DNA from: a virus
Taxonomy: Duplodnaviria > Heunggongvirae > Uroviricota > Caudoviricetes
Length of the DNA: 42,406 nucleotides
Direction: 5' to 3' (one strand)
IMG/VR virus record: IMGVR_UViG_2663762841_000006
Span: 1-42,406 of that record
The stretch's first letter is position 1. Each line of letters starts with the position of its first letter. This document shows positions 1-42,406 of the stretch, in pieces. Made by a program: the position numbers and the translations under genes. The notes beneath the pieces were generated by a model. That model was given only the letters and a program-made list of their open reading frames with translations, ran no database searches and was not told where the DNA came from.

Positions 1-870
1 TTGCTTGACAGCTTCACCGAAAAAATGGCGCGAAATTTTCATTTCGAATATGGAACAGCGCGCGCCTGGGGATCTTTTGGCTATGCTATTGGCGCGTTCT
101 TTGCCGGCATATTTTTTAGTATCAGTCCCCATATCAACTTCTGGTTGGTCTCGCTATTTGGCGCTGTATTTATGATGATCAACATGTGTTTTAAAGATAA
201 GGATCACCAGTGCGTAGCGGCGGATGCGGGAGGGGTAAAAAAAGAGGATTTTATCGCAGTTTTCAAGGATCGAAACTTCTGGGTTTTCGTCATATTTATT
301 GTGGGGACGTGGTCTTTCTATAACATTTTTGATCAACAACTTTTTCCTGTCTTTTATGCAGGTTTATTCGAATCACACGATGTAGGAACGCGCCTGTATG
401 GTTATCTCAACTCATTCCAGGTGGTACTCGAAGCGCTATGCATGGCGATTATTCCTTTCTTTGTGAATCGGGTAGGGCCAAAAAATGCATTACTTATCGG
501 TGTTGTGATTATGGCGTTGCGTATCCTTTCCTGCGCGCTGTTCGTTAACCCCTGGATTATTTCATTAGTGAAGCTGTTACATGCTATTGAGGTTCCACTT
601 TGTGTCATATCCGTCTTCAAATACAGCGTGGCAAATTTTGATAAGCGCCTGTCGTCGACGATCTTTCTGATTGGTTTTCAAATTGCCAGTTCGCTTGGGA
701 TTGTGCTGCTTTCAACGCCGACTGGGATACTCTTTGACCACGCAGGCTACCAGACAGTTTTCTTCGCAATTTCGGGTATTGTCTGCCTGATGTTGCTATT
801 TGGCATTTTCTTCTTGAGTAAAAAACGCGAGCAAATAGTTATGGAAACGCCTGTACCTTCAGCAATATAG
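1..870 (+). CDS. cscB: LacY-family oligosaccharide:H+ symporter (MFS), C-terminal 289 codons only; 5' end outside window; probably sucrose permease CscB-like
   Basis: ORF open from window edge; translation aligns by eye with the C-terminal half of LacY (EKMARNFHFEYGTARAWG ~ EKVSRRSNFEFGRARMFG; YNIFDQQL ~ YDVFDQQF; GPKNALLI ~ GGKNALLL; LHAIEVPL ~ LHMFEVPF). Symbol is an inference from family plus argW-adjacent context. Confidence 0.7.
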   Translation: MLDSFTEKMARNFHFEYGTARAWGSFGYAIGAFFAGIFFSISPHINFWLVSLFGAVFMMINMCFKDKDHQCVAADAGGVKKEDFIAVFKDRNFWVFVIFIVGTWSFYNIFDQQLFPVFYAGLFESHDVGTRLYGYLNSFQVVLEALCMAIIPFFVNRVGPKNALLIGVVIMALRILSCALFVNPWIISLVKLLHAIEVPLCVISVFKYSVANFDKRLSSTIFLIGFQIASSLGIVLLSTPTGILFDHAGYQTVFFAISGIVCLMLLFGIFFLSKKREQIVMETPVPSAI

Positions 871-1312
871 ACGTAAACTTTTTCCGGTTGTTGTCGATAG
901 CTCTATATCCCTCAACCGGAAAATAATAATAGTAAAATGCTTAGCCCTGCTAATAATCGCCTAATCCAAACGCCTCATTCATGTTCTGGTACAGTCGCTC
1001 AAATGTACTTCAGATGCGCGGTTCGCTGATTTCCAGGACATTGTCGTCATTCAGTGACCTGTCCCGTGTATCACGGTCCTGCGAATTCATCAAGGAATGC
1101 ATTGCGGAGTGAAGTATCGAGTCACGCCATATTTCGCTATCAGGATTCTGTGTGATGGTTACATCGCCCGGCCCAGGGCTGTTTAGTCATCAGCGCTTTC
1201 TGACAGTGCTGAGATTTCAACCTGTTGCAGTAAAAATGAGTAGATATAAGGCAAGTGTGCTGCCAAACCCATCTTTTACGGGGTGAAGGTAGATTTCGTT
1301 TGAAGGGTATCT

Positions 1313-1326
1313 GGTGTCCCTGCAGA
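1313..1326. other. putative att core copy (left prophage junction); tggtgtccctgcag, a one-base-deleted copy of the argW 3' terminus
   Basis: Direct comparison with 41324..41338 (tggtgtcccctgcag) inside the intact tRNA. Confidence 0.55.
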
Positions 1327-1384
1327 CATCTACTTGACGCGGCAGGGGATTGATTAGAATGGTGTTTTTTAGATGTGAGAAATA

Positions 1385-1404
1385 TTTTACCCGCTATTTT
1401 ACCC
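1385..1404. repeat. two direct copies of TTTTACCC (1385..1392, 1397..1404), putative integrase arm-type binding sites
   Basis: Same 8-mer occurs three more times at 41163..41207 beside the int start; five copies of an 8-mer within the two att-flanking regions is far above chance. Confidence 0.5.
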
Positions 1405-1599
1405 ATTGGCGCGGCTTAAGAGCTTATTTTTGAATTCACAATGGTCACGATATAACCATCTTGCTCGCCCGTGGATAACTTTGGCTTTAGGCAGGTCTCC
1501 GGACTTAATCCGGTCATATATGAAGGTTTTACCGAAGCCAGTATCAGCCATGATGAATTTCAAATCAACCAGGGAATCAGGCTGTAGTTCGTGTTGCAT
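1399..1599 (-). CDS. AlpA-family HTH DNA-binding protein, putative excisionase/Xis
   Basis: 66 aa; motif LKFIMADTGFGKTFIYDRIKSGDLPKAKVIHGRARW typical of AlpA/Xis-type MerR-like HTH; sits next to the att core and arm repeats. Confidence 0.65.
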   Translation of the reverse strand: MQHELQPDSLVDLKFIMADTGFGKTFIYDRIKSGDLPKAKVIHGRARWLYRDHCEFKNKLLSRANG

Positions 1600-1722
1600 G
1601 AGTGCTATCTCCGAATAGGGAATCGAACCTGCAAATCAGGTAATAAAAAAACCGCATTGATGCGCCGATGGTAGGTCTGGATATCTTGATAAATGAAAAT
1701 GCCTCATCGAGTGTGAGGCGGG

Positions 1723-2067
1723 TTAATCCTTGCGTAGCTCGCTGATTCTTCTGTAAGTCTCTGGTGCTTTGTTCCCGTACGTCTTCATTTCAGACTTCAA
1801 CAGAGCAACGAGTGAATCCCATTCGTTGAGGATTCCTTTGAATGCCGGAACGCGCTTTGCAACCTTGTCGAATGAATCTCTGATTTCTGGAATCTGCTCA
1901 ACAAGTGCAACGCATCGCCGAAAGTCTGCTGCGTCATGTGGAGCACCGAAGCTATGACCATAGATATTCTTTTTCAGTCCACATGCGATTGAGGCAAGAG
2001 TTGCGCTACTGATGCCAACATCGCCAGTCGATTGCCATTTCAAAACCTTCATAGCCAAATCTGACAT
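1723..2067 (-). CDS. hypothetical early-region (ea) protein, 114 aa
   Basis: ORF with GGAGA Shine-Dalgarno before the ATG at 2067; the track ORF extends to 2094 but lacks an RBS there. Confidence 0.5.
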   Translation of the reverse strand: MSDLAMKVLKWQSTGDVGISSATLASIACGLKKNIYGHSFGAPHDAADFRRCVALVEQIPEIRDSFDKVAKRVPAFKGILNEWDSLVALLKSEMKTYGNKAPETYRRISELRKD

Positions 2068-2081
2068 TTCTTGTCTCCAAT

Positions 2082-2102
2082 AAAAAACCGCCATCAGGCG
2101 GC
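2082..2102 (-). terminator. rho-independent terminator-like hairpin (ccgcc/ggcgg) followed by U-run on the minus strand
   Basis: Plus-strand aaaaaaccgccatcaggcgg; lies between two co-directional early-left genes, consistent with a terminator overridden by N antitermination. Confidence 0.45.
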
Positions 2103-2167
2103 TTGGTGTTCTTTCAGTTCTTCAATTCGAATATTGGTTACATTGTTTTCATATATGAATAAATAAA

Positions 2168-2347
2168 TTAGCTTTTTCCGTTGCCTTCGCGATCTTTATT
2201 AATTTTGACAAACTCGTTTTTACCACGCTCTCCAAATGCGTCTTTAGAGTCGTTGTATCCGCAATCGCAGCACACATAATCACCAGACCATCCACGCATT
2301 GTTTTTTCTTTTGCAATATTTCCAGAACCGCATTTTGGACAAGACAT
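2168..2347 (-). CDS. small zinc-ribbon protein (CPKC...CCDC), 59 aa
   Basis: Two CxxC pairs; GGAGG Shine-Dalgarno 7 nt before the internal ATG at 2347, so the track start at 2380 is rejected. Confidence 0.5.
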   Translation of the reverse strand: MSCPKCGSGNIAKEKTMRGWSGDYVCCDCGYNDSKDAFGERGKNEFVKINKDREGNGKS

Positions 2348-2443
2348 ATCACTACCTCCAAAGCATGAGTGAGATGACAACGTAACATTGATTGGAGATT
2401 AACAATAGATTGCTGATGTAAAAGATATGTATAAGCTTCGCTT

Positions 2444-3013
2444 TCAAAGTGGAGGCTCTGGTAGCGGCATCCAGTGAGTTACGTCATCCAAGATATTTCC
2501 TGATAAATACGTGAAAGCTCTATATTTTTTGTAATCAATTGGATTTACAACCCAGTTCCAATATGCGGCCACGATTTCACCTTGACTAAATGCCAGTAAC
2601 ATTTTGGTGTCTTCCGGCATTCGATCACTACAGCTTATCCAACCATCCTTAATGCAATTACCTTGACTCTGAAGCATAGCGGCACGACAGGCGTTCCATC
2701 CGACAGCTTTTCCGTGTTCAAACGCGCTGTCAAAGTCATCATCCATTTCCATCGCAGCAGGCACAGATACCGGCGCTGGCGGTGCGGTGTAAACGGCCAC
2801 GTGAGTTGAACTGTATCGATAGGCTTCACGGTCATTCGACAACCCGCAACTGCCTGTTTTCTCATATGCCGCTTTATGCACATATCCATATGGCTCCGCT
2901 TCGAGCGATGCCAGCGCGATACGCGCCAGCTCAGCCGCTTCGTCATCTTGAACGCAATACCATGCGTTTCCAGATGCTAATTGTTCCAGACGTTCTTTGG
3001 GAATAGTGCTCAT
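2444..3013 (-). CDS. phage early-region protein with DUF551-like C-terminal domain
   Basis: 189 aa; C-terminal DGWISCSDRMPE...HWMPLP motif recalled from DUF551 phage proteins; AAGGAG RBS; ATGA overlap with upstream gene. Confidence 0.5.
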   Translation of the reverse strand: MSTIPKERLEQLASGNAWYCVQDDEAAELARIALASLEAEPYGYVHKAAYEKTGSCGLSNDREAYRYSSTHVAVYTAPPAPVSVPAAMEMDDDFDSAFEHGKAVGWNACRAAMLQSQGNCIKDGWISCSDRMPEDTKMLLAFSQGEIVAAYWNWVVNPIDYKKYRAFTYLSGNILDDVTHWMPLPEPPL

Positions 3014-3447
3014 GATGCCTCTCCTTTACCTGCTTCGGTGACGTTTATTCCAGCGTTGTGCAGTGCCTCAAGAACCTGATGCTGCCTGTAAACCATTTCA
3101 GTGTGGTAAGGCTCGTCAAAATCGACGCGATGCAACATGCTATAGCATTGCGGAAGCACAACCTCCCGCAACTGCAGCTCAGCAATGCGCTTCTCTGCGG
3201 CTTCCAGCTCAACACGCAGTTTCCCTACCGTTAGCGCAATTTCCTCGTTCTCCTGATCGCGGAGTTTGATGTATTGCTGGTTCCTTTCCCGTTCATCCAG
3301 CAGTGCCAGCGCGATATCTGGCGAAAAGTGCTTCATAAAATCGTTAAGCGCATTAATTCGCTGATCGAAAGGCATTACAGGTGCTTCACCAGCAATTTTT
3401 GTTTTTTCAGCGATTTCACGAAGCTTTTGATAATCAATCTTGCTCAC
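3010..3447 (-). CDS. Ead/Ea22-like protein
   Basis: 145 aa, coiled-coil-rich; GTG start with AAGGAG RBS; family assignment from recalled similarity to lambda Ea22-type proteins. Confidence 0.5.
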
Positions 3448-3611
3448 TGCTTGACTCCTTTACGCCACATCGCATTCAGATATTTGTTGTCATTAACAGA
3501 ACCGAAACTCTTCCTTTTAAGCAATTCCTCTCTCGATGGCATTGGCTTTACGCGTTGGCGAATAATCATTTCTGCCGGAAGAATGCCGGGATTGTATGCA
3601 AGTCCTCTCAT
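3444..3611 (-). CDS. hypothetical small early protein (55 aa from the RBS-supported ATG)
   Basis: GAGGA RBS before the third in-frame ATG; track start at 3644 has no RBS. Confidence 0.35.
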
Positions 3612-3621
3612 GGTAAATTCC

Positions 3622-3918
3622 TCAGTCATTACTGATAGCGCCATAGCGTGAGCGGTAATTACGCAGGCGCGGGTCGATATATTCAGGGAAGTGGGTATAT
3701 ATGGATTTGCGGAATGGTCGGATTGATGTTTCGTTTATTCGGTCTTTTTCCTGTTTTTCTGCGAGTTGTATATCGCGTCGGTACTTCCGTTCTTCTTTTG
3801 TTTCCGGTGGCAGAGCAAGAAACGCGTCGAGATTATTCTTGATATTTTCCAGCACCTCCGATATGGAATTGCCGGAACAGCGGCGCGGGTCGTCCGCACC
3901 ATATAGAGGCGCTGGCAT
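3622..3918 (-). CDS. hypothetical early protein, 98 aa
   Basis: AGGAG RBS before ATG; tightly packed in the early-left operon. Confidence 0.45.
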
Positions 3919-3934
3919 GGTTTTCTCCTGTTGA

Positions 3935-4483
3935 TTATTTAGCTAACTTTTTCCAGATCGCTGAAACGTATTTGGCTTGGTGAATGGCATCATCAAGCGC
4001 GTTGTGGCGAGTTCCTTTGAATGGCATATCTCGCTTAGGGTCGAATCCTATTACCTTCCCAAGTTCGACGATTGTTCTTACGTCGCGGTCATTCCACCAC
4101 TGCCACGGAACTGGCTGCCCTGTCAGTGAATAACTGTTTCGGAGAATAACGCAGTCAAATGATGCTCCATTCCCCCAAACCTGAACGAATTTGTGGTTAG
4201 CGTTCTTTATGATGAATTCAGATAACCATGAAAGAGCCGTTGAAAGCTCTTGAGTGTTGCTGGTTAGCGATTTTCTGGCTTCTTCACTCTGTTCCATCCA
4301 CCATAAAATCGTTGAAGCGTCAGGACGCGCCCGATATCGCATTGATGACTCAAGCGAGATATTTACCGAGAACTCTTCTCCTGTTTCTCCGGTATTCGGG
4401 TCAAAGAATACCGCACCAATAGAAATAACTGGCGCATATGGCCCGTTGCCCATTGTTTCAAGGTCAACCATTAAGTGATTCAT
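3935..4483 (-). CDS. DnaQ-like (DEDDh) 3'-5' exonuclease
   Basis: 182 aa; N-terminal MVDLETMG (DxE) motif and C-terminal H...D motif typical of DEDD exonucleases. Confidence 0.65.
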   Translation of the reverse strand: MNHLMVDLETMGNGPYAPVISIGAVFFDPNTGETGEEFSVNISLESSMRYRARPDASTILWWMEQSEEARKSLTSNTQELSTALSWLSEFIIKNANHKFVQVWGNGASFDCVILRNSYSLTGQPVPWQWWNDRDVRTIVELGKVIGFDPKRDMPFKGTRHNALDDAIHQAKYVSAIWKKLAK

Positions 4484-4491
4484 GTAAGTCC

Positions 4492-4971
4492 TTAAATTGC
4501 GTGAATAGCGTGACGAGGGAAGGGGAGAGTTACTGGTTCCTCGTCTGGGTAGATAGGTTTGTTATGTTTGTGCCACTCGACATGACATGACTTGCAGAGC
4601 CACATCACATCGGTTGGTTTGCTGTAGTCGCAGTGGTGCGCCTGTGGTTTACATTCTGATCCGCAGCACTCACATTGTGGTGGTCGGATTAGCTTACCGT
4701 CGCGCAAAAAATTACCCACAATGATGTGGGCTTTTCTTTTCCATGGGTTGCTCTGAATGAACCGCTTTTTGGCTGCGTTACACCGTTCTCTTCCGCGTTC
4801 CGATGATTGATATTCTCTCCTTGCTGATACTCGATGTGGCAATCCAGCGCGTTCTTTGTCGTATTCAGCCAGGCAAGCCCGGCAAGCGGCAGTTAATCCA
4901 TCTCTGGATGCTCTTCTGATTTGAAAGTCCCTTTCTTCCTTCTGTTGATGGCATCTTGAGCAGACTTTCAT
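4492..4971 (-). CDS. HNH endonuclease-like zinc-finger protein
   Basis: 159 aa; several CxxC pairs and HHCDYSKPTDVMWLCKSCHVEWH HNH-type motif. Confidence 0.6.
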   Translation of the reverse strand: MKVCSRCHQQKEERDFQIRRASRDGLTAACRACLAEYDKERAGLPHRVSARREYQSSERGRERCNAAKKRFIQSNPWKRKAHIIVGNFLRDGKLIRPPQCECCGSECKPQAHHCDYSKPTDVMWLCKSCHVEWHKHNKPIYPDEEPVTLPFPRHAIHAI

Positions 4972-4980
4972 ATTCAGCTC

Positions 4981-5454
4981 CTAGAACGGAATATCCGAAT
5001 CGTCGAAGTTCATAGGTGGTTCGCTGTGATTCCCCTGCTGCTGAGATTGCTGTCTTTGTTGCTGACCGTTATTTCGCTGATGTGAAGACTGTTCATTGCC
5101 TCCTTGTTTGCCACCAAGCATTTGCATGGTTCCACCAACGCCCACGATGACTTCGGTAGTGAACCGATCCTGTCCACTTTGATCCTGCCATTTTCTTGTC
5201 CGCAATTTGCCTTCAAGATAAACCTCAGAGCCTTTTCGCAGATATTCGCTGGCAATTTCTGCCAGTTTCCCGCTCATTACCACGCGGTGCCACTCCGTCT
5301 GCTCCTTTTGCTCTCCAGTTTGCTTATCACGCCATTGTTCTGACGTAGCAACTGTAAGGTTTGCAAATGCCGTTCCTGATGGTGAATATCTGATTTCTGG
5401 ATCATGCCCAAGGCGACCAATAATGATCACCTTATTTACGCCTCTGCTTGCCAT
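4981..5454 (-). CDS. ssb: single-stranded DNA-binding protein
   Basis: 157 aa; OB-fold N-terminus ([15 protein letters not shown]...), Gly/Gln-rich linker, acidic DDSDIPF C-terminal tail. Confidence 0.9.
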
Positions 5455-6162
5455 TTATGCCGCCTGTTTTAGTTCGTTAACTCTGATGTTCATTACCTGA
5501 ACGCATTTAGCCTGCGCATCCTCATTGCCAGCCATTAATTGCCAGTCATGCTGATAACGCTCGATGAGTTTTTTCTTGTCAGTTTCTTTCGATGCAAAAT
5601 CGCTGAAGTCTTTCAGGATTTGTTCGTAGTCAACCGATGGAGATTTCTGGTTGGTATTTTCTGGTGATGGTTTGTTATCTGATGCTGGGATTGCCCATCC
5701 CGGCAGCGATGGAGGGAGCCAGTAAAATCCTGTTCCATCCTTGAGTTTTGCCCTGTGCCATCCCTGCTTTTTATCGAGAGATGTTTGTGCAAAACCTTCC
5801 TCAAGGTTATACAGATACCGACCGATTCCCCACTGAACGGCAGCGCGCTTCATTGCACCGGAACGACCGCCTTTGACGGCTTCTACCTGCGTGTTTTCAG
5901 CAGCATCCCATTTGGTTACCCATTCGGAATCAATCTTGATTGATATGCCGCATTCAACTCCGCCGTTGTTGGGAATATCGCGGTATTCATTGCGCCATCC
6001 TGCTTTGCCGCAAACATCGTCCAGGCGCTTCATGATTGCCCGGTTCGTGACATAAGCCAGCACCATAGCCCACACCTTGCCATCGCGTGTTTTACCGCTT
6101 TGCTGTATTCGCCATTCGATATCTTCAGGGCTGAATGGCTCATCGAATTTGTTCAAATCCAT
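5455..6162 (-). CDS. single-strand annealing recombinase (Rad52/Sak-like family, inferred)
   Basis: 235 aa directly upstream of ssb in the recombination module; family recalled from memory, not verified by profile search. Confidence 0.5.
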   Translation of the reverse strand: MDLNKFDEPFSPEDIEWRIQQSGKTRDGKVWAMVLAYVTNRAIMKRLDDVCGKAGWRNEYRDIPNNGGVECGISIKIDSEWVTKWDAAENTQVEAVKGGRSGAMKRAAVQWGIGRYLYNLEEGFAQTSLDKKQGWHRAKLKDGTGFYWLPPSLPGWAIPASDNKPSPENTNQKSPSVDYEQILKDFSDFASKETDKKKLIERYQHDWQLMAGNEDAQAKCVQVMNIRVNELKQAA

Positions 6163-6261
6163 AATTCACCTCAGAATGGACACGGCCCAAGGAAATAACG
6201 CTGATTTAATACTTCGACTCGGGACAAATTAAGGCATACCCGCATTCCTTCGCGGTCACCA

Positions 6262-6420
6262 TTATGGCGATACCAGAGAGCTTTCTGCGTGTACATGCGT
6301 CTCTGTAACTTGCTCTCCTTCACTGTGGTTGCAAGTGACATGAATATCTCCTTCGTTACCGATTAATTCTTTCATCTGACGAATGAATTCTTCGTCTGAC
6401 CAGTTATCTGTAAAACTCAT
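6262..6420 (-). CDS. small hypothetical protein, 52 aa (below the ORF-track cutoff)
   Basis: Manual translation MSFTDNWSDEEFIRQMKELIGNEGDIH...; start overlaps the stop of the upstream Kil-like ORF (ATGA). Confidence 0.3.
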   Translation of the reverse strand: MSFTDNWSDEEFIRQMKELIGNEGDIHVTCNHSEGEQVTETHVHAESSLVSP

Positions 6421-6569
6421 TTCCTGCGATACCACGGAAGGTTGATAGCTGATTTCATAGCTTTATTTGCTTCAAGCCACATTTTTGAATCACCAATAAA
6501 TCTGGCTATTACTGCTTTGTTCTGTGCTGCACGAAGCATCTGGTGATTAATGGCTATTTCATTGCGCAT
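6417..6569 (-). CDS. Kil-like small protein (50 aa), putative host cell-division inhibitor
   Basis: Manual translation MRNEIAINHQMLRAAQNKAVIARFIGDSKMW...; IA(R/T)FIGD(S/E)KM(W/F) resembles lambda Kil as recalled; position between CIII-like gene and recombinase fits. Confidence 0.4.
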   Translation of the reverse strand: MRNEIAINHQMLRAAQNKAVIARFIGDSKMWLEANKAMKSAINLPWYRRK

Positions 6570-6688
6570 AACGCCTCCAGTTGTTTCTTTGCTGCTCTGA
6601 TTAATTGTTTAACTCGGCGTGATAATTCAGATTCGTGCGGGTAGAAAGCGGACATGACGCCGCTACCCGCGAGCTGAAAGTGCATCAT
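6554..6688 (-). CDS. CIII-like small protein (44 aa), putative FtsH inhibitor
   Basis: Manual translation MMHFQLAGSGVMSAFYPHESELSRRVKQLIRAAKKQLEAL; resembles lambda CIII central region (ESLLERITRKLR); AAGGAG RBS. Confidence 0.4.
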   Translation of the reverse strand: MMHFQLAGSGVMSAFYPHESELSRRVKQLIRAAKKQLEALCAMK

Positions 6689-6763
6689 GGGTAACTCCTT
6701 ATATTTGATTGCATAACGAAAACGCCTAGAGTGAAGCGTTATTGGTATGCGGTAAAGCCGCGC

Positions 6764-7075
6764 TTAGGCGGCTGATGTTTCTTCTTTCAGGCTTTCGAGA
6801 TATTTACGTGGGTCGTCGTAACATTGGCATTCGCTGTACCAATCCACCCAGCGATCAGTAAGCCCCATCTCTGATAAATCTTCATCGGTAAGGCTCTCAT
6901 CCCACATCTCAAGGCCGTTAGCATTGCAGTAATCAGGCTTGATGTTGTTGTCATACTGAAAGGCGTCATAATCAGCCAGTGCGTCCATCAGGCGAACACC
7001 CTCTTCAACACTTGCCACTTCTGCAATGAACGGTTTCATAGGTACTTGCGGGATATGCCAGACACGTAATTTCAT
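6764..7075 (-). CDS. highly acidic 103-aa early protein, function unknown
   Basis: GGAGG RBS before ATG at 7075 (track start 7129 rejected); about 23 Asp/Glu versus 9 Lys/Arg. Confidence 0.5.
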   Translation of the reverse strand: MKLRVWHIPQVPMKPFIAEVASVEEGVRLMDALADYDAFQYDNNIKPDYCNANGLEMWDESLTDEDLSEMGLTDRWVDWYSECQCYDDPRKYLESLKEETSAA

Positions 7076-7176
7076 ATTTCCTCCGTCAAAAAAATTGCCC
7101 TCACACTGGAGGGCAAAGAAGATTTCCAATAATCAGAACAAGTCGGCTCCTGTTTAGTTACGAGCGACATTGCTCC

Positions 7177-7204
7177 GTGTATTCACTCGTTGGAATGAAT
7201 ACAC
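7177..7204 (-). promoter_or_regulatory. perfect 9-bp inverted repeat (gtgtattca/tgaatacac) with 10-nt loop, no U-run
   Basis: Seen directly; lies just downstream of the 156-aa gene on the PL transcript; possible rho-dependent or N-sensitive terminator, processing site or protein-binding site. Confidence 0.3.
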
Positions 7205-7218
7205 AGTGCTTACTCGTA

Positions 7219-7689
7219 CTAATAAAATACCCAATTTTCTGTTTCTTGGTTGTGCCCAAAGTTATATTCAATATCTGGTGTTGATGTATCAATATTCTTC
7301 ATCCCATCAACAAGAGTTGATACAACAGCCAAATCTTGTTTGATTCTCATTAAATGGTATTTCTTCCGGCGCAATAAACTTTCAATGGCAAGTTTCTTCG
7401 TTGGGAATGCAAAAGATCTTTCTGCATTTTTTGCTACTTTCTTAATTGCATATCTATTTCTCCTTTGTTTCCATTCCTGTAACCACTGATTTGGTGCTGG
7501 TTTAAAATTAACAATCCAATGCGCAGGAACCAACCATGCATAATGCTCTGTCTGATGAAAAGCTATATATTGAAGTGCGAATATTTTTATCCCATCTTCT
7601 TCAACTGTCGCCTGGAATCTCCAGAAAACAGGCATTCCATCATGTTCAGTTTCTGATTCAGGAAAAGGTACGCTCCATGATTTTGTCAT
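7219..7689 (-). CDS. AT-rich moron protein, 156 aa, unknown function, immediately downstream of N
   Basis: GAGGTGA RBS; coding sequence is visibly AT-rich (A/T-ending codons throughout) relative to neighbours; basic region KQRRNRYAIKKVAK...LLRRKKYHLMRIK. Confidence 0.55.
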   Translation of the reverse strand: MTKSWSVPFPESETEHDGMPVFWRFQATVEEDGIKIFALQYIAFHQTEHYAWLVPAHWIVNFKPAPNQWLQEWKQRRNRYAIKKVAKNAERSFAFPTKKLAIESLLRRKKYHLMRIKQDLAVVSTLVDGMKNIDTSTPDIEYNFGHNQETENWVFY

Positions 7690-7697
7690 ATCTCACC

Positions 7698-7997
7698 TCA
7701 AATAAGTGGTTTGCTGCCTAATTTCATTTTCTGGCGACCAACACAAGTCACACCCATTTCACTGCGTGGCTTGCGGTAGTAAATACGGTTCTGTTTACGC
7801 TCGACTTCATCTGCCTTCTTGCAGCGAAGGCTTACGAGTGATGCTGCTTTGTCTGCTCTGACGCAACCAGAGAGCTTTAGCGCAATCTTTCGCGCCAGTC
7901 GCTGTTCTTGCATTGCCTGTTCACGTTGAGCCTGTCTGCGTGCTCTGCGGCGATTTCTGGCGTTATCGTCAGCCAGATATGTAATGACTACTGTCAT
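7698..7997 (-). CDS. N-like transcription antitermination protein
   Basis: 99 aa; arginine-rich motif NARNRRRARRQAQREQ near N-terminus; GGAGG RBS; first gene downstream of PL/nutL. Confidence 0.6.
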   Translation of the reverse strand: MTVVITYLADDNARNRRRARRQAQREQAMQEQRLARKIALKLSGCVRADKAASLVSLRCKKADEVERKQNRIYYRKPRSEMGVTCVGRQKMKLGSKPLI

Positions 7998-8192
7998 GTT
8001 GACCTCCGATGATTGACTTTGGTGATTGGATGGCCGGTGCTGAATTCCGGCTTACTGGTTAGAGCGCCCGCACTACCAGTGACGCTGTCTTGAGGCGCAG
8101 ATTGGTTACTGCTTGCCATGAGCGCTGTTTATACATTGGTCGAGCATCAGCCTGCTCATTCATCCAATCCCAAAGCCAACTACTCTTTGGTT

Positions 8193-8232
8193 CCCGCATT
8201 TCGGCGGGACAATCCCATCAATGTTAAAGAGC
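8193..8232 (-). promoter_or_regulatory. nutL (boxA ggctctttaa; boxB cccgccgaaatgcggg)
   Basis: boxA close to CGCTCTTTA consensus; boxB hairpin identical to the one at 9350..9365 (nutR) in the opposite orientation. Confidence 0.6.
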
Positions 8233-8278
8233 CTGCCAATCTATTCCGTTTGGCTACCAGCGTCCTGCTGATGGCTTA

Positions 8279-8308
8279 AATTTAAGATCTCTTTAATTAA
8301 TGGTCAAG
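8279..8308 (-). promoter_or_regulatory. PL promoter (-35 TTGACC, -10 TAAATT/TTAAAT) with TTAAG-containing operator-like palindromes
   Basis: Read on minus strand; 17-18 bp spacing; sits between cI terminator and nutL. Confidence 0.45.
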
Positions 8309-8374
8309 AATATTTTTGAAGAAAACTTAAATTTTCTTTCGTGACTTAAGTTTGGCTTTGATTTTTAAAGGAAA

Positions 8375-8398
8375 TAAAAAAAAAGGGGCGAATGCCCC
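8375..8398 (-). terminator. rho-independent terminator downstream of repressor gene
   Basis: Hairpin ggggc-gaat-gcccc followed on minus strand by a long U-run (plus-strand A10). Confidence 0.7.
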
Positions 8399-8399
8399 C

Positions 8400-9050
8400 T
8401 TATGGAAGGTTTGCTAGTTTTGCATCGACAACTACGCCGATGATTTTGCAGTTTCCGTTGATCTCGATCATCGGATATTGTGGGTTAAGTGGTTTTAGAA
8501 ACTTCCTGCCTGCATCAATAACTAACTTCTTGAAAGTTGCCTCGTTTTCTCCTTCGAGCTTTGCAACTACCAGTTTCCCGTTACGCGGCTCTACTTCAGG
8601 ATCGACGAGTATTATCATTCCTTCAGGGATACTGAGACCGGCCGGAGCCGTCATTGAGTCTCCCTTCACGTCCAACCAAAACGAATCTTCTGAACAGTCT
8701 ACGGTTGTATCGTACCAGTTATCTATTGCACGCTTATGATATGGTTCTACAGCTTCCATCCAGCATCCTGCGCTCACCCAGCTAATCAGAGGGTATGACC
8801 CTCTTGGATCATGCCTACTGTGATAGGCAATGTTTGAAAGACTTTCCTCTCCTTTCATCAGATAGTCAGGGGAACACTTCAACGCATTAGCCAGGGCGAG
8901 AAGATTCTCTCCATTTGGCTCTGTCTCAGAGCGTTCCCACTGAGATATGGCAACATTAGACACGCCGACCATCTTTCCAAGTGCGGCCTGCCTGATCTTG
9001 AGTTCTTTTCTCCGAGCGCGAATGCGCTCTCCCATCAATTGAGTTTTCAT
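8400..9050 (-). CDS. c2: CI/C2-type prophage repressor (HTH + LexA-like S24 peptidase domain), P22 C2-like
   Basis: 216 aa; N-terminal HTH (QAALGKMVGVSNVAISQWER), C-terminal autocleavage domain (AG, GDSM, K motif); appears near-identical to the P22 C2 sequence as I recall it. Confidence 0.9.
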   Translation of the reverse strand: MKTQLMGERIRARRKELKIRQAALGKMVGVSNVAISQWERSETEPNGENLLALANALKCSPDYLMKGEESLSNIAYHSRHDPRGSYPLISWVSAGCWMEAVEPYHKRAIDNWYDTTVDCSEDSFWLDVKGDSMTAPAGLSIPEGMIILVDPEVEPRNGKLVVAKLEGENEATFKKLVIDAGRKFLKPLNPQYPMIEINGNCKIIGVVVDAKLANLP

Positions 9051-9053
9051 AGT

Positions 9054-9117
9054 TAAGACATCTTAAATAAACTTGACTTAAGATTCCTTTGGTGGATAAT
9101 TTAAGTGTTCTTTAATT
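9054..9117 (+). promoter_or_regulatory. OR/PR region: PR (-35 TTGACT 9074..9079, -10 GATAAT 9096..9101) with P22-type operators (ttaagacatcttaa; atttaagtgttctttaat)
   Basis: Promoter hexamers and imperfect palindromes read directly; operator sequence resembles P22 OR as recalled. Confidence 0.6.
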
Positions 9118-9130
9118 TCGGAGCGAGTCT

Positions 9131-9316
9131 ATGTACAAGAAAGATGTTATCGACCACTTCGGAACCCAGCGTGCTGTCGCTAAAGCGTTAGGCATTAGCG
9201 ACGCAGCAGTCTCTCAGTGGAAGGAAGTCATCCCAGAGAAAGACGCCTATCGACTGGAAGTCGTTACAGCTGGCGCCCTGAAGTATCAAGAAAGCGCTTA
9301 CCGCAAAGCGGCATAA
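9131..9316 (+). CDS. cro: Cro repressor (P22-type)
   Basis: 61 aa HTH protein (QRAVAKALGISDAAVSQW) transcribed divergently from the repressor gene. Confidence 0.85.
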   Translation: MYKKDVIDHFGTQRAVAKALGISDAAVSQWKEVIPEKDAYRLEVVTAGALKYQESAYRKAA

Positions 9317-9323
9317 GCAAATT

Positions 9324-9365
9324 GCTCTTTAACAGTCATGGTCCTCATTCCCGCCGAAATGCGGG
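9324..9365 (+). promoter_or_regulatory. nutR (boxA gctctttaa; boxB cccgccgaaatgcggg)
   Basis: Same boxA/boxB pair as nutL, here on the plus strand between cro and the CII-like gene. Confidence 0.6.
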
Positions 9366-9424
9366 AATACAACGCACATAAGTTGATGCGTATAACTTCT
9401 TATTTGTTAAGGAAATACTTACAT

Positions 9425-9703
9425 ATGCAACTTACAAGTACTCGCAAGAAAGCGAATGCAATTACAAGCAACATCCTGAATCGAATTGCTGTACGTGGTC
9501 AGCGAAAGGTTGCTGATGCATTAGGGATTAATGAATCGCAAATTTCGCGATGGAAAGACAGCTTCATCCCAAAAATGGGAATGCTTCTGGCTGTTCTTGA
9601 ATGGGGTGTTGAAGACGAGGAGTTGGCGGAACTGGCTAAGAAAGTAGCCAGAATGCTGACAAAAGAAAAAGCCCCGAAGAACGGCGAATTCTTCGAGGCC
9701 TGA
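9425..9703 (+). CDS. cII: CII-like transcriptional activator
   Basis: 92 aa from ATG with AAGGA RBS; LLAVLEWGV and ESQISRWK motifs match lambda CII as recalled; track start 9338 rejected. Confidence 0.75.
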   Translation: MQLTSTRKKANAITSNILNRIAVRGQRKVADALGINESQISRWKDSFIPKMGMLLAVLEWGVEDEELAELAKKVARMLTKEKAPKNGEFFEA

Positions 9704-9737
9704 TGTAGAAAGACTGGATCAATCCACAGGAGTAATT

Positions 9738-9899
9738 ATGACAAAACGTCGTAAGAAATACCAGGAAAAAGAAGAGATTCGACACCCTGATTCACCTGAG
9801 GGATTAGTGGTAGCCGCAGCAAATAACAGGGCGTTCGCAGAGCGCCTTGTTGGTGTTTACAGACTAGCCAAAGCAGGAGTGAAACATGGGCGTCGTTAA
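9738..9899 (+). CDS. small basic hypothetical protein, 53 aa
   Basis: Manual translation MTKRRKKYQEKEEIRHPDSPEGLVVAAANNRAFAERLVGVYRLAKAGVKHGRR; CAGGAG RBS. Confidence 0.35.
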   Translation: MTKRRKKYQEKEEIRHPDSPEGLVVAAANNRAFAERLVGVYRLAKAGVKHGRR

Positions 9900-9948
9900 G
9901 TTAGCTGATTACAGGCATAACCCTGTACAACATCAGGAGGCATCCAGT

Positions 9949-10776
9949 ATGGGGTATGTCTCTATACACCGCCAGTTTATGGACAGCAGGCTCTATAAGG
10001 ACTCTCAGGCAGTACATCTTTGGCTTCACTTAATCCTCAAGGCTAATCACGAATCTACTGTCGTCAATACGGATATCGGTCCGATAACTGTTGATCGCGG
10101 TCAGATGATAACTGGACGCCCGTCGCTGGTCAGAGAAACATTCATTCCCGACAACAAAGTTCGGAGCTTATTACGGACTTTTGAGTCGAAAGGGATGCTT
10201 AATATTTGCTCGATGGGGAAGAAATTTAGCCTGTTTACAATCGTTAAATATGACGATTTTCAGGCAAAAAATTGTCCAACGGTTGTCCAACGGTTGTCCA
10301 ACGCAAACACCAGTAATGGCGCGGCTCTCAGTGGAGATTGTCCAACGGTTGTCCAACGGTTGTCCATAAACAATAATATAAATAATATCTCTAATACTGA
10401 CGTATTAGAGAGTGCCACAGCAGACAAAAAGTCTGACAAGAAAAAACCTTCCGTTAGCTGTCAGGATGTTGTCGATGCTTACCACGAAATCCTTCCTGAA
10501 GCGCCAAGAATCCGCGCACTGAATGACAAGCGTAAAAACCAGATCCGAACGTTCTGGCGCAAAGCCGGAGTGATAACCCGCCAGCTTGACGGACATGGGT
10601 TCACGATGCAGGACTGGAGAAATTATTTGAGCTACGTAGGCGAAAATTGTCGATGGATGTTCGAAGAGCGTCCAAACCATCAACGTGGAACTGTCTGGCA
10701 CAAAAAGGGATTTGATTTCCTGCTTAACGATAATACCTACCTGAAAGTTCGTGAGGGTGAACACGATGACCGATAA
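9949..10776 (+). CDS. replication initiator (lambda O / P22 gene 18 analog) containing the origin iterons
   Basis: AGGAGG RBS before ATG 9949; six 11-bp iterons inside the gene; immediately followed by the helicase gene. Confidence 0.65.
   Translation: MGYVSIHRQFMDSRLYKDSQAVHLWLHLILKANHESTVVNTDIGPITVDRGQMITGRPSLVRETFIPDNKVRSLLRTFESKGMLNICSMGKKFSLFTIVKYDDFQAKNCPTVVQRLSNANTSNGAALSGDCPTVVQRLSINNNINNISNTDVLESATADKKSDKKKPSVSCQDVVDAYHEILPEAPRIRALNDKRKNQIRTFWRKAGVITRQLDGHGFTMQDWRNYLSYVGENCRWMFEERPNHQRGTVWHKKGFDFLLNDNTYLKVREGEHDDR
10272..10400. repeat. replication origin: six iterons TTGTCCAACGG (10272..10304 and 10338..10370) followed by an AT-rich stretch (10368..10400)
   Basis: Exact tandem repeats seen directly; in-frame, encoding the repeated peptide CPTVVQRLS. 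Confidence 0.75.
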
Positions 10777-12202
10777 TTTTTATGCGCCGCCCCATAGCAT
10801 CGAGGCAGAGCAGGCGGTGATTGGTGGATTGCTTCTGGATGATGACAGCAGTGAGCGCGTCCAGAAAGTTCTGGCGATGCTGAAGCCTGATTCATTTTAC
10901 AGCCGACCACACAAAATCCTTTTCGAAGAAATAACCAGAATGCACCGGGAGCAAAAGCCAGTAGATGGCCTGACGCTTTTCGATGAACTTGAGCGTAAAT
11001 CGTTAACGGCGTCTGTTGGAGGTTTTGCTTATATCGCTGAGATCGCAAAGAACACGCCAAGTGCAGCAAACATCGTTGCCTATGCAATGCAGGTTCGTGA
11101 AACCGCAATGGAACGCTACGCCATCAACCGCATGACTGAAGCGACGGAATTGCTCTATTCCCGCAACGGAATGACTGCAACGCAGAAGTACGAAGCTATT
11201 CAGGCGATTTTCACGCAACTGACAGACCATGCAAAAACCGGATCGCGTCGTGGCCTTCGCTCATTTGGTGAGGTCATGGAAGACTGGGTTAGCGACCTTG
11301 AGAAGCGATTTGACCCGTCAGGCGAACAGCGAGGAATGAGCACAGGGATCCCATCGCTGGACAGGATGCTGTCACCGAAAGGTCTGGTGAAAGGCTCTCT
11401 GTTTGTCATTGGCGCTCGCCCTAAGATGGGGAAAACGACGCTATACAGCCAGATGGCAATCAACTGCGCAGTGCATGAGAAAAAGCCCGCTCTGATGTTC
11501 AGCCTTGAAATGCCAGGCGACCAGATACTGGAAAAACTGGTAGGACAGAAGTCAGGTGTTAACCCGAATATTTTTTACCTTCCGGCGACAAATGACGCTG
11601 ATGACGGCTATCAGGGTGATTACGATGGTGACTTCAACAGGGCGATCGAAACAGCCAATCGCTTGAGTGAAATCGACCTGCTTTACATCGACGACACGCC
11701 GGGATTATCTCTGGCTCAAATCGTCAGCGAAAGCCGTCGAATCAAGCGAGAAAAAGGATGTGTTGGCATGATTCTGGTCGATTACCTGACACTAATGACC
11801 GCTGAGAAGGCCGATCGCAACGACCTTGCTTACGGCATGATCACCAAAGGACTGAAGAACCTTGCCAAAGAGCTTGATTGCGTTGTTGTGCTTCTGACAC
11901 AGCTTAACCGCGCACTGGAAAGCCGAACCAATAAACGCCCATTACCAAGTGACTCACGAGATACAGGGCAGATTGAACAGGATTGCGATTATTGGGTGGG
12001 GATCCATCGTGAAGGCGCTTTTGATGACAGCGTTCCTCCTGGTGAAACCGAACTAATCCTTCGCCTCAATCGTCATGGCAATACCGGCACGGTGTATTGC
12101 ATTCAGGCAAATGGCGCTATTTATGACACAGACCAACAGTCTGCTGAAATGCGCCGCCGTGAACGCGAGGAACCGCAGTCCAAGAAGAAAGGAGGATTCT
12201 GA
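10766..12202 (+). CDS. replicative DNA helicase, DnaB family (P22 gene 12 analog)
   Basis: Walker A GARPKMGKT, DnaB N-terminal motif SIEAEQAVIGGLL; GAGGG RBS before ATG 10766. Confidence 0.85.
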   Translation: MTDNFYAPPHSIEAEQAVIGGLLLDDDSSERVQKVLAMLKPDSFYSRPHKILFEEITRMHREQKPVDGLTLFDELERKSLTASVGGFAYIAEIAKNTPSAANIVAYAMQVRETAMERYAINRMTEATELLYSRNGMTATQKYEAIQAIFTQLTDHAKTGSRRGLRSFGEVMEDWVSDLEKRFDPSGEQRGMSTGIPSLDRMLSPKGLVKGSLFVIGARPKMGKTTLYSQMAINCAVHEKKPALMFSLEMPGDQILEKLVGQKSGVNPNIFYLPATNDADDGYQGDYDGDFNRAIETANRLSEIDLLYIDDTPGLSLAQIVSESRRIKREKGCVGMILVDYLTLMTAEKADRNDLAYGMITKGLKNLAKELDCVVVLLTQLNRALESRTNKRPLPSDSRDTGQIEQDCDYWVGIHREGAFDDSVPPGETELILRLNRHGNTGTVYCIQANGAIYDTDQQSAEMRRREREEPQSKKKGGF

Positions 12203-12277
12203 TGACCATCTACATCACTGAGCTAATAACAGGCCTGCTGGTAATCGCAGGCCTTTTTATTTGGGGGAGAGGGAAGT

Positions 12278-12604
12278 GTGGCTGACTGGCAAATTCCAAT
12301 CATCATTCTTGCCGGAGCTTCGCTGGTTGCTGGCTTTATCCTGCTGAAAAAGCATAAAGACCGTGATCAAAAAGTCGAAGTTCTCTATGGGTATCCAGCG
12401 AACAGCACAACATGGCTGACCATTTACCACTACCGAAAATCAGGCCGCTGGGTATTCGAATGGGATGATCTGTTTGCTGAAAAGCGACCAAAGTCATGGG
12501 GAGACATCAGCGAATGCATGATGTTTGAAGAAAGAAAATCCGGCGCAACCCGAGAAGAGTTTAACGAAGCGTGGGCGCGATTAAGTGAGAGAGGGTATTT
12601 GTGA
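12278..12604 (+). CDS. hypothetical membrane-anchored protein, 108 aa (ren-slot gene)
   Basis: GTG start with GGGAGAGGG RBS; N-terminal hydrophobic helix IPIIILAGASLVAGFILL. Confidence 0.45.
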   Translation: MADWQIPIIILAGASLVAGFILLKKHKDRDQKVEVLYGYPANSTTWLTIYHYRKSGRWVFEWDDLFAEKRPKSWGDISECMMFEERKSGATREEFNEAWARLSERGYL

Positions 12605-12801
12605 GCAAGTACGAAAAATTAGATCAAAACATTCTTTCAATGCTGAGTGAAAGACCAACACCTGTTTTTGATATCTGGCTTAAATGGCGGAGCAATGGAA
12701 TGTATATCGAAACCATCGATCGCCGTATGCAATACCTGAGAAAGAAAGGGCTTGTTGCAAATGTGCGTGGGAAGGGTTGGGTGAAAATTAACCTGTCATA
12801 A
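12601..12801 (+). CDS. hypothetical protein, 66 aa
   Basis: GTG start overlapping the upstream stop; no recognised motif. Confidence 0.35.
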   Translation: MSKYEKLDQNILSMLSERPTPVFDIWLKWRSNGMYIETIDRRMQYLRKKGLVANVRGKGWVKINLS

Positions 12802-12812
12802 CGGGGATTGAT

Positions 12813-13079
12813 ATGGACGAATCAAGAAAGCAGTTTGAAGAATGGTTTAAAAACAAATATCACGTTTCAAGTGACGTGATGAAGATTATGCACATCAAGG
12901 TCGAGATTGCATGGGAGGCATGGCAGGCATCGCGAGCAGCTATTGAAATTGAGCTGCAAAAGCCAAAGAAAGGCCCACTTCCCGGTGATTATCACATTGG
13001 CTATGACTCAGGTGCAGAATCACAATACGAAAGCGATGTAGAGGCCATCCGCGCGGCTGGAGTTAAAGTGAAGGAGTGA
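12813..13079 (+). CDS. hypothetical protein, 88 aa
   Basis: ORF with ATG start; no recognised motif. Confidence 0.4.
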   Translation: MDESRKQFEEWFKNKYHVSSDVMKIMHIKVEIAWEAWQASRAAIEIELQKPKKGPLPGDYHIGYDSGAESQYESDVEAIRAAGVKVKE

Positions 13080-13081
13080 GT

Positions 13082-13288
13082 ATGACAAATCAGCAGCAAA
13101 TAGAGTTCATCCTTGAGCAGATCAGAAAAATGCGAGAAAAGAACCAGCCAGACATGATGGAAATATGGAGACGCCAGCAGGAAGAATACCGCAAGCATAT
13201 TTTTGGTGAGAGAAAACAGGATGACTGGAGCCTATATGGCTATGGCACCAGGACAAATAAAAACGGATATAGCCTTTACACATATTGA
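13082..13288 (+). CDS. hypothetical protein, 69 aa
   Basis: AAGGAG RBS 5 nt before ATG 13082. Confidence 0.4.
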   Translation: MTNQQQIEFILEQIRKMREKNQPDMMEIWRRQQEEYRKHIFGERKQDDWSLYGYGTRTNKNGYSLYTY

Positions 13289-13296
13289 GGAATTCC

Positions 13297-13707
13297 ATGA
13301 AACAGACAATTTTCCTCAGGAGTAAGCAACAACAGCAAGCCGCAATCAACGCCATCCTCGCAACACCACTCGATAAAGACAAGCCAGTTACCATCCGCAT
13401 TACTGACTACAAGCGCAACCTTGACCAGAACGCAAAATTTCACGCGATGCTGGCGGATATCGCAAGTCAGGTTCAATGGTGCGGCAAATGGTTAAAACCA
13501 GAACAGTGGAAGGTTTTGTTGATTAGCGGTCATGCAGTGGCAACAAAACAGGAAGCTGATGTTTTGCGCGGCCTTGAAGGCGAATTCGTCAACATTCGCG
13601 AAAGCAGCGCGCAGATGAGTGTGAAGCGTATGGCAAGTCTGATCGAGTACACAACAGCCTGGGCTATTGGTCAGGGTGTCAGATTTACCGACAGGAGGTA
13701 CGAATGA
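13297..13707 (+). CDS. ninB: NinB (recombination protein, lambda NinB/Orf family)
   Basis: GAGGA RBS; RNLDQN and WCGKWL motifs match lambda NinB as recalled. Confidence 0.8.
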
Positions 13708-13880
13708 GACGACAGCGACGAAGTATCACCGACATAATCTGCGAAAACTGCAAATACCTTCCAACGAAGCGCTCCAGAAACAAACGCAAGCCAATCCCAA
13801 AAGAATCTGACGTAAAAACCTTCAATTATACGGCTCACCTGTGGGATATCCGGTGGCTAAGACATCGTGCGAGGAAATGA
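13704..13880 (+). CDS. ninD: NinD-like small protein, 58 aa
   Basis: Manual translation [32 protein letters not shown]...; AGGAGG RBS; ATGA overlap with ninB stop; identity to lambda NinD recalled but not verified. Confidence 0.45.
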
Positions 13881-13882
13881 CG

Positions 13883-14827
13883 ATGACTGCGTATTACAAC
13901 GAAATAGATCCGTATGCAGCGCAATGGCTGCGTAACTTAATTGACGCTGGAGAAATTGCCCCCGGTTATGTAGATGAAAGGAGTATTGAAGATGTCACAC
14001 CAGGTGATTTGCGAGGATTTACCCAGCACCACTTTTTTGCAGGAATCGGAGTTTGGAGCTATGCACTTAGAAAAGCAGGATGGCCAGACAACAAGAGTAT
14101 CTGGACAGGAAGTTGCCCATGCCAACCTTTCAGCTCGGCAGGCAAAGGAAAAGGGGTTGATGACGAGCGGCACTTATGGCCGGCATTCTTCTGGCTTATT
14201 GAAAAATGCAATCCTGGCATCGTTATTGGCGAACAGGTTGCAAGCGCAGACGGCCTCGCTTGGCTCGACCTTGTACAAACTGACTTGGAAGGTGCGAACT
14301 ACACCTCTGCAGGTACCGATATTTGCGCTGCGGGCTTCGGTTCTCCGCACATCAGGCAGCGATTGTATTGGGTGGCCTACTCCAACGACAAATATCAACT
14401 TTCAGCCAGAGACACGCAGGGGAATTCAGAACCTATCTGGATGCGTGAGACTAGCGGGATGGCAAACTCCTTTAGCGAACGATGCAACAGGTTCAACGCA
14501 TTGCTACAGCGGAAAAGACAAGAGCGGAACCCCAAGAATCTGCTTGAAACTTCCCGGGACGGTGAAGCTATGTACCCATTACCGGTTAACGGCTTCTGGA
14601 GAGATGCAGACTGGCTTTACTGTAGAGATGAAAAATATCGTCCAGTTAGACCCGGCTCATTCCCGATGGTTAATGGCATTGCCAAAAGCTTGGGACGAGG
14701 CAAGTCCACACTGGGAAGAATGGCAAAGCGCAATCAAGATCAGCGAATTATTGGATATGGAAACGCAATCAATGCAGAAGTAGCAACGGCATTCGTGAAA
14801 GTTTGTATGGAGGTTGTTAATGCTTAG
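13883..14827 (+). CDS. DNA (cytosine-5)-methyltransferase, orphan (no cognate nuclease gene seen)
   Basis: Motif I FFAGIG, motif IV PCQPFSSAG, motif VI-like GEQV, motif VIII QRLYWVAY, motif X GNAI; start chosen at second ATG for RBS spacing. Confidence 0.75.
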   Translation: MTAYYNEIDPYAAQWLRNLIDAGEIAPGYVDERSIEDVTPGDLRGFTQHHFFAGIGVWSYALRKAGWPDNKSIWTGSCPCQPFSSAGKGKGVDDERHLWPAFFWLIEKCNPGIVIGEQVASADGLAWLDLVQTDLEGANYTSAGTDICAAGFGSPHIRQRLYWVAYSNDKYQLSARDTQGNSEPIWMRETSGMANSFSERCNRFNALLQRKRQERNPKNLLETSRDGEAMYPLPVNGFWRDADWLYCRDEKYRPVRPGSFPMVNGIAKSLGRGKSTLGRMAKRNQDQRIIGYGNAINAEVATAFVKVCMEVVNA

Positions 14828-14996
14828 CCCATCCCAATCCCTTCAATACCAGAAAGAAAGCGTCGAGCGAGCTTTAACGTGCGCTAACTGCGGTCAGAAG
14901 CTGCATGTGCTGGAAGTTCACGTGTGTGAGCACTGCTGCGCAGAACTGATGAGCGATCCGAATAGCTCAATGTACGAGGAAGAAGACGATGGCTAA
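14814..14996 (+). CDS. ninF: NinF
   Basis: 60 aa; CANCGQ...CEHCC zinc-binding motifs; sequence matches lambda NinF as recalled. Confidence 0.75.
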
Positions 14997-15600
14997 ACCA
15001 GCACGAAGACGATGTAAAAACGGTGAATGTCGGGAATGGTTTCACCCTGCATTCGCTAATCAGTGGTGGTGCTCTCCAGAGTGTGGAACAAAGATAGCAC
15101 TCGAACGACGAAGCAAAGAACGCGAAAAAGCGGAAAAAGCAGCAGAGAAGAAACTACGACGAGAGGAGCAGAAACAGAAAGATAAACTGAAGATTCGAAA
15201 ACTCGCCTTAAAGCCCCGCAGTTACTGGATTAAACAAGCCCAACAAGCCGTAAACGCCTTCATCAGAGAAAGAGACCGCGACTTACCATGTATCTCGTGC
15301 GGAACGCTCACGTCTGCTCAGTGGGATGCCGGACATTACCGGACAACTGCTGCGGCACCTCAACTCCGATTTGATGAACGCAATATTCACAAGCAATGCG
15401 TGGTGTGCAACCAGCACAAAAGCGGAAATCTCGTTCCGTATCGCGTCGAACTGATTAGCCGTATCGGGCAGGAAGCAGTAGACGAAATCGAATCAAACCA
15501 TAACCGCCATCGCTGGACTATCGAAGAGTGCAAGGCGATCAAGGCAGAGTACCAACAGAAACTCAAAGACCTGCGAAATAGCAGAAGTGAGGCCGCATGA
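14989..15600 (+). CDS. ninG: NinG/Rap recombination-promoting nuclease
   Basis: 203 aa with Cys-rich N- and central regions; matches lambda NinG as recalled. Confidence 0.8.
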
Positions 15601-15803
15601 CGTTCTCAGTAAAAACCATTCCAGACATGCTCGTTGAAGCATACGGAAACCAGACAGAAGTAGCACGCAGACTGAAATGTAGTCGCGGTACGGTCAGAAA
15701 ATACGTTGATGATAAAGACGGGAAAATGCACGCCATCGTCAACGACGTTCTTATGGTTCATCGCGGATGGAGTGAAAGAGATGCGCTATTACGAAAAAAT
15801 TGA
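15597..15803 (+). CDS. ninH: NinH
   Basis: 68 aa; HTH-like [18 protein letters not shown]; matches lambda NinH as recalled. Confidence 0.8.
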
Positions 15804-16446
15804 TGGCAGCAAATACCGAAATATTTGGGTAGTTGGCGACCTGCACGGATGCTACACGAACCTGATGAACAAACTGGATACGATTGGATTCGACACCCAA
15901 AAAGACCTGCTTATCTCGGTTGGCGATTTGGTCGATCGCGGTGCAGAGAACGTCGAATGCCTGGAATTAATCACATTCCCCTGGTTCAGAGCTGTACGTG
16001 GAAACCATGAGCAAATGATGATTGATGGCTTATCAGAGCGTGGAAACGTCAATCACTGGCTGTTTAATGGCGGTGGCTGGTTCTTTAATCTCGATTACGA
16101 CAAAGAAATTCTGGCTAAAGCTCTTGCCCATAAAGCAGATGAACTTCCGTTAATCATCGAACTGGTGAGCAAAGGTAAAAAATATGTCATCTGCCACGCC
16201 GATTATCCTTGTGATAAATACGAGTTTGGAAAGCCAGTTGATCATCAGCAGGTAATCTGGAACCGCGAACGAATCAGCAACTCACAAGACGGGTTCGTGA
16301 AAGAAATCAAAGGCGCGGACACGTTCATCTTTGGTCATACGCCAGCAGTGAAACCACTCAAGTTTGCCAACCAGATGTATATCGATACCGGCGCAGTGTT
16401 CTGCGGAAACCTCACATTGATTCAGGTACAGGGAGAAGGCGCATGA
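15781..16446 (+). CDS. ninI: Ser/Thr protein phosphatase NinI (lambda PPase)
   Basis: Metallophosphatase motifs GDLHG, GDLVDRG, GNHE; start at MRYYEK, so track start 15706 rejected. Confidence 0.9.
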
Positions 16447-17066
16447 GACTCGAAAGCGTAGCTAAATTTCATTCGCCAAAAAGCCCGATGATGAGCGACT
16501 CACCACGGGCTACGGCTTCTGACTCTCTTTCCGGTGCTGATGTGATGGCTGCTATGGGGATGGCGCAATCACAAGCCGGATTCGGTATGGCTGCATTCTG
16601 TGGTAAGCATGAACTCAGCCAGAACGACAAACAAAAGGCTATCAACTATCTGATGCAATTTGCATACAAGGTATCGGGGAAATACCGTGGTGTGGCAAAG
16701 CTTGAAGGAAATACTAAGGCAAAGGTACTGCAAGTGCTCGCAACATTCGCTTATGCGGATTATTGCCGTAGTGCCGCGACGCCGGGCGCAAGATGCAGAG
16801 ATTGCCACGGTACAGGCCGTGCGGTTGATATAGCAAAAACAGAGCAGTGGGGGAGAGTTGTTGAGAAAGAATGCGGAAGATGCAAAGGTGTCGGCTATTC
16901 AAGGATGCCAGCAAGCGCAGCATATCGCGCTGTGACGATGCTAATCCCAAACCTTACCCAACCCACCTGGTCACGCACTGTTAAGCCGCTGTATGACGCT
17001 CTGGTGGTGCAATGCCACAAGGAAGAGTCAATCGCAGACAACATTTTGAACGCGGTCACACGTTAG
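16443..17066 (+). CDS. Q: late-gene antiterminator Q
   Basis: 207 aa; zinc-finger CRDCHGTG...CGRCKG; appears near-identical to lambda Q as recalled. Confidence 0.9.
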
Positions 17067-17108
17067 CAGCATGATTGCCACGGATGGCAACATATTAACG
17101 GCATGATA

Positions 17109-17137
17109 TTGACTTTTTGAATAAAGTTGGGTAAATT
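17109..17137 (+). promoter_or_regulatory. late promoter PR' (-35 TTGACT, -10 TAAATT) with overlapping qut region
   Basis: Hexamers read directly; sequence from here to tR' matches the lambda PR'/6S RNA region as recalled. Confidence 0.7.
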
Positions 17138-17279
17138 TGACCCAACGATGGGTTAATTCGCTCGTTGTGGTAGTGAGATGAAAAGAGGCGGCGCTTACTA
17201 CCGATTCCGCCTAGTTGGTCACTTCGACGTATCGTCTGGAACTCCAACCATCGCAGGCTGAGAGGTCTGCAAATGCAAT

Positions 17280-17337
17280 CCCGAAACAGTTCGCAGGTAA
17301 TAGTTAGAGCCTGCATAACGGTTTCGGGATTTTTTAT
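17280..17337 (+). terminator. tR' terminator (end of the short 6S-type leader transcript)
   Basis: Stem cccgaaac...gtttcggg followed by attttttat. Confidence 0.7.
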
Positions 17338-17339
17338 TT

Positions 17340-17414
17340 GGGTCAGTCGTATAAAGGTCATTACGGAAGGCTGTTAACCTTCTTATCGTGGTTCGAGTCC
17401 ACGCTGCCCCTCCA
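17340..17414 (+). tRNA. tRNA with GUU anticodon (Asn-type), 75 nt, one U4-C69 mismatch in acceptor stem
   Basis: Manual cloverleaf fold: acceptor gggtcag/ctgcccc, anticodon stem gaagg/ccttc, loop cuGUUaa, T-arm cgtgg-ttcgagt-ccacg, encoded CCA. Confidence 0.6.
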
Positions 17415-17419
17415 AATAT

Positions 17420-17495
17420 GCTGGTTTAGCTCCAATGGTAGAGCAGTCGCCTTGTAAGCGAATGGGTAGCGGTTCAAGTCCGTTAACCAGCACCA
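17420..17495 (+). tRNA. tRNA with UGU anticodon (Thr-type), 76 nt
   Basis: Manual fold: acceptor gctggtt/aaccagc perfect, D-stem gctc/gagc, anticodon loop cuUGUaa, T-arm agcgg-ttcaagt-ccgtt, encoded CCA. Confidence 0.65.
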
Positions 17496-17613
17496 TTACT
17501 GAGCCGTAGCCACTGGCTATTCTGAATTCATCAGTGATAGTTATGCTGCGGCCTTCTTTTTTCCCCTTCCCAATATAAGAACTACGCAATCCGTTACTGG
17601 CGGAGGCGTTGCT

Positions 17614-17829
17614 ATGAAATCAATGGACAAAATCTCAACTGGCATTGCCTACGGAACATCCGCTGGTAGTGCGGGATACTGGTTTTTACAGTGGTTGGAT
17701 CAGGTCAGTCCATCACAGTGGGCTGCGATTGGGGTGCTTGGAAGCCTTGTGTTGGGTTTTCTCACCTATCTGACAAATCTGTATTTCAAAATCAGAGAAG
17801 ACAGAAGAAAGGCTGCGAGAGGTGAATAA
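17614..17829 (+). CDS. S: class II pinholin (phage 21 S21-type), dual-start MKSMDK
   Basis: 71 aa with two TM segments; sequence matches phage 21 S21 as recalled. Confidence 0.85.
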
Positions 17830-18326
17830 TGCCTCCATCATTACGAAAAGCCGTTGCTGCGGCTATTGGTGGCGGGGCTATTGCTATAGCATCTGTGTTA
17901 ATCACTGGCCCAAGTGGTAACGATGGTCTGGAAGGCGTCAGCTACATACCATATAAAGATATCGTTGGTGTATGGACTGTATGTTACGGGCACACCGGAA
18001 AAGACATTATGCTCGGTAAAACGTATACCGAAGCAGAATGCAAAGCCCTCCTGAATAAAGACCTTGCCACTGTCGCCAGACAAATTAACCCGTACATCAA
18101 AGTCGATATACCGGAAACAACGCGTGGCGCTCTTTACTCGTTCGTCTACAACGTGGGGGCTGGCAATTTCAGAACATCGACGCTTCTTCGCAAAATAAAC
18201 CAGGGTGATATCAAAGGCGCATGTGACCAGCTACGTCGCTGGACATACGCTGGCGGTAAGCAATGGAAAGGGCTGATGACCCGTCGTGATATTGAGCGTG
18301 AAGTCTGTTTGTGGGGGCAGCAATGA
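17829..18326 (+). CDS. R: SAR endolysin (lysozyme with N-terminal signal-anchor-release helix)
   Basis: 165 aa; Gly/Ala-rich weakly hydrophobic N-terminus then lysozyme-like domain; overlaps holin stop (TAATG). Confidence 0.85.
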
Positions 18327-18766
18327 GCAGGAGCAGGGTAACCGCGATTATTTCCGCTCTGGTTATCTGCATCATCGTTTGCCTGTCATGGGCTGTTAAT
18401 CATTACCGTGATAACGCCATGATCTACAAAGAGCAGCGCGATAAGGCCGCATCCACAATCGCTGACATGCAGAAGCGTCAACGTGATGTAGCGGAACTCG
18501 ACGCCAGATACACAAAGGAGCTTGCTGATGCTAACGAGACTATCGAAAGCCTCCGTGCTGATGTTTCTGCTGGTCGTAAGCGCCTGCAAGTCGCCGCCAC
18601 CTGTGCAAAGTCAACGGCCGGAGCCAGCAGCATGGGCGATGGAGAAAGCCCAAGACTTACAGCAGATGCTGAACTCAATTATTACCGTCTCCGAAGTGGA
18701 ATCGACAAGATAACCGCGCAGGTTAACTACCTGCAGGAGTACATCAGGACGCAATGCCTTCGATGA
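18323..18766 (+). CDS. Rz: Rz i-spanin
   Basis: N-terminal TM helix plus coiled-coil periplasmic domain; similar to lambda Rz as recalled. Confidence 0.85.
18522..18713 (+). CDS. Rz1: Rz1 o-spanin lipoprotein, embedded in the +1 frame of Rz
   Basis: Lipobox LVVSAC, Pro-rich mature region; wholly nested in Rz. Confidence 0.8.
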
Positions 18767-18940
18767 TAGCGATAATTTTACTCATCATCCTTCACATCTG
18801 TCTCTGTAGACAGGGTGGTGATCACTTCTGGAGTGAATCCAGATTAAACATCTCATTGCTGATGCTTGAAGTTGAGCATCTGGCGCGCGGTAAGGGGCTG
18901 CGTTGAGATAAGAGCCAGTCATTACAAATACCAGGATTTA

Positions 18941-18966
18941 GCCTCGCATTCGCGGGGCTTTTTTAT
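18941..18966 (+). terminator. rho-independent terminator after the lysis cassette
   Basis: gcctcgc-attc-gcggggc hairpin followed by ttttttat. Confidence 0.6.
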
Positions 18967-19111
18967 ATCTGCAACAAACGCGCTTCACACGCGCGACTTA
19001 TGAACACAGAGCCTTTCAGGATGACCCTTGAGGATGCCGGTTTGGTAATCGGTGCCTTTCTGTGGGCCGGAATCCTGTGTGACAAGGTTCATCACTAAAA
19101 GGTAATCACTG

Positions 19112-19642
19112 ATGAAGTACCCAACAGTTATTGTCAATGGTGTGTCCGTTCGTGTTGATGAGGATGGACGCTACAACTTAAACGATCTCCATGCAGCAGC
19201 AGTTGCAAATGGAGAGGCTACAGAGCAACAGCGCCCAAGCCAGTTTTTGCGTAGCGCGCAGATAAAACGCTTCATAAAAGCACTGGAGGCCAAAGTGCAA
19301 AAAAGCACTTTGGAACAAATTCAACCACTTAAAATAATCAAAGGTGGTGCAGAACCAGGTGTGTGGGGTGTTGAACTTCTGGCAATCAGATATGCAGCAT
19401 GGATTAAGCCGGAATTTGAAATCGAAGTTTATGAAGTTTTCAAAACGGTTGTCCGTCTCGGCGTTGGCGCAATGTCCCGTCTGAATAGAATCGATCACAT
19501 CATCAATACTGAAACCAAAGCGATAAGCCAGTGCGCAAGCCAAATGGCTAAGTGGGGCGTTGGTGGGCGAAAAAGATTGCTTCATGTTGCACGTGAGAGA
19601 GCGGCAAATGAAGTGCAAATGTATTTGCCCGGAATGGTGTGA
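19112..19642 (+). CDS. KilA-N domain protein (antirepressor/regulator-like)
   Basis: N-terminal KilA-N-like region (VRVDEDGRYNLNDLHAAA...QFLRSAQIKRFIKAL...WGVELLAIRYAAWI) recalled from the KilA-N/APSES DNA-binding family. Confidence 0.55.
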   Translation: MKYPTVIVNGVSVRVDEDGRYNLNDLHAAAVANGEATEQQRPSQFLRSAQIKRFIKALEAKVQKSTLEQIQPLKIIKGGAEPGVWGVELLAIRYAAWIKPEFEIEVYEVFKTVVRLGVGAMSRLNRIDHIINTETKAISQCASQMAKWGVGGRKRLLHVARERAANEVQMYLPGMV

Positions 19643-19898
19643 TTTCGCAGGTTAATCCAGTTTTTGCATTACGGCAGTACCGCGAAACAACCCAAGCCAG
19701 TAAGTGGGGAAATAACACTGGCAGCCACTGAAAGATGAACCTCCAGCCTTATGGCAAAAAAGATTCTTTGTGGTGGCGGACTGATGGAAAGACATCGGTT
19801 ATTGCAGAGGCCATTCAATGAGTGGTCTCGACAATGGCTTATACCCTACACGGGATAACTTAACTGATATCCCTTTTAACGGATAAACGGAGCCAACA

Positions 19899-20141
19899 AT
19901 GGCAGAGATTATTCCCATGACTGAAGAACAGAAATTCCAGTTAGAGATTTACAAACTGGTCATGAACCAGAACGCAGCCGCAGAAGAAGCATTTCAATTC
20001 ATTGGCACTGACGAACTGAAGCTTGAGCTATTCAAAATTCACTTCCAGTCAGGTGGCGCTAATTCGGATATCACGATCCGCACATTTGAAGCGGTGCGTA
20101 AATCGAAGGAAGCGTTAGACCTGTTCACTACCGGAGCATAA
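19899..20141 (+). CDS. hypothetical protein, 80 aa, upstream of terminase
   Basis: ORF with ATG; P22 carries an 80-codon ORF at the equivalent position, as recalled. Confidence 0.4.
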   Translation: MAEIIPMTEEQKFQLEIYKLVMNQNAAAEEAFQFIGTDELKLELFKIHFQSGGANSDITIRTFEAVRKSKEALDLFTTGA

Positions 20142-20220
20142 ACATGGCAACTCAAGGTTTCGACAACCCATCCAAATTCCGCGATGAATGGGATAAGCAA
20201 GCAGAAGGGAAATAATCAAT

Positions 20221-20646
20221 ATGGCGACTGAGAAAAAGAATGTCGGTCGCCCTTCGGATTACCTACCGGAGGTGGCTGATGATATCTGTGCGCTGCTTGC
20301 CTCCGGGGAAAGTCTGGTTAAGGTTTGCAAGCGCCCCGGCATGCCAGCAAAGGCTACTGTATTTCGCTGGCTGTCAGAGCATGAAGAATTTAGAGACAAG
20401 TACGCGAAGGCAACTGAGGCACGAGCTGATTCTATTTTCGAAGAGATATTCGAAATTGCTGACACTGCGATTCCAGATGCTGCTGAGGTGGCAAAGGCAA
20501 GACTTCGCGTTGATACCCGCAAATGGGCGCTGGCCCGAATGAATCCCCGTAAGTATGGCGACAAGGTAACTAACGAGCTTGTCGGCAAAGACGGCGGCGC
20601 AATTCAGATTGAAACATCACCGATGAGCACTCTATTCGGAAAATGA
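20221..20646 (+). CDS. terminase small subunit (P22/Sf6-like)
   Basis: 141 aa directly upstream of and overlapping TerL; N-terminus resembles Sf6 gp1 as recalled. Confidence 0.75.
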   Translation: MATEKKNVGRPSDYLPEVADDICALLASGESLVKVCKRPGMPAKATVFRWLSEHEEFRDKYAKATEARADSIFEEIFEIADTAIPDAAEVAKARLRVDTRKWALARMNPRKYGDKVTNELVGKDGGAIQIETSPMSTLFGK

Positions 20647-22055
20647 CCTCGATTAATCCTATCTTTGAACCGTTCATTGAGGCGCATCGCTACAAAGTCG
20701 CCAAAGGCGGTCGAGGTAGCGGTAAGTCATGGGCAATTGCTAGGCTGCTTGTTGAAGCGGCGCGTCGTCAGCCAGTGCGTATTCTCTGCGCTCGTGAACT
20801 GCAAAACAGTATCAGCGATTCGGTAATCCGGTTGCTTGAAGACACCATAGAGCGGGAAGGGTATTCGTCTGAGTTTGAAATTCAGCGTTCAATGATTCGT
20901 CATCTCGGAACGAATGCTGAATTCATGTTCTACGGCATCAAAAACAACCCGACGAAGATTAAATCGCTAGAAGGCATTGATATTTGCTGGGTGGAAGAAG
21001 CGGAAGCGGTAACAAAGGAATCGTGGGATATCCTGATTCCAACCATCCGCAAGCCGTTTTCCGAAATATGGGTGAGCTTTAACCCGAAGAACATACTCGA
21101 CGATACCTATCAGCGATTCGTTGTAAATCCTCCCGATGATATTTGCCTGCTGACGGTGAACTACACCGACAACCCGCATTTTCCTGAAGTTCTCCGTCTG
21201 GAGATGGAAGAGTGCAAACGCAGAAACCCGACACTGTATCGTCACATCTGGCTTGGTGAGCCAGTAAGCGCAAGTGATATGGCAATCATCAAACGTGAAT
21301 GGCTTGAAGCCGCAACCGATGCGCACAAGAAACTCGGATGGAAAGCGAAAGGCGCTGTTGTCTCTGCGCATGACCCATCAGATACAGGGCCAGATGCTAA
21401 AGGTTATGCATCGCGTCACGGTTCGGTAGTTAAGCGCATTGCCGAAGGTCTGCTGATGGACATCAACGAGGGTGCTGACTGGGCTACTTCGCTGGCGATT
21501 GAAGACGGCGCTGACCATTACCTGTGGGATGGTGATGGTGTTGGTGCCGGGCTACGCAGACAGACAACGGAAGCGTTCTCCGGCAAGAAAATCACCGCCA
21601 CGATGTTCAAGGGCAGCGAATCGCCATTCGATGAAGATGCTCCGTATCAGGCCGGAGCATGGGCTGATGAAGTCGTACAGGGCGACAACGTTCGCACTAT
21701 TGGCGATGTATTCCGCAATAAGCGAGCGCAATTCTATTACGCGCTGGCTGACAGGCTGTATCTGACATATCGGGCGGTTGTCCACGGTGAGTATGCAGAC
21801 CCCGACGACATGCTGAGTTTCGACAAAGAAGTGATAGGCGAGAAGATGCTGGAGAAGCTGTTTGCAGAACTGACGCAGATTCAGCGCAAATTCAATAATA
21901 ACGGGAAGCTGGAGCTTATGACTAAGGTCGAAATGAAGCAGAAGCTCGGTATTTCATCTCCTAACCTGGCTGATGCGCTGATGATGTGTATGCATTGCCC
22001 GGCATTGGTCCGCGAAGAAACAGAAATATACGTTCCCTCATCCTCCGGTTGGTAA
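20643..22055 (+). CDS. terminase large subunit
   Basis: 470 aa; Walker A KGGRGSGKS; C-terminal nuclease region. Confidence 0.9.
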   Translation: MTSINPIFEPFIEAHRYKVAKGGRGSGKSWAIARLLVEAARRQPVRILCARELQNSISDSVIRLLEDTIEREGYSSEFEIQRSMIRHLGTNAEFMFYGIKNNPTKIKSLEGIDICWVEEAEAVTKESWDILIPTIRKPFSEIWVSFNPKNILDDTYQRFVVNPPDDICLLTVNYTDNPHFPEVLRLEMEECKRRNPTLYRHIWLGEPVSASDMAIIKREWLEAATDAHKKLGWKAKGAVVSAHDPSDTGPDAKGYASRHGSVVKRIAEGLLMDINEGADWATSLAIEDGADHYLWDGDGVGAGLRRQTTEAFSGKKITATMFKGSESPFDEDAPYQAGAWADEVVQGDNVRTIGDVFRNKRAQFYYALADRLYLTYRAVVHGEYADPDDMLSFDKEVIGEKMLEKLFAELTQIQRKFNNNGKLELMTKVEMKQKLGISSPNLADALMMCMHCPALVREETEIYVPSSSGW

Positions 22056-22057
22056 AC

Positions 22058-24184
22058 ATGGCAGAGACATTAGAGAAAAAACATGAGCGGATCATGCTCA
22101 GGTTTGACCGCGCCTATTCTCCACAGAAGGAAGTGCGCGAAAAGTGCATTGAAGCTACGAGGTTTGCTCGTGTCCCCGGAGGTCAATGGGAAGGAGCAAC
22201 GGCGGCTGGAACTAAGCTTGATGAGCAGTTCGAGAAGTATCCTAAGTTTGAAATCAATAAGGTAGCAACTGAACTTAACCGCATCATTGCAGAATACCGC
22301 AATAACAGAATAACCGTTAATTTTCGTCCTGGTGACAGAGAGGCAAGCGAAGAGTTAGCCAATAAATTAAATGGTCTGTTCCGTGCTGACTACGAAGAAA
22401 CTGATGGCGGTGAGGCTTGCGATAATGCATTTGACGACGCTGCTACTGGTGGTTTCGGTTGCTTCCGTTTGACGTCGATGCTGGTCAATGAATACGACCC
22501 CATGGACGATCGTCAGCGTATTGCTATTGAACCAATATACGACCCGTCGCGCTCTGTGTGGTTTGACCCTGACGCTAAGAAGTACGACAAATCTGACGCG
22601 TTGTGGGCGTTCTGTATGTATTCGTTGTCACCTGAAAAATATGAGGCTGAATACGGGAAGAAACCTCCTACTTCTCTGGATGTAACGTCTATGACCAGTT
22701 GGGAATATAACTGGTTTGGTGCAGATGTTATTTACATAGCGAAGTATTACGAAGTTCGTAAAGAGTCTGTTGACGTCATCAGTTATCGACATCCAATCAC
22801 TGGAGAGATTGCAACATACGACAGTGATCAGGTTGAAGATATTGAAGATGAACTGGCAATAGCTGGATTTCATGAAGTGGCAAGGCGCTCAGTGAAGCGC
22901 CGTCGTGTGTATGTATCCGTAGTGGATGGTGATGGTTTCCTTGAGAAACCTCGACGTATTCCTGGTGAACATATCCCCCTCATCCCGGTTTATGGAAAAC
23001 GCTGGTTCATTGATGACATTGAGCGTGTCGAAGGGCACATTGCAAAAGCAATGGATCCACAACGTTTGTACAACCTTCAGGTATCAATGCTGGCTGATAC
23101 TGCAGCGCAAGACCCCGGTCAGATCCCTATAGTTGGCATGGAGCAAATTCGTGGACTTGAGAAGCACTGGGAGGCTCGCAACAAGAAACGACCAGCGTTC
23201 TTGCCGTTGCGCGAAGTGAGAGATAAATCTGGCAACATTATCGCTGGAGCTACCCCGGCAGGATATACACAGCCTGCGGTTATGAATCAGGCATTGGCTG
23301 CATTACTACAGCAAACCAGTGCAGATATTCAGGAGGTTACAGGCGGCAGTCAGGCCATGCAGCAGATGCCAAGTAATATTGCTCAGGAAACGGTTAACAA
23401 CTTGATGAACAGAGCAGATATGGCTTCGTTTATCTATCTGGACAATATGGCGAAAAGTCTTAAACGCGCTGGTGAAGTATGGCTGTCAATGGCGCGTGAA
23501 GTGTACGGTTCAGAGCGTGAAGTGCGCATCGTTAACGAAGATGGAAGTGATGATATCGCTGTCCTGAGCGCACAGGTTGTTGACAGGCAAACAGGGGCTG
23601 TTGTTGCTTTAAATGACCTTTCTGTCGGTCGATACGATGTGACGGTTGATGTTGGACCAAGCTACACAGCACGACGTGATGCAACGGTTTCTGTACTGAC
23701 AAATGTCCTTAGCTCTATGCTTCCAACAGACCCAATGCGCCCGGCAATTCAGGGTATTATTCTGGACAATATTGATGGCGAAGGCCTTGATGACTTCAAA
23801 GAGTACAACCGAAACCAACTGCTGATATCTGGCATTGCAAAACCACGCAATGAGAAAGAGCAGCAGATTGTTCAACAGGCGCAAATGGCAGCACAAAGCC
23901 AGCCAAATCCTGAAATGGTTCTCGCTCAGGCGCAAATGGTAGCAGCGCAGGCAGAAGCGCAAAAAGCAACTAACGAAACTGCTCAAACTCAAATCAAAGC
24001 ATTTACTGCCCAGCAGGATGCGATGGAGAGTCAGGCAAACACTGTCTATAAACTGGCTCAAGCCAGAAACATCGATGACAAAGCAGTGATGGAGGCAATA
24101 CGCCTTCTGAAAGATGTCGCCGAGTCACAACAACAGCAATTCCAGTCACCACCACAGTCACCGGCAGACTTAATGCCGAGTTAA
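22058..24184 (+). CDS. portal protein (P22 gp1-like)
   Basis: 708 aa from ATG 22058; position after TerL; Gln-rich C-terminal barrel region. Confidence 0.85.
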   Translation: MAETLEKKHERIMLRFDRAYSPQKEVREKCIEATRFARVPGGQWEGATAAGTKLDEQFEKYPKFEINKVATELNRIIAEYRNNRITVNFRPGDREASEELANKLNGLFRADYEETDGGEACDNAFDDAATGGFGCFRLTSMLVNEYDPMDDRQRIAIEPIYDPSRSVWFDPDAKKYDKSDALWAFCMYSLSPEKYEAEYGKKPPTSLDVTSMTSWEYNWFGADVIYIAKYYEVRKESVDVISYRHPITGEIATYDSDQVEDIEDELAIAGFHEVARRSVKRRRVYVSVVDGDGFLEKPRRIPGEHIPLIPVYGKRWFIDDIERVEGHIAKAMDPQRLYNLQVSMLADTAAQDPGQIPIVGMEQIRGLEKHWEARNKKRPAFLPLREVRDKSGNIIAGATPAGYTQPAVMNQALAALLQQTSADIQEVTGGSQAMQQMPSNIAQETVNNLMNRADMASFIYLDNMAKSLKRAGEVWLSMAREVYGSEREVRIVNEDGSDDIAVLSAQVVDRQTGAVVALNDLSVGRYDVTVDVGPSYTARRDATVSVLTNVLSSMLPTDPMRPAIQGIILDNIDGEGLDDFKEYNRNQLLISGIAKPRNEKEQQIVQQAQMAAQSQPNPEMVLAQAQMVAAQAEAQKATNETAQTQIKAFTAQQDAMESQANTVYKLAQARNIDDKAVMEAIRLLKDVAESQQQQFQSPPQSPADLMPS

Positions 24185-24197
24185 CCAGGAGTAATCA

Positions 24198-25082
24198 ATG
24201 GAAAACGAACTGATCATCGACGGTCAGGTTATTGACCTGTCTGAAACACAGGAAAATGCAGAAGAAACCATCATCCAAACAGAGTCACAGCCTGAGAATG
24301 AAAGCCAGGATGACAACGGTAAAGAGGTGGCAACTGAGCCTGAAAAAACCGAAGAGACACCAGAAGATTACGCCTTGCGTATTGGTGATGAAGAAATTCA
24401 GCTTAACGCTGACGATGATGATCACATTGACGGGCAACCTGCGCCGCAATGGGTGAAAGATCTTCGCAAAGGCTTCAAAGAAACACAGAAAGAAAACCGT
24501 GAGTTGCGCCGCCAGCTTGAGGAAGCATTAGCCAAGCCAGCGGAACATCAGCAACCACAACCAGACGCTATTCCACCAAAACCGACTCTTGAGTCGTGTG
24601 ATTATGACGAACAGGCGTTTGAACAGGCATTGACTGATTGGCATGAGAAAAAAGGCCGTGTCGAACAGCAGCAGCAACAAAAACTACGTCAGCAACAGGA
24701 ATACCAGCAGCGTTTCCAGCAAAGGGTAGAAGCGCATAAACAACGGGCAGCCAAACTTCCTGTGAAAGATTATCAGGAAATGGAAGCCATTGTTCTTAGT
24801 GAGCTACCACCAATTCAGCAGGAAATCATCATTCACTGTGCAGACGAAGGCTCTGAACTACTCGCCTATGGCTTAGGCAAGAGCCAGCAATTACGCCAGC
24901 GTGTAGCCGCTGAGACAGATCCAATTCGCGCAGCATTCCTCTTGGGGCAGATTAGCAAACAGGTAAGCCTTGCTCCAAAACCAAAGAAAGCCATCAAGCC
25001 AGAGCCGGAAGTACGTGGTGGCGGTGCTGATGCGAAACAAGACGAATTCAACAAATTATGCCCCGGCGCAAAAATCGAATAA
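24198..25082 (+). CDS. scaffolding protein
   Basis: 294 aa, acidic N-terminus, helical Gln-rich middle; between portal and coat. Confidence 0.8.
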   Translation: MENELIIDGQVIDLSETQENAEETIIQTESQPENESQDDNGKEVATEPEKTEETPEDYALRIGDEEIQLNADDDDHIDGQPAPQWVKDLRKGFKETQKENRELRRQLEEALAKPAEHQQPQPDAIPPKPTLESCDYDEQAFEQALTDWHEKKGRVEQQQQQKLRQQQEYQQRFQQRVEAHKQRAAKLPVKDYQEMEAIVLSELPPIQQEIIIHCADEGSELLAYGLGKSQQLRQRVAAETDPIRAAFLLGQISKQVSLAPKPKKAIKPEPEVRGGGADAKQDEFNKLCPGAKIE

Positions 25083-25093
25083 GGAAAAGATAA

Positions 25094-26365
25094 ATGCCTA
25101 ACAATCTCGACAGTAACGTCAGTCAAATCGTTCTGAAAAAATTCCTTCCGGGTTTTATGTCAGATTTAGTTCTGGCGAAAACCGTAGACCGTCAGTTGCT
25201 GGCAGGTGAAATCAACTCCAGCACTGGCGATAGCGTTAGCTTTAAACGTCCGCATCAATTCTCATCCCTCCGTACTCCCACTGGTGATATTTCAGGGAAA
25301 AATAAAAACAACCTGATCTCAGGTAAAGCTACGGGGCGTGTAGGTAACTACATCACTGTTGCTGTTGAATATCAGCAACTGGAGGAAGCGATCAAGCTTA
25401 ACCAGCTGGAAGAAATTCTCGCGCCGGTTCGCCAGCGAATCGTTACCGACCTTGAAACAGAGCTTGCTCACTTCATGATGAATAACGGTGCGTTGTCACT
25501 TGGTAGCCCCAATACTCCAATCACCAAATGGTCTGATGTTGCGCAGACGGCATCTTTCCTGAAAGACCTCGGCGTTAATGAAGGTGAAAACTATGCTGTA
25601 ATGGATCCATGGTCTGCACAGCGACTTGCTGATGCGCAGACTGGTTTGCATGCTTCAGATCAATTGGTTCGTACTGCATGGGAGAACGCACAGATCCCAA
25701 CCAATTTTGGCGGCATTCGCGCACTGATGTCTAATGGGCTTGCCTCTCGTACGCAGGGGGCATTTGGCGGAACACTGACAGTCAAAACACAGCCAACTGT
25801 TACCTATAACGCAGTTAAAGACTCATACCAGTTCACTGTAACATTGACCGGAGCGACAGCCAGCGTTACAGGTTTTCTGAAAGCTGGTGATCAGGTCAAA
25901 TTCACCAATACCTACTGGCTGCAACAGCAGACCAAACAGGCGTTGTATAACGGAGCCACACCAATTAGCTTCACTGCAACGGTTACTGCTGATGCTAATT
26001 CAGACAGCGGTGGCGATGTGACGGTTACGCTTTCTGGTGTTCCGATTTATGACACTACAAACCCGCAGTACAACTCTGTAAGTCGTCAGGTAGAGGCAGG
26101 CGATGCCGTATCTGTAGTAGGCACTGCTAGCCAGACAATGAAGCCAAACCTGTTCTATAACAAGTTCTTCTGTGGACTTGGCTCTATCCCACTGCCGAAA
26201 CTGCACAGTATTGATTCTGCTGTTGCAACATATGAAGGTTTCTCCATCCGCGTACATAAATACGCAGATGGCGATGCCAACGTGCAAAAAATGCGCTTCG
26301 ACTTACTGCCTGCATATGTGTGCTTTAACCCTCACATGGGCGGTCAGTTCTTCGGTAATCCGTAA
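25094..26365 (+). CDS. major capsid (coat) protein
   Basis: 423 aa; position and size match P22/Sf6 coat; followed by a strong terminator. Confidence 0.85.
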   Translation: MPNNLDSNVSQIVLKKFLPGFMSDLVLAKTVDRQLLAGEINSSTGDSVSFKRPHQFSSLRTPTGDISGKNKNNLISGKATGRVGNYITVAVEYQQLEEAIKLNQLEEILAPVRQRIVTDLETELAHFMMNNGALSLGSPNTPITKWSDVAQTASFLKDLGVNEGENYAVMDPWSAQRLADAQTGLHASDQLVRTAWENAQIPTNFGGIRALMSNGLASRTQGAFGGTLTVKTQPTVTYNAVKDSYQFTVTLTGATASVTGFLKAGDQVKFTNTYWLQQQTKQALYNGATPISFTATVTADANSDSGGDVTVTLSGVPIYDTTNPQYNSVSRQVEAGDAVSVVGTASQTMKPNLFYNKFFCGLGSIPLPKLHSIDSAVATYEGFSIRVHKYADGDANVQKMRFDLLPAYVCFNPHMGGQFFGNP

Positions 26366-26370
26366 TAACA

Positions 26371-26396
26371 AGGGGCTTACGCCCCTTTTATGTTTT
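26371..26396 (+). terminator. rho-independent terminator after coat gene
   Basis: aggggc-ttac-gcccct hairpin plus T-run. Confidence 0.75.
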
Positions 26397-26407
26397 AAGG
26401 AAACAAT

Positions 26408-26593
26408 ATGGATCGGATGAGTGTATTCCTTGCCGCAGATAACGAATCCGGGCATGTACAGGCCGTTATCGCAGAAAAAGACTTCCAGTTTTTCGAAAGG
26501 TTGGGCTTTGTTGCCTCAGTTGATGAATTGAAACCGACCAGTAAGCGAGGTCGTAAGGCGGCAGACAATGGCAACAGTACTGACAAAGGGTGA
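26408..26593 (+). CDS. small hypothetical head-region protein, 61 aa
   Basis: AAGGA RBS; conserved position after coat. Confidence 0.45.
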   Translation: MDRMSVFLAADNESGHVQAVIAEKDFQFFERLGFVASVDELKPTSKRGRKAADNGNSTDKG

Positions 26594-26999
26594 GATCGTC
26601 CTTTTTGCGCTTCGTAAGTTTGCTATTGCTTCTAATGCATCGCTGACTGATGTTGAGCCGCAATCAATTGAAGATGGTGTAAATGATCTGGAAGATATGA
26701 TGTCCGAGTGGATGATTAACCCCGGCGACATTGGTTACGCTTTCGCAACTGGAGATGATCAGCCATTACCAGATGATGAGTCAGGTCTTCCAAGAAAATA
26801 CAAACACGCAGTAGGCTATCAGTTATTGCTGAGAATGCTATCTGATTACAGCCTTGAACCAACTCCGCAAGTTCTCAGTAACGCCCAACGCTCATATGAT
26901 GCCTTGATGACCGACACTCTGGTTGTTCCTTCAATGCGACGACGTGGAGATTTTCCTGTAGGACAGGGTAATAAATATGACGTGTTTACATCTGACTGA
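26568..26999 (+). CDS. head completion / packaged-DNA stabilization protein (P22 gp4-like)
   Basis: 143 aa; position in the P22 gene order 5-4-10-26. Confidence 0.65.
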   Translation: MATVLTKGEIVLFALRKFAIASNASLTDVEPQSIEDGVNDLEDMMSEWMINPGDIGYAFATGDDQPLPDDESGLPRKYKHAVGYQLLLRMLSDYSLEPTPQVLSNAQRSYDALMTDTLVVPSMRRRGDFPVGQGNKYDVFTSD

Positions 27000-27058
27000 T
27001 ATTATCCAGGCGATCTCCCTCTGATTGATGGCGATATCCCAAACGCATAGGTGAATAA

Positions 27059-28477
27059 ATGCCGATTCAGCAACTTCCGCTTATGAAAGGTGTCGGCAAA
27101 GACTTCCGAAACGCCGACTATATCGACTATCTGCCAGTGAATATGTTGGCTACACCAAAAGAAATCCTTAACAGCAGCGGATATCTTCGCTCATTCCCGG
27201 GCATTGCCAAACGTTCTGATGTGAACGGCGTATCGCGTGGCGTCGAGTACAACATGGCGCAGAATGCTGTTTATCGCGTGTGTGGTGGCAAGCTGTACAA
27301 AGGCGAAAGTGAAGTCGGTGACGTCGCCGGAAGTGGTCGTGTATCAATGGCGCATGGTCGGACATCACAGGCGGTAGGCGTTAACGGGAAACTGGTCGAG
27401 TATCGCTATGATGGCACGGTTAAAACCGTCTCAAACTGGCCTACAGACAGCGGATTCACGCAGTATGAGTTAGGCTCAGTACGCGACATTACGCGCTTAC
27501 GTGGGCGTTATGCGTGGTCAAAAGACGGCACTGATTCATGGTTTATCACTGACCTTGAAGACGAATCACATCCTGACCGATACAGCGCACAATATCGCGC
27601 AGAATCGCAGCCTGACGGCATCATCGGCATCGGAACATGGCGAGACTTCATCGTCTGCTTTGGTTCATCGACGATTGAATATTTTTCCCTGACTGGTGCA
27701 ACCACTGTTGGTGCCGCTTTGTATGTCGCCCAGCCATCGTTGATGGTGCAAAAAGGAATCGCCGGAACCTACTGCAAAACGCCGTTTGCTGATTCGTATG
27801 CGTTCATCAGCAATCCGGCAACAGGTGCGCCGTCTGTTTACATCATCGGCTCCGGTCAGGTATCACCAATCGCCAGCGCGAGCATTGAGAAAATCCTCCG
27901 CTCCTACACTGCTGATGAACTGGCTGATGGCGTGATGGAGTCTCTACGATTTGATGCTCATGAGTTGCTGATTATCCACCTTCCGCGCCACGTCCTCGTG
28001 TACGACGCATCTTCAAGCGCCAATGGTCCGCAATGGTGTGTGTTGAAAACAGGCTTGTATGACGATGTGTACCGCGCTATCGACTTCATTTACGAAGGAA
28101 ATCAGATAACGTGCGGCGATAAGCTGGAATCGGTGACCGGGAAATTGCAGTTCGATATCAGCAGTCAGTACGACAAGCAGCAGGAACACCTGCTGTTTAC
28201 TCCGTTGTTCAAAGCAGATAACGCCAGAGTTTTCGACCTTGAAGTTGAATCTTCAACTGGAGTTGCGCAGTATGCTGACCGCCTTTTTCTCTCTGCAACC
28301 ACTGACGGCATCAATTACGGGCGTGAGCAGATGATTGAGCAGAATGAACCGTTCGTTTACGACAAACGCGTTTTGTGGAAGCGAGTAGGGCGCATCAGGA
28401 AAAATGTCGGTTTCAAATTGCGCGTTATCACGAAGTCACCTGTCACTCTGTCAGGCTGCCAGATAAGGATTGAGTAA
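27059..28477 (+). CDS. tail accessory / DNA stabilization protein (P22 gp10-like)
   Basis: 472 aa; size and position match P22 gp10. Confidence 0.75.
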
Positions 28478-29430
28478 TGGCTGATTCGAATCTCAATGTG
28501 CCGGTAATCATTCAGGCTACACGGCTCGACACATCAGTCCTTCCACGCAATATCTTCTCGCAGTCGTATCTGCTTTACGTTATCGCACAGGGCACTGATG
28601 TTGGTAACGTGGCTAACAAAGCCAACGAGGCCGGACAGGGCGCTTATGATGCACAGGTCAGGAACGATGAGCAGGATGTCACCCTTGCAGACCATGAATC
28701 CAGAATTGAAGCTGCTGAAGCAACTCTCATCAATCATGAACATAGAATTGCAGCAGCGGAAAGCACTCTTGCAGATCATGAAACAAGGATTACGGCTGCT
28801 GAAACAGAGCTGGCTGATCACGAGACGCGAATTGCTGCCAATGAATCTGAGTTAGCAAACCATGATGCGCGCATAACTCAGAATACAACCGATATCGACG
28901 CACTTGATACCAGGCTCACAGCGGCAGAGGGAAGTATTTCGACGCTACAAAGCACAGTTGGTGATCACTCAACAAGAATATCTGCGCTTGAGTATGCCAC
29001 CACGCGCAAGAAATCAGAGGTTGTTTACTCAGGGGTATCGGTAACAATTCCGACATCGCCTACCAACCTTGTTAGCCTGCTGAAAACGCTCACGCCGTCA
29101 TCCGGTGAGTTGGCACCATTCTTCGACACCGTTAACAACAAGATGGTTGTGTTCAACGAGAACAAAACCTTGTTCTTCAAGCTGTCGATCGTCGGGACGT
29201 GGCCCAGCGGAACCGCCAACAGGTCAATGCAGCTAACATTTTCCGGTTCTGTTCCTGACACACTGGTAAGCAGTCGTAATGCGGCGACAACAACCGACAA
29301 CATCCTGTTAGCTACGTTCTTCAGTGTGGATAAAGACGGCTTTCTTGCCACAAATGGCAGTACGTTAACCATTCAGTCGAATGGTGCGGCGTTTACTGCC
29401 ACAACCATCAAGATAATCGCGGAGCAGTAA
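28477..29430 (+). CDS. tail needle protein (P22 gp26-like) with C-terminal knob
   Basis: 317 aa; long coiled coil built from 14-residue repeats (ADHETRI...), C-terminal beta-rich domain. Confidence 0.8.
28687..28896 (+). repeat. about five tandem in-frame 42-bp repeats encoding the trimeric coiled coil of the tail needle
   Basis: gcagaccatgaatccagaattgaagctgctgaa...; consecutive units read directly. Confidence 0.6.
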
Positions 29431-29885
29431 TGATTCAGTTCAAACCAACGCGAAACATCGACTTGATCGAAGCAGTCGGAAATCACCCTGACATTATTGC
29501 CGGGAGCAACAACGGTGATGGATACGACTACAAGCCTGAATGCCGTTACTTTGAGGTTAACGTGCACGGTCAGTTTGGCGGCATTGTTTATTATCAGGAG
29601 ATTCAGCCGCTGACATTCGATTGCCACGCCATGTACCTGCCAGAGATTCGCGGCTTCAGCAAAGAAATAGGGCTGGCGTTCTGGCGATACATTCTGACTA
29701 ACACCACCGTTCAGTGCGTCACATCGTTCGCCGCACGCAAATTCCGCCACGGGCAGATTTACTGCGCAATGATTGGCCTTAAGCGTGTCGGAACCATCAA
29801 GAAATACTTTAAAGGCGTGGATGACGTGACTTTTTACAGCGCCACACGCGAAGAACTAATCGACTTCCTGAATCACGGGAGATAG
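29430..29885 (+). CDS. gp14-like protein (occupies the P22 gene 14 position), function uncertain
   Basis: 151 aa between needle and ejection-protein genes. Confidence 0.5.
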   Translation: MIQFKPTRNIDLIEAVGNHPDIIAGSNNGDGYDYKPECRYFEVNVHGQFGGIVYYQEIQPLTFDCHAMYLPEIRGFSKEIGLAFWRYILTNTTVQCVTSFAARKFRHGQIYCAMIGLKRVGTIKKYFKGVDDVTFYSATREELIDFLNHGR

Positions 29886-29887
29886 CC

Positions 29888-30580
29888 ATGTTATATGCAT
29901 TTAAGCTGGGCAGAAAACTGCGCGGCGAGGAACCTTGGTGCCCTGAAAAAGGCGGGAAAGGTGGTAGCTCTGATAAAAGCGCAAAGTATGCAGCAGAAGC
30001 CCAGAAGTATGCCGCAGACCTGCAAAATCAGCAGTTCAACACCATCATGAACAACCTGAAGCCGTTTACTCCTCTGGCTGAGAAGTATGTCGGCAGCCTC
30101 GAGAACTTATCGTCTCTGGAGGGGCAAGGTCAGGCACTTAACCAGTATTACAACTCTCAGCAGTACAAAGACCTTGCAGGTCAGGCTCGCTATCAGAGTC
30201 TGGCGGCAGCGGAAGCAACAGGTGGATTGGGTTCCACTGCAACCAGTAATCAGTTAGCAACAATCGCACCAACGCTTGGTCAGCAATGGCTATCTGGACA
30301 AATGAACAATTACAACAACCTGGCAAATATCGGTCTTGGCGCTCTTCAGGGGCAGGCAAACGCCGGGCAAACATATGCCAACAACATGAGTCAGATTTCA
30401 CAGCAAAGCGCGGCGCTGGCTGCGGCAAACGCCAACCGACCGTCAGCATTGCAGCAGGGGGTTAGTGGTGCTGCATCCGGTGCGCTTTTGGGTGGTGGCA
30501 TAGCCAGTGCTCTCGAGCTATCAACTCCGTGGGGTGCTGGTATCGGTGCTGGTCTTGGTCTGCTTGGCTCGTTGTTTTAA
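29888..30580 (+). CDS. ejection (internal/injection) protein gp7-like
   Basis: 230 aa; Gln/Ala/Gly-rich low-complexity sequence typical of P22 gp7. Confidence 0.75.
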   Translation: MLYAFKLGRKLRGEEPWCPEKGGKGGSSDKSAKYAAEAQKYAADLQNQQFNTIMNNLKPFTPLAEKYVGSLENLSSLEGQGQALNQYYNSQQYKDLAGQARYQSLAAAEATGGLGSTATSNQLATIAPTLGQQWLSGQMNNYNNLANIGLGALQGQANAGQTYANNMSQISQQSAALAAANANRPSALQQGVSGAASGALLGGGIASALELSTPWGAGIGAGLGLLGSLF

Positions 30581-30590
30581 GGGGTAATCA

Positions 30591-32006
30591 ATGGCTACGT
30601 GGCAACAGGGTATTAATTCTGGTGGTTTTCTGGCTGGCATCGGTACGCAAAATGAGAATGCGCCAAAGGCAAGCGACATTAACGCAACGCTTGGTCTGAT
30701 CCGCGAAAACAATGAACTGGCTCGCTCAGGTGCAAATAACGTTGGTCTGACCGCGTTACGTGGTCTGGCTGGAGTTGCTGATATTTATAAGCAGGAACAG
30801 CAACAGAAAGCGATTAATGCGTTCAATAAGGTTCATGCTGATGCATGGGCTTCTGGTGATCCATCGGGACTATTTAAGTTTGCCAAGGAAAATCCAGCGT
30901 TTGTTGCGCAGGCACAACAGGCGTTTTCCGGTCTTAATGAGCAGCAACGCAACGATATGGGCGATTTAGCCATGAGGGCTAACGTCGCTCTTTCTCAGGG
31001 ACCGGAAGCCTACAGTAAATTCATTACTGACAACAAGGATAGGTTAAATCGCGTTGGTGCTAATGCTGACTGGATGATTCAGACAGGTAACCAGAATCCA
31101 GAGCAGCTATCACACATGCTGACTACTATGTCTCTCGGTGCGCTTGGACCAGAAAAGGCGTTTGCTGTTCAGGACAAGATGGCTGGTCGTGAGATTGATC
31201 GCGGAAAACTTGCAGAGACAATCCGCAGCAATCAGGCTGGTGAAGCACTTCAGGCGAGAGGGCAAAACCTTTCCTATCAGTCAGCAATGACTGGGCACAA
31301 TATCGCAGCACAACGCTTGGCTCTGGATCAGCAAGAGTTCGGGTTTAAGATGCAGCAAGCGCAGGAAAAGGCTCAGCAGTTGATTAGCGAAGCACCTAAG
31401 CTGTCAGTAAACATGGAAAAAGGCATCGAGACGGCTGTAAACAATGCTACAGCATCATCAAACTCAGCCAATTCTATGAGTGCGCTTGCTCAACAGTTCA
31501 GAGCAGAAAAACCAACGACAGGTTTGTTCGGTAACGCACAGAACATGTTCGCAAAACTTACCGGAAGCGATACAACATTGCGTGATTTGCGCATTCGCCA
31601 AAATGCCCTTGTTAACAGTCAGGTTCTTAAATTCCTACCTCCCGGCCCAGCAACGGATAAAGACGTTGAGATCGTTCGACAGGGTGCGCCAACTGACATG
31701 GATAACCCTGAGACGGTCGCAAGATGGCTTGATGCAATGGCAAACCTTGAGCGACGAAACGCGCAGTTTAATGAGTTTAAAGCCGAGTGGATGAGCGCGA
31801 ATGGCAACCCTGGACAATCGCGTAATGGCGGTCAGATATTGGGGTTGGATGTTAAAAAAGGTGAATCATTGGGGAGTGCCGTTAAGCGGTATATGTCAAT
31901 GAATACTGACGCAGCGCCAGCACAAGATTCGACACCTTCAGGAGAACCACGGAATCAGGTTGGATCATATACCTCAAAATCAGGCATTCAATTTACGGTG
32001 GAATGA
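30591..32006 (+). CDS. ejection protein gp20-like
   Basis: 471 aa, same size and position as P22 gp20. Confidence 0.75.
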
Positions 32007-34009
32007 TGAAAGTAACTGCAAACGGTAAGACATTTACCTTTCCTGATGGTACGAGCACCGAAGATATTGGCACCGCCATTGATGAGTATTTTGCTGGTCA
32101 GTCAGCACCAACACAACAAGGTGTTCAGCAATCTCCAGCAGACAACTCACTTGCATCAGGATATGCACAGCTTGCCACTCAGCAGAAGGAAGGACTAGAT
32201 CGCTCTGCTGAGCAAGGGGCTGTTTTAGGTGCTGCAATGCGCGATGCCGTTACCGGTGAAAGCCGAATGACACCAGAAATGGAGAGGCTGCAAAATGTTG
32301 GGTCTGCTCCAGAGCTTAATAGCTTAAGCACTGATGCACTGCGTGCTGGATTGGGACAGCTATTTGGTTCCGACGCTTCACAGGAGAAAATACTGCAAAG
32401 TATTGGCGGGAAAATCCGGAAGGATGAGAAGGGAAATTCCATAGTCACCCTTCCTTCAGGGGAATATGCACTTAACAAGCCTGGTTTGTCACCGCAGGAT
32501 ATAACGTCATTCTTGGCAAATGCTCTTGCATTCACTCCAGCAGGTAGAGCTGCGTCTGTTGTAGGTGCAACACTAAAATCAGGCGCTACTGATTTAGCTT
32601 TACAGGGTGCCACTAAGATCGCTGGCGGTGAGAATGTTAATCCAGTTCAAACTGCAATTTCTGCTGGTCTTGGTGGGGTACTGAAGGGTGTAGAAAACAC
32701 CGCAAGCGCAGTGTCTCGTTCTGCTATGGGTAAGATTGCTCCTGAAAAACAAGCTCAGATTGACTTTGCCAAGCAGAACAACTTGCCACTGATGACAACA
32801 GATCTTGTGGAACCGGGACCAAATATTGGTAAGCAAGCACGAGCTATGGCTGAGCGAATCCCAATAGCCGGAACAGGTGGGATAAGAAATGCACAGCAAA
32901 AGGCCAGGGAAGATTTAGTTAGAACATTTAGCGATAATGTTGGTGGAATATCTGACGCACAACTTTACCAATCAGCTACTCGTGGTCAGCAGCAATTTAT
33001 TCAGGCTGCTGGCAAGCGGTACGACAGGATCATCAGTTTGATGGGGGATACTCCTGTTGACATCACTGGAACAGTGAAAGCAATTGATGCGCAGATTTCC
33101 AAGTTAACTCGCCCAGGAGTATCGCAAGACCGCTCAGCTGTTTCTGTCCTTCAACAGTTTAGAAATGACATCACCAGCGGTCCAAATAACCTGCAATTAG
33201 CTAGAGAAAACCGTACAAACTTACGTAAGCGCTTTATGGCAGCACCTGACGAGGTCGATAGAGATACGCTGGAGAAAGCTGCGCAGTCTGTTTATAACGC
33301 ATACACAACAGACATGAAAAAAGCGGTTGGCGCAAAACTAGGTGCGAAGGAAGCGCAAAACATGTCGCGTGTTGATCGTTCTTGGGCAAAGTTCAACGAC
33401 ATGATGAGCAATACACGTGTCCAAAAAGCTATTCAGAGTGGTAAAACAACGCCAGAAGATGTCACTAAACTAGTATTCAGCCAAAGCCCAGCGGAAAGGG
33501 CGCAACTTTATCGATTGCTTGATGATAGTGGGCGTCAAAATGCTAGAGCAGCACTTGTTCAGCGTGCAATGGATAAGGCGACAAGCGATTCAGGAAAGCT
33601 TAGCGTTGAGAAGTTTATTAATGAAATGAAAAGGAATCGGAAGCAGGCTGAGACGTTCTTCAGAGGAGAGCATGGGAAACAGCTTGATGGGATAATGAAA
33701 TATCTTGATTCCACTAGACAGGCAGCTACAGCTGCCGCAAGCCCACTAACAGGGCAAATGGTAGCTGGTCCAGCAGCGCTGATAACAGCTCTTGCGCCTG
33801 TTACAAATCCAATGTTTGCAAAAGTTGCGGCAGTTGGAGCTGGTATCGGTATGGCTGGCAGGGTCTATGAGTCACGCGCGATGAGGAACGCATTACTAAA
33901 GTTAGCAAACACGCCAAAAGGAAGTACTGCTTATGATAGAGCGATCAGACTGGTATCTGAAACTCTTACACCTCTAATTCAGGCTTCAAGTGAGAAAGCC
34001 CAGCAGTAA
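32003..34009 (+). CDS. ejection protein gp16-like
   Basis: 668 aa; last gene of the ejection-protein operon. Confidence 0.75.
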
Positions 34010-34017
34010 AAAGTTGG

Positions 34018-34338
34018 TTAGCGGTTGATGGTTGCTTTTTTCGGGTCATACCATCTCGGCCATTCTTTCAGGAATGGGAATGAGTCGGGTGCGTGGTTCT
34101 TTTTGTACGATTTAAGCAGCCTTAACCGCTCAATCGCACACTCATAAACCTCTTGTTGCCCTGTAGTCATTTCGGTCCATGAAAGGTGATCCATTGATAA
34201 GACAACGTTTTCAGCTTCTTTTATGAGGGCGTTTTTATTTCTCACCGCAGCAGCATGGCTGACAGAGCAATCCTGCCATATTCTTAAAAGCCAAATAGCT
34301 AAGCAGATGAAAAAAATGGTAGATAGCGATATATACAC
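34018..34338 (-). CDS. hypothetical membrane-anchored protein, about 106 aa (accessory island)
   Basis: Strong SD TAAGGAGG then GTG; N-terminal hydrophobic helix ISLSTIFFICLAIWLL; the 178-aa track extension is antisense to the next gene and reads as junk. Confidence 0.45.
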   Translation of the reverse strand: MYISLSTIFFICLAIWLLRIWQDCSVSHAAAVRNKNALIKEAENVVLSMDHLSWTEMTTGQQEVYECAIERLRLLKSYKKNHAPDSFPFLKEWPRWYDPKKATINR

Positions 34339-34368
34339 ACCAACCTCCTTAGTTTTACGCAGGATACC

Positions 34369-34734
34369 ATGAAAAAAGTTAACATTGGAAACGTACCAAA
34401 AATGCTCGTACCGCTCTTTGAGAGCGGTACAATTGTGTTTTGCAGAGACTTTCCAGAATGGCAACGCCTGCATCAAAAACTTGGCGTGGACGTGCAGGAC
34501 TCGGATGCCAACGGAGCGTCTCATACAATGAGCAGCGAGAATGGTGTTTTGCATGTGATAGGCGTGTTCAATGGCAAACTATCTACCATTGCCCATGAGT
34601 GCGCTCACATGGCATTCGATATCTGCTCAAGGGTCGGTGTTGATGTTGAACCAGGAAGAGCCAACGAGACTTACTGCTACTTAATGAGCAGGCTTGTTGA
34701 GTTCTGCGAGCGACATATCAAAAAGCCGGAGTGA
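34369..34734 (+). CDS. hypothetical protein with HExxH motif (HECAH), possible minimal zinc metallopeptidase
   Basis: 121 aa with protein-like composition; ends within a bidirectional terminator hairpin. Confidence 0.5.
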   Translation: MKKVNIGNVPKMLVPLFESGTIVFCRDFPEWQRLHQKLGVDVQDSDANGASHTMSSENGVLHVIGVFNGKLSTIAHECAHMAFDICSRVGVDVEPGRANETYCYLMSRLVEFCERHIKKPE

Positions 34735-34746
34735 CCCGGCTTGATT
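34720..34746. terminator. bidirectional hairpin terminator (agccgg-agtgac-ccggct) between convergent genes
   Basis: Flanked by an A-run on one side and a T-rich tract on the other. Confidence 0.5.
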
Positions 34747-34747
34747 A

Positions 34748-34972
34748 TTACTTTTTTTGGTATGTTAAGAATGGCAAGTCGCCAGTGTACCCCAAGCGGA
34801 AAAGCTCCAATTGCTTATCTCTTATGGATAAAAAATAATCGTTTCTTGCCTTTTTAAGCCACAACCAGCCGATCATCAAGATGAATAATATTGATATTAT
34901 TGGCATCGGGGAGATCAACACCACTCCGATGAATAATGACGCTAGCAGCACCGATAAAATAGCAGAAACCAT
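34748..34972 (-). CDS. small double-TM membrane protein, 74 aa
   Basis: Two hydrophobic segments (AILSVLLASLFIGVVLI and IISILFILMIGWLWL); GGGAGA RBS. Confidence 0.5.
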   Translation of the reverse strand: MVSAILSVLLASLFIGVVLISPMPIISILFILMIGWLWLKKARNDYFLSIRDKQLELFRLGYTGDLPFLTYQKK

Positions 34973-34997
34973 ACTAATCTCCCACTAAGGTAACAAT

Positions 34998-35183
34998 ATG
35001 ACCATAGAAGAACGCCTGAACAACATCGAGTTGAATCAAACCCTGCTTGACCAGCGACTTTCAGATCTTGAACTTAAAGATCTGGATGCGCAAATATCGG
35101 AAGCAGAAGCCAAGCTCTCCAGCCTAAACCACCGCAAGAAGCAAATCCGCAACAGAATTACTCAGGGACGCGGAAGCTGTTGA
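34998..35183 (+). CDS. small coiled-coil-like protein, 61 aa
   Basis: TAAGGT RBS; heptad-like Leu/Glu-rich sequence; 3' end overlaps the convergent 69-aa gene. Confidence 0.35.
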   Translation: MTIEERLNNIELNQTLLDQRLSDLELKDLDAQISEAEAKLSSLNHRKKQIRNRITQGRGSC

Positions 35184-35367
35184 GGTGGGATGCTAGGTCT
35201 CTATCGTTAAAATCAAGGCTGCTAATCATTTCATTGTAAATAGCGTTTTTATCTTCCATTGGCAGTCTTGAGTAAACCAGACACAGAGCATATTTCAGGG
35301 AGTTTAGCTCTTTCTCTAGCTCTTCCTTGCTTGATGTTTTTGACTTAATAAACTGTTTTTTATTCAT
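35158..35367 (-). CDS. hypothetical protein, 69 aa, translationally coupled to mnt
   Basis: Start overlaps the mnt stop (ATGA); no recognised motif. Confidence 0.45.
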   Translation of the reverse strand: MNKKQFIKSKTSSKEELEKELNSLKYALCLVYSRLPMEDKNAIYNEMISSLDFNDRDLASHLNSFRVPE

Positions 35368-35600
35368 TTTGCATCCTTACCATACATGGTTTTCAGTGTT
35401 TCAATCAGCGCATCCCTGAATTTGTCAGCCTCTTTCTGAGCAAATTCATTGCTATTAAGCGATCTACCACAAACAGCATCTTCGATAATCTGTATTATTT
35501 CAGCATTCATGGAACGCTTGTTATGTTGCGCCCTGGCTTTAACCTTTGCCTTTAACTCTTTGGAAATCCTGATATTTATTTGCGGCTCTTCGCGTGACAT
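35364..35600 (-). CDS. mnt: Mnt-like ribbon-helix-helix repressor
   Basis: 78 aa; N-terminal RHH (INIRISKELKAKVKARAQHNKRSMNAEIIQIIEDAV) resembles P22 Mnt; divergent from arc-ant. Confidence 0.7.
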   Translation of the reverse strand: MSREEPQINIRISKELKAKVKARAQHNKRSMNAEIIQIIEDAVCGRSLNSNEFAQKEADKFRDALIETLKTMYGKDAK

Positions 35601-35688
35601 ACCACCTCCATAGCATTTTGGTGATATTACTATTGCATCACTGCGATCACAATGGCATAACGGTTATACCAAATTGATTGGAGGTAAT

Positions 35689-35862
35689 ATGATAGTCAAG
35701 TCAGACGCACCAAAGTACCCTTTGCGCATCCCATTAGAGGTTAAGTTAGCAATCGAGAAGTCAGCGAAAGAAAATGGTCGCTCAATAAATACCGAGATGG
35801 TAATGCGGTTAGTGGATAGTTTAAGGCGGGATAGTTCTAAAGGTAATCTAGCAAAAAGTTGA
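35689..35862 (+). CDS. arc: Arc-like ribbon-helix-helix repressor
   Basis: 57 aa from ATG with GGAGG RBS; [18 protein letters not shown] resembles P22 Arc (ENGRSVNSEIYQRVMESF). Confidence 0.7.
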
Positions 35863-35924
35863 AGCCCCAACTGCGGGAACAGTCAGGGCTTCGGTATCAA
35901 CAAATCGGATTAGGAAATATTGAC

Positions 35925-36803
35925 ATGAAAAGTATAGCAAAGGCACAAAACGATTTCACCATCTTCAAATTCGGCGACAGTGAAATCCGCGTCATCAACA
36001 AATGCGGTGAGCCGTGGTTTGTAGCAAAAGATGTTTGTGATGCTTTAACCCTGACTAACTCACGCAAGGCGCTTACTGCACTTGATGACGATGAAAAGGG
36101 AGTAACTTTAAGTTACACCCTTGGTGGTGAGCAGAATCTAAGCATTGTTAGCGAATCAGGTATGTATACATTGGTTCTGCGCTGCCGCGATGCTGTCAAT
36201 AAAGGTTCGGTCCCGCACAAATTCCGCAAGTGGGTAACAGCAGAAGTTCTGCCTTCAATTCGCAAACATGGCGAGTATGTGAAAGGCAAGAAAACCACTG
36301 TTGAGGAAAGAACACCGCTACGCGATGCAGTAAACATGCTGGTAGGAAAGAAAGGACTTCGCTATGACGATGCATACAATATGGTTCATCAGCGTTTTGG
36401 TATTGACAGCATTGATGAACTTTCAATTGAACAAATCCCGCTGGCCGTAGAGTACATCCACAGGGTAGTGCTTGAAGGTGAATTCATCGGAAAACAAGAG
36501 AAGAAAACTGATGAGCTTTCTGCAAAAGAAGCAAACAGCCTTGTATGGTTATGGGATTATGCCAACCGCTCACAGGCATTATTCCGCGAACTGTATCCGG
36601 CGCTAAAACAAATTCAATCGAACTATTCCGGCAGATGCTACGACTACGGTCATGAGTTCTCGTATGTTATCGGAATGGCGAGAGACGTTTTAATCAATCA
36701 CACACGAGATGTTGATATTAATGAGCCAGACGGACCAACGAATCTTTCCGCATGGATGAGACTTAAGAATAAAGAATTACCTCCTTCAGTACATAACTAC
36801 TGA
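35925..36803 (+). CDS. ant: antirepressor Ant (BRO-N-type N-terminal domain)
   Basis: 292 aa from ATG 35925; follows arc; Bro-N-like N-terminus; terminator downstream. Confidence 0.7.
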
Positions 36804-36821
36804 CAGATAACCAACGCAACG

Positions 36822-36846
36822 ACCCAGCTTCGGCTGGGTTTTTTTA
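36822..36846 (+). terminator. rho-independent terminator after ant
   Basis: acccagc-ttcg-gctgggt followed by T7. Confidence 0.75.
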
Positions 36847-36913
36847 TGCCCAAAATTCACCGTAGCCATGCTGCGGGGATTCATTGTATCTGGAGCAAAT
36901 TAAATGACAGACA

Positions 36914-37408
36914 TTATCTAAAACAAGCAAACTCGCCATGATATTTTTCCCTGAATGCAATAGACATTAATTCGGCCAGCTCAATATCATCGGTATACCC
37001 AAGGCAAATAGACTTACCTTTTAGTTTGAACATAACTTTATATGTGTTTTTCCCTTTAAGAAGATGAACTCCTTTTATACCTGTATTGGATGATGAAACG
37101 CTGTTGGTTTTATTCTGACCTCTGGTTACTTCTCTTAGGTTTGAAATTCTATTGTCATTTTTAACCCCGTTAATATGGTCAATTAACCCTTTAGGCCAGC
37201 ATCCTTTCATATAAAACCAAGCAAGTCGGTGGCAAAGATATGATTTCCCATTAATCCGTATTGATAAGTAGTCGGCCTGTGAGTTCGTCTTAAATCCAGC
37301 AACCTTTCCGATACTGGAGCTACCAGAAGCTATCTTCCAAGTGAAGACGCCTGTTTCTGGGTTGTAGTTGAGTGAAGAGGTTAATTCTTTATGAGTAATC
37401 ATATTCAT
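36914..37408 (-). CDS. HNH homing-endonuclease-like protein (HNH_3 type)
   Basis: 164 aa; HRLAWFY...IDHINGVKNDNRISNLREVTRGQN motif; AT-rich; antisense to the flanking late genes. Confidence 0.65.
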   Translation of the reverse strand: MNMITHKELTSSLNYNPETGVFTWKIASGSSSIGKVAGFKTNSQADYLSIRINGKSYLCHRLAWFYMKGCWPKGLIDHINGVKNDNRISNLREVTRGQNKTNSVSSSNTGIKGVHLLKGKNTYKVMFKLKGKSICLGYTDDIELAELMSIAFREKYHGEFACFR

Positions 37409-37428
37409 TCCTTAAATAGAGATTCACT

Positions 37429-39876
37429 ATGTCAAATATTGTGCCAAATGTTATAATTTCAATGCCAAGTCAACTATTTACGTTAGCCAGAAAATTCCAG
37501 GCAGCAAGCAATGGCAAGATATTCATTGGTAAGATAGATTCCGATCCCACGCTCCCACAGAATCAAGTGCAGGTTTATGTGGAGAACGAAGACGGCTCTC
37601 ACATTCCCGTTTCGCAACCAATAATTATTAACGCTGCTGGCTACCCTGTATATAACGGACAGATTGCCAAATTCGTAACCGTGCAAGGGCATTCTATGGC
37701 TGTGTACGATGCATATGGATCACAGCAGTTCTATTTCCCTAATGTGCTGAAGTACGATCCAGATCAGTTTTCATATTTGCTGAAAAGTGATGATGGCTAT
37801 AAGTATATAGGAGAATGCAAAGATATATCTACATTGAGAACAATTGAACCAAGTTATGATGGACAGGTTATAAGACTGAGGGGATATTACTCTGACAGCT
37901 ATTCAGGAGGTGGAAGGTTTTTCCGTAGTGTTAATCCTGATGGATTGACAGATAACGGAGGAACGATAATTTTCACATCAGAAGGAAATGTATGGAAATC
38001 AGATGATATATATAATGTTATGCTTGAGGATTTCGGAGCTAAAGATGGTGCTGACAACACCGAAGCATTTCATAAAGCAATTAACTCACCAGCAAAAAAA
38101 ATCACAACAAATATAAAAGAGTTGATACTAACAAACAATATTGTAATTACACGCGGCGACCTGGCAATTGATATGCCTGATACGGAGATAATATGGAATG
38201 CTCCGGAAGGACATATTCCTGATAGAAGTGGATCTACAAATCCAAGTAACTATCGTTTTCCTGGCATTCTAGCATTTCGCGGCACTGCTGGAGATATAAT
38301 AGACTCTTTTACTCTAACAAATAGAATATCAAAAGGAGATACAACATATTGGTGTACGAACAACTCTCTTTTTGAGAATAGACAGTGGGTTATTATGTCA
38401 TCGGATGTTGGCGGCGGAACCGTAGGTAGAGAAATAAATGTAATGACACAAGTGCAGGGCAGTGGTGGAGCAATAACTCAATTGCGAGTTGATTATAAAA
38501 CAGGCTGGCATCTTGATGTCGGAAGGGTATTGACATATAGAAATGTAACCCCAATAGAAAATGTAAGAATTGCTTTTAAAGGCGTAAAATGGAATCAAAA
38601 CATAACAGATGCTTCAGGTGGTGGCGATGGATTTGCCAGTCAACAATCATGCGCACTTGTGTCCCTTGAATACGTAAATAACGCTGACATTTGTCTCGGG
38701 TATGGATTTAATCACCCTTACCCAATGGTTGTAACTGCCATGGTCAGGAATGTTTTTGTTCATGATACGGAAACAAATTTCCCAAGAGTTCCAGGGTCCG
38801 ATCATGTTGTTCAATTCAATAACGCATATGAATGCCACGCAAGAAGATTACGCAATATTTCAGGCAGGCACGTAGTTGATTTTAGTGGTTCAAGTTATTG
38901 CTCTGTAAGAGATTGCGGAGAAACAGGAACAAGAAATGGTGCATTTACTACGCACGGTATGTTTGAGCACAATTTGCGATTTGATAATAATTATGGTCTT
39001 TTAAGCATTGCAAACAGTGGTGAATATTATGGTGAGTCAGCAGATAATATAACTGTAACCCATCATTTCGGAGATTATTTAATTGCAACTTCAAAAGTTA
39101 CCAACCTTAACATATTGCATGCAATATTTACAAAAGGTGCAAGATTAAACAATGATGCCGTCACATTGATTGATGTTACTATTGGAGAAAACTCAACTGA
39201 TGCCGATAGAGGGCTTAGATTTACCCAAAGCTCTAATGTTTATGGGCGTGGGGCAAAAATATTCGGCTGTGACATTGTGTTAAACAAGCAAGCAGGGAAT
39301 GCTCTGCCTGATTCTCTTAACCAAAGGGTGAAAATCGAATCGACATATATCAGGAATTCAAACGCTTCATATTATGGTGGTAGTTGGATTGAACTAATTA
39401 ATTGTGATGTTTCAGGATCAGGTTCAAGTCTTGAGAATGTTGTTGCTGCAACGCGGTTTAGCATGCTGTCCGGATCACTATCTAATACTGGTTTTATTTT
39501 TCAAGGCCCATCAGAGCAAATCGTAAAAATACATGACGTTTCACAGTCTGGAACAGGAGCGTCAGGGCTTAATAGTCATTTTACTTTAAATAAAGATGAG
39601 GCAGGAAGTGGACCAATAACAATGTCATATAAAAATAATCAATGTATATTGAGTGGAGAAACATGCGCATTCAAAATAAATAATGCTTCAGGAGCATTCA
39701 GAGTAAACTCTACAGGGAATACGTTTCAAGGTGGGAAAATAGAGTTTCAGAAATCTATTACATCAGGTGGCAGTTACTTAAATCACACTGGAAACGTAGA
39801 GCGTGGCGTTAGTAGAGTCAACGAGCCAGAAAATACTCCATATATAGTAACAACAGGGAATATGATAATTCCCTGA
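37429..39876 (+). CDS. tailspike protein: conserved P22-type head-binding N-terminal domain fused to a divergent receptor-binding domain
   Basis: 815 aa; first ~115 residues match the P22/Sf6/HK620 tailspike N-terminus as recalled; remainder Gly/Ser/Asn-rich, consistent with a beta-helix. Confidence 0.85.
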
Positions 39877-40004
39877 TATAATATAAATCGCCAAGGATGG
39901 CTCATTCAAATAAGAATCTTTAGTAATCAGATTGTTAATTAAAGATGGTTTGTTGGTTTTTATGTTTATTAAAAAAGGTTATATCAACGCGCTGTTATTG
40001 TTCT

Positions 40005-41198
40005 TTAATCAACCTTCCCATCAAGCCAGTCTGCCCACCACTGCATCATTTCTCTGCGTTTGTCGAGATACTGAGCATGGTTGTAAATTCCACGCACAGA
40101 ACCGCCGTTGGCATGTGCCAGTTGCACTTCAATAGCATCAGCGGGCCATTCGTGCTCGTTCATAATCGTGCTGAATTCATGCCTGAATCCGTGACCGCTT
40201 TCCAGACCCTCATAGCCGATTTGTTTGATCACAAGCAATACCGCGTTCTCGCAGATTGGCTTCTTCTTATCGTTGCGCCCGGCAAAAACAAACTCTGATA
40301 CTGGTTTGGTGATTGAGCTTAGCGTAGTGAGAAGTTCAACCACCTGGTCCGACATCGGGACCACATGAATTTTGCGGCCCTTCATCACACTGGCGTCGAT
40401 GGTGATAATCCTGTTTTCAAAATCGACGTTCTTCCATAGCATGGAACGAAGCTCTTTCGTTCTTAGGGCAGTGTAGCGTAAAACTTTGGTCGCAATGAGC
40501 GATACGATACTTCCTGAAAATGTTGCAAGTGCTTTGTTGAATGCCGGGATCTGGTCGGCAGGTAAAAACGGGAAGTTCTTCTTGCGGTATCCCTTCATGG
40601 CGTCAGCAAGGTCAGGTGCCGGGTTATATTTAGCCCTACCAGTGACAATAGCGTAACGGAAAACCTCGCCGCATCTTCTGCGGGCTTTGTTGGCTCGCTC
40701 CATTGCACCGCGATCTTCAAATCTGCGGATTACTTCCAGCAGTTGCATCGGCTCAATATCCTGAATTTCAAGGCCGCCGATGATAGGTAAAATGTCGTCA
40801 TCAAACATTTTTGCAAGTTCATTTGCATAGCCTACTGACCAGACTTGCTTCTTGTGCTCGTACCATTCCTTGTAAATGGCGCTAAAGGAATTGTTGTTAG
40901 ACGAAGCCTTTTTCGCTTTTACCGGATCGATGCCAACCGAGATGTCTTTCCTCGCGGTCCATGCTTTATCCCTTGCCTCCTGCAAAGTCATAAGCGGATA
41001 TTTTCCGACGGTCAGGATTTTCTCCTTACCGTCAATCTTGTAGCGAAGCTGCCATACCTTTTTCCCTGATACAGGGACATAAAGGTACAGGCCATTACCA
41101 TCGAGTAGGCGGTATGGTTTTTCTTTCGGCTTTGCTGCTTCAATCTGCTTAACGGTGAGCATGGGTAAAAATCCGGTGGGTAAAATTATTTTATCCAC
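40005..41198 (-). CDS. intS: tyrosine integrase, IntS (CPS-53/KpLE1)-like, P4-type
   Basis: 397 aa; C-terminal catalytic region (HGFRHEFST...HA...RGIYNHAQY); adjacent to argW; true start may be ATG at 41162 (MLTVKQIE). Confidence 0.85.
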   Translation of the reverse strand: MDKIILPTGFLPMLTVKQIEAAKPKEKPYRLLDGNGLYLYVPVSGKKVWQLRYKIDGKEKILTVGKYPLMTLQEARDKAWTARKDISVGIDPVKAKKASSNNNSFSAIYKEWYEHKKQVWSVGYANELAKMFDDDILPIIGGLEIQDIEPMQLLEVIRRFEDRGAMERANKARRRCGEVFRYAIVTGRAKYNPAPDLADAMKGYRKKNFPFLPADQIPAFNKALATFSGSIVSLIATKVLRYTALRTKELRSMLWKNVDFENRIITIDASVMKGRKIHVVPMSDQVVELLTTLSSITKPVSEFVFAGRNDKKKPICENAVLLVIKQIGYEGLESGHGFRHEFSTIMNEHEWPADAIEVQLAHANGGSVRGIYNHAQYLDKRREMMQWWADWLDGKVD

Positions 41199-41207
41199 TT
41201 TTTACCC
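41163..41207. repeat. three copies of the TTTTACCC arm-type repeat (two inverted at 41163..41170 and 41178..41185, one direct at 41200..41207)
   Basis: Same 8-mer as at 1385..1404; overlaps the int start region. Confidence 0.5.
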
Positions 41208-41323
41208 GTCATGGAGTGCGGCTGTCAACGATCTGACGCGAACCATGACGAACTGCGAATCTACGGAAGGCTTGATATTCATGGGATTTTGCGGACTGGT
41301 ACGGATGGGAGCGAACTGATAAA

Positions 41324-41398
41324 TGGTGTCCCCTGCAGGAATCGAACCTGCAATTAGCCCTTAGGAGGGGCTCGTTATATCCATTTAACTAAGAGGAC
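41324..41398 (-). tRNA. argW: tRNA-Arg (anticodon CCU), intact; 3' end forms the prophage att core
   Basis: 75-nt cloverleaf read from the reverse complement, ending GGGGACACCA; anticodon loop cuCCUaa. Confidence 0.9.
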
Positions 41399-41473
41399 AA
41401 TGCGGCATGAGTATACCCGCTAATGGAGTGCGGGGTAAGTACGCTGCCGCTCGATTGCTTAAACCCTCGCCAT

Positions 41474-42406
41474 TTATGCCGGGTTTTTATCATTTTTCTT
41501 AATGTTTTCCGCACGTTCTGCTTTTTGGCGTGCTTCTGCTTTACGCTTGTTGCTCATGTCGTTACGAATCTGTGCATGACTCATTAACGCGAAGATAAAG
41601 GTGCCGCCGCAGATGTTCCCCGCTAAAGTAGGTAGTGCGAAGGGCCAGATGAAATCGCTCCAGTGCAGCGTACCGTTAAACACCAGATAGAGGATTTCAA
41701 CAGAACCGACCACGATATGGGTGGTGTCACCCAGGGCAATAAGCCAGGTCATCAATATAATCACCACAATCTTTGCCGCACCTGCTGCAGGAAACATCCA
41801 TACCATAGTGGCGATCAGCCAGCCGGAAATGATCGCGTTGGCAAACATCTCGCTGGGGGTGTTCTTCATCACATCCATGCCGATTTTGACAAATGCATCG
41901 CGAGTTTCTTCATTGAAGATAGGCATATATTCAAATGCCCATGCAGCAATACCTGTCCCGAGAATATTACCCAGCAGCACGACGCCCCATAATCGCATAA
42001 GTAAGCCGACGTTGCTCATTGTCGGTTTTTGCATGACGGGTAGTACCGCAGTCACGGTGTTTTCGGTAAATAATTGCTGGCGGGCCATAATGACGATAAT
42101 AAAACCAAAGGTATAACCGAGATTCTCCAGTAAGAAGCTGCCCGGCACACCTTCCAGTTCGACATGAAATATCCCTTTTGCCAGTAACGAAGCGCCCATC
42201 GACAGACCCGCCGCAATGGCTGACCACAGTAGCGCCATTGCGTCGCGTTCCAGCTCTTTTTCACCATCCTGGCGGATATGCTCATGAATTGCCATCGCCC
42301 GGGAGGGGAGTCGGTCTTCATCTATTTCTATTTTTTTGCCGCGCTCTTTTTCTTCGCTCTCAACTTCAATTTCGTCGCTGTGTTGATCAATTTTGTCGTT
42401 GTCCAT
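41474..42406 (-). CDS. yfdC: formate/nitrite transporter (FNT) family inner-membrane protein YfdC
   Basis: 310 aa polytopic membrane protein; known argW neighbour in E. coli; ORF start coincides with the window end. Confidence 0.8.
   Translation of the reverse strand: MDNDKIDQHSDEIEVESEEKERGKKIEIDEDRLPSRAMAIHEHIRQDGEKELERDAMALLWSAIAAGLSMGASLLAKGIFHVELEGVPGSFLLENLGYTFGFIIVIMARQQLFTENTVTAVLPVMQKPTMSNVGLLMRLWGVVLLGNILGTGIAAWAFEYMPIFNEETRDAFVKIGMDVMKNTPSEMFANAIISGWLIATMVWMFPAAGAAKIVVIILMTWLIALGDTTHIVVGSVEILYLVFNGTLHWSDFIWPFALPTLAGNICGGTFIFALMSHAQIRNDMSNKRKAEARQKAERAENIKKNDKNPA

What the first reader, a model, noticed from the sequence alone, without database searches (positions are those of the whole stretch)
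36914..37408. HNH homing endonuclease inserted antisense between ant and the tailspike gene
An AT-rich HNH_3-type gene lies on the opposite strand between the ant terminator and the tailspike start, only 20 bp from the tailspike ATG. Homing endonucleases here could drive exchange of the adjacent tailspike receptor-binding module, or act in exclusion of related phages.
Basis: partly seen in the sequence, partly recalled or inferred. Interest (0 to 1): 0.4.

Follow-up and report, generated by a model that had tools for sequence, protein, structure and literature searches.

The report
Homing endonuclease cassette in tailspike start
A small selfish nuclease gene, carried together with a rewritten copy of the first ~140 bases of the phage tailspike gene, has inserted at codon 5 of that gene in this P22-like prophage and has spread almost unchanged among related phages with many different tailspikes. 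It is a clean but fairly ordinary example of a homing endonuclease.

Summary
The ORF is real: 36914-37408, minus strand, 164 aa, probably starting at 37402 (162 aa). It is a free-standing HNH-AP2 homing endonuclease gene with intact catalytic residues. The gene is not simply intergenic. The first 13 nt of the ancestral tailspike gene (ATGACAGACATTA, 36904-36916) lie to its left and supply its stop codon. The present tailspike restarts at 37429 with a 5' tract (to about 37569) only 55-58% identical to insert-free alleles. The mobile unit is therefore 36917-~37569. In E. coli strain A2, which carries the same receptor-binding domain (RBD), these 653 nt replace 128 nt, with 97% and 99.4% identity on the two sides. 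Across 15 loci the cassette is about 99.4% identical, while the adjacent head-binding sequence is about 88% identical, left flanks are often unrelated, and all 13 RBDs that could be clustered differ. The window's own RBD occurs in 14 E. coli genomes without the HNH. A second HNH, 42% identical (the Kapi1 type), occupies the same site with the same pattern. Both types include decayed copies. The best reading is intronless homing into the conserved tailspike 5' end, with the diverged tract as the likely immunity determinant. Cleavage is untested. I found no sign that the element carries RBDs with it. New member of a known kind; moderate interest.

The parts
36804..36903 (+). Conserved ant-tailspike intergenic 'boundary' region: ant terminator 36821-36840 and the old tailspike Shine-Dalgarno GGAG at 36892-36895. 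It serves as the left homology arm of the cassette.
   Evidence: Identical or nearly identical in Kapi1, CUS-3 and N7. Terminator found. The equivalent 101 nt is annotated 'bsq1 boundary sequence' in CUS-3.
36904..36916 (+). Remnant of the ancestral tailspike start, ATGACAGACATTA (M T D I + 1 nt). It is now a 5-codon mini-ORF (36904-36921, MTDII*), and its TTA supplies the HNH stop codon on the opposite strand.
   Evidence: In insert-free phages this motif is the tailspike start. In the 13 of 15 W loci scanned for it, 12 have it exactly 525 nt upstream of the new start, and L017 has a Proteus-type variant at the same position.
36914..37408 (-). Free-standing HNH-AP2 homing endonuclease gene, 164 aa (probable start 37402, 162 aa). 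Catalytic D77-H78, N90 and N99 in 164-aa numbering.
   Evidence: Pfam HNH_3 4.3e-15. PHROG_99 1.3e-60. I-HmuI at 8e-4 by sequence and 1.5e-7 by profile. AP2/ERF domains at 6.3e-9 by profile. AF2 pLDDT 94.3, with Foldseek top hits I-HmuI and AP2 domains. Invariant H/DH/N/R/N columns in 85 homologues.
37409..37428 (.). 20-nt divergent spacer carrying both ribosome-binding sites: AAGGA for the HNH gene (37409-37413, minus strand) and a weak TAGAGA for the new tailspike start (37417-37422).
   Evidence: Read directly from the sequence. Near-invariant in all 15 W-type loci.
37429..37569 (+). Diverged 5' tract of the tailspike gene (codons 1-47, MSNIVPNV...) that travels with the HNH gene. It is the presumed cleavage-resistant (immune) version of the target.
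   Evidence: 55-58% nt identity to insert-free E. coli alleles, against 90-96% just downstream. Median 99.3% identity among 15 W loci. Never found without the HNH in 5426 E. coli genomes. Closest natural relatives are Proteus-type tailspikes, 83-86% aa.
37435..37462 (-). Sigma-70-like promoter candidate for the HNH gene (TTGAAA-16-AATATT), embedded antisense in tailspike codons 3-12.
   Evidence: A 9/12 consensus match only. The geometry fits the HNH start, but the equivalent scan of the Kapi1 locus found nothing. This part is inference.
37570..37773 (+). Rest of the conserved head-binding domain. It is the right homology arm and contains the crossover: donor-like to nt 168 (37596), recipient-like from nt 175 (37603), with a donor-like patch at nt 240-255.
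   Evidence: Three-way comparison of the window, A2 and ET490. Polymorphism among W loci jumps at about +140.
37429..39876 (+). Tailspike gene, 815 aa: P22-type head-binding domain plus an RBD that also occurs without the HNH.
   Evidence: Pfam Head_binding 3.8e-64. RBD at least 99.4% identical in 14 E. coli genomes, none among the 6 that carry the HNH.

Best explanation
This is a free-standing HNH-AP2 (I-HmuI-like) homing endonuclease gene. It is packaged as a ~650-bp cassette (36917-~37569) together with a diverged copy of the first ~141 nt of the tailspike gene. The proposed mechanism has four steps. (1) When an HNH-carrying P22-like phage or prophage shares a cell with an HNH-free relative, the enzyme nicks or cuts the relative's DNA in or near the conserved 5' end of its tailspike gene. 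(2) The break is repaired from the HNH-carrying genome, using the conserved ant-tailspike boundary plus the first 13-15 nt of the tailspike on the left and the conserved head-binding sequence on the right. (3) This copies in the HNH gene and the diverged tract. (4) The tract keeps the tailspike functional with a new start codon and RBS, probably makes the carrier allele uncleavable, and may hold the HNH promoter. Shown here: protein family, intact active site, exact insertion anatomy, presence/absence polymorphism, much higher conservation of the cassette than of its flanks, purifying selection, decayed copies, and a patchy conversion tract. Inferred: cleavage activity and site, immunity conferred by the tract, the promoter, and that spread is nuclease-driven rather than by ordinary recombination.
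For: Family and active site. The Pfam AP2 family did not match this protein directly. Not an intron: no Rfam match, and the tailspike has its own complete in-frame N-terminus. Natural empty site: E. coli A2 has the same RBD. Identity is 97% up to 36916, then 653 nt replace 128 nt, then 99.4% from 37570 over 2481 nt. Discrete and recently spread: across 15 loci the cassette is median 99.3-99.4% identical, against 88% for tailspike nt 142-330. Left flanks are often unrelated (ant, P63C, or ejection-protein gene). The 13 RBDs that could be clustered are all different. The window's RBD occurs in 14 genomes, none with the HNH. Site specificity: the same junction, after nt 13-15 of the tailspike ORF, occurs with three different recipient-type remnants (ATGACAGACATTA, ATGTCAGATATTATC, ATGTCAGATATCAC) and with two HNH lineages only 42% identical. 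Selection: window versus L017 shows 30 synonymous and 7 non-synonymous codon differences. HEG life cycle: nonsense, frameshift and pseudogene copies exist. Conversion signature: donor-like to nt 168, recipient-like at 175-234, donor-like patch at 240-255, recipient-like from 261 onward. Compatibility with viability: Kapi1, which carries the sister cassette, is a described, isolated temperate phage. This pattern matches intronless homing of free-standing endonucleases as reviewed in PMC2988022. The HNH+AP2 HEG class is described in PMC10448857.
Against: There is no biochemical or genetic test, so neither cleavage nor its site is known. The element is rare: 6 (W type) and about 15 (Kapi1 type) of 5426 complete E. 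coli genomes, although 1435 have matching flanks. That is low for an efficient drive. The promoter evidence is a single 9/12 match, and no site passed the scan at the Kapi1 locus. The tract resembles natural Proteus-type tailspike starts, so its divergence may be inherited from the ancestral host lineage rather than selected for immunity. Some I-HmuI relatives only nick DNA, and some also cut their own carrier allele. Shared polymorphisms circulating in the population could imitate the 'patchy conversion tract'.
Confidence: 0.72

Rival explanations
1. Passive mosaic module. The HNH gene and the tract are one more exchangeable segment that spreads by ordinary homologous recombination at the conserved boundary sequences of P22-like phages. 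The nuclease plays no part in its own spread, being inactive or irrelevant.
For: P22-like phages are highly mosaic and the left arm coincides with an annotated 'boundary sequence'. The cassette is rare. Several copies are decayed. No activity data exist.
Against: The catalytic residues are intact and invariant, and the gene is under purifying selection (30 synonymous versus 7 non-synonymous codon differences). Cassette identity of about 99.4% next to flanks at 88% or unrelated means repeated, recent, very local transfers. The left homology available between some contexts is only about 15-30 nt, which is too short for efficient general recombination without a nearby break. Two diverged HNH lineages hold the same site.
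Confidence: 0.15
2. Prophage-encoded exclusion weapon. The main selected role is to cut the tailspike gene of superinfecting or co-induced P22-like relatives, that is, interference competition or superinfection exclusion. Homing is a by-product.
For: The gene has its own orientation and a possible own promoter, independent of the late operon. It sits beside the immI/ant accessory region. The target would be an essential, conserved gene. It gives a weak PADLOC 'HEase' hit (7.8e-7). Marker exclusion by phage HEGs is established (PMC2988022), and interference with co-infecting phages is discussed in recent literature.
Against: Expression in lysogens is unknown, and the RNA-seq supplement for the Kapi1 lysogen was not available. 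The rarity and the decayed copies argue against strong host- or phage-level benefit. This is not exclusive of the best explanation, since it shares the same cleavage step.
Confidence: 0.1
3. Domesticated DNA-binding regulator. The AP2 domain protein binds near the tailspike start and regulates tailspike or late transcription, and nuclease activity is no longer used.
For: It has an AP2-type DNA-binding domain. It is antisense to, and overlaps, the leader of the tailspike message.
Against: The full HNH catalytic set is conserved. About 98% of related prophages do without it. Decayed copies exist in otherwise intact loci.
Confidence: 0.03

Closest known systems
I-HmuI (Bacillus phage SPO1 intron-encoded HNH endonuclease, PDB 1u3e)
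   Same: Best solved relative by sequence (8e-4), by profile (1.5e-7) and by predicted fold (Foldseek rank 1, probability 1.0). It shares the N-terminal beta-hairpin region and the HNH_3 core, with D-H, N and N aligned.
   Different: I-HmuI is intron-encoded, whereas this gene is free-standing with no Rfam intron match. The C-terminal DNA-binding module is AP2-like here rather than that of I-HmuI. Only about 20% identical.
HNH-AP2 homing endonucleases of phages, cyanobacteria and protists (Magnani et al. 2004; 'IPA-HNH' relatives in ICP1, PMC10448857)
   Same: N-terminal HNH plus C-terminal AP2 architecture. About 40% of the listed database homologues carry precomputed Pfam AP2+HNH_3. The family profile hits plant AP2/ERF structures.
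   Different: For this particular protein, Pfam AP2 is not detected directly. The ICP1 IPA-HNH proteins have HNH domains too diverged for the HNH_3 profile, whereas this one is a canonical HNH_3.
Free-standing homing endonucleases of T4-like phages (seg and mob genes; intronless homing, marker exclusion, co-conversion)
   Same: A stand-alone nuclease gene next to a conserved essential gene. Presence/absence polymorphism between relatives. Replacement of flanking recipient sequence by diverged donor sequence (PMC2988022).
   Different: This is a temperate P22-like prophage, not a lytic T-even phage. The insertion point lies inside the target ORF at codon 5 and is tolerated because the cassette supplies a new start and N-terminus. 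The gene is antisense to the operon it sits in.
Escherichia phage vB_EcoP_Kapi1 gene Kapi1_066 ('HNH endonuclease', MT813197)
   Same: Same site, same orientation, same stop-codon overlap with the old tailspike start, and its own diverged tailspike 5' tract. It is likewise found next to many RBDs.
   Different: Only 42% protein identity. The diverged tract is shorter, at about 70 nt. The Kapi1 papers held do not mention the gene.

Membership tests
HNH / His-Me finger endonuclease, HNH_3 (I-HmuI-like) subgroup | Match to the family profile above the curated threshold | tested here: met
   Pfam PF13392 at 55.5 bits against a cut-off of 24.8, E=4.3e-15. PHROG_99 at 1.3e-60.
HNH / His-Me finger endonuclease, HNH_3 (I-HmuI-like) subgroup | Catalytic and metal-binding residues (I-HmuI D74, H75, N87, N96; their roles are taken from established knowledge of the I-HmuI structure) | tested here: met
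   D77, H78, N90 and N99 align to them (numbering checked). D75, H76, N88, R90 and N100 in 162-aa numbering are invariant in 85 homologues, and N97 (= N99, which aligns to I-HmuI N96) is more than 90% conserved.
HNH / His-Me finger endonuclease, HNH_3 (I-HmuI-like) subgroup | Beta-beta-alpha-metal fold | tested here: met
   AF2 model with pLDDT 94.3 has strands 73-76 and 89-92 followed by helix 94-100. The top Foldseek PDB hit is I-HmuI at probability 1.00. This rests on a predicted, not solved, structure.
HNH / His-Me finger endonuclease, HNH_3 (I-HmuI-like) subgroup | Metal-dependent DNA nicking or cleavage | not testable with these tools
   Needs purified protein.
HNH-AP2 homing endonucleases | C-terminal AP2-type DNA-binding domain | tested here: met
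   The family profile, with the window protein as first sequence, hits WRI1 at 6.3e-9, TEM1 at 8.6e-6 and AtERF1 at 0.012 over residues 108-161. The model's C-terminus superposes on the AtERF1 and TEM1 AP2 domains (rmsd 1.3-1.7 A, probability 0.99-1.0). Caveat: Pfam AP2 does not hit this protein directly. It hits the Kapi1 homologue at 3.6e-6, below the gathering score.
Free-standing homing endonuclease gene (intronless homing) | Not inside an intron or intein | tested here: met
   No Rfam family in 36700-37700 at E<=1. It is a separate antisense ORF, and the tailspike has a complete in-frame N-terminus of its own.
Free-standing homing endonuclease gene (intronless homing) | Presence/absence polymorphism at a fixed site between otherwise homologous genomes | tested here: met
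   Empty sites are seen in CUS-3, N7, A2 and CUVET21-147. The junction is at the same place in all 23 occupied loci examined.
Free-standing homing endonuclease gene (intronless homing) | Sequence differences in the carrier's copy of the target region (basis of self-immunity) | tested here: inconclusive
   The linked tract is 55-58% identical to empty alleles and is never seen without the HNH. Because the cleavage site is unknown, immunity itself is not shown.
Free-standing homing endonuclease gene (intronless homing) | Co-conversion of flanking markers | tested here: inconclusive
   The switch from donor-like to recipient-like sequence at tailspike nt 168-175, with a donor-like patch at 240-255, is consistent with co-conversion. 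It rests on a single three-way comparison.
Free-standing homing endonuclease gene (intronless homing) | Site-specific cleavage of the HEG-less allele and nuclease-dependent over-inheritance in crosses | not testable with these tools
   Requires in vitro cleavage assays and mixed-infection experiments.

The most novel reading that the evidence does not exclude
Two diverged HNH-AP2 endonucleases form a family of gene drives specialised on the conserved first codons of the P22-type tailspike gene. Expressed from a promoter hidden in the diverged tailspike codons, a prophage copy cuts the tailspike gene of incoming or co-induced relatives. This both excludes them and converts survivors. The repeated breaks at the head-binding/RBD gene would make this locus a recombination hotspot that contributes to the extreme RBD mosaicism of P22-like phages.
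Probability: 0.2. Interest if true: 0.6.

Novelty: new member of a known kind. Interest (0 to 1): 0.4.

Why it matters
It is a clearly delimited natural example of intronless homing in temperate P22-like phages. Empty and filled alleles of the same tailspike are available (E. coli A2 or CUVET21-147 versus this window). A second endonuclease lineage occupies the same site, and at least one cultivable phage (Kapi1) carries the sister cassette. Site, immunity and drive are therefore directly testable. It also explains an odd annotation pattern: an antisense 'HNH endonuclease' 20-26 nt from the tailspike start, and tailspikes with MSNIVPNV or MPEQLYNV N-termini instead of MTDITANV. Finally, it shows that, in this sample, the element moves independently of host-range determinants. 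That matters when reading tailspike mosaicism or engineering P22-like tailspikes. It does not reveal a new kind of system.

Tried and rejected
1. Group I intron or other structured RNA around the gene: no Rfam match at E<=1, so rejected.
2. Direct Pfam AP2 hit: absent for this protein. AP2 was established only through the family profile and the predicted fold.
3. Defence-system membership: PADLOC gave only a generic weak 'HEase' match.
4. Scan of species-representative genomes for close relatives: nothing above 48% identity, so it gave no host information for L017.
5. Expression of the sister gene in the Kapi1 lysogen: the RNA-seq paper's supplements are not held and the text does not mention the gene.
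6. Literature on a homing endonuclease at the P22-like tailspike start: none found. The Casjens & Grose 2016 review is not held.
7. Conserved HNH promoter: there is a 9/12 site in the window, but no site passed the scan at the Kapi1 locus, so the promoter remains conjecture.
8. HNH hitch-hiking with an RBD: rejected. All 13 W-type and 7 Kapi1-type RBDs that could be clustered differ, and the window's RBD occurs without the HNH.
9. The tract as a de novo recoded sequence: weakened, because natural Proteus-type tailspikes are 83-86% identical in protein over this stretch.

Full report
**1. Observation**

The window holds an ORF at 36914..37408 on the minus strand, 164 aa. It lies 20 nt from the ATG of an 815-aa tailspike gene (37429..39876; Pfam Head_binding, 3.8e-64). 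It is downstream of ant (35859..36803; Bro-N plus P22_AR_C) and of ant's terminator at 36821-36840.

The ORF matches Pfam HNH_3 at 4.3e-15, which is 55.5 bits against a cut-off of 24.8. It matches PHROG_99 'HNH endonuclease' at 1.3e-60. Its GC content is 37.2%, against 44.1% for ant and 46.6% for the window.

The AAGGA Shine-Dalgarno element (37409-37413, minus strand) touches the first ATG and lies 6 nt from the second. The likely start is therefore 37402 (162 aa), as PGAP annotates in other genomes.

The surroundings are a complete P22-like (Lederbergvirus-type) prophage next to tRNA-Arg(cct) and yfdC.

**2. What the protein is**

The closest solved relative is the SPO1 intron endonuclease I-HmuI: 8e-4 with the single sequence and 1.5e-7 with a profile of 85 homologues.

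In that alignment D77-H78, N90 and N99 (164-aa numbering, checked) fall on I-HmuI D74-H75, N87 and N96. These are the general base and the metal and structural residues, according to established knowledge of the I-HmuI structure. In the 85-sequence alignment, H58, D75, H76, N88, R90 and N100 (162-aa numbering) are invariant. N97, which corresponds to N99, is more than 90% conserved.

The same profile matches plant AP2/ERF DNA-binding domains over residues 108-161: WRI1 at 6.3e-9, TEM1 at 8.6e-6 and AtERF1 at 0.012.

An AlphaFold2 model (pLDDT 94.3) finds I-HmuI first in the PDB, followed by AP2 domains. For AtERF1 the fit is rmsd 1.7 A over 55 columns with a target-normalised TM-score of 0.70.

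Pfam AP2 does not hit this protein directly. It hits the Kapi1 homologue at 3.6e-6, below the gathering score, and is precomputed for about 40% of the listed database homologues.

The protein is therefore an HNH-AP2 endonuclease, a class already described as homing endonucleases in phages (PMC10448857, citing Magnani et al. 2004). No Rfam family, and so no group I intron, is detectable in 36700-37700. The gene is free-standing.

**3.

In insert-free relatives (CUS-3, N7, E. coli A2, CUVET21-147) the tailspike gene starts ATGACAGACATTAC..., encoding MTDITANV.

In the window the same 13 nt, with their GGAG Shine-Dalgarno, lie at 36904-36916, to the left of the HNH gene. The TTA within them is the HNH stop codon on the other strand.

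The tailspike now restarts 525 nt further on, at 37429, as MSNIVPNV. Its first ~141 nt are only 55-58% identical to the insert-free alleles. Identity then jumps to 90-96%.

E. coli A2 carries the same receptor-binding domain (RBD). Against A2:
- Identity is 97% up to 36916.
- 653 nt (36917-37569) then stand in place of 128 nt.
- Identity is 99.4% from 37570 to beyond the integrase start, over 2481 nt.

The unit that differs is therefore HNH gene + 20-nt spacer + diverged tailspike 5' tract. It is inserted after nt 13 of the old ORF, not in the intergenic region.

**4. Evidence that the unit is mobile**

The cassette occurs in 6 of 5426 complete E. coli genomes. It also occurs in 9 IMG/VR contigs at 96% or higher protein identity. 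The next relatives in IMG/VR drop to 47%. The 90%-identity cluster in the large protein collection holds 74 member sequences.

Identities among the 15 W-type loci:

| Region | Median identity |
|---|---|
| HNH gene | 99.4% |
| Diverged tract | 99.3% |
| Tailspike nt 142-330 | 88% |
| Sequence left of the old ATG | often unrelated |

Left contexts include ant, a P63C-domain gene, or directly the ejection-protein gene. The 13 RBDs that could be clustered fall into 13 different clusters. L017 has yet another tailspike.

Conversely, the window's RBD occurs at 99.4% or higher identity in 14 E. coli genomes. None of them is among the six that carry the HNH.

A three-way comparison used the window, A2 (same RBD, no HNH) and ET490 (identical cassette, different RBD). 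The window follows ET490 up to tailspike nt 168, A2 at nt 175-234, ET490 again at nt 240-255, and A2 from nt 261 on. This looks like a short, patchy conversion tract. The cassette was brought into a resident tailspike gene. The RBD was not brought in behind the cassette.

**5. Site specificity and a sister lineage**

Phage Kapi1 (MT813197) and about 15 E. coli genomes carry a different HNH, 42% identical in protein. It has the same orientation at the same junction, again using the TTA of the old start as its stop codon. It has its own diverged tract of about 70 nt, encoding MPEQLYNV.

Eight Kapi1-type loci were examined, and seven could be anchored for comparison. These repeat the pattern: cassette about 99.4% identical, nt 142-330 about 92%, and seven different RBDs. 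One of those RBDs is the CUS-3 endosialidase, which in CUS-3 itself has no HNH.

The remnant left of the cassette varies with the recipient lineage:
- ATGACAGACATTA(C) in most loci.
- ATGTCAGATATCAC in L105 and L108.
- ATGTCAGATATTATC in L017, whose left flank is homologous to Proteus phage Brookers right up to that point.

That makes three remnant types and two nuclease lineages, with one junction position (nt 13-15). In some pairs of contexts the shared homology on the left is only about 15-30 nt. This is easier to explain if a break is made at or near that position.

Over tailspike nt 37-60 the two tracts resemble each other more than either resembles the empty allele (my count from the alignment is about 20/24 against 13/24). 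This suggests common ancestry of the two cassettes.

The W tract is closest to natural Proteus-type tailspike starts: 83-86% in protein and about 72% in DNA. Those phages lack the HNH. The cassette probably arose in such a lineage.

**6. Selection and decay**

The window and the diverged copy L017 differ at 40 of 495 nt. Of the differing codons, 30 are synonymous and 7 are not. This indicates purifying selection on the protein.

Fourteen of 15 W copies are intact, and one has a nonsense codon, E143*. Among the Kapi1 type, one copy is annotated as a pseudogene and one is frameshifted. A mix of intact, recently spread copies and decaying ones is what the homing-endonuclease life cycle predicts.

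**7. Mechanism proposed**

The pattern fits intronless homing as defined for the T4 seg and mob genes (PMC2988022). The nuclease would cut the HEG-less allele, and repair from the carrier would copy in the gene together with diverged flanking sequence.

Specific to this case:
- The insertion lies inside the target ORF. It is tolerated because the cassette provides a new RBS (a weak TAGAGA), a new start codon and a new N-terminus.
- A 5-codon remnant ORF (MTDII*) is left behind the old Shine-Dalgarno.
- The gene is antisense to the late transcript that must read through it to reach the tailspike.
- A candidate sigma-70 promoter for the HNH (TTGAAA-16-AATATT, 37462-37435, minus strand) lies inside the diverged tailspike codons.

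The promoter is weak evidence: it is a 9/12 match, and no site passed the scan at the Kapi1 locus. Cleavage, the cleavage site and immunity of the tract are all inferred.

**8. Rivals**

- Passive spread by ordinary recombination at boundary sequences is possible. It fits poorly with the intact and constrained active site, the very local and repeated transfers, and the short left homology.
- A role as an exclusion weapon of the prophage is compatible with everything seen and shares the cleavage step. It needs expression data that I could not obtain.
- A purely regulatory AP2 protein is unlikely, given the conserved catalytic residues and the dispensability of the gene.

**9. Comparison, novelty and score**

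The protein is a member of the HNH_3/I-HmuI-like group and has the HNH-AP2 architecture. The element behaves like a free-standing homing endonuclease gene. The activity-based criteria for membership could not be tested.

I found no paper describing a homing endonuclease at the tailspike start of P22-like phages. The Kapi1 papers held do not mention gene 066. The library is incomplete, however.

This is a new, well-delimited member of a known kind. Its useful features are empty and filled isogenic alleles, two lineages at one site, and a cultivable carrier. Interest: 0.4.

Noticed in passing
window 17340-17495: The prophage carries two adjacent tRNA genes, tRNA-Asn(gtt) and tRNA-Thr(tgt), in the region between the early and lysis/late genes.
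   Followed up: no
window 1619-1634 and 41338-41353: A 16-nt direct repeat, GGAATCGAACCTGCAA. The right copy lies inside tRNA-Arg(cct) at 41324-41398. These are probably the att core copies, delimiting a ~39.7-kb prophage beside yfdC.
   Followed up: partly
window 36904-36921: The old tailspike Shine-Dalgarno and start now head a 5-codon ORF (MTDII*). It would still be translated on the late transcript, just before 500 nt of antisense HNH sequence. Any effect on tailspike expression is unknown.
   Followed up: no
window 34018-35367: Small accessory ORFs lie between the ejection-protein gene and the mnt/arc/ant immunity region: 34018-34554 (-), 34998-35183 (+) and 35158-35367 (-). They match only PHROGs of unknown function. 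This slot differs in nearly every related prophage examined, holding for example a ClpP-like protease, a P63C protein or lipoproteins.
   Followed up: no
L006 (E. coli ET734) 4730-8161: In this W-type locus the tailspike gene is truncated after the head-binding domain by IS1 and IS3 insertions, and the integrase has an internal stop. The prophage is decaying, yet its HNH ORF is still intact.
   Followed up: no
L017 (IMGVR_UViG_2563367181_000001): A 92%-identical variant of the cassette sits in a backbone related to Proteus phage Brookers rather than to E. coli P22-like phages. This suggests cross-genus spread or a Proteus/Morganellaceae-type origin. The host was not identified.
   Followed up: partly
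window 39877-40004: Only 128 nt separate the tailspike stop from the integrase gene. No O-antigen-modifying gene (acyltransferase, gtr or polymerase) is present there, whereas several related prophages carry one in this position.
   Followed up: no

Follow-up and report, generated by a model that had tools for sequence, protein, structure and literature searches.

Which glycan on the surface of its host does the tailspike of a P22-like prophage recognise when only the beginning of the protein resembles the tailspikes of this phage group, and how did the gene come by the remainder? These questions are raised by the tailspike gene of a complete P22-like (Lederbergvirus) prophage of approx. 40 kb, contained in IMG/VR record IMGVR_UViG_2663762841_000006; the window, i.e., the whole stretch of DNA that was analysed, comprises 42,406 nucleotides. 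The original prediction, made from the letters of this sequence, was that a P22-type head-binding domain of about 115 residues is followed by some 700 AT-rich residues unrelated to the P22 endorhamnosidase and acquired by module swapping, which would give the phage a different O-antigen or capsule specificity. The explanation that we regard as probable on balance is that of a mosaic depolymerase tailspike that would use as receptor the glycan whose genes lie between galF and gnd in Escherichia coli ST410, and would act on it as an endoglycosidase.

Position of the tailspike gene in the prophage

The virion genes of the prophage are 96–97% identical to those of phages N7, HK620 and Sf6. The tailspike gene (37429..39876, plus strand) is an intact open reading frame with an ATG start that encodes 815 residues. 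Upstream of it lies the immI region (arc/ant), with Arc-like genes and ant (Bro-N plus P22_AR_C), so that the gene occupies the place that distinguishes the tailspike of a Lederbergvirus: the end of the P22-like virion module, after immI and beside int and the attachment site. The tailspike genes of P22, Sf6, HK620 and CUS-3 likewise follow ant/immI and precede int, and their products share with the present protein the plan of an anchor, a linker and a beta-helix. Immediately 3' of the tailspike gene is the gene of the integrase IntS (40005..41198, minus strand), followed by the tRNA-Arg(CCT) gene argW (41324..41398, minus strand), which is the prophage attachment site, and by the host gene yfdC. 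No O-antigen-modifying gene is present between the tailspike gene and int in this prophage.

The interval between ant and the tailspike gene carries a terminator-like hairpin (36821..36846, plus strand), whose equivalent position is annotated as 'terminator' in HK620, epsilon34 and Emek, and further on a gene for an HNH endonuclease (36914..37408, minus strand; PF13392, E 4e-15; phrog_99, E 1e-60). The HNH gene is missing at the corresponding position of E. coli strain 1EC187, and alignment with this strain also uncovers, directly before the HNH gene, a relic of the ancestral start of the tailspike gene (ATGACAGA, read as M-T-D..., at 36905..36912, plus strand). By this comparison, the HNH gene has been inserted at the ancestral start of the tailspike gene.

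The anchor domain and its two joints

The only Pfam match in the protein is PF09008 (Head_binding), which covers residues 1–113 (37429..37767, plus strand) over the full model with an E of 3.8e-64. A search of PDB sequences matched residues 1–115 to Sf6 gp14 (E 2.7e-59), and with phmmer the P22 tailspike aligned to residues 1–186, strongly up to about residue 115 and weakly beyond. Likewise, tblastn against 50,697 phage records showed that the head-binding part is 70–85% identical to that of Sf6, HK620, N7, CUS-3, Sf101 and others, this range applying over residues 1–114 to the spikes of P22, Sf6, HK620 and CUS-3, and that the matches to P22-like phages end at residues 114–147. Neither phmmer nor tblastn detected homology to residues ~125–666 of P22 gp9, i.e., its GH90 beta-helix. 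The predicted extent of the P22-like part is thus borne out, as is the lack of a sequence relation between the remainder and the P22 endorhamnosidase, although the general beta-helix fold appears to be the same in both. The difference from the P22, Sf6, HK620 and CUS-3 spikes lies in the receptor domain, which has no detectable similarity to their endorhamnosidase, endo-N-acetylglucosaminidase and endosialidase modules, and in a neck of the type found in CBA120 TSP2 and WceF that stands between anchor and helix (residues 118–218).

The joint between the anchor and the receptor module falls at residues 114–117 (37768..37779, plus strand; ...DPDQ/FSYL...), and it was located by two comparisons. 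In E. coli strain 124, the spike gene of this locus encodes a protein with 83% identity to residues 1–118 and no relation to the residues that follow, so that the joint can be set at ...KYDPDQ(F/L)S; the identity with a spike of the myovirus ESCO8 begins at residue 118. A second joint is present inside the head-binding domain itself. In the 14 E. coli genomes that carry the same receptor domain the alignment starts in every case only at nucleotides 133–144 of the gene, and strain 1EC187 can be aligned again from ~37570 onwards. Residues 1–47 (37429..37569, plus strand) therefore stem from a different, divergent allele of the head-binding domain that was inherited together with the inserted HNH gene.

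Base composition sets the receptor part apart from the rest of the prophage, as had been predicted: it has a GC content of 38.0% (26% at third codon positions), the rest of the prophage one of 47.2%, and among the other windows of 2,100 nucleotides in the prophage the lowest has 41.2%. The AT-rich block that encodes residues 118–815 is a horizontally exchanged cassette of an origin foreign to this prophage.

The receptor module

The first part of the module is the neck, of the PF27114 'Phage_tail_beta' type (residues 118–218; 37780..38082, plus strand). It matches CBA120 TSP2 (5w6p and 6w4q, E ~3e-12) and the Pantoea protein WceF (6tgf) in a search of PDB sequences, and PF27114 is the precomputed assignment for relatives of the tailspike. 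This neck is common to many otherwise different spikes, and the distant matches P0015–P0019 cover the neck alone. Depolymerase activity and receptor binding are putatively assigned to the remaining residues, 219–815 (38083..39873, plus strand), which include a C-terminal beta domain. Structural modelling predicts that the receptor part is a right-handed parallel beta-helix, the fold of P22-type tailspikes and of enzymes related to GH28 and pectate lyases. Beyond residue ~257 there were no matches in Pfam, in PHROGs, in PDB sequences or with a profile of 29 family members against the PDB; in particular, the Pfam search did not find PF00295, PF12708 or PF13229. In Foldseek searches of the PDB the TM values did not exceed 0.38. 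The nearest structures are those of lyases (the Klebsiella K1 lyase, LKA1 gp49 and AP22 gp54), at 11–15% identity, which does not discriminate a hydrolase from a lyase; for the wider set of K1 lyase (7w1c), phi297 gp61, LKA1 gp49, AP22 gp54 and the GH28 polygalacturonases identity is 11–16%, with no shared catalytic motif established.

Conservation within the family was evaluated in an alignment of 29 members that are 18–72% identical. It is highest in a core at residues 480–576 (38866..39156, plus strand), a candidate active site that includes R480, H481, D484, Y490, H509, G510, E513, H514, A528, S530, G531, H546, N574 and D576. Eight positions are invariant among the 29 members (G365, H509, G510, E513, G523, A528, S530 and G535), and those nearly invariant include R480, H481, D484, H514, H546, N574 and D576; Y490 is invariant among close homologues only, with tyrosine being the majority residue of the 29-member consensus at this site. 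An exhaustive HMMER search with residues 219–815 against 1.84 billion representative proteins gave 121 matches with E < 1e-3, 14 of them with E < 1e-30, and the best-matching segments fall in this same core.

Relatives of the module and exchange of anchors

The module of residues 118–815 is found behind anchors of quite different kinds. A closely related copy is the extra tail spike ESCO8_00245 (UPW37474.1) of vB_EcoM_ESCO8, a Justusliebigvirus, i.e., a myovirus of 149 kb, in which 69.7% identity extends over 697 residues (118–814 of the present protein) and a 47-residue anchor of the myovirus type takes the place of the P22 head-binding domain. Close relatives of the module, 61–70% identical, carry no fewer than three N-terminal anchors of other kinds; the anchors of these relatives include PF18668 (Tail_spike_N) variants, a 'MSSGCGDVLSLADL…' type and the 47-residue one of ESCO8. 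Apart from the myovirus, such relatives are encoded in siphovirus-like prophages, with genes for a tape-measure protein, an NlpC/P60 protein and a tail-assembly chaperone upstream, and on other contigs. The reverse arrangement occurs in strain 124, whose argW site is likewise occupied by a P22-like prophage; in its spike a close relative of the head-binding domain is linked to an entirely different receptor domain, of the G7C gp66 type (68% identity over 603 residues). The proposal of module swapping is directly supported by both arrangements; such exchange of the receptor domains of tailspikes is textbook phage biology, and the mosaic in itself is ordinary phage mosaicism that would not surprise a specialist.

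Other relatives, 62–63% identical, occur in Klebsiella pneumoniae, and one of them (P0007, 62%) directly adjoins O-antigen-modifying genes of the gtrA/gtrB/gtrC kind. In P22, gtrA, gtrB and gtrC constitute the classic O-antigen seroconversion module beside gene 9; therefore, this neighbourhood points to a glycan linked to LPS as the class of receptor.

The protein is not new to the databases. An identical 815-residue sequence is held at NCBI (WP_060504049.1 / KSW83630.1) as 'phage head-binding domain-containing protein', and Table S1 of Pas et al. 2023 places K71-77_Prophage_RBP, which is evidently this tailspike, together with ESCO8_RBP in receptor-binding subtype X8, with no serogroup (PMC10408124). 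The 69.7% identity to UPW37474.1 is well within that subtype, for which at least 30% amino acid identity over the receptor domain is asked. E. coli K71-77 is an NDM-1 isolate of ST410, phylogroup A (PMC7283256). The exact protein is hence known as a member of an uncharacterised subtype, and full-length identity to a characterised tailspike was not found; the receptor-domain family is one without a characterised member. That its glycan specificity differs from that of P22, as was predicted, can soundly be inferred from the sequence. ESCO8 was isolated on an O78 host, and a divergence of 30% between the two spikes could change specificity; the host of ESCO8 was rejected as a guide to the specificity of the present protein, given that this phage has several spikes, that identity is 70% and that the subtype was left unassigned by Pas et al.

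Distribution among lysogens and the candidate receptor

ST410 is an international, carbapenem-resistant high-risk clone of E. coli. A collection of 5,426 complete genomes of E. coli has 14 with the receptor domain, both by megablast and by 'distant' blastn; the latter search, which covers alleles of ~70% identity, returned only the same 14 genomes. All the E. coli copies are at least 99% identical to one another, and the prophages that carry them represent no fewer than four backgrounds: at argW of the ST410 strain 1EC187 a remnant with extensive deletions, in MS10495 and in the fox isolate LR882493 largely complete prophages, and in 2020CK-00188 a prophage that is deleted in part and differs in its immI region. 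Judging from the positions of neighbouring genes, the prophage of the fox isolate apparently occupies another chromosomal site. Strains 1EC187 and WCHEC025943 have been published as ST410, and the former as O8:H9. The receptor domain represents a rare family of beta-helix domains tightly linked to E. coli ST410.

Two loci of the lysogens for surface glycans were compared with their distribution in the whole collection. A Wzx/Wzy cluster located between galF and gnd, made up of wzy, wzx, a hypothetical gene, a gene for a GT4 glycosyltransferase, pssD and pssE, was found in 13 of the 14 lysogens and in 66 of the 5,426 genomes (1.2%; hypergeometric P 5e-25). For the wzm/wzt locus of the O8 polymannan the figures are 12 of the 14 (four near-identical CUVET19 genomes having been scored from one checked genome) and 301 of the 5,426 (5.5%, counted by wzt; hypergeometric P 6e-14). 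Strain IAI1 also has O8 wzt. Most lysogens belong to one clone, ST410, so that they are not independent to the extent that both P-values imply. Two lysogens depart from the common pattern, and the notion that all lysogens are O8 was rejected on their account. In 2020CK-00188 the O8 locus is absent, with hisIE abutting wzzB, and the Wzx/Wzy cluster is present as diverged alleles (wzy 98.1% identical). Neither of the two loci is present in the horse isolate SWYH.B349aT, which has a cluster of the O125 type whose wzx is frameshifted, as well as different gnd, his and wca alleles, a configuration compatible with replacement of the O-locus after lysogeny.

Of the two glycans, we favour the one made by the galF–gnd Wzx/Wzy cluster, to which we give close to an even chance of being the receptor, on account of the distribution of the locus among the lysogens, with 2020CK-00188 as the discriminating genome. 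The main alternative, which we hold to be unlikely but worth serious consideration, is that the receptor would be the O8 polymannan, whose structure is the same as that of the Klebsiella O5 antigen, and that the spike would be an endo-alpha-mannosidase, an activity reportedly described in the 1970s for coliphage Omega8. It would agree with the enrichment of wzm/wzt among the lysogens, with the published O8:H9 serotype of strain 1EC187 and with the occurrence of the 62–63% identical relatives in K. pneumoniae, a species whose O5 matches O8. However, 2020CK-00188 and the horse isolate lack the O8 locus, in several lysogens manC, a gene of the O8 cluster, has become a pseudogene, and the Wzx/Wzy cluster is the tighter correlate, with 13 of the 14 lysogens falling in a class of 1.2% of the genomes. 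The comparison with spikes associated with O8 argues in the same direction. These are AV101 TSP1, for which O8 specificity has been demonstrated experimentally (PMC10791037), and the subtype of G7C gp66, MK-13 RBP1 and the 90-1 prophage, whose receptor domain is predicted to recognise O8; both domains belong to phages or prophages of the same O8/ST410-type hosts, and the gp66 type is the one that in strain 124 stands behind the 83% identical head-binding domain. BLASTP of the present receptor domain against G7C gp66 and AV101 TSP1–4 gave no significant match, and the tailspike was accordingly rejected as a case of a published O8 receptor domain.

Proposed function and chemistry

In the explanation that we prefer, this gene, part of a P22-like (Lederbergvirus) prophage inserted at argW of ST410-type E. 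coli, would provide the phage with a functional tailspike, and the protein is a mosaic of three parts (anchor, residues 1–113; neck, 118–218; beta-helix and C-terminal domain, 219–815). By analogy with every characterised spike of the same architecture, it would trimerise. Residues 1–113 would plug the spike into the tail hub, and the beta-helix would bind a surface polysaccharide of the host and cleave its chain, so that the virion could descend to the outer membrane. The receptor would be the glycan that ST410-type strains make with the Wzx/Wzy cluster between galF and gnd, with the O8 polymannan as the main alternative, and the chemistry that of an endoglycosidase whose candidate acid and base, D484 and E513, would be flanked by conserved His and Arg residues. 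In the spikes of HK620 and Sf6 the Asp/Glu pairs are D339/E372 and E366/D399, respectively. D484 and E513 are candidates for a comparable pair in this protein: they are separated by 29 residues, approx. one turn of the helix, which would place them presumably on neighbouring turns, and in this they resemble the HK620 and Sf6 pairs.

With regard to the chemistry, we lean towards a hydrolase, a lyase being distinctly less probable and a small remainder being left for a spike that only binds or for a relic. The preference for a hydrolase is based on the fact that the class of receptor appears to be LPS-linked, as suggested by the gtr genes beside the Klebsiella relative and by the lack of an association with capsules, and that most O-antigen spikes are hydrolases. 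The catalytic signature of GH28 enzymes consists of NTD, DD, G/SHG and RIK, and that of lyases of the acidic residues of a Ca site together with an Arg or Lys base; in our own reading, the arrangement D484 ... T-H509-G ... E513-H514 recalls the DD and HG motifs only loosely. A polysaccharide lyase, which we consider rather unlikely, would cut a glycan containing uronic acids by beta-elimination, with R480, Y490 and H509 as catalytic base and neutraliser, and the nearest structures are in fact those of lyases. It is very improbable that the action of the spike is limited to binding the glycan, or to modifying it without cutting the chain, e.g., as a deacetylase such as G7C gp63.1. This possibility would account for the failure of Pfam, PHROGs and the PDB profile to detect a catalytic motif of a known enzyme family; nevertheless, no SGNH or esterase domain was found with Pfam, and the polar core of H509, E513, D484, H481 and H514, set in a long beta-helix and strongly conserved across 18–72% identity, has the features typical of active sites. 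Finally, a decaying relic might be suspected from the many ST410 genomes that carry the gene in a heavily deleted prophage remnant, but even in such remnants the gene is full-length, here it is intact within a complete prophage of 40 kb, and conservation is 97–100% across the cluster of 180 sequences to which the protein belongs at 90% identity; this makes a relic extremely improbable.

Implications for the host and for phage receptor assignment

It is quite possible, though somewhat short of an even chance, that the module founds an uncharacterised family of depolymerases, the E. coli member of which targets the galF–gnd Wzx/Wzy glycan of ST410 and a few other lineages and not the O8 mannan. 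If so, strains typed as 'O8' would display two glycans of relevance to phages, and typing as 'O8' in silico would hide the second of these receptors. Likewise, published assignments of phage receptor-binding proteins to 'O8' from their co-occurrence with hosts would in part be confounded. For carbapenem-resistant ST410, the spike would in that case serve as a specific probe or depolymerase, and recognition of the galF–gnd glycan of this clone would make it of use as a typing reagent, as a depolymerase, or as a targeting domain for engineered pyocins and phages.

Features at the ends of the tailspike gene

The start of the tailspike gene of the window has been rebuilt in the region 36905-37569. 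The exact site of the ancestral tailspike start is occupied by an inserted HNH endonuclease gene with a GC content of 36.8% (36914-37408, minus strand), and a relic of the old start codon, ATGACAGA, is still present at 36905-36912. Past this insert, the spike has a new start (MSNIVPN…), and its codons 1-47 represent a divergent allele. Together, the insert and the divergent spike start look like the co-conversion tract of a homing endonuclease. Phage Kapi1 carries an HNH gene at the same spot, with 42% identity to that of the window, and the N-terminus of its spike has likewise been rebuilt. At the other end of the gene, a hairpin with a perfect 8-bp stem (39854-39875) overlaps the spike's final codons and its stop; read on the minus strand, it is a terminator-like site downstream of intS.

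The spike in other prophage contexts

The 90% cluster of the spike has 180 members, and intact copies are also found in reduced prophages. The prophage remnant of the ST410 strain 1EC187 (L002 1-8305, NZ_CP061108.1) consists of torI, eag, an ant fragment, the spike and intS, and its 816-aa spike ORF is still intact. The prophage of 2020CK-00188 (L020 4927-16170) retains the spike, the ejection proteins, the needle and gp10, and then jumps directly to the replication and immunity genes; it has lost the genes for the head, the portal, the terminase and lysis, and it lacks the arc/ant immI region that the window has. One thought, by analogy with Pantoea WceF, whose match to the spike covers aa 8-211, is that an intact spike kept in a dead prophage such as that of 1EC187 could have a host-side role in glycan trimming.

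A Klebsiella pneumoniae spike with 62% identity to that of the window lies within a siphovirus-like prophage (JAMRPH010000017.1). Directly downstream of it there is a gtrA/gtrB/gtrC-like O-antigen modification module (L010 11272-13999), with the domains GtrA_DPMS_TM, Glycos_transf_2 and Glucos_trans_II.

The O8 glycan of the hosts

Inspection of five O8 loci from the lysogens (L003, L005, L013, L014 and L016) revealed that manC of the O8 cluster has an internal stop in A2, CUVET19-1937, CUVET21-147 and NRZ100214, and that MS10495 and CUVET21-147 carry a group II intron (ltrA) between rfbK and wzm. Therefore, expression of the O8 mannan may be altered in these ST410 strains.

An alternative spike occurs in E. 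coli strain 124 (L007 3869-7413, NZ_CP048344.1), in a P22-like prophage at the same argW locus as that of the window. Its receptor domain is 68% identical to that of G7C gp66, which represents a subtype published as predicted 'O8', and the spike is directly followed by a prophage gene encoding a WzyE-family polymerase. Strain 90-1, which Pas et al. used to define this subtype (PMC10408124), also has the galF-gnd wzy cluster of the lysogens. Since a phage Wzy is unable to alter the O8 mannan, which is made by an ABC transporter pathway, the true target of the gp66-type 'O8' subtype may be the Wzx/Wzy glycan.

Follow-up and report, generated by a model that had tools for sequence, protein, structure and literature searches.

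The right end of the prophage carried in the stretch of DNA analyzed here (42,406 nucleotides, referred to as the window) raises the question of what role is played by a short word that is repeated between the start of an integrase gene and the tRNA gene into which the prophage has inserted. The preliminary description of this junction reported three copies of the 8-mer TTTTACCC beside the int start and the att core in argW, mirrored by two more at the left end, and it read these copies as the arm-site motif of the integrase, as support for the assigned prophage boundaries, and as a sign that int is autoregulated. The features that bear on these three readings are collected in Table 1.

Table 1. 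Features at the two prophage junctions, with positions in the window. Arm-type sites and TorI sites are predicted by correspondence with the K-12 module.
Feature	Position	Strand	Remarks
Left att core (attR core in K-12 naming), CTGCAGGG-ACACCAG	1311..1325	-	1-nt deletion
P-arm arm-type site, GGGTAAAA in torI sense	1385..1392	+	same in K-12 attR and in HK620/Sf6 attP
P-arm arm-type site	1397..1404	+	overlaps torI last codon (GGG) and stop (TAA)
torI, recombination directionality factor (excisionase)	1399..1599	-	66/66 identical to K-12 TorI
Exact 16-nt copy of the argW T-arm (TTGCAGGTTCGATTCC)	1619..1634	-	19 nt upstream of torI ATG
int, IntS-type tyrosine integrase, 385 aa	40005..41162	-	382/385 identical to K-12 IntS
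P'4 arm-type site, TTTTACCC	41163..41170	-	exact copy; adjoins int ATG directly
P'3 arm-type site, TTTTACCC in int sense	41178..41185	-	exact copy; inverted relative to P'1 and P'2; in int 5' UTR
P'2 arm-type site, GGATAAAA in int sense	41189..41196	+	one mismatch to the 8-mer
P'1 arm-type site, GGGTAAAA in int sense	41200..41207	+	exact copy; identical in K-12 attL
PintS -10 box, TAAAAA	41199-41204		overlapped by P'1; identical to mapped K-12 PintS
PintS -35 box, TTGACA	41223..41228	-	18-nt spacer to -10; identical to K-12
TorI sites I3, I4, I5 (CAGTTCGT, TGGTTCGC, CAGATCGT)	41228..41255 (41248-55, 41238-45, 41228-35)	-	10 bp spacing; I5 touches the -35 box
TorI sites I1 (CAGTTCGC), I2 (CAGTCCGC)	41291..41318 (41311-18, 41291-98)	-	12 nt apart
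Right att core, CTGCAGGGGACACCAT (ATGGTGTCCCCTGCAG on the window strand)	41323..41338	-	16 nt; 3' end of argW
argW, tRNA-Arg(CCU), integration target	41324..41398	-	found by ARAGORN

Counted over the whole window, TTTTACCC was present in six exact copies against an expectation of 1.13 ± 1.24, and none of 100 shuffles reached six. Five of the six are located in the two att-flanking regions: the three at the right junction were found where they had been described, starting at 41163, 41178 (inverted) and 41200 (direct), and the two that they were said to mirror were confirmed at the left end. The enrichment at the ends that such a count had been expected to reveal is therefore real, and the prophage body of 39.7 kb (1405 to 41155) contained no exact copy. 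The remaining copy, at 233-240 on the minus strand, is situated in the host flank, 1.1 kb outside the prophage and inside the coding sequence of cscB (oligosaccharide permease), so that the statement that the word is restricted to the att flanks holds for the five copies there but not for the sixth. As this copy is also present in the prophage-free strain EC195, which has an empty attB, it is ordinary host coding sequence; it has nothing to do with the att sites, and about one copy is what chance alone would give. Hence the 8-mer was common neither throughout the prophage, with no copy in the body, nor in the host flank, with one. The host flank (window 1-870) is a csc sucrose-utilization locus and not dsdC as in K-12. 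In the two related genomes that were inspected, the annotation marks the cscB homologue as a pseudogene interrupted by an internal stop.

A one-mismatch copy, TTTTATCC, was found at 41189-41196 on the plus strand, between the right-junction copies already listed. One-mismatch variants as a class numbered 62 in the window compared with 28.7 in shuffles, but this enrichment was rejected as a meaningful signal, because it was gone when composition-matched permuted 8-mers were used as the control (mean 37.9, sd 14.4, with 3 of 60 reaching 62).

Read in the direction of int from argW, the right junction (attL in K-12 naming) consists of the core, two GTTCG-type sites, a block of three sites, TTGACA, an 18-nt spacer and then the arm sites, which follow one another as GGGTAAAA (holding the -10 box TAAAAA), GGATAAAA, TTTTACCC and TTTTACCC, the last leading directly into the ATG; together they span 41207-41163. 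The att core had been placed inside argW, and it is indeed located at the 3' end of this gene; homology to phage attP stops at the same core. The repeats had also been said to overlap the int 5' region, which is correct for the promoter and the 5' UTR but not for the coding sequence, as the right-end copies are positioned between the -10 box and the int ATG at 41162-41160. A longer int ORF initiated at GTG was rejected, the ATG being taken as the real start. The region from the core to the -35 box holds the five predicted TorI sites in two blocks, with the spacings of 12 nt and 2 nt given in the published description, and the coordinates of the sites differ from the published ones by no more than 2 nt. 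The one-mismatch copy would correspond to P'2, and in this predicted position it spans the transcription starts, which map to window 41192/41193 when carried over from K-12 by identity. A simple promoter scan did not call the published PintS, as the scan accepts only a -10 box whose sixth position is T; the promoter that it proposed instead (ATGACG-16-AATAAT) was set aside in favor of the experimentally mapped promoter of K-12.

Over 283 nt, the right junction proved to share 99% identity with attL of KplE1 (CPS-53), a cryptic prophage of E. coli K-12. All five substitutions relative to K-12 fall outside the sites, and P'1-P'4, I1-I5 and the -35 and -10 boxes are identical, while the left junction aligns with K-12 attR through torI, both 8-mers and the core. 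The IntS arm-type sites on the K-12 module were reportedly mapped by footprinting by Panis et al. in 2007 (JBC). KplE1 is bordered by the 16-nt core CTGCAGGGGACACCAT, and the intS promoter (TTGACA / TAaAAa) overlaps attL, where the IntS arm-type sites P'1-P'4 are located (Panis et al. 2010, PLoS Genet, PMC2951348). These sites all contain TAAA, P'1 overlaps the -10 box TAaAAa, and transcription starts 30 nt upstream of the intS ATG; attL further holds five TorI sites in two blocks, of GTTCG/GATCG/GTCCG type (PMC2951348). The exact edges of the published arm sites used here were inferred from the 2010 text (PMC2951348). The four TAAA words of the window (GGGTAAAA / GGATAAAA / TTTTACCC / TTTTACCC) exactly match this description of P'1-P'4, and the identification of the 8-mer as the arm-site motif of the integrase thus agrees with the published IntS sites on nearly identical DNA. 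PintS is repressed about 5-fold by IntS and is also repressed by TorI through I4 and I5 (PMC2951348), so that the suggested autoregulation of int has a measured counterpart on K-12 DNA and, judged by the sequence, would be expected here as well.

The proteins agree with this picture. Pfam domains of int comprise Arm-DNA-bind_3 (residues 2-86), Phage_int_M and Phage_integrase, and residues 1-113, which include the arm-binding domain, are 100% identical to K-12 IntS. The genes int and torI are located 39.7 kb apart at opposite prophage ends, with int predicted to be transcribed away from the tRNA-side junction. The boundary assignment was borne out by the empty attB of strain EC195, in which the csc sequence of the left flank (up to 1325) continues into argW with nothing in between. 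A duplicated core, CTGCAGGGGACACCA(T), flanks the prophage; its right copy is intact and its left copy is 1 nt short, with one base of the G4/C4 run missing, whereas the near-identical lysogen 1EC187 and the empty site of EC195 have the run in full. Either the homopolymer was misread in sequencing, or the deletion is a mutation, which may prevent excision. If real, it would predict that the prophage is no longer able to excise, and the arm sites may then no longer serve excision here. The stretch that separates the left core from the P sites contains one candidate IHF match (1343-1355). Within the prophage, genes for tRNA-Asn(GTT) and tRNA-Thr(TGT) were observed in mid-genome (window 17340-17495), and an iteron- or operator-like array of 11-bp direct repeats (TTGTCCAACGG) occupies window 10260-10366 in two clusters 44 nt apart.

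Relatives of the module were collected with the integrase in two ways. A scan of viral contigs gave at least 527 relatives, but the best 80 of 527 were all 98-100% identical and useless for footprinting; the diversity was supplied by a scan of genomes, which returned argW-linked relatives from many Enterobacterales genera. In 13 argW-linked relatives from 10 genera, with 66-83% protein identity, the site layout was kept while the spacers diverged, in the order -35 / GGGTAAA / GGGTAAA / TTTTACCC / TTTTACCC-ATG. Conservation across these 13 relatives was 0.94 in the arm-site columns compared with 0.66 in the other columns from core to ATG (permutation p = 5e-4), and both GGGTAAA of P'1 and TTGACA of the -35 box were invariant in 14 diverged attL sequences. 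A second clade of integrases (58-72% identity) has its copies at the same positions, with every copy changed to GYGGGCATA / TATGCCCAC. Phages Emek and phiEt88, whose integrases belong to this clade, show the switch in both arms, and their P-arm copies are found right after the excisionase stop. Residues that separate the clades occur in the arm-binding domain, for example Q38 versus R/H in the strand KVWQLRY. In some members of the second clade the excisionase-site word was observed to be GTWAC instead of GTTCG.

What is new here is that the layout is kept in diverged relatives and that a second clade switches all copies to GGGCATA/TATGCCC. Arm-type sites would be expected to change together in both arms and in step with the integrase clade, as observed; promoter signals alone give no such expectation. 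As attB is shared, this switch suggests arm codes that are naturally orthogonal although the core is common to both clades. That one layout occurs with two arm words independently backs the published site assignments to a modest degree, and the comparison singles out residues of the arm-binding domain as possible determinants of arm specificity.

The position of the right-end copies invites the view that they are signals for the promoter and the translation of int only (-10 box, A/T-rich leader and start context), that their similarity is incidental and that no integrase binds them. One copy does hold the -10 hexamer and another touches the ATG. However, two identical copies are found 40 kb away at the torI stop, where there is neither a promoter nor a start, the second clade switches all copies in both arms in concert, and arm-type binding has been published on identical DNA (PMC2951348); we consider this view highly improbable. 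Binding of the repeats by a protein other than the integrase, such as TorI, IHF or a phage repressor, deserves attention because att arms normally hold excisionase and IHF sites too, and a weak IHF-like match overlaps 41192-41204. Yet the TorI sites are of GTTCG/GATCG/GTCCG type and occur elsewhere (41228-41318), matches to the IHF consensus are at chance level in the window (59 vs 52.9), and KplE1 in K-12, which is without a repressor, still shows the regulation (PMC2951348). In addition, the arm word changes along with the clade of the integrase and with its arm-binding domain, which leaves another binding protein with very little probability.

Clustering by chance, or as a compositional effect of A/T-rich junction DNA, was also considered, and it can point to the one-mismatch variants across the window (62 in all) and to the exact copy in a host gene. 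The excess of such variants vanishes against composition-matched controls, and for at least five exact copies in the two 100-bp att-flanking windows the Poisson probability is about 4e-14. With the sites conserved across genera while the spacers diverge, the likelihood of a chance cluster is practically negligible.

Considering all the above results, the TTTTACCC copies and the one-mismatch copy very probably form the P' arm of an argW-integrated prophage with the KplE1/HK620/Sf6 module, which is bound by the integrase and takes part in its autoregulation. This assignment draws on the identity with the K-12 module, the integrase domains, the limits of the prophage as established here, and sites that are conserved among relatives and vary in concert. 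We infer that the binding of Int and TorI, the transcription start and the approximately 5-fold repression known from K-12 transfer to this prophage. In the model that we propose, the N-terminal arm-binding domain of IntS would bind the 8-bp P' sites and the two P-arm sites beside torI, and its C-terminal domains would attach to the 15-16-bp core in argW and cleave it. Arms and cores would be bridged in this way, and the resulting complex, shaped by TorI at the five GTTCG-type sites and by IHF, which both bend the DNA in between, would integrate the phage (attP x attB) or excise it (attL x attR).

The int promoter would be embedded in the P' arm, with its -35 box at 41223-41228, its -10 box at 41199-41204 and its start at about 41192. 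Because int is directed away from the core, with its promoter in the P' arm, occupancy by the integrase would shut off transcription of its own gene: sitting mainly at P'1, over the -10 box, the bound integrase may block access to the promoter and keep int low and constant, with excision governed by the expression of torI. TorI at I4/I5 beside the -35 box could repress int further. In K-12, single mutations in P'2, P'3 or P'4 leave the repression of PintS intact, and the role of P'1 is inseparable from the -10 box (PMC2951348). The lack of effect of these single mutations points to P'1 on the -10 box (41200-41207), and not to the copies beside the start codon, as the likely operator of autorepression.

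The finding is thus correct and already known. Our results support all three claims of the preliminary description, but these restate published knowledge for a near-identical module, and no new biology follows from the arm-site finding itself. Its value is that the prophage boundaries are fixed and that the module is recognized as the intensively studied IntS/TorI system, whose regulation can be read from the literature.

Upstream of torI, the left junction contains a further element, the exact 16-nt copy of the argW T-arm. The source of this copy is the argW sequence next to the att core, on the attB-side flank of the crossover, and the copy is found at the same place in K-12, HK620 and Sf6. 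A pattern search with the T-arm returned mostly real tRNA genes, and only matches followed by an excisionase ORF were kept. A T-arm element of 12-16 nt with the core aGGTTCGATTCCC is present 5-6 nt upstream of the excisionase RBS in at least five diverged lineages of argW-targeting phages. Carriers of aGGTTCGATTCCC include Emek, phiEt88, two metagenomic lineages and Erwinia phage Midgardsormr38, in which it is a tandem duplicate; it was absent in Chronis and EhrS_49, where the excisionase gene directly follows another gene. The T-arm of argW is nearly invariant across 20 loci. The copy persists where the integrase arm word and the excisionase-site word have both changed, so that it follows the target tRNA and not these two specificities.

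A second att core or a nested element was rejected as an explanation of the 16-mer at 1619-1634, because it occupies the same place in K-12 and in free-phage attP. An Rfam search of the region upstream of torI gave noise only, and the copy is unable to form the T-arm hairpin. It could be an extra core-type half-site of the integrase, an element that regulates the excisionase gene, or what selection has preserved of a longer tRNA-identity block. We regard it as possible, though rather unlikely, that the module holds in this copy one more, undescribed control element upstream of the excisionase gene. If it were an extra core-type (B-like) site, Int would control either the expression of the excisionase or the geometry of the intasome, and control of the excisionase by Int, if true, would be the reciprocal of the repression of intS by TorI. 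A terminator-like hairpin followed by a T-run (CGCATCAATGCG + T7) was observed just upstream of the T-arm copy and torI (window 1640-1680, minus strand), and HK620 and Sf6 have a hairpin of different sequence at the same place upstream of torI. The hairpin suggests that read-through into torI is controlled by termination.

Among known systems, KplE1 shares with the present prophage the argW target, the 16-nt core and the two P-arm sites at the torI stop codon. It differs in being a 10-kb remnant, compared with a complete P22-like prophage of about 40 kb here, in its host flank (dsdC there, the csc sucrose locus here), and in lacking the 1-nt deletion that the distal core has here. The module is also present at 97-98% identity in HK620, Sf6, CUS-3 and many Stx2 phages. 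In the attP of HK620/Sf6/CUS-3 (Lederbergvirus), this identity covers int, the P' arm and the core alike, there are five exact TTTTACCC copies in matching places, and the GenBank records of these phages annotate attP repeats, the attP core and the int promoter. In contrast to the prophage, they represent the unintegrated form, with the P and P' arms contiguous around one core, and the rest of their phage genome is mosaic and unlike that of this prophage.

In phage lambda, attP contains the arm-type sites P1, P2 and P'1-P'3, which are bound by a heterobivalent integrase, and int is co-transcribed with xis from pL or transcribed from pI inside xis, with no overlap between int and the att sites and no autoregulation through att. 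The likeness to lambda consists in short arm repeats on both arms that are unlike the core sites, with excisionase and IHF sites between them. In contrast, int and the excisionase gene flank attP on opposite sides here and are adjacent in lambda, and the module here has four P' and two P sites in other orientations. With int and torI 39.7 kb apart and the int promoter inside the P' arm, the locus does not have the int/xis organization of lambda type. In the satellite phage P4, the int promoter likewise overlaps att, and Int and the excisionase repress int (Piazzolla et al., cited in PMC2951348), although for Vis, the excisionase of P4, the proposed target is int mRNA and not DNA (PMC2951348). 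P4 thus resembles the present system in its integrase family, in the location of the int promoter over att and in dual repression, and differs in its tRNA target and its site sequences. Every sequence-testable defining feature of the KplE1/HK620/Sf6-type module was found in this prophage.
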